This document shows positions 1 to 64,000 of a stretch of 64,000 nt of DNA, piece by piece. Below the pieces are notes generated by a model. That model searched no databases, had not been told where the DNA came from, and was given only the letters and a program-made list of their open reading frames with translations. How positions within the stretch are numbered: the first letter of the stretch is position 1; each line of letters opens with the position of its first letter. The stretch comes from Mustelus asterias (lineage: Eukaryota). The stretch covers positions 47,182,001 through 47,246,000 of the forward strand of contig NC_135810.1 in NCBI RefSeq assembly GCF_964213995.1. The letters run 5' to 3'. Made by a program: the position numbers and the translations under genes.

Positions 1-894
1 AGCGACCGTGGGTCCTCTTTCATGAGTGACGAGCTGAGGCAGTACCTGCTCGCCAAAGGCGTTGCCTCCAGCCGCACCACTAGCTATAACCCCAGGGGCA
101 ATGGTCAAGTAGAGCGGGAGAACGCAACCGTCTGGAAGGCCGTTCTATTAGCGTTACGGTCTAGGGGCCTTCCAGTCAGCCGTTGGCAAGACGTCCTTCC
201 GGACGCATTACATTCCATTAGGTCACTCTTGTGCACAGCGACCAATACGACCCCTCACGAGCGGATGTTTTCATTTCCCAGGAAGTCCTCCTCGGGTACT
301 TCGCTCCCGGATTGGCTGATGTCCCCGGGACCCGTCCTGCTTCGGAAGCATGTCCGGACCCATAAGGCAGATCCCTTGGTCGAGGAGGTCCAATTGCTCC
401 ATGCTAATCCCCAATATGCTTATGTAGCGTACCCTGATGGGCGGGAGGACACGGTTTCTGTCCGTGACTTGGCACCCGCGGGTGCCCCGGAGGTCACCAC
501 GTCCTTCCGCCCCACGGTCCCTGGTGTCGTCCATTCGGAGACTGCTGCGCCTCTTCCTCCCTCAGTCCTTGTCCCCAATGTACTGCGCCCAGAGCCTGTT
601 GCAGCCCCCCACCCCCCAGCTCCAGTTCCCACTGTTCCCCATACGCCACCAGGGCCACTGCTCATTCCTCTCGCCCCTGTGTACAGCTCGCTTGAGTCGC
701 CGGAGCCGTCGCCACGCAGTACCCGACGACTGGACGGGACGACGGATCGGTCCGCTTCACACCACCCAGCGCCTTCTCTCGACGCTCACTGTACGGAGCC
801 TGGGCCGACATCGCTCCCGGCTCGGTCGACTCTGCGACCTGCACTACGACGATCGCGACGACGGATCAAGCCACCGGTTCGTCTGGACTTGTGA
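1..894 (+). CDS. Ty3/Gypsy pol, integrase C-terminal part (runs off left edge of window)
   Basis: Uninterrupted frame beginning SDRGSSF, then TTSYNPRGNGQVER (rve catalytic D..E region), W..VLPDALHSIR, TNTTPHERMF and a Pro-rich tail. It is followed by a PPT and an LTR. Confidence 0.92.
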   Translation, partial: SDRGSSFMSDELRQYLLAKGVASSRTTSYNPRGNGQVERENATVWKAVLLALRSRGLPVSRWQDVLPDALHSIRSLLCTATNTTPHERMFSFPRKSSSGTSLPDWLMSPGPVLLRKHVRTHKADPLVEEVQLLHANPQYAYVAYPDGREDTVSVRDLAPAGAPEVTTSFRPTVPGVVHSETAAPLPPSVLVPNVLRPEPVAAPHPPAPVPTVPHTPPGPLLIPLAPVYSSLESPEPSPRSTRRLDGTTDRSASHHPAPSLDAHCTEPGPTSLPARSTLRPALRRSRRRIKPPVRLDL

Positions 895-943
895 TATTGT
901 TTCCGCTTCACCCCCGTGTTGTTTTTTAAAAGGAAGGGGTGAA

Positions 944-1188
944 TGTGGTGGACCTCAGTTGTGCCTTTGTCCTATATGGACCACCGTTGTGTGTGTTTGT
1001 CATACCTGGACACATCCCCTTCCAGTTTGGTTCCTCCCCTCAGCACCTAGTATAAAGGTGGCTGTCTCCTCCCCCTTGTTCAGTCCAGGTCTGTTAATTG
1101 TTGGGATCTGCTCCTGATTCTGTTGTGAATAAAAGCCTACACTTATATTGGCATATCGGTAGTCTTTCGCCTTATTGATAGCGCATCA
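944..1188 (+). mobile_element. 3' LTR of the Gypsy element
   Basis: Polypurine tract AAAAGGAAGGGG at about 928-939, then TGTGG...GCATCA termini, TATAAA at 1051 and AATAAA at about 1128. Confidence 0.85.
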
Positions 1189-1436
1189 ACTTTGTTGCTC
1201 CGATATCGAATCCCACAGTATATTAAACTATTATTTAAAACTCAGAGCCAACAGGTGTAAACTCCTTATTGGACAAATAACTGCTTTCAGGAAATTGTTT
1301 ATTGTGCATGCATTGTTACTAACAAGGAGGATAGGGTAAACTCCGTAGGTTTGTATTAAAATCCGGAGGGATTGGGACTGGAACAGCCCAAAGCCGGACC
1401 CGCAGTCCGATCAACTCCCTTGTTGTTGAATGTAGA

Positions 1437-3212
1437 ATGGCAGGAAACAGCACAGAGACAGAGAAGTGTCCCATATGGGAAACAAAAATCAGGGACTTTA
1501 TTAATAAGAAAGGGTGGCCCCTATGGGCAGAATCTTGTGCCAATACGGAGACGGGACCGGGATCCTAAGGGCAAAAGTATTGGGATGATCGAAGGAAAGT
1601 TCAGGGAAAACGGGCAGACAAAAGTGAGCAAGAAATTGCCATTGTGAGCTGCTTAGGACAGCTGCGAGGAACAGAAAAGGAATTAAACACAGTCCGTAAG
1701 GAACTGGAGGAATTGAAGCGGGCACAGGAGGAAAAGGAGGAGGAGATTAAGAAACTAAAGGAACAGCAGCAGGAGAGAATATAACAAATAAGAACCGAAA
1801 AGGACAGAGAGGTAGATGAATTAAAGAGAACCAACCAGGCAAATTTATTACATCTGGGCAATTTTCAAACCCAGTATGAGAGAGCCTACCAAGATGCCCA
1901 GCACTCTGTCTTGGCAAAAGGTGAAGCCGAGCAGGCAGTAGCACGATTGGAAGCTAAGTGCACTGATCTGCAGGCGGCATTAAAAGTGCTACATCAAGCC
2001 AGTAAAGAACAGAGACAGGCAACCGCTGACCACTCCAAACGCCAGCGAGAAATTTCACGGCTGGAATCCCTATTATCAGTTCAAAACGGATTTATGTGAA
2101 CCTTCAGGACAGTAGAGGAAGAGGGGATAGAGAATGCGGATTGGGGAGAGTTAAAGGAGAATGCTAGACTTTATGTTACGCAAACCGAGGATTGGGGTCC
2201 ACCACCATCTTTCCCAGGGGAAGTCATACCCACTGTGTCCTCAGATTCACCCCCAGTACCGATGCACCCAGTGATGACTGAACATCGGGTAGGAGAGTCT
2301 CAGGCCCCAGCTGTTACATATACAACCCCGTTTACGGTGGCACAATTGGTTGAAATCACAAATAAAATCACAACTTTTGAGCCTTCGGCTGATCCACAAA
2401 GTTTCTTTGAGGATGTTAGGCAGCAGAAGATAATGCATGGGCTAGATGAAAGGGAAGAGGTGATGCTGATAGTCATGTGCTTCAGCAAGTCTGTACGGTC
2501 TGCCCTGCCAACCCCTCAAAATGTTGGGGAAGGAACCTTAAACGAAATTAAGGAAGCAATATTAACCGTGGTAGGGTTTAATAAAGGGGATCCTGTAGAT
2601 GGGTTAAATAAATGTAGACAGAGGAAAGGGGAACATCCGACTGCCTTTGCCGGTCGTTTATGGATCCACTTCACAGGAGTGTATGGGGAATTAGATCGGG
2701 CTAGATTGAATGAAGCCGATTCATCCAAATGGACTCGGACATTAGTCTCGCACACCACAGAGGAAGGCAAGAAAGCTTGCGGTAATTTTGACCCCGCAGA
2801 GACCACACATAATGAAGCATGGGTTCTCCGACGGTTAGCTCGAGGCTGGGAACGGGAAGCTTAGGGAGCCCCAATGTCACGATCAGAAAGGGAGGCGAGA
2901 ATGCTTCCGATGAGGGCTCGCCAGGGTCTAGTATGGAGAAACGAGGGTACAGGGGATCCCCAATACCAGAGAGGTACAGCTCCACCCACATGGATAAGGG
3001 ACCAGACACAGAGATTAATTAGACTGGGACACGAGGATGAAGGACCCCTGAACCCTGATTCAAACACAGACCCCAGAGTGCAGTCCAACAAACAGACACG
3101 GGTGTGGAAACCAGGTGAGGAGATAATGATGGAGCCCCATGAGACAAATGATTCAGAAGATGAGTCTCTGTTGGGCAATTGGTTAACGAAAATGTTGAAT
3201 GAAGGAATCTAA
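1437..3212 (+). pseudogene. gag: Decayed gag of an ERV-like element: N-terminal coiled coil plus capsid domain
   Basis: ATG at 1437 and the ORF-track pieces starting at 1911, 2235 and 2874 all share one frame, broken by stops at about 1566, 1782, 2097 and 2862. It contains a long E/K/Q heptad region (ELNTVRKELEELKRAQEEKEEEIKKLKE) and capsid-like motifs ITTFEPSADPQSFFEDV and MHR-like CRQRKGEHPTAFAGRLW. Confidence 0.75.
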
Positions 3213-3400
3213 GGTGCTCCAAATGATGAAATTCAGCCTACAGTACAGACCAATGCAAGGTACAAGAATCTCTGATGGAAGCACCCACTCACAAGCGGTT
3301 GTATACTGCTAGTACGATTAACCAGGTTACTTATATAATCCGACGCCAGCTCTTTCGCCATTTTTCTCTGGTTAAGATAACATTACGCCAGCTATACAAA

Positions 3401-3490
3401 TCTTTGAGGCAGCTGTGTTAAATTTTAAAATTATTGAGGCAGCTGTGCTAAATTTTAAATTCTTCAAGGCGACTGGGCTACATTTTCAAC
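3401..3490. repeat. Three copies of a 30-bp tandem repeat inside the ERV-like element
   Basis: tctttgaggcagctgtgttaaattttaaaa / ttattgaggcagctgtgctaaattttaaat / tcttcaaggcgactgggctacattttcaac. Confidence 0.85.
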
Positions 3491-3627
3491 AGGAAATGAA
3501 ACAAACAAAACTCTTACAGTGCGAAAGCCTGGTACAATACCCAGCTCCTTCGCGTTCCAAGTGACACTGAGAATTTTATTTCCAATGTTCTAATGACAGA
3601 AGGGCCATCTCTTTACCCCTAATGTTA

Positions 3628-4764
3628 AACAAAGTCCCACATGGCAGGTTGGTTAAGAAGGTTAAGGCTCATGGGATACAAGGAGAAGTGGCTAGATGGG
3701 TGCAGAACTGGCTTGGCCATAGGAGACAGAGGGTAGCGGTCGAAGGGTCTTTTTCCGGCTGGAGGTCTGTGACCAGTGGTGTTCCACAGGGCTCTGTACT
3801 GGGACCTCTGCTATTTGTGATATATATAAATGATTTGGAAGAAGGTGTAACTGGTGTAATCAGCAAGTTTGCGGATGACACGAAGATGGCTGGACTTGCG
3901 GATAGCGAAGAGCATTGTCGGGCAATACAGCAGGATATAGATAGGCTGGAAAATTGGGCGGAGAGGTGGCAGATGGAGGTTAATCCGGATAAATGCGAAC
4001 TGATGCATTTTGGAAGAAATAATGTAGGGAGGAGTCATACAATAAATGGCAGAGTCATCAGGAGTATAGAAACACAGAGGGACCTAGGTGTGCAAGTCCA
4101 CAAATCCTTGAAGGTGGCATCACAGGTGGAGAAGGTGGTGAAGAAGGCATATGGTATGCTTGCCTTTATAGGACGGGGTATAGAGTATAAAAGCTGGAGT
4201 CTGATGATGCAGCTGTATAGAACGCTGGTTAGGCCACATTTAGAGTACTGCGTCCAGTTCTGGTCGCCGCACTACCAGAAGGACGTGGAGGCTTTGGGGA
4301 GAGTGCAGAGAAGGTTTACCAGGATGTTGCCTGGTTTGGAGGGTCTTAGCTATGAGGAGAGATTGGGTAAACTGGGGTTGTTCTCCCTGGTAGGACGGAG
4401 AATGAGGGGAGATCTTATAGAGGTGTACAAGATTATGAAGGGGATAGATAGGGTGAACGGTGGGAAGCTTTTTCCCAGATCAGAAGTGACGTTCACGAGG
4501 GGTCACGGGCTCAAGGTGAGAGGGGCGAAGTATAACTCAGATATTAGAGGGATGTTTTTTACACAGAGGGTGGTGGGGGCCTGGAATGCACTGCCAAGTA
4601 GGGTGGTGGAGGCAGGCACGCTGACATCGTTTAAGACTTACCTGGATAGTCACATGAGCAGCCTGGGAATGGAGGGATACAAACGATTGGTCTAGTTGGA
4701 CCAAGGAGCGGCACAGGCTTGGAGGGCCGAAGGGCCTGTTTCCTGTGCTGTACTGTTCTTTGTT
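3628..4764 (+). mobile_element. 5'-truncated CR1 (HER1-like) LINE with an intact RT C-terminal ORF
   Basis: GVPQGSVLGPLLF, KFADDTK, LVRPHLEYCVQFWSP and FFTQRVV..WN motifs, and a 3' tail ...ctgttctttgtt. A possible TGTTA duplication lies at 3623-3627 and 4761-4765. Confidence 0.95.
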
Positions 4765-5568
4765 AGAGGGACTATCCATGAGGATATTTGGATAGGGCAC
4801 GATAGCACTTTACCATACGCAGTGGAGAAAGAAGGGAGGCTCATAGGCACTACTTCGGACAGATGTCAGCAAACTGACGAAATAATCGCATGCCCATACC
4901 CAGTTTACTTAAATGAGCATGCATCATGTGGCTTCAGAACAAACACTAGCCTAAATTGCTCAGTAGAAGCTCGTAGCCTGGGCACAGACATAACTCGGGT
5001 GGCTTACAAGGAAGCAGGGAGATACTGTCTCACCACCTCCCTGAAACAGTATCAGTATGGCGCGACACATTGTAACATTACTAACACTACATTCTGCATC
5101 AAACCAGACATTCCAGCCAGGGTGGGCCTCATTCAACTCATAGACATCCATAAGAGGGAGAGGGTAGATTTGAACGCCACTGACGAGCTCCGACAGACTC
5201 TCGGGGAGTACCATGAGAAATATGACACAAACCTAAAACTCCTACCAGAGGAATTGAACCTGATTCGGGCAAAATTGGCTACAGCCCACAGAACCTTCAC
5301 CAAAGTAGCACAGCAGACCCAAGAGGTGAAAAGGAGAATTAAAGAAATTAAAGTCACCTGTTGGTGGGATGGCCTTTGGAACTGGGGCTCAAACATCCAA
5401 ATCCATCCACTTGTTCGCATAATGTCACACCTGGCGGTATTACTGATTTTGTTCACCCTGGTATACCTAATCATCCTCACAGTCCAATTCAGCCGATGGA
5501 AAAAGAGGATCACCCGGAGGCGGAACGTAGGGTCCGCCCTTGAACCATGGTCCCCTCTAATTCCGTAG
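4765..5568 (+). CDS. env: env-like fusion glycoprotein, C-terminal part (Cys-rich domain, heptad repeat, Trp-rich MPER, TM, basic tail)
   Basis: Stop-free frame with about 8 Cys, sequons NTS/NCS/NIT/NTT/NAT, a heptad repeat (LPEELNLIRAKL...EVKRRIKEI), WWDGLWNW, a hydrophobic segment (LAVLLILFTLVYLIILTV) and RWKKRITRRR. There is no ATG or signal peptide, so the N-terminus is missing. Confidence 0.75.
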   Translation, partial: RGTIHEDIWIGHDSTLPYAVEKEGRLIGTTSDRCQQTDEIIACPYPVYLNEHASCGFRTNTSLNCSVEARSLGTDITRVAYKEAGRYCLTTSLKQYQYGATHCNITNTTFCIKPDIPARVGLIQLIDIHKRERVDLNATDELRQTLGEYHEKYDTNLKLLPEELNLIRAKLATAHRTFTKVAQQTQEVKRRIKEIKVTCWWDGLWNWGSNIQIHPLVRIMSHLAVLLILFTLVYLIILTVQFSRWKKRITRRRNVGSALEPWSPLIP

Positions 5569-6373
5569 AGCAATGTTTACAGGAAGCCTGCCGTTTTGCG
5601 ATTTGTACCAATGAGCCATTGGAAATCCTACTACCAAATGTGCCTCAGATCTGCAAATACTTTATTCTAATCTTTGTTTGAATGTTGGTTTATAATTAGT
5701 TTATTGTAATAATGGCGTTTGGAATATCTGATTGTCTGTATTTGTGGGTAACTAGCTCATTGTAATAATGGGGTTTAGAATATGTGGTTGTTTGTATTTG
5801 TAGAGTGTTGTTGTCTGTAGCTTCTGGAATGTCAATATGTTGTAGGAATGTGTTATTACTGTGCATGCCAATGCCAGGGCCTTACTTGACTGAGTGACTG
5901 GGGAATTCCTGACAGATACTGGTCCTGAGTTTGTGATCCATCGCGCTTCGCATTCAGGATTGTAGCGGGATCTTTCTTTTTACTCCACTTGCGGGCCGGT
6001 ACTTGGGGGTCTGCCGATAGCTGTGAGTGTCTCTCTCCTACAAATTTCAAAGGATTGGGGAATGCCGCACTGGGGCAACTCTGCAGGAGAGAGCGCTGAA
6101 CCAGGCTCACCGTCTATACCTGACCGGTAGCCTGATCCTTATATCACACAGCCATCCCAAAACCGCCACCAAGGCCCGAGTGATTCTCTCCCTTGTCGGT
6201 GGGACAATAGCCACCCTGTACCCACACCACTCGAGTGGGTTCCCAAGAGAGAGAAACAGAGAGACTCTGATCCTTTATCTCCTAACCAGCAGTCTCCCTG
6301 GAGTGAGCGGGTTCGAATCGCTCAGATCACCCTCTGTTCTGGACTCTGGATTTATGGTAAGGGATATTGAAAC

Positions 6374-7605
6374 TGTGACCTCGCCAGAGTGCGTCGATGA
6401 GAGAACAAGAGGCAAGACGAACTCCAAAACGAGTTTCAAACTTACAGTGATTTATTTAACAATAGAATCAAACCTCTCCATGCCACACCACACATGAATA
6501 AAACTTTATGCTATCACTTTGGGAGAAATGTTAATGGACATAAGTAAAATCTTACTTTACACAGTTCTAACAAGATTACTGAACTTTAAAATTACAATAC
6601 ACCACCCTCCCCTTTCCTTCAACCTCTATCCTATCTTCGGGAACTTTCACAAGGTTGGCTGGGATACTCACAGTCCAAAAAGGGGTCCCTTTGTGGTGAG
6701 CTCGAACGTCTTAGTGCAGGGAGTTGCGATTCTGGAAGAGGAGTTTGGCCTTGCTTGTCTGTTTTCTTAATCTTGACTTCTGCCCATTCGAACAGCCACA
6801 CTCTCCAGCTAACTTTTCCAAAACAGCTTTCAAGCACCACAACTCTGGAAAAAAACTCTGCAGTACCTGTGAGACCTGAAGCCCTGAAGCACACTGAAAC
6901 ACTCGAAGCACAGAAGCACCCCTGCTGCCTTGAACCTGTATCTTTTAAGTCTTGACTTTTCAAAAGGGTCCGATCGACTCCGCCCCCGTAGATGCTTTCA
7001 AAGACAATGGGCTTTCGATCACCCGCAGTCTTGGTTTAAATTGAGTCAAGTCCAAACACAAAAGGCTGAAACTGCCTTGAATGATATTTTAATGTCCTTT
7101 TGATGTCCCTCTGTAGCTTCCTGAATGGTATCCCATTAGTGGGATGGGTCTTCTGGGGATGGGCCGATTTCCATTGCCATTGCCCCCCCGCTGATTTGTT
7201 TACTTATCCGTCTGCCTTTGTTCCAATGATTAGATCACAGGCGTGTCTGCCTTTCTACTTCCACTGGCCACTTGCATATTCAAGGCTGGCCCACACCTTT
7301 CCTTATCCCAGTCCGAGGCCGGCTATGTTTGTCCTGCCGAGCCTTCTGGGAAGCTTTCCATCAGGCAGCAGCCAGAGTTGGTCACTTTTAAACTGTCAAG
7401 ATTTCTTCTGAGTCCTTTAACGTATGGAGGGTTGCCCTGAAACTTACATGATCACTGTGGCCAAACGGGCCATCTAAGATGGTGATTTGTAAAGCACTCT
7501 GGGACAATTGGGCAAGAACTAAAACGACAGGCTGCAGCCTAACCCAGATGGGTGAATACACAGGATATGGGTCATCTCCAGGATAAAAGAGACTTTCTGG
7601 TCACA
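6374..7605 (-). mobile_element. Long (about 1.2 kb) LTR in antisense orientation; adjacent 5858-6373 is probably its internal leader
   Basis: Perfect inverted termini TGTGACC (6374) and GGTCACA (7599-7605), minus-strand AATAAA at 6451-6456 and a GC box near 6981. No TSD found. Confidence 0.6.
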
Positions 7606-7660
7606 CTGGGTTGTTTACCAGACATAAGGAAGCCTTAACCCCTTATTTAGGAGGGAGGTA

Positions 7661-8247
7661 TGTGACCTATGTGCCCCCAGCACCTGCAGACATGGCCATT
7701 GGGGACACACCCAGAGATTGGTGCGGCAGCACCCAATTGGACTTTATCGATCAGGGTGATCAAGTCCTGATCGACTGATTGGTAATGGCCAAAAGGGGCG
7801 TGAAACCCAACGGGGTATAAAGGGTGCTGCACAACCAAGAATCTCTCTCTCTCTCTGACCCCACGAACGAGCTACAACAGCAGTGACCATCGCCAGCGAC
7901 GAGGAGACTGGCGATGGAGGAGACCCACCACACCCAAGAAGGAAGGAAGACCAGAGCCAGAGTGCCAGACCAGACCAAAGGACCAGACTACACAGAGGAC
8001 AAATGAGACCAGCGCACAGATAAAGGCCAATATCTGCTTGGGTACTTGCCAGTCACACAAAGTTAAGTCAAGGTTTTGTATTGGACTTGAACTCTAGTAT
8101 TTTCTGTAAGATAACTTATTGTTGGTTGGGTGGGTGATTATTGATTGTGTGGGTTTAAATAAATATTGGTTGTACTAACAAGACGTCTAGTCGCAGTTAT
8201 TTGTCCACCGTATAAGGATTAAAACAGGCTGTGCGGCAGGCACAACA
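7661..8247 (+). mobile_element. 3' LTR of the gag/env ERV-like provirus
   Basis: PPT AGGAGGGAGG at 7649-7658, then TGTG...CAACA termini, TATAAA at about 7815 and AATAAA at about 8158. Same orientation as gag and env. Confidence 0.75.
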
Positions 8248-8269
8248 CCACAGTGAGCTACAGCGCTGC

Positions 8270-8860
8270 TCTGGAGGGGAAGGGTGAGCAGGACTCCTTG
8301 AGGATGCCTCCCACACCGAGCTCCAGTGCTGCCTGGGGGGGAAGGGTGAGCAGGACTCCTTCATGGAGCCTCACCTAGAGAGCTCTGAGAAAATAGATGC
8401 ACTGCCCCCGAGCCCTCCAGCCCAGATATCACTGATCCATGGGACAGCACCTGAAGGCAGCAGGAAGAAGCCCACCGGGCATCTCCAGGGCCTGCCTGCA
8501 ACACCCCCTGCTAGCAGCATTTACCTCCTCACGCCAGTTTAAGGCTGCCACGCCAGGTTGAGACTTTTATATACCTACCCTGATTCGCACCAAAGTGACA
8601 TCATGCCAAAGAGTTTGGAGACGCAAACATGGGCGGAGATTGCCGTGTCGATCCTGATAATGGCATGCTGAGGTATGGAAAGTAATGCAAATCAGCAGCA
8701 GACCGGGTTTCTGCACGGTCCCGGCGGTGCCATTTTTTTCTGGGTGGGAGATGCCGCGGGTCGTAAACGCTCGCGGGGAACCCGCAAAATGGCGGACACG
8801 CGCATTTCCTGACCCGACCCGCCAGAAAATTTGTGGGTCGCGATGGGAGAATCACCTCCT
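8270..8860. mobile_element. GC-rich non-autonomous DNA transposon (Harbinger-like) remnant with an internal 2x repeat
   Basis: Duplicated gaagggtgagcaggactcctt (about 8279 and 8341). CpG-rich end ...gggagaatcacc resembles other MITE termini in this window. Confidence 0.4.
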
Positions 8861-9699
8861 TTAGTGTTTCTCTCCAGGTTACATTTCCTGAGTCCTTTCA
8901 CACAAAAAGATACCGCTCATTGTATAAGCATATGCTGAAGATCTGGGGTAGAGCTTTCCTGGTATGCACATCTTCATAGCATGTGAGGTACTTTTCAATG
9001 AACAAGGACTCCTAAAATCTGCCCTTCAAATGCGCTTTGTTAAGCCTTTCTTGTCCTTGCCTTTTGTAACAATTGTAGAGAATCTACCAGAGTACATTTA
9101 CACTCAATATTATTCTTGAATGGCAATTGCATTGAATTCATTCTGCTGCAAGTGAATCTTGACTGCTCCTCATCAAACTACTTCATTTCACCTTTGTCTC
9201 CTTGTGGTTTTCCAAATCAAAGCCATTTCAACAGTTTTCTGCATATTGTCAACATAATGATCTGAAAAAGCCCTTCAGTGTATGTTCACATCCACGTGTT
9301 TCAACCAGCAATGTCACACACAGTAACAGAAGTGCTCTCCAAATATTAGCCAGTTATATTCTAATGTTGTATTAGAAACATTCAGTGTTGCAGCATTACC
9401 CCTTGTAATACTACCCATAGAAATGATTACACAATTGGCTCCATCAACTCACAACACCTGAAGTCTCAAATCTGATTGTCTAAAGATGGCACTGACCATG
9501 CCCACAATGAAAGTCTGCCAATGTTTTTAGTTCAGTATTCCGCCATTTTGTATCCTCCCGAGCTGCTGGTGCAGAAACACCTACGCTGCGCCGCAAAACA
9601 CAAAGTGATGGGAACAGGTCCTCAAATTCGTGTTGAGCATCACTGGAACACAACAGCAGGCCAGGATCAGAAGTGACAGCATGTGAGCAAGGTGATGAA

Positions 9700-10140
9700 T
9701 TAAAATGGCAAGAAACAGGAAGAAACTTGCAGACTGGGTGATGGTGTTCTGCAAAGTAATCACCCAGTCTGCTGTTCCTCCAGTTTTAGAAGCGACTACA
9801 TTGTAAACAGTGAATCCAGTACACTAGAAGCACAAGTGCATTACTGTTTCACCTGGTCGGAGTATTTGGGGCCTTGGACAGTGAGGGGAGAGGAGGTAAA
9901 AGAGCAAGCTTCACACCTCCTGTAATTGCTTGGGGAGGGGCTGCGGGAAAGGAGCAAGGTGTTGGGAGTGATAGAGGAGTGGACCAGGGTGTCATGGAAG
10001 GAATGGTCCCTTCAGAATGGTGTCAGGTGAGGAATGGGTAAGATGTCCTTGGTAGCGGCATCATGCCGGAGGTGGTGGAAATAGCATAGAATGATCCTTT
10101 AAATGTGGAGGCTGGTGGGGTGGGAGGTGAGGACAAATTC
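9700..10140 (-). mobile_element. Degenerate Penelope-like GIY-YIG fragment
   Basis: Minus-strand translation LVYWIHCLQC...RLGDYFAEHH resembles the PLE endonuclease pattern (VYxIxC..C...RLxxRFxEH). Confidence 0.6.
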
Positions 10141-10888
10141 TCATGGGCCTTTCCTTGATAAAAGGGAAGGGAAATGACCACACATATTGCTGAATTTGGC
10201 GTCCAGTCATTTGAGACAATGACAGTTGAAGAAATATATCTTATCTCTGTTGTTTGTGTAATTTGCTTGCATGTTGGAAGGTTGGGGCGCTCCTTGAAAT
10301 TATGCCAAAAGCATTGGCATTTTAAGTCACTAGTTTTGCAAGCTTTTGCTTGGACTCTCAGTTCCCCATCTAAAAGGTGGATGACCTCCTTTTAACCTCT
10401 TTGCAGAAATGGGTTGCTCTGGGCATTGGCAGCAATACCCCGGCTCATCTTTCTGGGATACAAGGTTGTTTTGAATACATATCCAGCTATCCCACTGTTC
10501 TAAATGGTGAGCTGTGCTGGAAAAGTACTGACAGCTCACCAGTCACATTTTAAATGAGACCCAAGTATCAAAATTGTTGGGGTTTCTCACGGATGACATT
10601 TCAAATTCTCCACCCACCACTCATTGTGTGGAGTAACTGAAAATTGTTCCCTGTGTTTAAGGGTCTTTCACCTGCATTTATGTCTTCTCACTGTCCCAGG
10701 GATTAGCATACTTACCTTTTGAGCCAAAATGCTGTGGGGTTCGAGCTCCACGTCAGAAACCTGAGCACACTATCCAAGCTGACACTTCAGTGTGTGACTC
10801 CCTCAGTTTTGCAGTCAGTGGTGTCACCTTTCAGATGAAATGCTAAACCAAGGTTTTGCTTCTTCTCTCAGATGGATGCAAAAATATT

Positions 10889-11143
10889 GGGTGGGATTTT
10901 CCAACCCTTCCAGATCCCACCAAAGCTCCCACTTCCCTCCACAATCTCCCCCGGCGCGTTCCACGACAGTGGGAAGGGCGAGCCACACAAATTGCCATCG
11001 ACATTGGCAGGACTGGAAGATCTCACCAGCGGTCAATGGCAAGCCGCCTTTGCCACCAGAAAAACTATCACAGGGGTGCGGCTGGGGGTGGGGGGGGGGG
11101 GGGGGGGGGGGGGGGGGAGGGGGTGGATCTGAAAATCCAGCCC
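10889..11143. mobile_element. Short TIR MITE containing a poly-G run
   Basis: Inverted termini gggtgggattttc and gaaaatccagccc. Same style as the elements at 12573, 24043 and 51789. Confidence 0.65.
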
Positions 11144-11580
11144 ATTTTATTATTTCAATAAAGATAGCCCAGCAGCCAGTTATGCCTAAAGTCACAACTA
11201 ATCAGATTATCTTGGTCCTCTATCTCATTGCTATTAATGTAACTTTGCTGTGGGCAACTTGGCTGCCTTGTTTCCTATATCACAACAATAACTATATTTT
11301 AAGCCTTTTTTTTGCTTCTTTTCTCTTTATCCTTCCCGGACCAGTCTCTTCTACGGTCATGTCTCCTTTCATTTCTCTGCTCTTCACTGCTCTGCCCTCC
11401 CAGATCTCCAGCTCAGAACTTGAGTACTCTTCAACCTTGGTACTGTTCCCCCACCATCCTAGGCTTAACTCCCTTTTCAATAAGCCTAACGCCCACCCCC
11501 CTCTGTACCTCATCCAAAGGGCCCTTGAGGCCTTAGGTGCTGCCTCATTACAAGCAGCAACTCCAATGGCTCCATTTTGT

Positions 11581-11875
11581 GGCTCAGTAGTTAGCACTAC
11601 TGCCTCACAGCACCAGGGACCCGGGTTCGATTCCTGGCTTGGGTCATTGTCTGTGTGGAGTTTGCACATTCTTTCCGTGTCTGCATGGGTTTCCTCTGGA
11701 TGCTGCGGTTTCCTCCACAATCCAAAAGACATGTTGGTTAGGCGCATTGGTCATGCTAAAGTCTCCCTCAGTGTACCTGAACAGGTGTCAGAGTGTGGCG
11801 ACTAGGGGATTTTCACAGTATTTTCATTGCAGTGTTAATGTAAGCCTACTTGTAATTAATAAATAAATAAACTTT
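11581..11875 (+). mobile_element. HE1-like V-SINE, tail type B
   Basis: tRNA-like head with B box (gggttcgattcc), V-domain core, and tail ...gttaatgtaagcctacttgt(aata)n. Confidence 0.88.
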
Positions 11876-12414
11876 TTACTCTCCTGCCCAGCACACACAG
11901 CGAGAGCTAATTTTGCCAATTTATTTCCCAGCCAACTTATCCTTCCTACTGCAGATACTCTGCACTCTGCCAGTTCCCATCACCCCTTTCTGCATCTTCC
12001 TCCAGAATGTCTATTCACATGCGTACTAGGCCCGTACCGTTCATGAACTTATTGTGGATGATTTCATCAACATCTTGGCCTCGATAGAAACTGACTGCGG
12101 GTAATGACACCTTCCCCATAAATGAAGCTTCCCTGCCTGGCTGTACCTTTCATCACTTGTCCCAGCAATACCATCATGGTGGCAGTGTGGCTATTCAATC
12201 ACTCCTTTCCCTGAATGACTGTCTGTGCTGCTGCTGCAGGAGCCCTGAAAAGTCAGAGTGATAGTTTTTCCCCTGGCAATTTTTCTTCTGCTCGCTGGCC
12301 TGCGCCCATTCCCTTACTTCATACTGGTGTACGTGAGAATACTGACAATAAGGTCAGTAGGATATAGAGACAATTTACTGAAATGTAACCATAGAATTAG
12401 GATTTGATTTATGT

Positions 12415-12970
12415 ATGGAGACTAGAGAAGCTGGGATTGTTCTTTCTAAAGCATTAAGTTGTGGCAAGAGTTAATAAAGTTGCTCAAAATTTATGAAGAG
12501 TTTTAATGCAATAACTAAGAAGAAACTGTTTCCTCTGGCAAGAAGGTTGATTAACCAAACGTTACCGATTTTGGGTGGAATTTTCCTGTCCCACCCGCTA
12601 CGGGAATCAAAGCAGGTGGGACACGGACCATGCAAAGGTCTGTTGACCTCAGATGGAATTTTCCAACCTTGGGACAAGTGCAGGTGGAAAATCCCACCCT
12701 TAACATATTTGGCAAAAAAAAACAGTTTGAGATGAGAATTCTTTTGTCCATAGTAAGTTGTTATGATCTGGAATGAGCTTCTTGAAGGTGAAAGTAGATT
12801 TAATAATAACTTTCAAAAGGGAATTAGAAAAAATACTTGAAATGGAAAAAAAAACTTGCAGGCTATGTTGACTGAAGAGGAAAATGGGGACTAACTGGAT
12901 AGTTATTTCTTGGAGCTAGCATAGGAATGATGACATCAATAGTCTCCATTTGAGTTGTATGATTGTATAA
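12415..12970 (+). mobile_element. Old CR1 3' fragment with a 128-bp MITE inserted at 12573-12699
   Basis: Degenerate CR1 3' sequence (...gaaactgtttcctctggcaagaagg...). MITE TIRs gggtggaattttcc and ggaaaatcccaccc. Confidence 0.6.
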
Positions 12971-15900
12971 TTCTAGCATTTTCACCACTGGGAGAAACAG
13001 AAGGGACCTTGATCTTGTCCATTCAAACTCACTTTCCAGCAGAGGTCACAGGGTGGTCAGATACAGAAAACCCGCTGACATGTTTGTCACATTGTCATAT
13101 TGATTTCAAAAGAAAATCATTATAGAATAGATTGTACTTGTCTCATGATCTCACGATACAATAAAAAGCTTTGGAGATCCACTCATACTTTGACATGTAG
13201 AACAGAGACTCATTGAACCACCATTGTACAGCTGGTTTATTTTTCAACCAATTCGATATAGCATCAACCCTCTCGAGCAAGCCTTATGTCTGGCTGTCCA
13301 AAAATATTGGGCAAAGTATGGCAGCTATTTCTGCCTGTTCAAACCTATCTAGGATTTAACAAGTCTGACATGGCGTGCAAATTTATGTGGCAGATTGATT
13401 TAATTATCTCAGGTTGCAGGATGTTCATGACCTTTCGAGTTTATACTCTAACGGATGCAGTTGCCTACTTTACATTACGGGGAAAAAAATTATTGTTTTT
13501 AGTCGAGGGTGCTTCCAGGACGACTATTTTTCCTTTTATGCACAAAATCAAACAGTAATTTATTCAAGGTACAGGTGCAAAATTATAGCATTAAAACGCA
13601 AGCATTCAAACATGGTTCAGGGGGTTTGTTTGATGTATGCAAAACTGTTTCAGCTAAAGAACAAGGAAATGTAGAAACCATAAATTTATAATTAGTGACG
13701 TCACCTTGAAGCCAAATCGCTAACTTTAGTAATAGACCGCAATGTGCATTTACCCATAAATTAGCATTTCATTCTCTAACCTTGCAGTGTAACTAGCAGA
13801 GCTGTGCTTGAATGCTGTAATTCACATGCACTACAGCTGGCAAGGTATTATCCAAATCCCAAAGGTACTCGACTGAATTGATGAAATGACCTGCAAGGCC
13901 TAATTAAAGCTGTTCAGTTCAAATATATTGATGTATTACATCTATTATGCCGTGGTTCAATAGGCCTGCCCTGTGTGCACTGCCACAGCCTGTAAAGCAA
14001 ACTAAACAGAGTGAATAAATAATGCTGAAAGGTTGCAGAGGAGGGTAGTGGGGTGGTGAGGGAAGGGAGGTGAGGTTGGGGAGGAGGGGGTAGTATCTTA
14101 AAATATGTGACACAAAGCCTTGTATACTATTGCAAAAAAAACTATCTTCCATGTAACAATCATTCCACTTCACATAAAATCATCCAATAGCTGATAGTTC
14201 GCAATTGCAGCTTTTTTTTGTGCCTTCAATTTGGCCAATCAAAATCAAATTTCTTGATAATGCGCTTCTATCAGATAAAATGCTGGTATATAATTAGAAA
14301 CATTAGTCTTACTCATTCTTTGTGCGTTTTGAATAATGCATGGAGGTTGCAGGATTACATTTTTTAAAGCTGCAATGTTTCTTCCTGAAGGTCTACCTTG
14401 ATGGCTCCTGTCAAAAAAAAATCAATTTAAAACACTGAATCTTCATTGATATGTTCCAGATCTAACAAAAGTTCCTGGCGGTATTTTAAGGAGAAAAATG
14501 CCTTCACAGTACTCTGAGAAAGGACAAAAAAAGAAACCCAATATTGCACAGCTGACACTTCCATCATCTACAGGCACGAGTGCCTTAAATTTAAAGGAGA
14601 TGAGATGGCTTTGGTGAGGTTTCCATGGGGAATGTTTGATACGGTGGGAATTGGACTGTGTAGGTCAGCATATTGCAAGCTTCCAAAGTTTGAGACATCT
14701 CATGATCTATTGTGAGTGACAGAAATGTCTAATCTAACCTGTTTACAGCAATAAATGATACCTCTAGTCAATCTTGGCAGATGAGAGATATTAAGAACTT
14801 ATTTTGATGCCCTGTGTCATTTTTCAGTGGTTGACATCACAGGGACAGAGTTGCACTTCAGCTGGGAATAAGACATTCATGGGGGTGGGGAGAAGGCAAT
14901 AATATAACATTTTCCTGGCGCATGACTCACTGAAGACTTTAACGTTATTAATATTCTGCTGCATGGATAGATTATTAAAAGCTAACTTGTCTTGCTGTTT
15001 TTTTTTAAATGCATAGTAAGAAGCCAGAAAATATCCATTTCTACATTCAATGTGTGCACCTAATTTATACATTGCAATACACCAAGTGTGCGAGATATGG
15101 AAAATTTCTCACCTAAAAGTTGTCCACGGACTTGAAGCATTTCCAAGAGACTGACACCAATTTATTTTCTTTGCCATTTTCAGTGTAAGCTAACAAGTTC
15201 TGGGTGTATTTAAAAATTCAAGTGTCTTGTGATGAAATTGGATTTTCCAAGGCTGTGCTATCAGCAGATTTACTAGACAACAGGTACGTGTGGAAAATAT
15301 CTGCCATTCACCTATCCCTTAGCAATTACTCTTCACGATAGGTGCAGGACACAGGAAATTAATAAATCCCTGTGAAACCAATAAACTCCTTGTCATTGAA
15401 CTCCATGTGAACTTTATTTTTATATTTTTCAAGACAGTGACAGTCACTGAATGCAGTCACTCCAGTCTCTAAACTGTGATCAATATCTAGTCTGTGAATT
15501 TTAAAATAAACAAGCAGTTAGAAAGGCCAAAGTACTGCCATAAATGTTTTACCTTAAAGAATGTGAAAATCACTATTAGTTAATGGCTTAATAGCTGACA
15601 ATTCTATTCTCAAGTAATAGTTGCAATTAGTAAAGAGTGGCAGTGACAGCAAGAGAAAGATGTAATCAGTGAGAGGACTGAATTTACACCCCGCTTTGGG
15701 GGAGGAGAAGTGGGGGGGGGGGGGGGGGGCGGTGTATTGCCAGGCAGATATGGGGTGTGAAATTGGGCACATGCCATGAGCATCAGTCCCAGCGCCTACC
15801 TGCCCTCTCCTGCCTCACCACACTTTAACACGTGGTAGGGGAAGCCTAAGGCTCGCCATGGACCAATTAACATCCTTAAGTGGCCAACTAATAGCCATTT

Positions 15901-16615
15901 AAAGGCCTCTTCCCAACTCTGCTGCAATTTTCCCCACAGTGGGCGGAAGCTGGTACCGAGTGTGAAGTTCAGCAGGCTTCACTGATCTAGCTGGTTGCGG
16001 TTAATGCAGGAGTGCTTCCTTTACTGTCCCCCTGGGCCCAGCAAAGGTGACCCCAAGGTCCAATCTCCCCATGTTTCTCTTCTGCCCCCTGGCCTGCTAA
16101 CCATGGACCCCCACCGTCCTCTTTCTGGGGCCTGCCAGCATAGCCCCAGTGATATCCCACTTTTTACCACAGTGTCTTCTCCAGCAAAAATGTTGGGGAC
16201 AGAATGCAGTCCCAGCAGTGGCCACTGCTCCACATGGTGCTGCTGGGACCAGGGCACTGCCATCCATTAGAAGACCCACCAGGAGACACTTAAATTGTGG
16301 CAGGTGACGCCAGAAGAAGGGTTTGGACTTGCCCCTGAAATTCCCACTGGAACGGAGGCATCCTTGGTTTGGTATTGAATATCATCAAGGAAATCATAAA
16401 CTACAGATAAAGAGAGGGAACAGCAGACATAGGCAGTCACAGAGGAAAGAATGTTAGCTTGAGTAAGTAATGGCATTGAGTATTGGGTTGAATGGGCAAA
16501 CATTCTATGTACATTGGAAAGCCGGTGCTAAAAAATCCACTTCCATGTTTTGCTAAATTGGGGCAAGGAACCTAATTCCAGGAATGGGTTGGCATTTTAA
16601 CTATATTATCAGGAC

Positions 16616-16820
16616 TGTTGAGGTAGTGGAAGTAGCAAAGCTATTTGGATACATGATGGGATGTCATGCAATCACCCATGTGGTGGTGCCATGCTGTCCA
16701 GCTCAGAGCACGTGTTACAGCAATCTCTCAATAAAGCACCAACTACAACATCTACACTGACTCTTCCACTGAGTATGTATTAATACAAGCACAGAGAGTA
16801 CAACATGGTGGCAGTGATGG
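16616..16820 (+). mobile_element. 5' LTR (16616-16805) and PBS of an old Gypsy element
   Basis: TGTTG...CAACA termini, AATAAA at about 16730, immediately followed by TGGTGGCAG (PBS-like). Confidence 0.65.
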
Positions 16821-16909
16821 TAGATCTGGAGCTTAAGAAGAAACAGGAAGTTGGTGGCACAATCCAATCATATTTCTCCAGATGTGAGTAACAAAAAAAA
16901 GAAGCAAGC

Positions 16910-17155
16910 TGAATGCACTCTGCCTGTCCACTATCGACAAGGCTCAAGTCAGGAATGTGATGGAATACTCTCTACTTGCCTGGATGAGTGCAGCTCCAAC
17001 AAAACTCAAGAAGCCTCAAGAGCATCCAGGACAAAGCAGCCTGCTTCATCAACACCCCATTCACCACCTTAAACGTTCACTCTCTACACCACCAATGAAC
17101 AGTGGCAATAGAGTGTACCATCTACAAGACGTGCTGCAATAACTCACCAAGGTGA
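16910..17155 (+). mobile_element. Non-LTR retrotransposon fragment (RT C-terminal region)
   Basis: Translation ..VMEYSLLAWMSAAPTKLKK.. resembles the LINE 'R..LEY....W' motif. Confidence 0.55.
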
Positions 17156-17229
17156 GGACAAAGGGAGAAGACAGAACAGATATCAGTTCAGCAGTAGATG
17201 CATGCTACCAGAGGCAAAGGCAGCACATA

Positions 17230-17460
17230 AAATCCATACAGTGCAGAAGGAGGCCATTCAGCCCATCAAGCCTGCACTGACAACAATCCCTTAACCCCAT
17301 GTATTTATCCTGCTAGTTCCCCTGACACGAAGGGGCAATTTGACATGACCAATTAGCCTAACCCACACATCTTTTGGACTGTGGGAGGAAACCAGAGCAC
17401 TGGAGGAAACCCATGCAGACACGGGGCGAATGTGCAAACTCCCCACAGACAGTCACCCAA
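17230..17460 (-). mobile_element. HE1-like SINE, 3' part (5' part at 19240-19312; split by a CR1)
   Basis: The SINE consensus breaks at ...cagtcacccaa| and resumes at ggccggaattgaatc...cactgtgccacc after the CR1. Confidence 0.85.
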
Positions 17461-19236
17461 GAACATAAGAACATAAGAACTAGGAGCAGGAGTTGGCCAT
17501 CTGGCCCCTTGAGCCTGCTCCGCCATTCAATAAGATCATGGCTGATCTTTTTGTGGACTCAGCTCCACTTACCCACCCGCTCACCACAACCCTTAATTCC
17601 TTTACTGTTCAAAAATGTATCTATCCTTGCCTTAAAAACATTCAATGAGGTAGCCTCAACTGCTCCACTGGGCAGGAAATTCCACAGATTCACAACATTT
17701 TGTGTGAAGAAGTTCCTCCTCAACTCAGTCCTAAATCTGCTTCCCCTTATTTTGAGGCTATGCCCCCTAGTTCTAGTTCCACCCACCAGTGGAAACAACT
17801 TCCCAGCTTCTATCTTATCTATTCCCTTCATAATCTTATATGTTTCTATAAGATCTCCCCTCATTCTTCGAAATTCCAATGAGTATAACCCCAGTCTACT
17901 CAGTCTCTCCTCATAAGCCAACCCTCTCAATTCCAGAATCAACCTCGTGAATCTCCTCTGCACCCCCTCCAGTGCCAGTATATTCTTTCTCAAGGAAGGA
18001 GACCAAAACTGTACACAGTACTCCAGGTGTGGCCTCACCAGCACCTTATACAGCTGCAACATAACCTCGCTGTTTTTAAACTCCATCCCTCTAGCAATGA
18101 AGGACAAAATTCCATTTGCCTTCTTAATTACCTGCTGAACCTACAAACGAACTACTTGAGATTCCTGCACAAGGACACCCAGGTCCCTCTGCACAGCAAC
18201 ATGCTGCAATTTTTTACCATTTAAATAAGAGTCCATTTTGCTGTTATTCCTACCAAAATGGATGACCTCACATTTACCAACATTGTACTCCATCTGCCAG
18301 ACCCTCGCCCACTCAGTTAGACTATCTATATCCCTTTGCAGACTTTCAGCGTCCTCTGCACACTTTGCACTTCCACCCATCTTAGTGTCATCTGCGAATT
18401 TTGACACACTACACTTGGTCCCCAACTCCAAATCATCCATGTCAATCGTAAACAATTGCGGTCCCAACACTGATCCCTGAGGCAGACCACTAGTCACTGA
18501 TCGCCAACCAGAAAAACACTCATTTACCCCCACTCTTTGCTTTCTGTTAGTTAACCAATCCTCTATCCATCTAATACATTACCCGTAACAATGTGCACCT
18601 TTATCTTATGTAACAGTCTTTGGCATGGAACCTTGTCAAATGCCTTCGGGAAATCCAGATACACCACATTCACAGGTTCCCCATTGTCCACTGCGCTTCA
18701 TGAATCCATGCTGCCTCTTACCAATGGGACAATTTATATCCAGATGTTTCGCTATCTCTTCCTTGATGATAGATTCAAGCATTTTCCCTATTGCAGAAGT
18801 TAAGCTAACCGGCCTATAGTTAACTGCCTTTTGTCTACCTCCTTTTTTAAACAATGGCATCACATTTGCTGTTTTCCAATCTGCGGGAACCACCCCAGAG
18901 TCCAGCGAATTTTGGTAAATTACCACTAGTGCATTTGCTATTTTTCCCACCATCTCCTTTAGTACCTAGGATGCATTCCATCAGGACCAGGAGACTTGTC
19001 TACCTTTAGCCCCATTAACTTGCCCAACACTATCTCTTTCATGATAATGATAGTTTCTAGGTTCTCACCTGCCATAGCCTTCCTGTCATCAATTTTTGGC
19101 ATGTTGTTTGTGTCTTCACTGTGAAGACTGACACAAAATACCTGTTCAATGCCGCAGCCATTTTCTCATTTCCAGTTATTACATCTCCCTTCTCGTCCTC
19201 TAAAGGACCAATGTTTACCTTAGCCACTCTTCTTCG
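17461..19236 (-). mobile_element. 5'-truncated CR1 LINE with frameshifts
   Basis: Minus-strand ORFs contain VPADWKTANV, NYRPVSLTS, GLPQGSVLGP, KFADDTK and RPHLEYCVQFWSP. Tail is (ttcttatg)n. Confidence 0.95.
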
Positions 19237-19299
19237 TGGAAGGCCGGAATTGAATCTGGCTTCCTGGCACTGTGAGGCAGCAGTGCTAACCACTGTGCC

Positions 19300-21520
19300 A
19301 CCGCACCACCCTGGCAGATGGAACTCCTCTTGGCACTGCCAGAAATATCAACTCATCCCCGAAATGAGCAAACATCAGACTAGAGCAGAAGAGACAGATG
19401 GAGATGAATAAATGACACACTGTGAGCAACTATTCCATATAATCAGTCTGGCTGAACAGGTTGACTCCGTAGCAAAGACAGAAGCCTTCACAATGTTGGA
19501 GCGATCATGTCCAAGCAAAACTGAAAAGCAACATAGTAGAGAGTGGTATACACTTCTACTGACGAGTCTCGAGCATACGTACAGGGTGAAATGGATGTTG
19601 GTAATCCAGCCTAGCACTGAAATACTTACAAAGGCTCTCCAATACACTGCTTCAGTGTCTTGACCTTGAAATATATACAAAAGCTCCCTTGATCAACACA
19701 AACATCTTTTGTCATGGATTTTTCAGCACCTGCAGTAGCAGGGTTGCCAGCATGCGACAACTTCAGTATTGTCATGATCTACAAGCTGAGCCAATTGAAG
19801 GATGAGTTGAAAATCCTGAAGAGGTGACCCCACAAAGTGGCAACCCTGAAAGAACTCAACTCAATGTTTTCGGGAACCGGGCATTTTTCCAGGTTTGAGC
19901 CAAGATTGGTTAGTGTAACTATCAGAGAAATCACAAGAGCTAACAACTTTCAGATTACATCTTGATAGACATTGCTTTCTGGGTCTACCTTTTGGACTCT
20001 CAGTCAGCCAAGACCTTTTCTAGCAACACATAAACTGAATAGCAGAACGCGTTCCAGGTTGCACGTGCGTCACAGATGACATTGCGGTGGCAGGACACAG
20101 AGAAGAGGAAAATGATAGAGACCTCCACATGTTGTTAGGGACCGCCAGTCATGAAGGTTTAATTTTCAATAGCAAGAAATATTCCATCAAGACAGAGCAC
20201 ATCAATTTCTTCAGGTCTTTCTATTCCAACATGGATATTCGCCCAGATCCAAGTCAAATTGAAGACATTCACTCCACTCCTTCACCAAAAGATAAAGATG
20301 ACCCACAGAGATGTTTAGGATTATTCAATTTCCTGGTAACATACATCTCAAATTTCTCAGACAGGACATCTAAAGTTTTGAAGAAAGCATCTGGCAAGGT
20401 AAGCATTAGCACGCATTTAATGCACTAAACCAGATACTGTCAGCAAAACTGTGCCTACAGTACTGTGACCCACAGAAAATAACGATGTTGAAGGTAGTTG
20501 CCTCACAGAAAGCCTTGGAGTGTGGTTCCTGCAGGACGACAGACCAACAGCATTTAAACATGAGACCCTGGCACGTGTTTTCGGAATCAACCGATTCCTC
20601 ACCCACAGTGGCACAGTGGTTCGCACTGCTATCTCACAGCGCCAGGGACCTGGGTTCAATTCCCGGCTTGGGTCACTGTCTGTGTGGAGCCTGCACGTTC
20701 TCTCCCTGTCTGCATGGGTTTTCTCTGGGTGCTCTGGTTTCTTCCCACAGTACAAAAGACGTGCTGGTTAGGTGCATTGGCCATGCATCTCCCTCAGTGT
20801 ACCCGAAAAAGCGCCGGGTGTGGTGACTACTAAGTTCACTAATGTAAGCATACTTGTGACATTAATAAATAAACTTAATAAACATAAACTATCTGTCGGG
20901 TATGGAATTCACAATCGCTACGGGCTACAAGCCTCTAGAAATAATTTGGAGGAAGCTGCTTATCAGTGTACCATCTTCCCTCCAGAGAATGTGAATAAAG
21001 ATCAAAGGTTACAGTTCCAAGGTCAGGTACAAACCTGGCAAACAAATGGTTTTGTCAGATGCTCTGAGCAAACTGACTAACCCTTGACAGACACGAGATT
21101 CCAGGTTGACATGGATGTAGCTGCTATCTAGAATATTCACATGAGGTGTTTTGTTGCAAACGTAAAGAACTCACGAGAGACACTTCCCAAGACCTGGTAC
21201 TCAGAACCCTGTGGCTGACCATTGTCAGTGATTGGCCAGAAACCATCAAGGAAGTATACACGGATCTGAGGACATAGTTTGGTTCGAGATTAACATATTG
21301 AACGGCTGCAAGGTATTGATTCCAGCAATACTTCACTCAGCTTCTCCAGGGCCATATAAGAATTGAGAATGTGAGATGCCATGATCATAAATCAGTTTTC
21401 TGGTCTGGAATTAGTAATGTTATCGACCAGCTTGTAACAGCCAAGAACATCAAACCAAACAACAGAAGGAGCCACTCCAACCACACAGAGCAAGATAAAC
21501 TCATGATAAGCATGCCCGTG
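19300..21520 (+). pseudogene. Degenerate Gypsy gag/pol remnants, interrupted by a SINE at 20606-20885
   Basis: DDIAVAG...DRDLHMLL...GLIFNSKK...FF (RT core) and PKDKDD.QRCLGLFNFL (connection domain), plus later RNaseH-like pieces. Many stops and frameshifts. Confidence 0.7.
20606..20885 (+). mobile_element. HE1-like V-SINE, tail type B
   Basis: Same head and core as other copies, tail ...aatgtaagcatacttgtgacattaataaataaac. Confidence 0.88.
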
Positions 21521-22506
21521 TAGAACTACATCCACTGCATGAGTGTCTTGCACACACAGGAAGAAATGAGGACCATGACCGAAGTGCCAAAGGTTTGCAG
21601 GTAACCATTATTCTAAAATGTGAATTAAAGTGAGAAGTAATAGGCCTCACCTCAGAGAAATCTCCTTTGGCCATGCACCAGACAATCCAACAGCATTGTC
21701 CATGTGCAAACATGTGCACTCTGGTACTTATCCTTTCATTGGCAAGCAGAGGAAATTAAGACCTGAAGACAACCATTCTAAACCAAAATTTAGGCCAAAG
21801 AAACAGATAGCTCAAAACCACAGCCACACATAGCTATTACCACATCTGTTAGCAGCCAGCACATTTTAACAAATACGAAATGTAGTTTGCACCTTGGAGA
21901 ATCATCCTTTTAAATTCTGTTGTAATAGGTTGTAACATTTCATGTTAAATAATGTTTAAAAGTTTCTTAAAGTACGGACTTGTTACAGTGATAGCTATAG
22001 ACCTTAAGTGCTACTAATGTAGGAGAATGTGTTAAAGTAAGAGGAGTTGTTTGATAAGATATGAATTTGCAAATAATATATACCGTAATACTACACTAAC
22101 AGTATCTAACCTTGATACCATTTTCCTCTCCCATAAGAAATACCTATTTATGCAGATTTAAACTGCATTGATCCTCTATATTCAAGGGAACTGAATATGT
22201 TGTGATGGTGGAGGTAAGCAAAGTGAATTGAATACCTATTTACCCTATTTTTCATGACAGGAGATGGTGTAATGACACTTGTGGTGTTATTGTGACATCC
22301 AGCTATGATCACATGTAAGAACAATCTCTTAATAAAACACCAAATCCAACATTTCTGCTGACTCTTTGACTGAATTGCACAAATAATACTATACAAACCT
22401 CAGTTTGCAGCTTTAATTGGTCTGTCAGATCTTCCAGACCCCCGTCCAGCCTCCAACCCAGGGATTGGAGCTCCACCTACCTGGTTCTGTGACCTCCTCC
22501 AGATCA

Positions 22507-22706
22507 NNNNNNNNNNNNNNNNNNNNNNNNNNNNNNNNNNNNNNNNNNNNNNNNNNNNNNNNNNNNNNNNNNNNNNNNNNNNNNNNNNNNNNNNNNNNNN
22601 NNNNNNNNNNNNNNNNNNNNNNNNNNNNNNNNNNNNNNNNNNNNNNNNNNNNNNNNNNNNNNNNNNNNNNNNNNNNNNNNNNNNNNNNNNNNNNNNNNNN
22701 NNNNNN
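22507..22706. other. Assembly gap of 200 N
   Basis: Run of Ns. Sequence on either side is not proven contiguous. Confidence 1.
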
Positions 22707-23419
22707 CAATTAGCTCAAAACTTTCAGACTAAAACTAGATTATCTAACAGACGTGTTTTACTGGTACGCATCCACACAGTGGGTTCATACTACGCTCTGA
22801 CTGCAGCGAGGTCGGAGAGTTTGGCGCACAGCCAAATCTCTGTACACTGCAGCAGGATAGAAAAATCCCACAGGCATGAACGGTCGTAAGGTTCCGGCCA
22901 GTGTTTGTCTCCAGCCTTTCACAATAATACCCATAGCATACACGTTCTTTTTCAATTAAATTGAGTTTATCGTATCCATGTGCTCCAAGATGCATTTGAA
23001 TTCAATGTTACAACTGATAGCACTATTTCACAAATTGTTCAGAGGGCACATTCACTCATATTTACTTTTGCTAAATACAAGTGACCCCGTCAAAGAGGGA
23101 AAAGTTCAATAAAGCTCTTCCAACGTCATTGAGGTCTCGCAGTGATGCAGACAGTGCAGGGAATTAGTGCTGTCTGCTCATCTCCATGCTTCTGGCATGC
23201 AGCTTGGAGCTGATGCTACTCTGAGTAGCTGCACTCTCAGCACGGGGCCCAGGTCCGTGCAAGGTTAGCACAAATTAAAACTAACCTGGACTTCTTCAAA
23301 CCAGACTGCATATTTTAAAAAACTGCAGCAGCTGCTGGAAGTGGCTGAGAATGGCTTTCTGAGCAGAATGAAACCAGAACAATAAAGCAGCAACACCCTT
23401 CCCTTTAACATAATTAAAC

Positions 23420-24920
23420 CTCCCAAGACAGACAAGATAGAGGGTTCCGAGTTACTCAGATGCAGCTCCGGAGGCATCGGTAGAAAGAAACTCAGGAGAG
23501 AGCTCATCTTTCCACAGGAGGTCTACCACACAGTCACTGCAAAAACAAATGGGAGCAGATAGCTACAGAGGCCCAGGCCAGAAATCTGGCCCCATCACCC
23601 CGATGCAGTGCCCAAACATGTGTCATAGCCTCACGCGAATAGTCATGGTAAATGAAGTTTCAAATGCCATCTCCTGCCAGCTACACCACGCTGCTCAATG
23701 TACAACACCCCCATCGCTCATCTGTCAGCAATCTTTAGCAGTCAGGACTCATGCCTAACATTGATATACTGCACCACACCCTCACACATCTACCACTGCT
23801 GCAAACCTCACACTCACATCTTCCATAAAAAATTCAGCTATGACGGGCACATTGCAGCACACTCACTGACAATCTTCCCTCTCTCCTGTAGGATAACACA
23901 GAACATAACTGCAGAGGGCAATCAAGGTTTGGCCAAGGATGGGCCTGGCTGCATTTCCTCAGGCCATTCAAGGAGATGGTCCTCAGCACTCAGTCCAGGA
24001 GGCGTGATAGCTAGAATCCCTGAGACAACTGAGGAACACAGTGGGGGGGATTTTCCCCGTCCCGCCTGCCACTGGGCTCGAAGCAGGCGGGGGTCAGACC
24101 TTGCAAAGGCCCATTGACCTCAGGCGGAATTTTCCGGTTTTGGGGAGGGTGTGGCTGGAAAATCCCACCCTGTGTGTCCTTAACTTATGCATCTTTTCAA
24201 ATCTTACTTCACCCTCATTCCATAGCTTGGTATGAGATCCAACTTACAGATGCTGTAACTAGGCACCACTTTCTTTCCACTCACCTCCCTTCCTTCACAC
24301 TCACCACCCCTTTTACATTGATGCTTTCAGACACCATGAACTGTTACCTGGCCGACCTGTAGACCCTGAGGATGAGGTCCACAAGAAGAGAAAACCTCTG
24401 AGACAGAGTCACCATCACTTAGATCCTGGCACCATGCTTAACTTGGAGGGAAGTAAATGTGAGTCACTGGTCACAAATGCACTGAAACAAAGACAATGGG
24501 AAAAGGATAATGCATGTGGCAGTTCTCTGGAAGGTGAGGTTGTAGGCGAGGGCACCATTGAGGACTTGGATGAGACAACGTACAGGATAAAAGTTTGATG
24601 GGCATGCACAAAGAAATGTTTGGCACATTAGTAGACTTGTGAAAGAGATTGGTATCACTGTCAATGAGCATGAAGGAACTTGGCACAGCGTTTCATGTAG
24701 AACTTGGCACCCATCCTTTCCTGCGTGAGAGTGGTCAATTCCAAAGCACCACTTGCAGAGCAAGCCATGCTGCAGCTTCTGGTGGCCAGTGTCTTAGTTT
24801 CTGAGTGTTGCGGTGGAACCTCAGCCTGACTAAGGTCATGAGATCTCGAGTTATTGCAGCCAAAAAGGTGACTTGAGTGTGGGAGGATTGTGGTGCAGAG
24901 CACACCTGAGCGACCGACAT
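23420..24920 (+). pseudogene. PIF/Harbinger Myb/SANT-like gene remnant, with MITE insert at 24043-24170
   Basis: Fragments RVPSYSDAA.., ..WEQIATE..ARN..MQC..MCHSLTRIVM followed by a GT intron and a ctctcctgtAG acceptor. This fits the Myb-like ORF layout of Harbinger elements. Confidence 0.5.
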
Positions 24921-25133
24921 GGATCACTCCATTATTCTCACCATTGTGGCACTTTGAAATTTTTTGGGAGAATTCCATCCAGCGTCTCCATGGTGTTATT
25001 TTCCTATCTTCAACCTGAGTGTAGAACAGTGTGTGCTTGACATCTTTATTTTACAAAAAATGTGTTCACCTCTTGCAGGTGGATGTGCAGCTTCAGAGTA
25101 GGATGAGGACAGTATTGCCAATGACTTTCGGAA

Positions 25134-25465
25134 GGGCGGCACGGTGGCACAATGGCAAACACTGCTGCCTCACAGTGCCAGGGGCCTGGGTTCGATTCCC
25201 GGCTTGGGTCACTCTCTGTATGGAGTTTGTATGCTCTCCCTGTTTCTGCGTGGGTTTCCCCCAGGTGCTCCGGTTTCCTCCCACACTCCAAAGATGTGCG
25301 GGTTAGGTTGATTGGCCATGCTAAATTGCTTCTTAATGTCAGGGGAACTAGCATGGCAAATAAGTGGGGCTGCAGGGATAGGGCCTGGGTGGGATTATGG
25401 TCGCTGTAGGCTTAATGGGCCAAATGGCCTCCTTCTGCATTGTAGGGATTCTATGATTTCTATGA
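25134..25465 (+). mobile_element. HE1-like V-SINE, CR1-type tail
   Basis: Full head gggcggcacggtggcaca, B box, tail ggccaaatggcctccttctgcattgtagggattctatga. Confidence 0.92.
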
Positions 25466-26534
25466 AATGAATAACAAAAAGTGGCCATGGCAATGAATCA
25501 CTTCACATGCGACCTCTCAGACTGAAGCAAGGGATATCTCATGACCCTGCTTTCTGCTGCCTACAGTTATATACCACCTTGTCCTGTATGGGAGAAGCTA
25601 GTGAGGGTGGTTGAATTTGTTTGGATGGTGCAGTTATCATAGTTGGATAGCCAGCAGTGAGTGAATGCTGTGAGCTGTGTGTGAGGCTTAGTGCAATGCC
25701 AAATATATGAGGGTGTAACCACAGAGCATTCTCTTCAGCTGTTTTGAATTATGTCTGCTGTTGCTGCTGGTGAGACACTTCCCCTACCACTTCCAGCACC
25801 TTCTACAGCCAGAACACATCTTCCCTTCAGGAAGTGTCTTTAAGTAGTGCAGCTAGCTTTAAGTGGTACTAGCCACTCTCAATCCTGGACACTATATGAG
25901 TCATACAGCCACTTAACAGAGCATTTCAAACTGGACTACTTGCAATAGTCAATTAATGAAGCAGGCGGCATTAAGTTTGTGCGCTGCCTACATTGGAAGG
26001 AGCAGGCATGAGTTAATCTCGCTTTGTGATTCCTGTGCCCATTTCCAGCATCTATTGAATTTTGACCCATTACTGTATTAATTCTTTGTTTGGAAAAGTG
26101 CCAAATTTATTCAACTTTGACAAGATTGGCAGGTGTGATTTAATTTTATTGATGCAAACAGCCAGATTGACATTACGTGGTTATCATGGGGATATTTGCT
26201 CCTGCTACTTCTGCACACAAGCTTTGCAGGACACTCACAAGCCACTATGAACCTTAATGCCTGACTTTGGACTGCACCACATGGGCATGGATGGCAGTAG
26301 TCCAGGCTGGCTGCCTGACAAGCATCAGCAGCGGCTTTGGCAGTGGTAGGAACACAGGTGCTGCCCTTCTGGAGGGGGTCAGCAGATTCGGGCACCATGG
26401 TGCCCAAGTAGAACCTCAGCAACCCTTGCAACCAGATGGACCAAAGATTGTTGGAATGTTCAATAACCTTGCATGCCTCTTTGAGCACTGATATCTGCAG
26501 CCATAATGCCAGAAAGCTAACCGACAACGCATAC

Positions 26535-26680
26535 CGTTCATAGAGTAATCTCGAGGAATTAAGGGCTATGGGGAGAGAGCGGGTAAATGGAGTTGAAATC
26601 AACCATGATTGAATGGTGGAGTGGACCCGATGGGCCGAATGGCCTTACTTCCGCTCCTATGTCTTATGGTCTTATGGTCT
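26535..26680 (+). mobile_element. CR1 3' UTR fragment
   Basis: ..gatgggccgaatggccttacttccgctcctatgtcttatggtcttatggtct tail. Confidence 0.75.
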
Positions 26681-27159
26681 ATAGAGTACATAGGGGAGAA
26701 GGTGCAGAATGTAGTGCGACAGTCATAGAAAAGATAGAATTAGAAAGACAGCTCGCAATAAGTCGCCACGGTCCTGTGCCATTTTGTACAGCAATGTCAG
26801 CCTAGTACATTCTATAGGAGGGAATATTGCACCTATGACTGAAACCAAGTGGTCCGTGAGCAAAACCTTTGAAGTGAAAACCAAGGTCATGTGCCACACC
26901 ATCATCTGTAGTCTTCACCAACTTTAAATAACCCCAAACACTTCAACTAACTCACCAGCAGCCTGTAGAAATCATTCAGTAACTAACCTGAAAGTAATTG
27001 ATGATCCCTTTAAATAATGTTCCTTCCTGGGGCTGAATGCATATTCAGCTGTGTGAAGTTGAGACCAGACATTGGCTGCAACATTGAGGTTGGAAATGGC
27101 ACTGCTTACCTCAAATCAGCATCACATAGAGGTTGACGTCACTTAACTCAATCCATCCC

Positions 27160-27637
27160 GGATGCGACCGGGACTTGATGGATTGAGTTATAAGGAGAGG
27201 CTGGATAGACTGGGACTTTTTTCTCTGGAGCGTAGGAGGCTGAGGAGTGATCTTATAGAGGTCTATAAAATAATGAGGGGCACAGATCAGCTAGATAGTC
27301 AATATCTTTTCCCAAAGGTAGGGGAGTCTAAAACTAGAGGGCATCGGTTTAAGGTGAGAGGGGAGAGATACAAAAGTGTCCAGAGGGGCAATTTTTTCAC
27401 ACAGAGGGTGGTAAGTGTCTGGAATAAGCTGCCATAGGTAGTAGTAGAGGCGGGTACAATTTTGTCTTTTAAAAAGCATTTAGATAGTTACATGGGTACG
27501 ATGGGTATGGAGGGATATGGGCCAAATGCGGGTAATTGGGATTAGTTTAGGGGTTTGAAAAAAAAGGGCGGCATGGACAAGTTGGGCCGAAGGGCCTGTT
27601 TCGATGCTGTAAACCTCTATGACGCTATGACTATGAC
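27160..27637 (+). mobile_element. CR1 3' fragment
   Basis: LSYKERLDRLGLFSLERRRLRSDLIEVYKIM...FFTQRVVSVWNKLP, tail (ctatga)n. Confidence 0.93.
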
Positions 27638-28575
27638 TTCATACTTGCAGCACACGTTCCCAGTTCCCATGCTGACATTGTCACCAAAGCAGCGTGAGCC
27701 CTGCCTGGCCCTTATCAGAAGAGTACGCCTACAATGTGGATGCCATTTTAGACCTTTAAGGCACCCTTAATCTCGGGGTTACACATTCAAGTTTTGCAGG
27801 CCAAGATTTAATTCATTGCTGCTCCATGAGTTGAAATGTGGATAGGAAGCATGCACAATTAATCACATCGTCTGGGCTGCTGTGGCAACAGACCAACAAA
27901 GTTGAATATGTAGGGCAGGACACAACAATGTTCTCAAAAGTGTGGAAGACATAATTAAGTACTTTGTATTTTTATTACACATTATATTTAGCATCAGGAA
28001 ACCAGTACTTGTAAAGTAAGTGCATCGGTGACAAGTCATCACAGTCACCCTACATACATGCATTGGAAAACGAAGAACAATTTAAACTTTGTGCCAGGGT
28101 AGAAGAACTTAAAAATCCCTCAGGAGAGAAACAGACCATTATGCCAAATAAGCCAGCTGCTTTTTAACTGAACTTACTCACAACACTGTGGAGCGGCTTT
28201 GCTCCCTGAGTGCAAGTCTGAAAATAATTCAATTTGCGAAATGGGCAATTGCAAAAGTGCTTGTAAAGTAGCCAGGTGGTAAATTGTAGATTTCCCTCAG
28301 AAAAATAACTTGCATTAGAATGATGCCTTCATAAAATTGGAACACCATAAAGCACTCCATAGCCAACGAAATGCTGTTGTAATTCCGGAAAGACAGTCTC
28401 CGATTTGTGCCGGTTATGTCGGGCAAACAATGATTAAATACATGACCAGATCATTTGTTGTTTGGTAATGGATGAGAGATAAATAGTTCTGTGGAAGAAT
28501 TGCATACTCTTTTTTCAAACAATGGTGCGGATTTTCTTTACATTCATCTGTGAGGGCAGATAGGACTTCAGATAG

Positions 28576-28903
28576 GGGGCAGCGCAGTGGCACAGTGGTT
28601 AGCACTGCTGCCTCGCAGCACCGGGGACCCGGGTTCAATTCCCAGCTTGGGTCACTGTCTGTGTGGAGTTTGCACATTCTCTTTATGTCTGCGTGGGTTT
28701 CCTCCGGGTGCTCCGGTTTCTTCCCACAGTCCAAAGATGTGCGGGTTAGGTGGATTGGCCATTCTAAATTGCTCCTTCGTGTCTGGGGACTAGCTAGGGT
28801 AAATGCATGGGGTTATGGGGATAGGGCCTGCGTGGGATTATGGTCGGTGCAGACTCGATGAGCCAAATGGCCTCCTTCTGCACTGTAGGATTTTATGATT
28901 CTA
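28576..28903 (+). mobile_element. HE1-like V-SINE inserted in an older DeuSINE remnant
   Basis: SINE consensus. Flanks 28440-28575 and 28915-29040 resemble the 52140-52590 family. Confidence 0.88.
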
Positions 28904-31900
28904 AGAGTTTCATATTACAGCAGGCTGCACCCTCAGCTGTGCAGCCCTCCTCCAGTGACGCATTAGAGTGTCAGTCTAGGTTTGTGCCAAACCGCCGATC
29001 TTCTGACTCAGAAGTGAGGGTGTTGCCACTCGGCCATATTGGGCGCCTGAATATTTCTCAATGCAGCCACTTGAACACATTAGCATAGTCTGCATCAAGT
29101 GACTAGCCTAATGTTCACACCGCTATACGAATTAGATTTTCTCCCTTAGATTCTGTGGCAGCTGGCCAGTGGAACATGCCATCTCGCTGCTTACAGCAGC
29201 AGAAACTCAACATCTACTGGCTTCAGTTCGCTGCAAAGTCAAGAGGCCAAGATGGCTTTATGAAAAAAGTACTCATGATCTCAAAGATGGAGGAATCGGA
29301 GTGGCAGCAGCTATTTTCTTTTGGATCCCAGAGGAACGTGCCTAGCCTCACAAGAATAATCTGAAACATTCCTGTCATCTCCTCCTCAGCCGGGCTGCCA
29401 GTAAATACTGGTCACAGCATGCGCAGTGCAGTTCAATACCAAAATAGTATTGAGGTCCAACTGATATCTTCAGAGGTGGCCTAATATCCAGCAGGTGTAA
29501 ATAATTTTTCTCAGCTTTCGTTCTTAATTCTACCTTCACAATTATTAATTTGTACAACTGGGCATTTGACTATTCGCTGTAATGAACAATTCAGTGCAAA
29601 GGTTTTAACATTTTGCTTCATAATGTCAAGTACTTAATAAGCTCAGCTGGAAGTCTCCTGATTCACAAAAAGATCAAAGCAAATTTCCTAAACTGTTCTC
29701 ATAAGTGACGTGCCCTGAACAAGTAGCTTGCCTCTCTCGCCTTTCTCTTCATGACTGTAACTATTGCGCAGCACTCCTGCAGTACACCAGCACTTTATAC
29801 AGCAATAATACAACTTCTGTAGTTTCATATTCTATCTTTCCACTAAAGCAATCCAGTACTTTTTTAGATTTTAAAACTTTTCATTTGTTCATTTTTGGGA
29901 AGTCTCCTGGCAAAATCAACGTTGACTGCCCATCCATCGTCGCCATTCAGAAGATGGTGGTGGTTTTTTCTTGGATAGTTGTACTCCATGCGATGAAGAT
30001 ATTCTCCACAATGCTGTTACTTAAATAGTTCCAGGATTTTGACCCAGCGATAATGGATAACAGCTACATTTATCTAAGTGCGGATGGTATGAAAGTAACG
30101 GTGATCCCAGTTAATGGAGAAAGGGAGAAGTGTTAAAGAATTATCCGGAATGATCTTTCACTTTCTTCTCTCACAACATATTGCGCTATTATTTTCTTTA
30201 TGAGGAACCTCCTAATTTCGTTCCTTTTTCCCATTGTTATCAATTACACTTATTCACGCCGGCTGTGTCTGATGCATATTTATGCAATAGCCTAAGTGAT
30301 CAGTGTCTGGAGGCCTACTTTATTCTTTGCCTCCAATTTTGGTGTCAGTTGCAAACTTGGAAGTGTTGCAAATGACATTCCCTTGTAAAGTATCAATATA
30401 TTACAAATAGCCAGAGATGCAACTCTGGGCAATCAAATTGAAATCAAGTTTTGTTAACATAGACAGGGAATTTTGCAGTGAAACTTTAAGGTATTGAATG
30501 TCAGAATGAGGTTTATATATGAAGACATAAGTGTTATGTATGTACTTATTGAATATGGTGCAAGAAGAACCACAAAGGCCACGTAACTTAAACACTGGGG
30601 AACTCTTTATTAGAGATGTGCACTATCTCACAGTTGGATTCTACACTGCATAACCAGGTTCCACCCTGGCAGGAGCTAACCCTACCTCAGGGGTCCCATG
30701 TCCCACACTCTTAAAGGGGCAGTTCGCATCCCAAATCCTCAACATTTATATATCACAGTAAGGAGACAATAATAGATATTTGACTCTTTCATAAAGTGTC
30801 AACATAGCCGTTGAAATCGAATGCTGAATTTTTGTTCCCAGCTTCAATATGGTCCAACTTCCTTTGATAAGCACTTAGCTGGAGGTGGAGTGGGCTCTAA
30901 GTGATGCCAATTGGCATTAACAGACACATTGACTGGATCAAGAAACAGATCACTGCCAAAACATTGGACTTGTATCTACTCTTTTGATGTGTACGAGACA
31001 AGACAAACTAGATGATCGTGCTTTCATTTCACTCACCTGGCTATTTTTAGTGAGGTGGGGGTTCTTTCAGATGAGTCAATGCACCAACAGAATCCAAACG
31101 GCGTATGTGACTTCCTTCACTTCAAAATGTTAAAGCCTGAAATGAAACAGATTCCGTAAAGATAATCGTTTTCTGCAGAATCCGTGAGGGGAAACACCAT
31201 GTGCCTTTTTCTATTGGCCCAGTGCTTATTAAGAACCAAAATGAGAAACAGCACTCCTGATTGCAATGTCAGTTTTTTTGGCACTAATTCCTGGCACACA
31301 CACGCACACAAATCTGTCCTTTTTATGCTCAGCCGTGCTGTTATTGTGCACAGGCACCTGTAACCTTTCCCCCCCCCCAACCCATCCCAGAGTGTCTGAT
31401 GCGTTGTGCTGTGCTTCAGAATGTTGGCAAGCTTTCTACAACTGGCAGTTAGCTAACACAAGCTGCACTGCACATTAATTTAAACCCAGAAAGGTCAAAC
31501 ACTAGGTGAAGTGAAACTGTTGTTTGCATATGCTGATAGTCTACCAATACAGATTACACGCTCTTTTGATTAAAATGTTGAAACTGCTAAAATTTGATGA
31601 TTAATCACGACCATAATTGTTTTGCTACTTTCGTATTTTCTGAAACTTTCTCTCCATTTTTGTTTTGAAATCTGTTCACGAACGCAACTGACAGCAGTGA
31701 TGTGAGCATAGAATATTTTCCCACTCTTAAATCATAAGTGACATCGACCAGATGTGATGTAGTACTCCCTTTACATTACCCTTGTAATATGTCAGAGTCC
31801 CAGTCCTCAGAAGAGCACTCGCTAATGCACTCATGTGACTCGTTTCTTCCCCATGTCATATATCCTTATAACCTTCTTGAGTGACGAAGCCTAGTCAATG

Positions 31901-32459
31901 TCAAGTTGTGCAAAATTACAGGCGGCGTTATATTATCAATTTATGTCCATTGAAAGCTGTGTCAAGACTGCCTAAGCTCATTTCACTGAAGAACTTTAAC
32001 AGATATCAAAGAGGAAACTTTGATTTGATTAGTATAGTTGTAGTTGAAGCACATATGCCAGCAGTAATGGTTGTAAGACTGTATGTTGTCCCATGAAGAG
32101 GCCAAGAGGATGTATGGCTGAACAAAAATCGTTTATTTATAATACATAACTATCTACTTGGCTAGGTGCTTCCTTGTAACACCACATTCACCATTCCTTC
32201 TGCCCTATGTACTCTATGAATGGTATGGTTTATCTCTATGGAGAGCAAGAAACAATACTTTTCATTGTATCCCAATACATGTGACAATCAGACTCACTGC
32301 TTTGCTCTGCTACTCCCATGTGACTTTCTACATCATAATGGGGGTGCTACTGTTTCACCAGTACTACATTAACACTTACAGTCCTGGATACCCTAATACT
32401 ACACCTCCCTCCAAGTCTTTACCCACATGTATTTACAATAGTATTTACATGTAACCCCT

Positions 32460-32965
32460 TCTCCTTCCATAGGCTGAATCTTACCAGATTTTGGCAAAGT
32501 GTTGATTCCGGCGAGAAAACCAATGTGAATCCTGCCGGTGGGAGGAAATCGCATGGAATATTGAGCCTCTTACACAAAATGTTTTAAACCATGTGAATCA
32601 CGCCATGCGCGTGATGGCTTGCCACTGATTTGCTCGCCCCCCCCCCCGAGACAAATTAATCTCAGTAATCAGTGGGGCGCTCCATATAAACACCACCCCA
32701 GCACTCCCAGCCGTGTTCCAGATCCAGTCAGTGGGATGGCTGCCACAAAGCCAGTGTCAAGATTCTCCAAGGGAGCCCTGTCCAAACTCCTGGATGGTGT
32801 GGAGCAGAGGCATCCTGTACCCGTATTCCCACAGATACCTTTCCACCAAGGTCACTACCCTGGGAGGCAGCGGCAGCCTTAGTGAGTACCAGCTCGCTGC
32901 AGAAGAGGATGGGGCAACAGTGCCGCAAGAAGATGAATGACCCAATTTGCACGGTCAGGGATAGA
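32460..32965 (+). pseudogene. Harbinger-like end plus Myb/SANT-like ORF remnant
   Basis: MAATKPVSRFSKGALSKLLDGVEQR and ..GQQCRKKMND translation fragments. Confidence 0.5.
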
Positions 32966-33039
32966 CTGCATCTTCATGTCTCCCACAGCACCCCTTCACA
33001 CACTGTTCACAACTCCACAATCTCTCACCCAACACCAAT

Positions 33040-33301
33040 CATAGGATCATAGGATCATAGGATTCCTACCCTGCAGAAGGAAGCCATTTGGCCCATCAAG
33101 CCTGCACTGACAAAAATTCCACCCAGGCCCTCTCCCCATAACCCCATAAATTTATCCTGCTATTCCCCCTGACACTAAGAGGCAATTGAGCATGGCCAAT
33201 CCACCTAACCTGCGCATCTTTGGAGTGTGGGAGGAAACCGGAGCACTTGAAGGAAATGCACACAGACACGTGGAGAACGTGCAGACTCCACACGGACAGT
33301 C
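33040..33301 (-). mobile_element. HE1-like V-SINE (5'-truncated)
   Basis: Reverse complement of the SINE core and tail. Confidence 0.85.
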
Positions 33302-33589
33302 ATCCTCATGCCCTCTGGACACCACAGACCCGAGCAACTCCAAGGGAGATATTTTGGAGACATGCATCGAAGAAGCATCACCGCTGTCACCTACAACCTC
33401 CACCAACATAGATACTCACATGTCGGAGGATTGGCTAGTAGACTGGCTTCTGCGTCACTTACTGATGAGTAACTTACAGCTAAAGAACCACAGCATGCAG
33501 AGACAGGGACATCCCAATGAACCGGCTCTCAGAGAGATGCCAGTTTCTCTCCTCTCCAGAATTGACTTCATGTTGTCTGTGTGATCTCA

Positions 33590-35480
33590 AAACTCCAGCT
33601 TCATTGCTATAGTCTGTCCTGGGTCTGTGAAAGCAACTGTTTGACTCTGAAGTTCAAGCTCAACCTTCTGCTACTGTTCATTCTCCTCTGTATCTTCGGT
33701 TTTAAATATGCTGGTGCTCATTAGGAAGTTTGGCTGATCTGACTGAAGAGTATTTTCTGCCATCTGGAAATGAGCTGGTATAACTGTCTCTGCACAGAGT
33801 GAGGCTAATCCTGAACTGAAGTCTCAGTCGAGAGCATCAATACTGCTGGACCTCTTGAGAATCTCCAGTTCACCATAATTGACTGCAGTGGTTATTTTGA
33901 TGTGTTTTGCCATTTTGACAAGGTTGAGGGGAACACAGGCATCTCTGCTCAGGAGAGAAAAGGGTTTATAGCGGACAACATACAGGATTTTGATTATTTT
34001 CTTGTCATATCAGATTGGCTCTTGAATCATGCCCATGACCTGTATTTAGATTCCTCTGTTTGACACTTGCAGCCAGAACTCTATTAGCACAGTTCCTGAT
34101 CCAACAGGACTGTCACACTGACTCCTGTGTCTAACTTGGAAGTTCATAAGCTGACTATTTACAGATATAGTAAGAAGTCTCACAACACCAGGTTAAAGTC
34201 CAACAGGTTTATTTGGTACCAAATACCATAAGCTTTCGGAGCACAGCTCCTTCGTCAGATGGAGTGGATATCTGTTCTCAAACAGTGCAAACAGACACAG
34301 AAATCAAATTACAGAATACTGATTAGAATGCAAATCTCTACAGCCAGCCAGGTTTTAAATGTACAGATAATGTGGGTGGACAATGTGGGTCTCCACATCA
34401 TATTTACAGATATGTCAGCATTCCAAAATGTGAATCTAGGATCCTTAATTTCTTCCAAGATGCATTATTGGACTTCTTCTTGGTGTGGTTCATCTAGCTC
34501 ATGGACTCGTTTGAGATTCTCTGACTGTCTCAAGGTTTTGGGCTCACACATCTTTCCAAAGTATCCCAGAAAGCTGCAGTGAAAACACTACACAGCGATT
34601 GCTGGATACTGCTCACACCCATGAAGTCTTCTGGTGCGACAGAGTTGACATAGTTTGCACCATCTTGTGCTTTGCTTGGATATTGCTTTCCTTGCCCAGG
34701 AGTCTCCTTCCCCTTGTGTTGCTTTATGAGCTGGACTATTGGGGTTGCTCTGTATCACAGTTTAACTTCACCACAGAGAATGGATTGGTTCTGCTGGTGA
34801 ACCTTCGATTCTGAAGATTTGGAGGGCTTTTTCAAAACTCGGATCTTTAGATTGAAATACACCATTAAGAGCATCATCAGTCACTCACACTACTATTCAA
34901 TCCTTTATCATCACCGTAATCATTGTCTTCAGCCAATCTGTATCACTCATTTATGAATGAGTCGGCAGGATCCCTGAGCTTGTGCACTCTTGTTAAATGT
35001 TCTTCATTTGAAAATGTGATTGTTACTTAGCTTAATGTAGGTGTCAAAGGGCTTCATGACTTCAAGTTATCAAAAGAGTACTTTTACACTGCACAGTGGA
35101 TCTTCTGCCCTTTAGCCTCCGTGCCTGCTGTGGAGTTCCTTAGGCAATCTTCAGCTGTACATTCAAGGTCTTCAAGTTAGGCGCACATCTCTCAGGTCAC
35201 ACTACAGTTTCTTTGCTTCTTTATTCCTTTGGATTTAGGGCTCTTTCACCTGCTGCCATCATTATATAAGGTTGTATGTTATCTTATGAAGAAGTCTAGA
35301 GGCGTTTATGAATGAACAATAGTTTTATTAATAACACATAACTTACAGGATATAGTCCTAAGTGCTACCTTCATGCTGACTTCTACCAGATTCAATATGA
35401 CATTCTACTATTCCCATGTGGCTGTTTATGTAGGTGGTACTATTTCCCCAGTTCCACATTAATTCTTGCAGTCCCAAACA
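33590..35480 (-). mobile_element. Old Gypsy remnant (gag zinc knuckle, PBS/LTR-like end)
   Basis: Minus strand near 34545-34615 translates as YPAIAV*CFHCSFLGYFGKMC, a degenerate CCHC. PBS-like TGGCAGCAG lies at about 35250-35258 on the minus strand. Confidence 0.45.
34169..34400 (-). mobile_element. Penelope pseudo-LTR fragment with 13-bp TSD
   Basis: Near-identical to the left arm at 45242 onward. TATTTACAGATAT occurs at 34156-34168 and 34401-34413. Hammerhead core on the minus strand. Confidence 0.85.
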
Positions 35481-37018
35481 CTCGAATTGTACATTAACTT
35501 CAATGCTCAACTATATGTCCAACAGTTTTGCATCTTTAGTCTTTGGCCAGGATGGCCTTCTCATACAAAGAGAAGGAGGCATAACACTAATCATGAAAAG
35601 AGTGGTCTTGTGGACTTATTTTGATTGACTGAGTGATACAGAGTGGAATTTTCTAGATTGATTCTTTAACTTGTCTGCATTTTTAATCTGTTTTCTCACC
35701 TCTCCCAGGAGGTCACATGACATTTTGGTGAGTTCTATATGTTGTAATGAACAAAACATCTCAGTTGGACAGGACAGATGGTGTGGAGCAGTGGATTTTT
35801 GTCCCTTGTCTATCACTTATTCGTTTATTCATGGAAAGAGTAGAAACATTTTAAAACGCGAGTCATATAGATGGGAAATTACTTATCAAACTTGAAAGTG
35901 ACTGAAGCTGCCCCAGGGGAACACCTTGGCTCTCCTCAACAGTTAAAGGTAAAGATGTCCTTCTCAGGCACATGACAAATTAATCATCTAAGCAATTGCG
36001 TTACATCGAAAGAGAAGGTGTTATATAGTACTGAGAGTTAAGAAAATATTACTCACAGAATAAACTAAAAATGCCACATGCTGCCCAAAATACTCACACT
36101 GAATAGAATTAAAATGGATAACGATATTCTTAAAATATTGTGAATCTTTAAATTAGCAAAGTCCCCAGTCCTGATAGACATATCTTATGTTATTGAGGGA
36201 AGTAAGGGGGGAAATTACAGAGGCTCTGGCTATAACATTGCAGTCCTCCTTGGAAGAGGATTGCGAATGCTACATTCTGTTTCAAAAAAGGAAGTAGATA
36301 AACCTGGAAACTACAGTCATGTCACTTAATGGCAGTGGTCAGGAAACGTTTAGATCCAGGACATTTTTAATAAATAATTTGTTCTGAACGAATGTATCAT
36401 TCTGGCTATATACTGATTACTGGATTTAAAAATAGATAAGGGATACTTAAAATGTTCTCAAAATAGACACATAAAAATTAATTGCCATGTTGACATATAT
36501 GGGCTAACAACAAATGAAAGTCAGCACAGAATTGTTAAAGGAAAATCATGTTTGACTAATTTGATTGTGTTCTTTGATGACGAGAGGGTTGTTGAGAATA
36601 ATGGGGGCGATGTTATGCATATGGGCTTTCAAAATGTACTTGACAAAGTAATACATAATATAATTGCTAGCACAATTAAAGCCCATAAGATTAAAGGGGC
36701 ATTGATAACGTGGATGGAAAATTGGCTAAGTGACACAAAGCAGAGGGTTGTGGTGAATTGTTGTTCTTCACACTGGAAGGAAGTATACAGTAGTGTTCAC
36801 CAGGCATCAGCATTAGAAACACTGCTCTTTATCATATGTATTGATCACCTGGACTTAGTTTACGTGACATAATTTCAAAGTTCAGAGAAACTCAGAAATG
36901 TGATTACAATGAGGAGGATAGAGTAAGAGTATAGGAAATCTGGGTAAGACAAATGAGGGAGCCAATATAAATTAATTGGACAATATTAAAGGGGAATGCA
37001 GAACTGAGAGAACTGAGA

Positions 37019-37352
37019 GGGGTGTCATGGTGGTACAGTGGTCAGCACTGCTGCCTCACAGGCCCAGGGACCTGGGTTCGATTCCTGGCTTGGGTCACTG
37101 TGTGGAGTTTGCACATTCTTCCCGTGTTTGCATGGGTTTCCTCAGGGTGCTCCGGTTTCCTCCCACAGTCCAAAGATGTGCGGGTTAGATGGATTGGCCA
37201 TGTTAAATTGCTCCTTAGTGTCAGGGGGACGAGCTAAGTAAATGCATGGGGTTATGGGGATGGGGCCTGGGTGGGATTGTGGTCGGTGTAGACTCGATGG
37301 GCCGAATGACCTCCTTCTGTACTGTAGGGATTCGATTAGGTTCGATTCTAAC
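37019..37352 (+). mobile_element. HE1-like V-SINE
   Basis: SINE consensus with CR1-type tail. Confidence 0.88.
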
Positions 37353-37584
37353 TGAGGGTGCATGTACAAACCTTTGCTAAAGATGGCAGGGCAAGTTGAG
37401 AAGGCTGTTAAAAAGAATATAGGATTCTTGTCTTTATGGGAGACATAGTACAAAAGCAAGGAAGTAATGCTAAACTTTATAAAACATTGGTTTTATCAAC
37501 CGCAACTGGAGTTTTACCTTCAATTCCAGGCATCGTATTTTTAGGAAAAATATCAAAACCTTAGAAAGGGTTGAGAAGAAGAGA

Positions 37585-37878
37585 AATGGCAGTATTTTGG
37601 TAATTTTGCTGAACTAGTAATCCAGAGGCCCAGGCTAATGCTCTTGGGACATGGGTTCAAATCAGACCACGGCAGCTGGTGGAATTACTGAAATATAAAG
37701 ATAGTCTTAGTAATGGTGACCACAAAACTATCATTTATTTGTAAAAAAAACTTTAGGGAAGGAAATCTGCCACCCTTACCTGTCCAGCCTACATGTGACT
37801 CCAGACCCACAACAATGTGGTTCACTCTTAACTGCCCTCTGAAAGCCACTCAGCAATGCCCACATCCCATGAAAAAAT
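37585..37878 (+). mobile_element. tRNA-derived SINE of a second family (another copy at about 38455-38785, minus strand)
   Basis: ..gaactagtaatccagaggcc..gggttcaaatc.. head and tail gcccacatcccatgaaaaaat. A reverse-complement relative lies about 600 bp downstream. Confidence 0.55.
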
Positions 37879-38049
37879 GTTTTAAAGAGATTTACGAAAA
37901 TGTTACCAAGGGTGAGGAACTTCAGTTATGTGAAGAGACTGGAGAAGTTGAGTTGTTTTCCTTAAAGCAAACAAAGTTAAGTAGTGATTTGATGGAGATT
38001 TTCAAAATTGTGAATCGTGTTGAAAGAGTGAATAAGGAAAAACTGTTTT

Positions 38050-38340
38050 AAAGTTTATTTATTAGTATGATAAGTCGACTTGCATTAATGCTGCAATGAA
38101 GTTACTGTGAAAATCCCCAGCACCTGTTCGGGTACACTGAGGGAGAATTTAGCATGGCCAATGCACCTAACCAGCACGTCTTTCAAACTGTGGGAGGAAA
38201 CTGGAACATCCGGAGGAAACCCATGCAGACATGGGGAGAACACGCAGACTCCACACAGACAGTGACCTAAGCCTGGAATCAAACCTGGGTCTTTGGCATT
38301 GGGAGGCAGTAGTGCTAACCACTGTGCCACCATGCTGCCC
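38050..38340 (-). mobile_element. HE1-like V-SINE, tail type B
   Basis: Reverse complement of the 11581-type SINE. Confidence 0.88.
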
Positions 38341-39159
38341 ATGGTTTTAGTGGTTGCAGTGGCAGAATGATCCAGTGGGTGCAGATTTGTTTTTTTTTAC
38401 AGAGCAAGTTTAGATTTGGAATGGAAAGAGTGGTGGGAGCAAGGTTTTAATGTGTTTTCATGGGATGCATGCATCACTGACATGGCCAGCATTTCTAGCC
38501 CATCCTAAATTCCCTTGAACTGGGTGGCTGGCTAGGCTACTTCAGAGGGCAGTTAGGAGTCAACCACATTGCTGTGAATCTGAAGTCACATATAGGCCAA
38601 AATGGGTAAGGACGGCAGATTTCCTTCCCTAAAGGACATTAGTGAACCAGATGGGTTTTTACAATAATCAATGATAGTTTCATGGTCAGATTTCTCCATT
38701 AAGTATAAAACCCACCAGCTGCCGTGGTGGGATATGAACCCATGACCCAAAGCATGATTACAAGCTCAGTGATGTTTACCACCATCTTGTTCCAAATTCA
38801 ATTGTGAGATTCAAAAAGAGAAATGGGTAAAAAATTGAAGGGAATTGGGTTCATTTGGTTCTCACCTGGCCTGAGCCAGAAGATCAGACGAGAAAGGTAC
38901 AGCTCCATTTCCAGATAAGTAACTAAGATCATGATTGCCACTCCATTGAAGTTACGATACATCCAACTTTTCTTTTCACACATAATTGTAATACACATTC
39001 TTTCACATATCCTAAGCTCTTGGAAGCAAAAGACTTTTCTAATCTTTATTTTAATCTCAGTGCCACCGTTTTATGCTCACATCCCATGATCATTGTTTAG
39101 TTAGATTGAATGGAAGGCACTACATAAATGCAAGTTATTTCCATGTTATTTTTATATTT

Positions 39160-39482
39160 GATCACAACTTGGCTGGAGCAGCCGATATCTGCAGCATCTC
39201 CCAGTCCACCATCCATTGTTGTGTAAGGAGGGCAGTAAGGCTCTGTCTTCAAAGACAGCTGAATACATCTCATTCTTTCTTACTAGAGAGAAGAAAGCAG
39301 AGTGAGCACACCGCTTCACAAGGATTACAGACTATCCCATGGTGCTGGGTGCCATTGTGTATAACTTTTCAGGCACTGTATGTTAATTCTGGGATTCCCC
39401 ATAATGGAAGCATCCAGTTGGTGTTAGAACACACACAATGTACCACACAAGTCAATGTATAGTATCCTGGCAGCAGTTATAA
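39160..39482 (+). pseudogene. Harbinger (HARBI1-like) transposase remnant
   Basis: GAADICSISQSTIHCCV and later ..PMVLGAI.. and ..VNV*YPGS motifs, typical of Harbinger DDE nucleases. Frameshifted. Confidence 0.6.
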
Positions 39483-42400
39483 TGGGCAAAACATAATGCC
39501 CCCCCCACTGTCCCATGTTTGCTGGCCAGGTCACATTTAATCAGACAGGAGTGTGGCAGATGGGGACCCCGGCACTAACAAATTGCCCATGGATGGCCTT
39601 CCTGTCCCACTATCAATTGAGGCCCTTAAATGGGCAATTAATGTCCAGTAAAAGGCCTCATCCCACTACCACCGATATTCACACAGAAATTTGCCAAGCA
39701 GAAAATCTATAAAACAAAGTCAAACACTCAGCACATAAATGAGGGATCAAGCATCAAAAAGGGGGAGCCGCTGAGAGTCACCCCTTTGCCATTGCTGCCA
39801 ACACTTTCCCACCTCGCTTGCCACCCCCATCCTGTCAAATATGGTCATCCTGAGAGAGACATTTGCACTCCATGCGCCCATTGCCACTTCCTCAGGGAAG
39901 CACCTCAGCAATGCTAGAAATTTTTGGAGGGCAGAGTTCGGTTGCTATTTCACCCTGCAAACTGCTTGGAACATTACTATTGGCAACTATGATGACAGTG
40001 GTTTGACCCTGCTTCAGCTAATTTGGTATACACATTCTGAGCTTCCATGGCAGCACTCAGATATTTGAATGGCTTCTGTCTGTGGGGTGGATGAAGCTGA
40101 AGTGACCATCAGACATGGGCCCAAAATACTCTTATGGGGTTGGCTACTATTCGCATGCTGGAGATAATGAGCTCTAAGCTCTGTGCAAAGCCCTTTGCCA
40201 AGTTGGTACTGGATTCCTCTATGCTCCTTGACATTCACTGCAGGCCTTTTGGTCTGTCTGCCAATGCATTAAGCATTTCAGTCTGTTTACCCATTTGTAC
40301 GCCATCCATCAAAATCCTTATTTGAGCTCTCTGCAGCAAAACTTGAGTGTGATCTTTCCTTCCAGCACACCAGGCACCTATGCAGCTTTTATGCCTTGTG
40401 CTGGTTTCTAAACATTCATGCCCAGTGTCCCAAGATATACAGATCACACCTCTAAGCTATTCTCTCAAGTATAAACAGTGTCAGTATCTGAGCTGGTGGC
40501 TGCAGGTGTAAGAGTGAGTGCGGGTGCTTCATCTTCAATCCTGTTCTTCTATCATCTTCACTGGTCAGGTTGCAGTTCTTGGGTGTCTGAAAGGAGAAAG
40601 GCACAGGGGTTGTCATTGAGAGGTGGGGGTAATGGGTGGGTCTGGGGGTGTGTGGAGTTGTGTGCGTGTGTGTGTGTGTGTGTTTGGGGGGGCGGGGGAA
40701 GGAATACACAAATCTGAAACTTGTAAACCAAAAGAGATTATAGGGTGAGGGAGAACTGAGATTTGAGAAAGACATTGCTGGCTTTAGTCCTGCCAATGCC
40801 ATGGCTTCAGTCATGGCCCTTGCAAAGTTTGTGATCCAACTGTCTCCTCCATGAAGACAATCAGCCATGCTGGTCAAGTTCCCATGCTTCTAGTTGCATG
40901 CCACCTTGTGCTGTAAGAGGGAGGGCAGTATGCCAGTCAATTTGGTGCATGTGTTCAGCTGATGTGGCTGCAGAAAAGCTGGCAGTCTGTGCAAGCTGTG
41001 AATGCAATGGCGCTAAATGTGTGAGGATGTGGTGAAGCTTCAATTTTTGAAGTGAATTAAAAACAGAATATGCTGGAAATACTCAGCTACAGATGCAGCA
41101 TCTGTGGCCAGTAAAACAGGGCTGAATTTTTCCGCATACCTGGAGGTGACCATGTTTCAGCAGAAAATGGGGCCTGGGACGACATATTACCCTCAGCAAC
41201 TGATGAAGAAACCGCTCGTCACCAGAGCAGTCCCACCTCAAAAGCTGTTGGCCCAATCAGAGGGCTATTGAGAGCTATTGTTAGCAGTGACCGTTGCTGA
41301 GGGGACATCTTGGTGAGTAGGTGCCTGGTGGGGTACTCTCAGAAAGGCCAGTATGATACAGGGAAACTGGGGGAAGCCTTCCCTGGGCCTTGGAGCATCC
41401 CTCAAAAAGCAGCCCATCCCACCACCCTGAAACGCCAGGAGCTCACCAGAGTTTATCAGGCAGGCTCCTCAAGTAATGACAAGCCTTCCCGATATGGACA
41501 ATATGTCCACAGGAGTGGAGGGTGGCCACTTTTAGGCTAGTTCAGTGGTACAATTGACCACTTGTTGGTCAGCCGTGCCATGAAGTTTCCCAATGCTAGC
41601 AATGTGGTATTGCAACACAAAAACATTGGACTCCCCTTCCGATGCCTCCTTTCGTCATTTTACCAGTCCTCCCAACTCCCAATACATTGCCAATTGGACA
41701 GAAAGATTCAGCCCAACATTTCAACAGAATAGTTCTGATGAAAGGTCATCAATGCAAAACATTAAACCTGTTTCTCTCTGCGCAGATGCTGATAATTTCC
41801 AGCACTTTCTGTTTTCATTTCAGATTTCCTTTCCAGTATCCACAATCTTTTGCTGTTGAATTTATTGTTCGCTATCAGTCATTCTGGATAGAGATTGTTT
41901 GTAGGAAGAGTAGTGAATTGCCTTTGAGAGGCGAATGGCAGAGATGATGAGATGCGACATTTGAGGATGCATTTACTAACCTTGATCACTCGTGTGAGAT
42001 CTTTGAACTTCTTGTGGCACTGCTTCTAGATCCTCAGGGTAAGTGACTGGCATTGACCGTCACAGTTCTTTGGCCTCACTGCCTTCAGAAAGTTTGTATG
42101 GAGGGTCTCCTGGTGATAAATGACACTTGACCTCTGCCCCAAGGCCTCCGATACAACTTTGGATAAACTTGGAGCCGACTTCCTGTTATGTTGTGCCATG
42201 CTTGTGTCTTTTCTCGGTCAAATTCACTGTTGTAATGACTTCCAGCCCCTGCTGCTGCACCTCCACTTCAAGACATGTAGGCTGCCTTTAAATAATGCCA
42301 GTTGGCTTGAACTCATGATTTGTTTGCACTTAATTTTGTGCATTCTATTCAATGGAGCAGTCTCTCTACAACATGATTAACAATAGTTGCATGCCACAAT

Positions 42401-44474
42401 CATTTAAATGAGAAGGCAGAATATTATTTGCACGCTCCCTGCGTTGGAAGCAGCAGGTGTGGATTAAGCCTCTATCACAAAACACGGACACATACAGGTT
42501 CGGATCATTGACTTTTCCAGTGATGAAGTTTGACTTTTTGCTTCTAAAACCATGTTAATTATCATCTCAAGTATTGAGATGAATGTGAAAAGAATTTGCT
42601 AATAAAAACCCTGTTTCACATCATATTCAATAACAAGATGGTCAAGAAGTAAAATCACAACCTTTTACCGCAACTAATGTATGCCAAATAATTGTCAATA
42701 ACCGTGACATTGTGCATTGTTAACAGTAAAGTGCAGAAGACAGTGATTAAGGTGAGACTGCAAAGAAAATGAACTTTCCATTTTACTGAAATAAGACCAG
42801 TAGTTGAACCTAAAGTTTCCTGCATATTTGTGATTACAGGTAGTTGCAATCTGGCCACTAAACAAAAGTCAGGCCTAAAATGTTGTAAGTTATGTGCCTA
42901 AGTATAATATGCATAAACTGCCTTTCTCTTTTAATAATTCCAATATTCTAGAGGTTTTTTTGTTCTGTTCTAGATCTAATCTCACTGAGATCTGTTGATC
43001 TGTACTTCCTGTTTTTTTGAATGTTTATGGCATCAATACAAGACACATTCAAAATTGAAAAGCATCTCCAATTTCAGATTCTTAAATATGCTGTTACCTG
43101 GTGTGTGTAAATAATGGTTAAATGAGTTGAAACTTTAATTTTCATACCCTCAGAAAGAATATGATGGAGTGAGTTTGGCGTTTCCCTTGGAACCAATTGT
43201 GGTGAGTTTTGCCCATTTTCTGGGTTTCAACTTCGCTGAAGAGTTTTGCAAATAATCTGGTTGTAAATGGACGTTGACACAATAGGCACAATTTAGCATG
43301 CAACTTCCGTACCTGAAAGAAATTGCAGGCCGTGAATAATAATGGTGCCTGTACTGACGAGAAGCTGATGTAATTATTTACTGAGTTCACGCAATGGACT
43401 ACATGGTCAATAAAAGAACATTCTCTGAGCAACACAGATCTATAGGATTGAAATAACCTCAAAGAGGTAGCAAGGAAACAAACAGAATAAAGAAAAGTGC
43501 AACGCAGACACACCACGGAGGCCCTGAGGCACTGAAAAAATCTCACTTGACTTGCGATTATGATTCCTAAGCAGTTCCAGGTAGTCCACGAGGGAGGCTA
43601 TATGCTCCTGCAGAGATTCAGCAGTCTGCAGTCATGTCAACCTTCAATAGCTGCGCCTCCAATTGGATGCAAAATCAGCTTTTGTGGGAAACTTTTTTTT
43701 TCAGTTTTGAAACTTGTTTTTGCCTGAAAAATGGAAATGCAATCGATGCTACAAAATGTCAACAGGCTATTTGGCCCAGCTGGTTGGCATTTTTCCTTTA
43801 TATGAGAAAGACAGCAAGTAAAGGTTGCAATGTTACTTCAAAGGTTATGAAAGGATTTAAAAATCAGCTAAGTTGAATTTGGTGAGAAAGGAATATTAAA
43901 GTTAAAAATAGGGTGGGAAGAAAATAAAGGAAAATAGCTGAGAAAGCCTCTTTGACAGCTTTTGACACAAAGTAATTTGACACAAAAATTGCTACTTGTG
44001 AGGAAATCACCCACTTTAATTTTAACAACAAGTTAAAAGCTAATCTTTACAAATGATATGCATTTCGAGGACAGTTTGGCGGAACCTGGAATTCAGCCAT
44101 AGTCTTCAATCAAGAAGTTAAGTCTTCACTTAACACATCCACAATTTTCTGATCCCTGAGATGTTCCTGAAATATCTTACAGTTTCTCTGGGGTCACTGT
44201 TAGCTTTGTCATTGCATGTAAATAGCTTTTCAGCTCTTCAAGAGATTGGTCGACCAAATGTTTCTATTTTTTTCTAAATCACTGGTCCTTGTCCACCTAT
44301 CAGCTTGTGTTTTTGTCATTGCCATTTCAGGATTTGCTGGTGTCTCCTTCACACCGTCCATGTCAGGATGGAAGTTATGGCACTTCCCCATTAGTTATTC
44401 AACAAACATATCATTGAAAGTTAGGGCTCACTCTTTCAATTCTAAGTGAATTTTTAACGTTATGATAAATCACT

Positions 44475-44705
44475 CGAACAAGGAGCAGAAGTAGGCCACC
44501 CGGCCCATCGAGCCTGCTCCACCATTCAATAGGATCAGGGCTGATCTGATTGAAACCTCAATCCCACATTCCTGCCTAACCCTAATACCTTAAATCCCCT
44601 TATTAATTAAGAATCTATCTAGCTCTGCCTTAAAAATGTTCACAGATTCTGCTTCCACTGCCTTTTGAGGAAGAGATTTCCAGGGACTCACGATCCTGTC
44701 AGGGA
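44475..44705 (-). mobile_element. CR1 3' fragment
   Basis: Similar to 17461-17720. Confidence 0.75.
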
Positions 44706-45241
44706 AAGATTTCATTAACCCGTCACCCAGCAGCCCCTGTGGATGCTTCCAACTTCTTTCAACTGACCCACTTTCAGCTCACACCTGTCCTCTAGCAAGG
44801 AATATTGTGCCTTTATAGACATTTTCTCCCAAGGTAGGTGGTCTGAGCTGGGAATATTCCTGACTCTAGCAACCCAAAGTCCGCCCTTGACCTTTTCCCT
44901 CCACTTTTCCTGGTTGTCTTCTCTTGGCCATCTGCGGAAAGATGCAGAAAGTTAACAACCCAATGTTCAATATCACCCAAAACACTTGATATTCATCAGA
45001 TTAATGGCTCAGCCGCATTGTCTCTGCCACAGGTCCCATCAGTAATGACAGTCATACATTTTGAAGCTCTTCACTCATCTATTGCAATGATTCAAAACAA
45101 ATCTGATTTATCAATGGGAATTTATGAATGTCTCCCAAAGATCATCCCTGGTGCAGCTGACACAGTCCCATGCCATAGGTCCCTTCAAATGAATGGCTGT
45201 GAATTCCTTCTGGATGGCCAACTCTTTGATCTATTTGGCAC

Positions 45242-46592
45242 GGTAAGTAGTCTCACAACACCAGGTTAAAGTCCAACAGGTTTATTTGGTAGCAAATACC
45301 ATAAGCTTTCGGAGCACTGCTCCTTCGTCAGATGGAGTGGAAATGTGCTCTCAAACAGTGCAAACAGACAAAATCAAGTTGCAGAATACTGATTAGAATG
45401 CGGATCCTACAGCCAGCCAGGCCTTAAAGGTACAGACAATGAGTGGAGGGAACATTAAACACAGGTTAAAGAAATGTGTATTGTCTCCAGACAGAACAGC
45501 TAGTGAGATTCTACAAGCCCAGGAGGCAAGCTGTGGGGGTTACTGATAATGTGACATAAATCCAACATCCCGGTTTAGGCCGTCCTCATGTGTGCGGAAA
45601 TTGGCTATCAGTTTCTGCTCAGCGACTCTGCGCTGTCGTGTGTCGTGAAGGCCGCCTTGGAGAACGCTTACCTGAAGATCCAAGGCTGAATGCCCGTGAC
45701 TGCTGAAGTGCACCCCCACAGGAAGAGAACAGTCTTGCCTGGTGATTGTCGAGCGGTGTGCATTCATCCGTTGTCGTAGCGTCTGCATGGTTTCCCCAAT
45801 GTACCATGTCTCGGGACATCCTTTCCTGCAGCGTTGGCCTGCCACAGCAACCTCTGCAAGACGTGCCGGATCATCGACACGGATGCCATCATCTCACGTG
45901 AGAACACCATCTACCAGGTACACGGTACCTACTCTTGCAGCTCGGCCAACATTGTCTACCTGATACGCTGCAGGAAAGGATGTCCCGAGGCATGGTGCAT
46001 TGGGGAAACCATGCAGACACTACGACAACGGATGAATGAACCCCGCTCGACAATCACCAGGCAAGACTGTTCTCTTCCTGTGGGGGAGCACTTCAGCAGT
46101 CACGGGCATTCAGCCTTGGATCTTCAGGTAAGCGTTCTCCAAGGCGGCCTTCACAACACACGACAGCGCAGAGTCGCTGAGCAGAAACTGATAGCCAAGT
46201 TCCGCACACATGAGGACGGCCTAAACCGGGATGTTGGATTTATGTCACATTACCAGTAACCCCCACAGCTTGCCTCCTGGGCTTGTAGAATCTCACTAGC
46301 TGTTCTGTCTGGAGACAATACACATTTCTTTAACCTGTGTTTAATGTTCCCTCCACCCACATTGTCTGTACCTTTAAGACCTGGCTGGCTGTAGGATCCG
46401 CATTCTAATCAGTATTCTGCAACTTGATTTTGTCTGTTTGCACTGTTTGAGAGCACATTTCCACTCCATCTGACGAAGGAGCAGTGCTCCGAAAGCTTAT
46501 GGTATTTGCTACCAAATAAACCTGTTGGACTTTAACCTGGTGTTGTGAGACTTCTTACCGTGTTCACCCCAATCCAACGCCGGCGTCTCCAC
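45242..46592 (+). mobile_element. Penelope-like element insertion with inverted duplication (GIY-YIG endonuclease C-terminus plus pLTR)
   Basis: Plus-strand ORF C..C...NIVYLIRCRKGCPEAWCIGET...LRQRMNE..GLN. The mirror ORF is on the minus strand at 45540-45845. ATCTATTTGGCAC occurs at 45229-45241 and 46593-46605. Confidence 0.92.
46460..46510 (+). ncRNA. Minimal hammerhead ribozyme motif in the PLE pLTR (mirror copy at about 45300-45340, minus strand)
   Basis: CTGACGA (46470-46476), stem GGAGC-agt-GCTCC, GAAA (46491-46494) and palindromic AAGCTT. Minimal hammerheads are an established feature of PLE pLTRs. Confidence 0.7.
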
Positions 46593-46768
46593 ATCTATTT
46601 GGCACACAGCCCACCAATACCATCCACAAAATCTTGGGTTAGCTCTCTGCCAGGCAGCACTTAATCAACAGCCACATGTATTAAGCACCATCTTTCAAAG
46701 GCAGGGATGACAACATTCCTGTTTCCTCCATCTCTTCCTTCTGTTTTTGTGTTATCCTGGTAGCTAAC

Positions 46769-47077
46769 ATTGCTTCTCGGCCTTTTGGCTAAGATCAAGT
46801 GTAGTATCGACATGCTGTGCTTGGTTGAAGTCATCAGGTTTAGCTTCATTTGAAGCAATTTTTAAAAGCGGCATCTCGGCCTTTTGGCTAACATGCAAAT
46901 GAGATCAAGCCTTGGAGAAGGAGCTATGCCTACTCCAATCAGCTTGCATTGTGTAGTTCAAGCCCAAGACAGGAGGTGAGAGCCCTGTCTTGTCAGCTTG
47001 GATCGGGAATGTCTCAACTTGTTGAGACTCTGAATTGGACTTGATTTGATTGAATTGGAATAAAAATACAAAAAAAC
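46769..47077 (+). mobile_element. U2 snRNA-derived SINE-like element / chimeric retropseudogene
   Basis: 46769-46808 matches U2 nt 1-40 with one mismatch. A second diverged U2-like unit starts at about 46874, and the element ends in an AATAAA/A-rich tail. Confidence 0.75.
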
Positions 47078-47272
47078 AATGCAGTCCACAGCTCAAGGGC
47101 TCCCCAGAGGGGCATCTAAACTGTCCACTTCAGATTTGAGCTGTACTTCATAAAAGCACCAGAGTAAGCAAGAGCTCTTGTACAAAAGCCACTCAGGGAA
47201 AACAGCAGTTTAAGAATTGTAAATTCTGTTGATAATGTTTCCATGACATTTTATGTGCAACGAAAATAATTA

Positions 47273-47591
47273 TGGCACAGTGGCACAGTGGTTAGCACTG
47301 CTGCCTCACAGCACCAGGGATCCAGGTTCAATTCCAGCCTTGGGTGACTGACTGTGTGCAGTTTGCACTTTCTCCCCATGTTTGCGTGTGTTTTCTCCGG
47401 CTGCTCCAGTTTCCTCCCACAGTCCAAAGATGTGCAGGTTAGGTGGATTGGCCATGCTAAATTGTCTCTTAGTGTCAGGGGGATTAGTAGGGTAAATACA
47501 TGGGGTTATGGGGATAGGGCCTGGGCGGGTTTGTTGTCAGTGCAGGCTCGATGGACCAAATGGCCTCCTTCTGCACTGTAGGGATTCTAAT
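47273..47591 (+). mobile_element. HE1-like V-SINE
   Basis: SINE consensus with CR1-type tail. Confidence 0.88.
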
Positions 47592-48064
47592 TAGATAGTG
47601 GTATAATCAGTAGCCTTTTTAATTGTGATCTTCATGGGGAGGGATTCAAAGAATTGAGTTTAGGTCGTTGATCTTTTGATAGATCATAAGTGGCACAAGA
47701 TGCATTATGTGGCAGTGATGCTCTGAAGCCAAACAGTGGCTAAAGTAACTCTTGCAGTTGTGAACTGTCTACCTGGAACCTTCTGGTGCTCCCCTTGGTT
47801 TCAAGTTCAGTTCCTGGTCAATGGGGCCACTCAGGTTGTTGATCGTGATGGTTTCAGCAATGGTAATGCCACTGAATGAGATTCTTTCTCATGTTACAAT
47901 AATAGAGAAAAAACCTGGAGTCATATATGGAAATATTAGACTTTAAAAAGACCTGGGTTGTATATTTTTTTAAATGGACATAGACAAAGTTGTCAGATGA
48001 ATACACCATTAACTAGTGACAGGAATGGCTGCAGGGGATCTCTCCGGAACAATGGGACACCTTT

Positions 48065-48343
48065 ATAAAAGCAAATTACTGCGGATGCTGGAATCTGAAA
48101 CCAAAAGAGAAAATGCTGGGAAATCTCAGCAGGTCTGGCAGCATCTGTAAGGAGAGAAAAGAGCTGACGTTTTAAGTCCTGACGACCCTTTGTCAAAGCT
48201 CAAAGGCATAGAAAGACTTTCTATGATTTTCTATGCCTTTTAGCTTTGACAAAGGGTCATCTGGACTTGAAACATCAGCTCTTTCCTCTCCATACAGATC
48301 CTGCCAGACCTGCTGAGATTTCCCAGCATATTCTCTTTTGGTT
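48065..48343. mobile_element. Palindromic PLE-derived short element with 14-bp TSD
   Basis: Arms of about 120 bp are inverted around 48215. AATGGGACA(C/T)CTTT occurs at 48051-48064 and 48344-48357. Confidence 0.8.
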
Positions 48344-49757
48344 AATGGGACATCTTTCCTCTGCTTCCAGACAATTCAACATATAACACACATGCCATCT
48401 CTGAAAGGCAAAGGGACATCATAACAATCTCATCTCAACTTTCCTGGCGAGCATATCGAGAGAACCCCTCTGCTCTCCTTCAAGCAGTACCATAGGATTT
48501 TTCACTTCAAGAGGGCAGATAGGGCCCCGGTATAAATTTTGAAAGATAACACCTTCACCACCACCTCAGTAATGCACTGAAGTGCAGGCTTAGAATATGT
48601 GCTCAAGTCTCTGGAGTGAGGCAGAAATCAGATATAGATTTCAGCCAGATGGTGTCTGAAAACAAAATCAGTCAGCTGCTTACTTGTCCAGTGTTTATAA
48701 AATCACACAGTTCACTCATGCTAAATTTGTGTTTTCCTTTGAAATAATGCCTGATCTGAGAGGAACTTTTCTACATGATTGCTTGAAAGTAACTAATGTG
48801 GCAAGTAAAGCCACATGACCCTGTAAAGATTACACATCTATGTCTGGAGTGACTAGACTTCTCAATGTTTCTGATTGATTTTCAGATTTAAAAAACCAGT
48901 CATGAACAGATGTGTTCTTCTGAATATTCTTCCAGGTGTTAAAGAAGACAATGCATGCAATGAGAATATTATATGGCTTAAATGCGTGAAAACATCTGCT
49001 CTATTCTTTATACTGCACAGGAATTACACACTTAGCAAAACCAAGACAAATACTGCAAACAATACCAATTTATTTTTGGGCTCCACTATTGTCGATGCAA
49101 TGTAAAAGATGTTAGTCTTCCTTTGGGCATTTCTAGCTTGAAGCACGAGGATACATTACCAAAGAATAAGGTGCAAAGGTTTGACAAGCTTTAGCATCTA
49201 AAACCTGTTTAAGTAGTGATTTCCCTGTCATGGGAGTGTCTAATTTGTCAATCACACTGAATAATTTGAGCATCACAATCAAACTTGAAAGGAAAAGCCC
49301 ACGACATATGGAGATTCTTCTTTTTCTTAGCTAACTTAGATAGACGTTATGTAATGAAAGGCTTCTGACTACCTATTATCTCTTTGTTCCAAGTAATACA
49401 CATAAAGAGGAAGATTTAACCTGCGGCGGAAGGGCAAAATGGGTGATATAATGAATCAGCAGCCATTGAATCAACTGGACAGTATGTGAAACAAACTGCA
49501 ACCTCACTGCCTGCTGTTTGGCGCTTTTTGCCGAAGAATAACTTCAACCCAGAAGGATTTTGAGAAACTGGAAAAGGATTAAATATATGAAGCATTTAGT
49601 GAAAGTTTTGTCTTTCCCTATCAACTCTCACTTCCCTCCCTAATGGTTGGGCTGCCTACAGAATGACCAAGCTGCTATCGGCAGGCAGTCTCTGCCCCCT
49701 AGGATTTTCCTGCTGTGTATCTGCAAATGTGGGGAATCGGCTGGCCGGATCGGCTAG

Positions 49758-49937
49758 GGTGGCACGGTGGCACAGTGGTTAGCACTGCTGCCTCACAGCG
49801 CCAGGGACCTTGGGTCATTGTCTGGTGGAGTTTGAACGTTCTCCCTGTGTCTGCGTGGGTTTCCTCCGTGTGCTCCAGTTTCCTCCCACAGTCCAAAGAT
49901 GTGCGGGTTAGGGAGATTGGCCATGTTAAATTGCCGC
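49758..49937 (+). mobile_element. HE1-like V-SINE, 3'-truncated
   Basis: SINE head and core. Confidence 0.85.
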
Positions 49938-51474
49938 TGAATAAAAGTCTGAAACCTGCTGAATAAAAGTCTGAAACGGACGCTCCAGCTTCTGAAGGGT
50001 GCGTTCAGTGTTCCCAATGGCTCTCTGAGTCAGATCAGTGGTGGGGGGGGAAGAGGGAGGCGGGTCAGATCATTCTCTGGTGGGAGGGGGCGGGGGGGGA
50101 GGAGGGGACTGAGGTCAGATCGTTGTCTGGTTGGGGGGAGGAGGAGGAGGAGGCGGGTCAGATGTATCTCTGGGGGGGGAGGGTCGAGTGGACCGACCGT
50201 TGTCTGGTGATGGGGGGGAGGGCTGATCATTGTCTGGTGGTGGGGGGAGGGCTGATTGTTGTCTGGTGATGGGGGGAGGGCTGATCATTGTCTGGTGATG
50301 GGGGGAGGGCTGATCATTGTCTGGTGGTGGGAGGAGGGCTGATTGTTGTCTGGTGGGGAGGAAGGAGGAAGCGGGTCAGATGTTCCTCTGGAGGGGAGGG
50401 GGAGTGAGGCCAGACCATTCCCTGGGGGAGGGGGGGGGAGGTGGCAGTGAAGCCAGTTCGTTGTCAGGGTGGGGAGTGAGGCCAGATCGTTGTATGGTGG
50501 GGGGTTGGGGGGTGTTGGGTGAGGCCAGACCATTCTCGGGGGGGGGGGGGGGGTGGAGTGAGGCCAGATCATTGTCTGGGGGGGGGGGGGGGGGGGGGGG
50601 GAGGGAGGCAGGTAATATGTATCTCGGGGGGGGGAGGCCCGATCGCTCACTGGTGGGGGGGGGCAGATGGATCTCTGGTGGGGGTGGCAGATGGATCTCT
50701 GGTGGGAGTGGCAGATGGGTCTCTGGTGGTGGGGGGGGGGGCAGATGGATCTCTGGTGGTGGGGGGGGGGCAGATGGATCTCTGGTGGGGGTGGCAGATG
50801 GATCTCTGGTGGTGGGGGGGGTAGATGGATCTCTGGTGGGGGTGCAGATGGATCTCTGGTGGTTGGGGGGCAGATGGATCTCTGGTGGGGGGGCAGATGG
50901 ATTTCTGGTGGGGGGGGCAGATGGATCTCTGGTGGGGGGGGGGGGCAGATGGATCTCTGGTGGGGGGGGAAGGAGGGTCTGCAGCCACTCTGCGGGCGAT
51001 CGGTGGGGAGGAGAGGAGGGCAGGGGTGGCGATCGGTCTGAGTAGCGGGGGGCGCGGATAAGGGGGACAGTGATGTGTGTGGGTAGGGGGGTGGATAAGG
51101 GGGATAGTGATGTGTGTGGGTAGTGGGGGGGGGTAGGATAAGGGGAACAGTGATGTGTGTGAGTAGCGGGGGGGTGGATAAGGGGGACAGTGATGTGTGT
51201 GGGGGCCATCGCTCCCGCTTTTCACTCCCGGGCCGCTTTCTCCGCTTTCTGCGGCCCGGGAGCGATCTGACACGGGCGCGCTTTTTCAAATTTTTTCTAA
51301 CCGCATGCGCAGTTCAGAGCTCTGATTATTTTGGCCGTGCTAAGCCCCACCCACAGCGCGAATGGGACTGGAGATGGCTGAGTGCGAATGGGGGCGCCTG
51401 AAAGCAGCTCTCCAAGTTGGATCTGCATAACGCCCAGATTCAGCACTTAGAATGAAAATGGTAAAATCAGGCTC
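49938..51474. mobile_element. Harbinger-type MITE with expanded G-rich minisatellites
   Basis: Right end cagcacttagaatgaaaatggtaaaatcaggctc matches the end of the 59816-60845 element. Internal repeats are ggcagatggatctctggt(g)n, ctgatcattgtctggtg and ggataagggggacagtgatgtgtgt. Confidence 0.7.
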
Positions 51475-51928
51475 ATAGAGTCTGACTCACATCATTGTTC
51501 ACTCACTGAAAGCTTGGCCACAGTTAAAACTCAGACCCATTTATGGGATAATACAGCACATTTTTCAGTAAGGGCTGGATAGGTTCTGAGTAAGACGCAG
51601 GCCTAGAATCACAATAAAAGGTTAATGGTAAGTTTGGAAGGTAGTCTTCTTCTGCCCTCAAATTCTCTGTTATTATGTTACAATAAGAACAGTTCAAGAA
51701 TCGAGGCAAAACCTTTATTTCCACAGATTTATTTTCCCAAGAAGGATATTTATTGAATCAGTTTCAATTTTCCATTAAAATAAACGTTGGCCAGAATTCT
51801 CCCATCCCGTCTGCCACTGGAATTTTAGTGGACGGGTTACGGAGAATGTGAAATGCCATTGACGGTCGGGTGAGAATTTCCAGCTTTTAGACCAGCGTGG
51901 ACGGAGAATTCTGCTTGTTGATTTTTGT

Positions 51929-52007
51929 CATGATGTGGAGATGCCAGCGTCGGACTGGGGTAAACACAGTAAGAGTTTTAATCTGGTGTTGTTAAAACTC
52001 TTACTGC
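51929..52007 (-). mobile_element. 79-bp PLE terminal insertion with hairpin and 12-bp TSD
   Basis: GTTGATTTTTGT occurs at 51917-51928 and 52008-52019. The insert resembles the reverse complement of the PLE end at about 46530-46595 and contains a cagtaagagttttaa/ttaaaactcttactg stem. Confidence 0.8.
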
Positions 52008-52134
52008 GTTGATTTTTGTAACATTGGTGCCTGTGTACTTGTTAAAAATTTTCATTTTTATTCCTTTCAAATGTTTTAAATAGTCATTTTCCTCTCTGCT
52101 TAGATAGAATGATATGAAGATGTCTGAAAAGAAA

Positions 52135-52592
52135 AACAAGTCTTGAAATTATAGCATGTCTTTCAAGACCTCAAGATGTCCCAGTATATCTCAAAACCAA
52201 TGAAGTAGTTTTTGAAGTATAGTCACTGTTGTAAGGTGACTACAACTCCTTACAGGAGACACATTAGCCAGTTTGTGAACAGCAGGATCCTACAAACAGC
52301 AGTGTGATAATGCCCAGGTAATCTGCTTTCGTAATGTTGGTCAGATGTTAAAAACTGGGGTGAATTCCCTTGATCTTCTTTGAAGAGTGCCATGTAATTT
52401 TTGACATCCCCCTGAGATGGCAGTCAGGACCTCGGTTTATCATTTTATCCAAAACATCTCGTACAGTGCAACACTCTTGCACTGCATTTGAGTGTCAATT
52501 TAGATTTTGTACTCAAGTGTGTGGAGTGGGTCGCTGAACCTAGTGTCCTAATTGAGAGGCATGAGTGTGAGCTCGGAATCACAGCCGACACC
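52135..52592 (-). mobile_element. DeuSINE (SacSINE1/AmnSINE1-like) old copy
   Basis: ..ccaatgaagtagtttttgaagtatagtcactgttgtaa.. is a Deu-domain-like sequence. Related fragments lie at about 10700-10880, 11150-11295, 28440-29040 and 48360-48620. Confidence 0.6.
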
Positions 52593-53094
52593 AGTCTGCC
52601 AAAGCAACCAGGGAGGTAAACTCCAACATACAATGTCGAACAATTGCAACTATTTCTAACTTATAAGTTTCTGAACTTCTAATGGAACAACCTTAACTCA
52701 AAGCTATCCCTCCTGCTGAGGGAGAGTGCAACCACTGATGCCACAGTTGATTGCACAAGTACCTTCAAAGTTTCTAACTCCAGGAATCCAAACCTCTGAT
52801 AAATAAAGCATAAAGCACAACACTGAAATGAAAAAGAAAGCTAGGTTGTTCTTCATTTCATCAATCAAATACATTTATTATAAATTCAGAGAGGTCTGCA
52901 ATGACATGGATTGATGGAGCAATTTGCCTTTATTCCCATGATTATCCATTTATATCAATACCAATTCAGTGCTCTGCATTAGTTGATGATTGTTTCTACT
53001 AAAGTACTGTCCTCCTATTTTCTTTTTCCAATCAATTAAAAATGCTTCTTGGGAACAGATTGGAAAGCCTGGATCTAACATTTTCAAAATGTGT

Positions 53095-53414
53095 CTCACA
53101 GCGCCAGGGACCCGGGTTTGATTCCAATCTTGGGTGACTGTGTGGAGTTTGCACATTCTCCCTATGTCTGCGCGGGTTTCCTCCGGGTGCTCCGGTTTCC
53201 TCCCACACTCCAAAGATGTCCATATTAGGTGGATTGGCCATACTGAATTGCCCCTTGGTGTCCCAATATGTGTAGGTTAAATGGGATAGCCATGGTGAAT
53301 GTGTGGGGTTACGGGGATCAGGCAGGATGGGGGGCCTGGGTATAACACTGTCAGAGAGTTGGTGCCGACTCAATGGGCCAAATGGCCTCTTTCTTGACTG
53401 TAGGGATTCTATGA
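53095..53414 (+). mobile_element. HE1-like V-SINE variant (5'-truncated)
   Basis: SINE core with a variant CR1-like tail. Confidence 0.85.
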
Positions 53415-54492
53415 AAATATAGACAACATAAATCAGAAGCAAAAGGCCGATACTTCCTGCACCCTAGAACTGTGTTTGATCTTCATGATTTTCCGGGACC
53501 ACTTGCTGCAGGACTAAAAATTCCTGCCCAAAAGTCAACAGACCTTTGGGTAATCCATTAATTTTATGTTCCACCCGTGGTGAATCCGCCCTGAGTGGGA
53601 TCGTGAAACCCCAGCCTTGCTTCATAAAATATCAGGCAAGTTTCAATTGTTATTTAGTATTTCATTGACATTTCCCAAACATGTTTCATTGATTCAGTTA
53701 CTCTCCTTACTACCTGATAAGCCCATGCCCCACTGCATTAAATAACCTATCATCACAAACCACCGACAGCTCATACGTGCAAAGGGTCATTTGTAAGTAT
53801 GATTTCATTCTCCTAAACAATTAAAATGTAAATCTGGCCTCACTTCTGGACAATGAACTGAAATCTTCTATTATCAGAACAATGTGATTTACATGAACAA
53901 TCTGTACCCTTGCCTTTAGTTCTACAACAATATTTTGAACATTCACTCAATTCCTTCAATAATAATAACTACATTAGGTCTTGCAGAACAGTACAGCATG
54001 GCAACTTGGCAAAAAAATCATCCACTATCAACAGACACTAAGTACAAATTCGAGCTGTTCACATCACGCAGACACACTGAAAAAGATTTTTGAGCATGAG
54101 CTGGCCTCTGGCAAGTCAATATTCAGGTCAATTATTAAATTGGTAATATAAACAGAATGAATTACTTCAAAAAGGGTAATTCTCCATCAATAAGATAATT
54201 ATGTTGTAAGATCTTTTAAAATTTATATTATGGCTACCAGAAGTTAAGAAAGGAAAGCAATTGTATTTATATAATGCCTTTCATGGCAAAAGACTTTCCA
54301 AAGTGCTTGCCCACAATTTAATATTGCTATCGTGTAGAAACTGCTGTTATATGGATTTGATTGACAGATATTGATTATCTACTCATTAGTAAACAGACTT
54401 ATTTGCTTTTCTGTCCCTTCATGCTTGAATGCATCTCAAGTGCTTTGTAAACATTGTGGTTAGAAAAGAGGAAATTAAACCTCGTAAGGTAT

Positions 54493-54834
54493 GGGTGGCA
54501 CGGTAGCGCAGTGGTTAGCACTGCTGCTTCACAGCTCCAGGGTCCCGGGTTCGATTCCCGGCTCAGGTCACTGTCTGTGTGGAGTTTGCACATTCTCCTC
54601 GTGTCTGCGTGGGTTTCCTCCGGGCGCTCCGGTTTCCTCCCACAGTCCAAAGATGTGCGGGTTAGGTTGATTGGCCAGGTTAAAAATTGCCCCTTAGAAT
54701 CCTAAGATGCGTATGTTAGAGGGATTAGCGGGTAAATATGTGGGGATAGGGCCTGGGTGGGATTGTGGTCGGTGCAGACTCGATGGGCCGAATGGCCTCC
54801 TTCTGCACTGTAGGGTTTCTATGATTTCTATGAA
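54493..54834 (+). mobile_element. HE1-like V-SINE, young full-length copy
   Basis: A/B boxes, V core, CR1-type tail, CpGs retained. Confidence 0.92.
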
Positions 54835-55269
54835 GATATAGAACGTGCCAATCAAAGGTTGAATGTTTATAAACATTGTGGTTAGGCTGGCTGTTTTGGC
54901 TGGGGATAGAAGTCAGGTCACCGCATGCCTGCGTGATGTGGTGGGAAGGTTGACCCGTTCTTTCAGTGGTAGGGGGGATGCTCTTCTGTGCTGTGGGGTT
55001 GGGAGTGCTCCATTTGCTAGCAGGGGTCATCATGTCCATTGTGTGTGTGTGTGGGGGGGAGTGGAAGGGGGTCTGTCTGTCAGCACAGAGATCAGTGTAG
55101 CCTTTAAAACAATGGCCCAACCTCTGTAAAGTCTTTCTAGTCAGCACGATTCCTGGGATACATAAATTTAAATGATGATAGTGGGAGAATCCCAGCTGAC
55201 ATGTGCTGCTAACACCAGCAGGAAACACTTTGGTTCTTCCACTGGCGGCAGCACTTAGAGTGCAAACGG

Positions 55270-56610
55270 GAGAATTTCCCATTATTTAAATGGACTGAGA
55301 CACAAGGAATGCTACAGTACAGAGGGACCTAAATGTTCTTCTGAATCATAAATAGCCAGCATGCAAGGTACAACAAGTAATTCTGAAATTAAATTGGCCT
55401 TTATTGCAAGGGGATTGAGTATAAATGTATGGAAGTTTTGCCACAACTATACAGGGCAATGGTGAGATCACTGGTGAGTACTGTGTGCAGTTTTGGTCAC
55501 TTTAAGTAGGGACGTCTTTGCAGTGGAGGCAATTTAGAGAAGATTTACTAGGCTGACTCCTCGGATGAATCTGTTGTCCTATGAGAAAAAAAACTGAGCA
55601 GGTTACATACGTGCAAATATGTGAATTGGGAACAAGAGTAGGCCACTCGGCCCTTCGAGGCTGCTCCATCATTCAACAGGATCATGGCTGATCTATTTTT
55701 GATGTGGAGATGCCGGCGTTGGGGTCTATTTGTAACATCCTGCATACTCCCGATAACTTTTCACCCCCTTGAGTTAAGGCCACATCAAATCAGCCATGAT
55801 TTATTGACTGGTAGAACAGGCTTGGACCAAATTGCCCACTGCAGTTCTTATTTCTTAGCCCTTATGTTCTTGTGTTCTAAATGCAGCAACGAACTGGCAC
55901 ACAACAAGATTCCACAAACAACAATTAGATAAATGTCCAGTTACTCTGTTTAAGTGATGTCAGTTGAAGATCAATATTGACCAGTACAAAAGAGTGTGAC
56001 AAATAGGAGCAGGTGTAGAACATTCTGCCCTTGCAACCTGCTCTGCCATTCAATATATTCATGGCTGATTTTCTACCTCAATTCCACTTTCACACCTAAT
56101 CTGCATTACCCAAGGATTCCCTTAGTATCCAAAAATCTATCATCTCAGTCTTGACTATCCTCAGTGATTAAGGATCCACAACTCTCTGGGGTAGAGGATT
56201 CCAAAGAATCAAAATGTTTTGAGTGAAGAAACATGTCCTCATCTGAATCTTCAGTAGCCTGAGAATATGATGTCTTGTTCTAGCTAGCCCGCACAGGGCA
56301 ATAACACTCACAGCATTGGCCCTATCAAAACCCTTAAGAATTTTATGTTTCAATGAGATTACCTTTCATTCTAAATTTTAGCAACGACTTGCTTTGCTCA
56401 ATTTCTCCTCAAACACAATGCCCACATCCCAAGAATCAGTCCAGTAAACCTATTTTTCAGTATATCCAAGTCAAGCATATCCTTCCTTAGGTGAGGAGAC
56501 CAATGCTGTACGCAGTAATCCAGATGTGCACTGATCAAAGTCCTATATAGTTACAGTCAGTCTTCTTTATTGTTACTCCAATCCTATTGTAATATAGACC
56601 AGCATTCTAT
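55270..56610. mobile_element. Old CR1 fragments (plus strand about 55270-55610, minus strand about 56000-56610)
   Basis: Degenerate EYCVQFWS and FFTQ..WN motifs. Confidence 0.65.
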
Positions 56611-56759
56611 ATGGCCCCCCTAATTTTCTTCAGATAATACCATGGGATATTTTACATCCACCTGAGAGGACAGACTGGTTGACAGTATTTAAAGTAGTCC
56701 TACCAGAGTGATTTTAATTCTTGCATGTTTTAGTAATTTGCATTCTTCTGTCTTCAAAT

Positions 56760-56850
56760 ACGCCAACCCTAACAATAGCAACTTTAATAATGCCAACCCT
56801 AATAATAGCAACAGTAATAATGTCCGTGCCAATATTAACAATTCCAATGA
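56760..56850. repeat. Degenerate minisatellite with about 15-bp period (gccaaccctaataat / agcaac..taataat)
   Basis: Visible periodic repeat. Confidence 0.6.
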
Positions 56851-56897
56851 CAAGACTACATTCAATACAAGCATGTATTGATAGGCAAAGGGATAGA

Positions 56898-57247
56898 TCA
56901 TAGAATCATAGAAACCCTACAGTACAGAAAGAGGCCATTCGGCCCATCGAGTCTGCACCAACCACAATCCCACCCAGGCCCTACCCCCATATCCTTACAT
57001 ATTTTACCCACTAATTCCTCTAACCTACACATCTCAGGACACTAAGGGGCAATTTAAGCATGGCCAATCAACCTAACCCGCACATCTTTGGAATGTGGGA
57101 GGAAACCGGAGCACCCGGAGGAAACCCACGCAGACACGAGGCGAATGTGCAAACTCCACACAGACAGTGACCTTAAGCCGGGAATCGAACGCAGGTCCCT
57201 GGAGCTGTGAAGCAGCAGTGCTAACCACTGTGCTACCGTGCCGCCCC
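56898..57247 (-). mobile_element. HE1-like V-SINE, full length
   Basis: Close reverse complement of the 54493-54834 copy. Confidence 0.92.
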
Positions 57248-57248
57248 A

Positions 57249-57953
57249 TCTGGGTGTACAGGTACACAGGTCACTGAAAGTGGCAATGCAGATGGAGAAG
57301 GTAGTCAAGAAGGCATATGGCATGCTTGCCTTCATCGGCCGGGGTATTGAGTTTAAAAATTGGCAAGTCATGTTGACGCTTTATAGAACCTTAGTGAGGC
57401 CGCACTTGGAATATAGTGTTCAATTCTGGTCGCCACACTACCAGAAGGATGTGGAGGCTTTGGAAAGGGTACAGAAAAGATTTACCAGGATGTTGCCTGG
57501 TATGGATGGCATTAGCGACGAGGAGAGGTTGGAGAAACTTGGTTTGTTCTCACTGGAGCGACAAAGGTTGAGGGGAGACCTGATAGAAGTCTACAAGATT
57601 ATGAGAGGCATGGACAGAGTGGATAGTCAGAAGCTTTTTCCCAGGGTGGAAGAGTCAATTACTAGGGGGCATAGGTTTAAGGTGCGAGGGGCAAGGTTTA
57701 AAAGAGATGTACAAGATAGATTTTTTACACAGAGAATGGTGGGTGCCTGGAACTCGTTGCCAGGGGAGGTAGTGGAAGCGGATACGGTACTGACTTTTAA
57801 GGGGCATTTTGACAAGTACATGAATGAGATGGGAATAGAGGGATATGGTCCCCGGAAGCGTAGAGGGTTTTAGTTAAGTCAGGCAGCATGGTCAGTGCAG
57901 GCTTGGAGGGCCGAAGGGCCTGTTCCTGTGCTGTAATTTTCTTTGTTCTTTGT
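57249..57953 (+). mobile_element. 5'-truncated CR1 LINE
   Basis: LGVQVHRSLK..RPHLEYSVQFWSPHY..FFTQRMVGAWN, tail ttctttgttctttg. Confidence 0.95.
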
Positions 57954-58244
57954 ACTCCTTACGATATTAAGAATCCCATGATTCTGATAATGCCAACTAC
58001 AGCAGCATGAAAATCCAATAACATTTTTGAAAAGCTGAGAAGAACTTTGGCCTGGCCTTTTGCCTTGTAATTATATCATATACGTGAAACATCCTTATCT
58101 TTCTCAGTGAAGTATATACGATGACTAAAAGTTATTCATTGATTTCACTATTAGCATTCAAATCTTTACCTCCCCAAGTTAGATAAGTTTCTGGAGGCTG
58201 ATGGAGGTCACATATCAAGGCAGCGTTTAATAAGAGGAAGATCA

Positions 58245-59792
58245 TGAAAGTATAAGAAATAGGAGCAGGATCAGACCATTCGGCCCCTTGGGTCTGCTTC
58301 TCCATTCAATAAGACCAAGGCTGATCTGATTGAGGCCTTCACTCAAATTTTCTGCCCTCTCCCCCATAATCCTTGACTCCCTGGTCAATCAGAAATCTGT
58401 CTCTCACAGCCATGAATATATTTAATGACACTGAATTCATTATTCACTTGTGAAGAGAATTCCAAAGTCTAATGATCCTCTTAGAGATAAAAGTCCTCAT
58501 TTCTGTTTTAAAAATTTCTTATTTTTAAAAAGTGCTCCCCGATTCTCGGCTGCCTATAGCAGAAATATTCTCCCAGCATCCACCACCCTGTCAAGTCCCC
58601 TCAGGATTCTATAAGTTTGAATAAAATCAGCTCTCATTATTCTAAACTTCGACGAGTATAAGCTGAACTTGTTTAATCTTTCCTCACTAGACAGACCCTT
58701 TGGGCCCCATTTTACTATTTTGGTTCCAAGTGCTGGGCGGACTTGAAACTGGGAGTGTTTCTGATCTGACTTTTAGACCCTTTCTGAGGTGCCCCCATAT
58801 GCACTCTCCCTGAAAAAATATCAGCTATTCCGAATCGCGCTGTAGAAGACTGTGGGTGAGGCTTAACGCGCCCAAAATCCTGTAGGACTGATCGGCGCCT
58901 CCAACTGCGCATGTACAGAAAAAAAATGATAGAATGTGGCTCCCCTGCCACATCGCTCCTGAGTTGGATAATGCCTCCCCATGGCCCCCACAGCCATTGC
59001 CCCACGCCCACAACATTACTGACCCCCTTATCCCCCCACGCAGACTGATTACAGGCCCCACCCCCTTTCCCCTCACTGATCTCAGGCAAAGTGGCAGCAG
59101 ACCCCCCCTTCCCCCTCCCCCCCAACCAATCTCAAGCCAAGAGCTGTTGGACGCTCGGCACTTACCTCCTCACTAACTGGAGCGCCCGAATCGGGCTTTT
59201 GCGGAGCATGTCTGTTTCGTGTCGATTCTGGATGGGCAAACGTGATGGGAAAGGGGGAAGTGCCGGTAAGGTTGGGCAGGCAAATATTAAATACAAATGC
59301 ATTTAAATGACCGTCGCGCCCATTTCGGGCACGGTCCCTATCGCAGCCATTTTCGGGCCTTGGTAAAGGGGGAACTGCCGCAGAGGCAGGCGTGAATCAT
59401 GCTGCTCACCTCACGCCCGACTTTACCAAGTTTTCACGCCCAAAAATGGGCGAAATGTGATGGTAAAATCAGGCCCTTTATCTCAGGAATTGGCCTATCC
59501 TTCTATGAACTGCTTCCAATGCAATTATATCTTTCTGTAGGTAATGAGACCAAAATTGTGCGGAGTACTTCAAATGCAGTCTCACCAAGGATGCAGGAAA
59601 ATATACTACTTTTGTACTCCAATCCCCTCCAATAAATGTCAACATTCTATTTGCCTTCCTAATCATTCGCTGTTCCTCTTTGCTAACTTTTCATGATTCA
59701 TATGCCAGGGGACCAAGATCCCTCTATACAAACATCTGCAGTCCCTCCGCACTACAATAATATTCCATTTACTTATTCTTTCTGCCAAGGTG
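58245..59792 (-). mobile_element. Old CR1 fragment interrupted by the MITE at 58702-59476
   Basis: CR1-like sequence on both sides of the MITE (..LKYSAQFWSHYL.. on the minus strand). Confidence 0.7.
58702..59476. mobile_element. PIF/Harbinger MITE
   Basis: TIRs gggccccattttac and gtaaaatcaggccc, flanked by TTT on both sides. Confidence 0.8.
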
Positions 59793-59815
59793 GAGTAGCT
59801 CATATTATACATGAT

Positions 59816-60845
59816 GGGCCAGATTTTGACATCAAGTTGCGCCCATTTTCAGGCACGGAAACTTGGTAAAGTCTGGCGTGAGGCGAGTAGCGCGATCTGC
59901 GCTCACCTCCGTGCCGGTTCCCCCTTTATAAAGGGCCAAAAATGGCTGCCATCAGGACCATGCCCGAAATGGGTGCAACGTCAGTTTAAATACATTTGCA
60001 AATTTACCAGCACATCCCCCTTTACCACCGTGTTTGCCCGCCCAGATTCGGCGCGAAACAGGCATGGTCCACAAAGGTCCGATCTGGGTGCTCCAGCTTC
60101 TGCGGAGGTACGTTCTGAGCTTCTGCTGGCTCTCTGACACAGATCGGTTGGGGGGTCGGTGGGGGGCGCTGTGGGGAGTGGGTGTGGCGGTGGGGGGTGG
60201 GAGGTGAGTCAGATGGCTCTCTGACTCAGATCGGGGGGGGCAGGGGCGGGTAGGGCAGGGGGAGTCTGCTGCCATTCTGCATGTGATTGGTGGAGGGACA
60301 GGGGGGATCTGCTGCCACTCTGCGTGTGATTGATGGGGGGGACGGAAGAGGGCTCCGTTGCCACTGTGTGTGTGATTGGTGGGGTGGGCAGGGGGGTCTG
60401 CTGTCATTCTACATGTGATCGGTCGAGGGGAAGGGGGGACCACTGCCACTCTGCTTGTGATCGGGGGGGAAGTGGGGCAGTGGGTCACGAACGGTCTGGG
60501 TGGCGGGGGTGGGAGGCTAAGGGGGTCAGTAATGTTGTGGGGGTGGGGACAATGTCTGTGGGGGCCGGGGGAGCCATTATCAGGCCTGGGAGGGATGTGG
60601 CAGGAGAGCATTTTTCTATTTGGTTTCTCTGTGCATGCGCATTTGGAGGCGCCGATCGGAGCTGCAGGGTTTCAGGCAGGTTAAGCCCCACCCACTGGCT
60701 TCTGCATCACGATTCAGAATCGCTGCTCTTTTTTCAGGTAGAGTGTGTATGGGGGCACCTGAGAATGGGTCTAAAAGTCGGATCTGAAACACTCCCAGTT
60801 TCAAATCCGCCCAGCACTTAGAATCAAAATGGCAAAATAGGACCC
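59816..60845. mobile_element. PIF/Harbinger MITE, same family in opposite orientation
   Basis: TIRs gggccagattttgac and ggcaaaataggaccc, 3-bp TSD GAT/GAT. Body is the reverse complement of 58702-59476 with extra G-rich repeats. Confidence 0.82.
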
Positions 60846-61139
60846 GATATGTGCTTCCAACCATTTTGAATGCACATCGACATCAGCCAAAAACATCAGG
60901 CTCATGGAAAATCCCACAAGCCCATATGCAGTCTGACCCACAGCCAATAAGGCTACTCTCAAATAGTACCATGCAATGTACCCAGTTCATCCTTGAATAT
61001 GTCCTGATACCTCTTAAAAACATCCTCGGTCACCTTTGTGTGCTGGATCTCACCCCACTTCAATGGAATTTTGCTGAGTCAGTTATGCCCAAGCAAACTT
61101 GGCCTCTTTCCTTTGACCACAAGAAGGCGTGATCTTGCT

Positions 61140-61420
61140 TCTTGGCTATTATATGCCATATAGATTTCCAATGACCTGAACAAAGGTATGGACTCTATGG
61201 TGTGTATGTTCAAAGATTAATCTCTGCCGGAGTAAGGATTGGCACTCAGTTAAAGTCGCACATTGACTTGTAGATCTTTTCCCTAATTACACCTGCAGAG
61301 GTTCCTGTGTCCACCTCCATCTTGATTTTTTTACTGTGGTGGAGCTTCTTTGGTGTTTTGCCTTTTGGTGTATTTGTTATTTTGTTCCTTTGAAGTAGCC
61401 AGACAAAGTCATGGAGTGGT
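61140..61420 (-). pseudogene. Gypsy aspartic-protease remnant
   Basis: KMEVDTGTSAGVI (DTG motif) on the minus strand. Confidence 0.5.
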
Positions 61421-61949
61421 TCAAAATGGTTTATTCTGAGGCTGTAGTACTCTGAAAGGTCATCAAGGCCTGTCAGAGTATGGAATTCAGTAATACACAA
61501 ACAGTTATTGTTTCAGATTCCATTACAAGTAATTAACGTATACTAATCAAGGTATAGAGGTTATCTCTATCCACTCACAGCTATTGATTAAGGTTACACC
61601 ATGCATAAGATATAGATACTCTAACTAATTAAAATCATCGCATGCCTGTTTCATTATAATATCCAATCAGCGTAAAGACATAATCATTTTAGCTGACCTA
61701 ATTCATCATTGCTACAAGTTATCATTGATGTCTCAGTCTGTGCCTGTGTTTGTGGATATTGCTCCCTCCTCCTACATCCAAATGTCTGATTTAATTAATT
61801 CCCTCAGACTAAGGGCCTTGACGCTTATCTGTGTCGACTTTTATAAAGATCTCTGTTTTTTTCTCATAGCAGCTTATGTGAGTTTTAAACTTATGTGATT
61901 ATTAACCCTTTCACTTCCCATCAACAACATCTGTGGCAAAAATAGGCTC

Positions 61950-62092
61950 TGCCTATAGTGTCTTTATATGCCCTGTTTGTGAACAGAATTCCCACTCACC
62001 TGAAGAAGGGGCTTGCAGCTCCGAAAGCTTGTGTGGCTTTTGCTACCAAATAAACCTGTTGGACTTTAACCTGGTGTTGTTAAACTTCTTTA
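61950..62092 (+). mobile_element. PLE pLTR fragment with hammerhead core
   Basis: CTGAAGA (62000-62006)..GAAAGCTT, followed by gctaccaaataaacctgttggactttaacctggtgttg as at 46508-46545. Confidence 0.8.
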
Positions 62093-62708
62093 TGTGGCAT
62101 GGCCAGATTCCTCTTCACCACACATACACTCAGGAGAATTCAGTGCTGATTTGCCTAATCTTCCATTCCATTTGCTAAAAGGTAACGCTGCACCCACTCC
62201 ACATATTCAGCTCAATCTTCAGTTCTCTCATCAAACATTCTGACTACTCCAAACATAGCCATGGTACTGCTAACTTGAAATTCTGTCAAGTAAATTCATA
62301 ATGTAAACTAGCTACTTACTGTATGCAAGCACTGAACATCAAAAAACTTATTTTTCCCTTCACTTGCCAGTTTCTCCTCATCATCAAAAAGACATGGTAA
62401 CCTGAGGCCACAAATAAGGTAGAATATGTTGCTTCAAGAATGATTTTCTTCATAAGTGAATAACAAAGTTTACTAATAACAAAAGCTTAGCAGAACAGTA
62501 ACAACAAAAATAGCTAAGAACACAGGAGCAACGAGCACACAGTTCTTGCTTGCAGAACACTCTCTTGCTGACCGAAAATCCCTCCAAAACTTATTTTAAA
62601 ATTCCTTTTTTAATGTTACAAAGCCAATGTGCAGAGTGGACAGGGCAAGCCTTTAATCCACCTCCTTGCTTACTCCAAAAACCAGTTAAAATTCACATTG
62701 AATCCAAG

Positions 62709-62792
62709 AGAGACATACAAGATCCAAGCTGACAAGAACAGACATTGCACCTGATCTTGGCCCTGATCTGACGCTTGATCTTAGCCAAAAGG
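62709..62792 (-). mobile_element. Second U2-derived fragment
   Basis: Minus strand reads ccttttggctaagatcaag (U2 nt 13-31) ... tctgttcttgtcagcttggatc, which shares cttgtcagcttggatc with 46989-47004. Confidence 0.6.
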
Positions 62793-64000
62793 GTGTGAAA
62801 AAAACGGCAAATGCTCAGAACTCTCAACAGATGCCAGTAAGACAATTACACAGGAAAAAAGGCTGATAAGAACTCTGTGTTCAAAATGATACTCCGTAAC
62901 ACCCAAGAATGGAAATAAAAATACAATTTGCTGCAGAAATCAAAAAGGTGTGGTTCTTGGTTGCTAAGGAGATCACCAGCTGATGCATGGTACCATCCTT
63001 CTATATGCAGCTCAGGAATTGCTTTAATAACCCAACAACATCTGGAAACATTAAGACAGTGACGCACTCACATGCTCTGTGCATCACTCCATACTCTCAC
63101 TCTGCCTTGTCAAGTTGCTCCATCCTACCACCAACTCACCTTGCCATCCTTCCCTGACTTTGCATTTCCAAACCACCCAAAACTGACAGTCATTCTCACC
63201 CTTTCCCTTACGCAATGTTATGCCACTCTCTGATATTAACCCTCACTAAACATTCTCCATCCATCAAATAAGCATGTGCCATTATACTTACACATAGGTC
63301 CGTGTTTTCTCTCCTTGCAGAGGAGAACACAGAAAAATATGGTGACCTCCAGTCACCTCAAAACTCACAAAGGCAGAGGAGACACAGGAGGTCAGTTAAG
63401 TTTTGGTATGCCGAGTCATTAGAGATGCAGAGCTCCCAGCTACCTGATGACACAATTCACTATCAGACAATCATGTGGCATTCAATCATGTTGACCTGAT
63501 GTCAAGAGCAAGTGAAATATAATAATGTTCATAATGAAAAATAGCAAAATTCATGGATTTTAACCCCCACAGGGCCTTCACGCATGCAGCAGGAATTGAT
63601 GGAGATTGCAGACAATGATTGTTCAATAGTGCTGAACCTTTTTGACAAGATTCACGCATACCATGCGTCACTTTAATTACTCACAATTTGATTGAATTAG
63701 CAAAACAGGTAGTTGTGTTTTAAATCTGGGAACTCACACTTCACAAGTGAGCACAAACAGATGGTGGTGATGAGGACAGTGGTGGAAAGGTCAGAGGGCA
63801 CTGATCTCTCCAAGCTCTGTTTAATTGGACAGAAAATTTGTACCCCAGTAACCATCAAAAAAGAGAAAAATCATTGAGCAGCGGTGAGAGTGAATAAACT
63901 GACAAGTCTTCCAAAGTATTTAAGTGGAAGAATAGAAAATAAACTTACAATAAACATCATATAAATTTAAATAATTTGAATAATCTAGATTAAGATATGG

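Follow-up and report, generated by a model that had tools for sequence, protein, structure and literature searches.

SINEU-1, -2, and -3 are U2-headed short interspersed elements (SINEs) of crocodilians described by Kojima in 2015 (PMC4494074). The relevant sections of PMC4494074 report that SINEU was not found outside crocodilians and that its target is Mariner-N4_AMi, with no U2-gene target, and they leave open how SINEU, an snRNA-headed element that lacks an internal promoter, is transcribed. Keno and Utopia are retrotransposons that share a 3′ junction in U2, as set out in the relevant part of PMC4640811. The literature searched here, which stopped short of Repbase Reports, Dfam, and subscription journals, contains no U2-headed SINE outside crocodilians.

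The window analyzed here is a stretch of 64,000 nucleotides from the genome of Mustelus asterias (NC_135810.1, positions 47,182,001 to 47,246,000 of the forward strand), and it holds one copy of a dispersed, U2-headed family. This family is, with fairly good confidence, a high-copy non-coding retroposon that is likely moved by a Tx1/Keno-type LINE and likely transcribed from source copies resident in U2 genes. A first-pass annotation, made from the letters alone, had described the copy as a dimeric U2-derived SINE-like element, and all the motifs that it listed lie in the window where it had placed them. Its account of a start at U2 nt 1 and a match through nt 40 is borne out by the covariance check that it had proposed, in which Rfam RF00004 scores 46769-46808 at 52.4 bits. 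U2 identity stops at nt 40, and the window copy reaches 52 bits where true U2 genes reach 190. A functional U2 variant and a simple U2 pseudogene were both rejected, as the element is not a full-length U2 with stems and Sm site.

The second U2 unit that had been proposed is also real: for the stretch at 46874-46891, the window gives two exact matches and one with three mismatches, where 0.06 would be expected. The reading as a dimer with a spacer fails, as the supposed spacer is the head's antisense arm and the 3′ half arose by internal duplication of a hairpin module. The 9-bp stem reported at 46965-46973/46984-46992 is present and forms part of module 2. GTGTAGT is present too, but its reading as a second branch-point sequence was dropped: at every position involved, 28 of the 29 sister copies lack the substitution that it requires, and a second GTGTAGT occurs in just 1 of 79 full copies. 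The hairpin at 47011-47028 sits where the next stem of U2 would be. AATAAA (47059-47064) and the A-rich tail, which reaches 47076, are likewise as described, but AATAAA is not family-wide, being found in the tails of 32 of 79 copies. The AATTTTT stretch presumably resembles an Sm site.

The window copy is 97.6% identical to the majority sequence of its own subfamily. It carries a private 6-nt deletion after 46838, its hairpin module 1 is partly broken, and it contains T4 and T5 runs. The suggested check for a target-site duplication found none at this copy, whose two flanks have no common word longer than 4 nt. Coordinates are collected in the table.

Table. Features of the window copy (positions in the window)
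Feature	Position	Strand	Remark
Whole element	46769..47076	+	One copy of a dispersed family
Head, U2 snRNA nt 1-40	46769..46808	+	39/40 identical to the genome's own U2 gene; Rfam RF00004
Antisense arm	46812..46840	+	Predicted pairing with U2 nt 11-39
Small hairpin, then AATTTTT oligo-T	46843..46863	+	
Second U2 piece (nt 4-27), stem I lengthened by three pairs	46871..46896	+	98.5% of cells paired
Octamer ATGCAAAT	46893..46900	+	Bridges the lengthened stem and the beginning of module 1
Hairpin module 1	46897..46950	+	Stems conserved, loop varies by subfamily
Hairpin module 2, paralog of module 1	46951..47004	+	Contains the 9-bp stem
GTGTAGT	46951..46957	+	Product of a private mutation, no family feature
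Diverged colinear similarity to U2 nt 40-~123	46985..47062	+	Shuffle test, moderate
3′ end, with short repeats of TTGA(A) type, AATAAA and A-rich tail	47029..47076	+	AATAAA is a trait of this subfamily

Other repeats lie elsewhere in the window. A degenerate second piece of the U2-headed family, or of a relative, occupies 62710-62792 on the minus strand and consists of U2 13-40 and a module-2-like stretch. The very common repeat of ~330 bp at 47282-47590, which we take to be an HE1-like tRNA SINE, also interrupts ORF2 of a U2-array LINE at L043. A 335-nt inverted repeat lies at 45500-46299, with 97% identity and 130 nt between its arms; the frame over it reads, on our assumption, like the GIY-YIG endonuclease end of a Penelope element, and Pfam gives no match for this frame at E 0.1. 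A second inverted repeat, at 48099-48343 (116 nt, 92%), is palindromic and produces chance microRNA matches below the gathering score.

The family is large, and the single-copy alternative that the first-pass annotation had set against its SINE-like reading fails. An internal 18-mer has at least 2657 + 2699 = 5,356 exact matches genome-wide and none for the reversed control, which puts the family at more than 5,000 copies. A genome search with the element returned 2,491 first-look candidates, of which 40 were scored, and the best of these are 94-95% identical over the full length and lie on many contigs. A motif of the window copy's subfamily has 408 matches genome-wide, and 29 sister copies match their majority sequence at 97.3-99.3%. 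The 79 full copies fall into 10 multi-copy clusters and 11 singletons. Divergence within clusters is 2.9-4.7% across all 10 multi-copy clusters, with the window copy's cluster biased toward best matches. These similar, low values indicate roughly simultaneous activity of many source genes, and a division into old and young subfamilies was therefore rejected.

Members of the family are non-coding, shorter than 500 bp, and dispersed, and they have a structure common to the copies and A-rich tails. Their 5′ ends range across U2 nt 1-16, and 26 of 80 copies begin at nt 1. Target-site duplications flank 36 of 87 copies, a count that omits three U2-site loci. The sequences around the copies are varied, with U2 genes and LINE ends among them; most dispersed sites have an A|T bias only. 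A family-wide ADAR signature was rejected: among the 66 of 79 copies with close neighbors, private A>G changes number 19 and T>C changes 21, in a test that dropped variants found in more than three copies (which would hide editing hot spots) and in which L079 lies outside the 66. At L079, the inverted copy of a pair has 20 differences, 14 of which are A>G on the sense strand. Head-to-head inversions at L079 1080-1993 and L131 1337-1651 break at element position 44, which is the first hairpin loop.

The element RNA is predicted to fold as a row of hairpins, the first of which is made by the head and the antisense arm. Their predicted pairing comprises 25 pairs with two 2x2 internal loops and encloses the branch-point recognition sequence. 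The resemblance of the arm to reverse-complemented U2 is matched by 35 of 2000 shuffles for the window copy and by 6 of 2000 for another subfamily, and the arm's departures from reverse-complemented U2 mostly leave G-U pairs. Folding z scores are -3.9 for the window copy and -4.6 and -8.2 for two other folds. Judged by sequence, the 3′ half is an internal duplication of the hairpin module: the score of module 1 against module 2, taken on the majority sequence, is reached by 0 of 2000 shuffles. The last ~80 bases resemble U2 nt 40-123, and the significance is moderate: 12 and 16 of 2000 shuffles reach the score. For the small hairpin and oligo-T stretch, a U2 origin was rejected, as similarity to U2 is not significant and 1070 of 2000 shuffles score as high.

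Across 39 copies aligned to the fold, 97% of cells are paired. One of 82 pairs is changed on both sides; it lies in module 2 and reads G-C in 25, A-U in 9, and G-U in 5 of the 39. The covariation score is above 500 of 500 shuffles, and the count of doubly changed pairs is not above shuffles (496/500). Inherited variation set against variation that arose after insertion makes a better control. For each of three reference folds, pairing is preserved at a higher rate by variants found in at least four copies than by private variants: 18/31 versus 39/134 (p 0.003), 18/31 versus 38/127 (p 0.006), and 13/17 versus 35/116 (p 0.0006). These statistics are to be read with the knowledge that the folds derive from family members, which biases them in favor of pairing, and that shared variants are not independent events. 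The better preservation of pairs by shared variants suggests that RNA structure was under selection in the source genes. The arm would likely serve to keep the U2-like start of the RNA away from the spliceosome and from introns, with the result that source genes are tolerated. Such a head-masking arm would offer a concrete and testable reason for the tolerance of a U2-like parasite RNA.

The genome's true U2 genes stand in 1.8-kb and 8-kb arrays on contig C24, and the 8,035-bp array unit contains a LINE. Its ORF1 is Tx1-like, with a ZCCHC3-type RBD/zf-CCHC, and its ORF2 reads APE-RT-zf-RVT; the domain search of the array LINE reported no RLE domain. The LINE is bounded by U2 13-58 before and U2 38-191 after, with a 20-bp duplication, and its U2 3′ junction is the Keno/Utopia junction as PMC4640811 describes it in the relevant part. 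The array copies are frameshifted, and one copy outside the array has open frames of 364 and 1,144 aa. At G000:C24:44815000-44936000, the frameshifted LINE has been amplified along with the U2 array in at least 16 near-identical units. At L044 2125-6019, three adjacent array U2 genes have a short internal duplication at ~nt 15-37, and these duplications were probably left by insertions that were aborted. Full-length LINE copies at dispersed sites are U2-headed too, and in three of them the head starts at nt 1, 2, and 4. At the LINE 5′ end (L046 345-404; L149-L151), the U2 head is followed by an antisense arm of its own that differs from that of the SINE. The LINE arm has a fold z of -3.2, it is carried by 40 scored copies of 83 candidates, and both arms leave U2 nt 23-24 in a 2x2 loop.

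The SINE and this LINE meet at the same sites. The proposed search for copies embedded in U2 arrays or genes found eight exact junctions of SINE tail and U2(40-58), against zero in the control; six are full copies and two are tail-only relatives. The six full copies adjoin U2 nt 39 onward, at the junction U2 nt 38|39, which upholds the suggestion that the element targets U2 at the Keno/Utopia junction. Of 99 consecutive gaps, 10 are shorter than 600 bp, against 0.1 expected. Because copies sit inside U2 genes at the site of the LINE, the SINE likely takes both the LINE's enzymes and the U2 promoter, and the Tx1/Keno-type LINE is the likely helper. The comparison of 3′ ends that had been proposed found no significant similarity between the SINE and the last 300 nt of the resident LINE (402 and 1223 of 2000 shuffles as high), and a classical SINE/LINE pair with a shared 3′ tail was rejected. 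L051 was likewise rejected as a tail-donor LINE, as it has no LINE frame upstream. Short elements at L051 1440-1545 (minus strand) and L054 1482-1523 have a related tail and a different body and continue into U2 39 onward; they are possibly sister families.

A cycle can be proposed on this basis. The SINE would insert at U2 38|39, where its head would replace U2 1-38, and the U2-resident copy would be read from the external U2 promoter with a start at +1. The LINE protein would then capture the transcript in trans and insert it at relaxed A|T-type sites. There the dispersed copy would be promoterless and would decay as the window copy has. A wider version of this model is possible, though we hold it tentatively and on the doubtful side: the LINE and SINE would form one lineage that parasitizes the U2 unit, in which the U2 head is a promoter dock, the elements' own antisense arms lock that head, the SINE is an RNA of the Pol II snRNA promoter selected to evade the spliceosome, and the U2 arrays are its nursery.

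Evidence on the promoter comes from five loci that carry the SINE from U2 +1 behind U2 upstream DNA. At L118 (4551), the SINE stands at +1 behind the main-array upstream sequence (300 nt, 99.7%), in the order SINE, truncated LINE, second SINE, and rest of U2; this copy is decayed and has no second U2 piece. At L085, L086, L088, and L089, the SINE follows 240-270 nt of variant-U2 upstream DNA, and three of these four loci continue into U2 39 onward. Short pieces of variant-U2 upstream DNA also form 5′ extensions on copies at L087, L089, and L091. The variant U2 (Rfam 175.5 bits) occurs in 448-bp tandem units at L085/L052, L086, L088, and L089, on several contigs and between LINE ends; these scattered units were perhaps transduced from an unseen array. 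Because the spacer of the clusters is only 263 nt and LINE ends flank them, they may be transduced fragments with no working promoter.

The same LINE could also act on read-through transcripts, from unrelated upstream promoters or from the LINE, with template switching onto abundant U2 snRNA restoring the exact U2 +1 end each time. A +1 start can arise by switching, since truncated LINE copies that lie outside U2 (L129, L131) carry U2 heads as well, and extra U2 pieces stand in front of SINE copies at L005, L087, and L091. Exact-pattern searches found no U2-promoter-linked source gene of the window copy's own subfamily, with patterns that under-count in that they missed L118, and for crocodilian SINEU the relevant text of PMC4494074 favors switching and flanking promoters. 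This account is nonetheless unlikely. It is opposed by the five loci at +1, by the 5′ flanks of dispersed copies, which have nothing in common apart from the U2-upstream pieces, and by the head-arm junction, which is fixed within each subfamily. Promoter borrowing is the simplest reading because the SINE sits at +1 behind U2 upstream DNA and LINE copies are U2-headed as well. The first-pass idea that the element hijacks U2 promoters thus stands as something that we infer from the +1 copies, none of which belongs to the window subfamily.

Two further accounts concern the promoter and the enzyme. An internal promoter, in the octamer or in some other element, could drive dispersed copies, and the octamer is exact in 71 of 79 full copies, while the existence of at least 10 multi-copy subfamilies, all of similar age, means that there were many sources. 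The octamer lies where the first-pass annotation had seen it, but its reading as a hijacked snRNA distal sequence element was rejected: it is within the transcribed part, it overlaps a paired stem, the extended U2 stem I, whose 3′ strand is formed by the first four octamer bases, and positions beside it are equally conserved. The exact octamer was not found within 1.5 kb of four scanned U2 gene loci, near which the best octamer-like site has two mismatches (at -232/-244). The octamer is likely a by-product. Rfam gives U2 only over the element, with no tRNA, 5S, or 7SL head, and T4-T5 runs, which terminate Pol III, lie inside it; a classical Pol III SINE was rejected on these grounds, and an internal promoter is very improbable. 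The argument from internal oligo-T against Pol III is also made in the relevant part of PMC4494074. It is equally hard to credit that another LINE (CR1/L2/RTE type) or Utopia moves most copies and that those at U2 sites are a side effect. The lack of a tail common to the SINE and the Tx1 LINE would suit this, as would the A|T bias of most dispersed sites and, from the relevant part of PMC4640811, the same 3′ junction and 20-bp duplications of Utopia in reptiles. However, the SINE lies directly beside four of six long LINE copies (LINEs fetched for their ORF2) and is stacked at Tx1 LINE ends at L009, L023, L048, L053, and L123 as well, and the resident U2-site LINE has an APE domain. A U2-headed retroposon moved by the Tx1/Keno-type LINE remains the preferred reading. 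Helper LINE, intact U2 arrays, +1 copies, and thousands of recent dispersed copies all occur in one genome, which makes the promoter-borrowing model directly testable.

The comparison with known systems can be drawn from the relevant parts of PMC4494074 and PMC4640811. As in Keno (both sources), the helper LINE has APE and RT domains and a 3′ junction at U2 nt 39, and the SINE uses the same junction. Unlike Keno, the SINE is non-coding, has no significant similarity to the LINE body or tail, and is relaxed in its specificity, most copies lying outside U2. Utopia, as covered in PMC4640811, has the same 3′ junction, a 20-bp duplication in reptiles, and weakened specificity in some lineages; it is an RLE retrotransposon, whereas the LINE described here has an APE endonuclease. 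The promoter inferred for the SINE would come from the target gene, as in the R2-type co-transcription cited in PMC4494074. The SINE differs from R2-type elements, as characterized there, in that Rfam detects no ribozyme and the target's first 38-40 nt are retained as its head.

SINEU is the closest parallel. Its U2-derived head, length below 500 bp, A tail, mixed duplications, and internal oligo-T, as given in the relevant sections of PMC4494074, all recur here, as do tandem insertions around a duplication and the repeated 5′ addition of U2 pieces. Specifically, the Mustelus asterias family has the snRNA head, short length, A tail, target-site duplications, added U2 pieces, and Tx1-LINE targets of SINEU, and two U2 5′ pieces lie within the element itself. 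In both systems, a Tx1-type helper is suggested by shared targets, and the helper families are U2-headed; like SINEU-1 in PMC4494074, the element has no tail in common with its helper LINE. Unlike SINEU as described in the text of PMC4494074, Mustelus copies occur at the 38|39 site within U2 genes and also downstream of U2 upstream DNA, U2 arrays are still home to their helper LINE, and a fold-back arm accompanies the head. The likeness described is one of structural features, and the origin of the family was presumably independent of crocodilian SINEU. The family would take SINEU-type elements beyond crocodilians.
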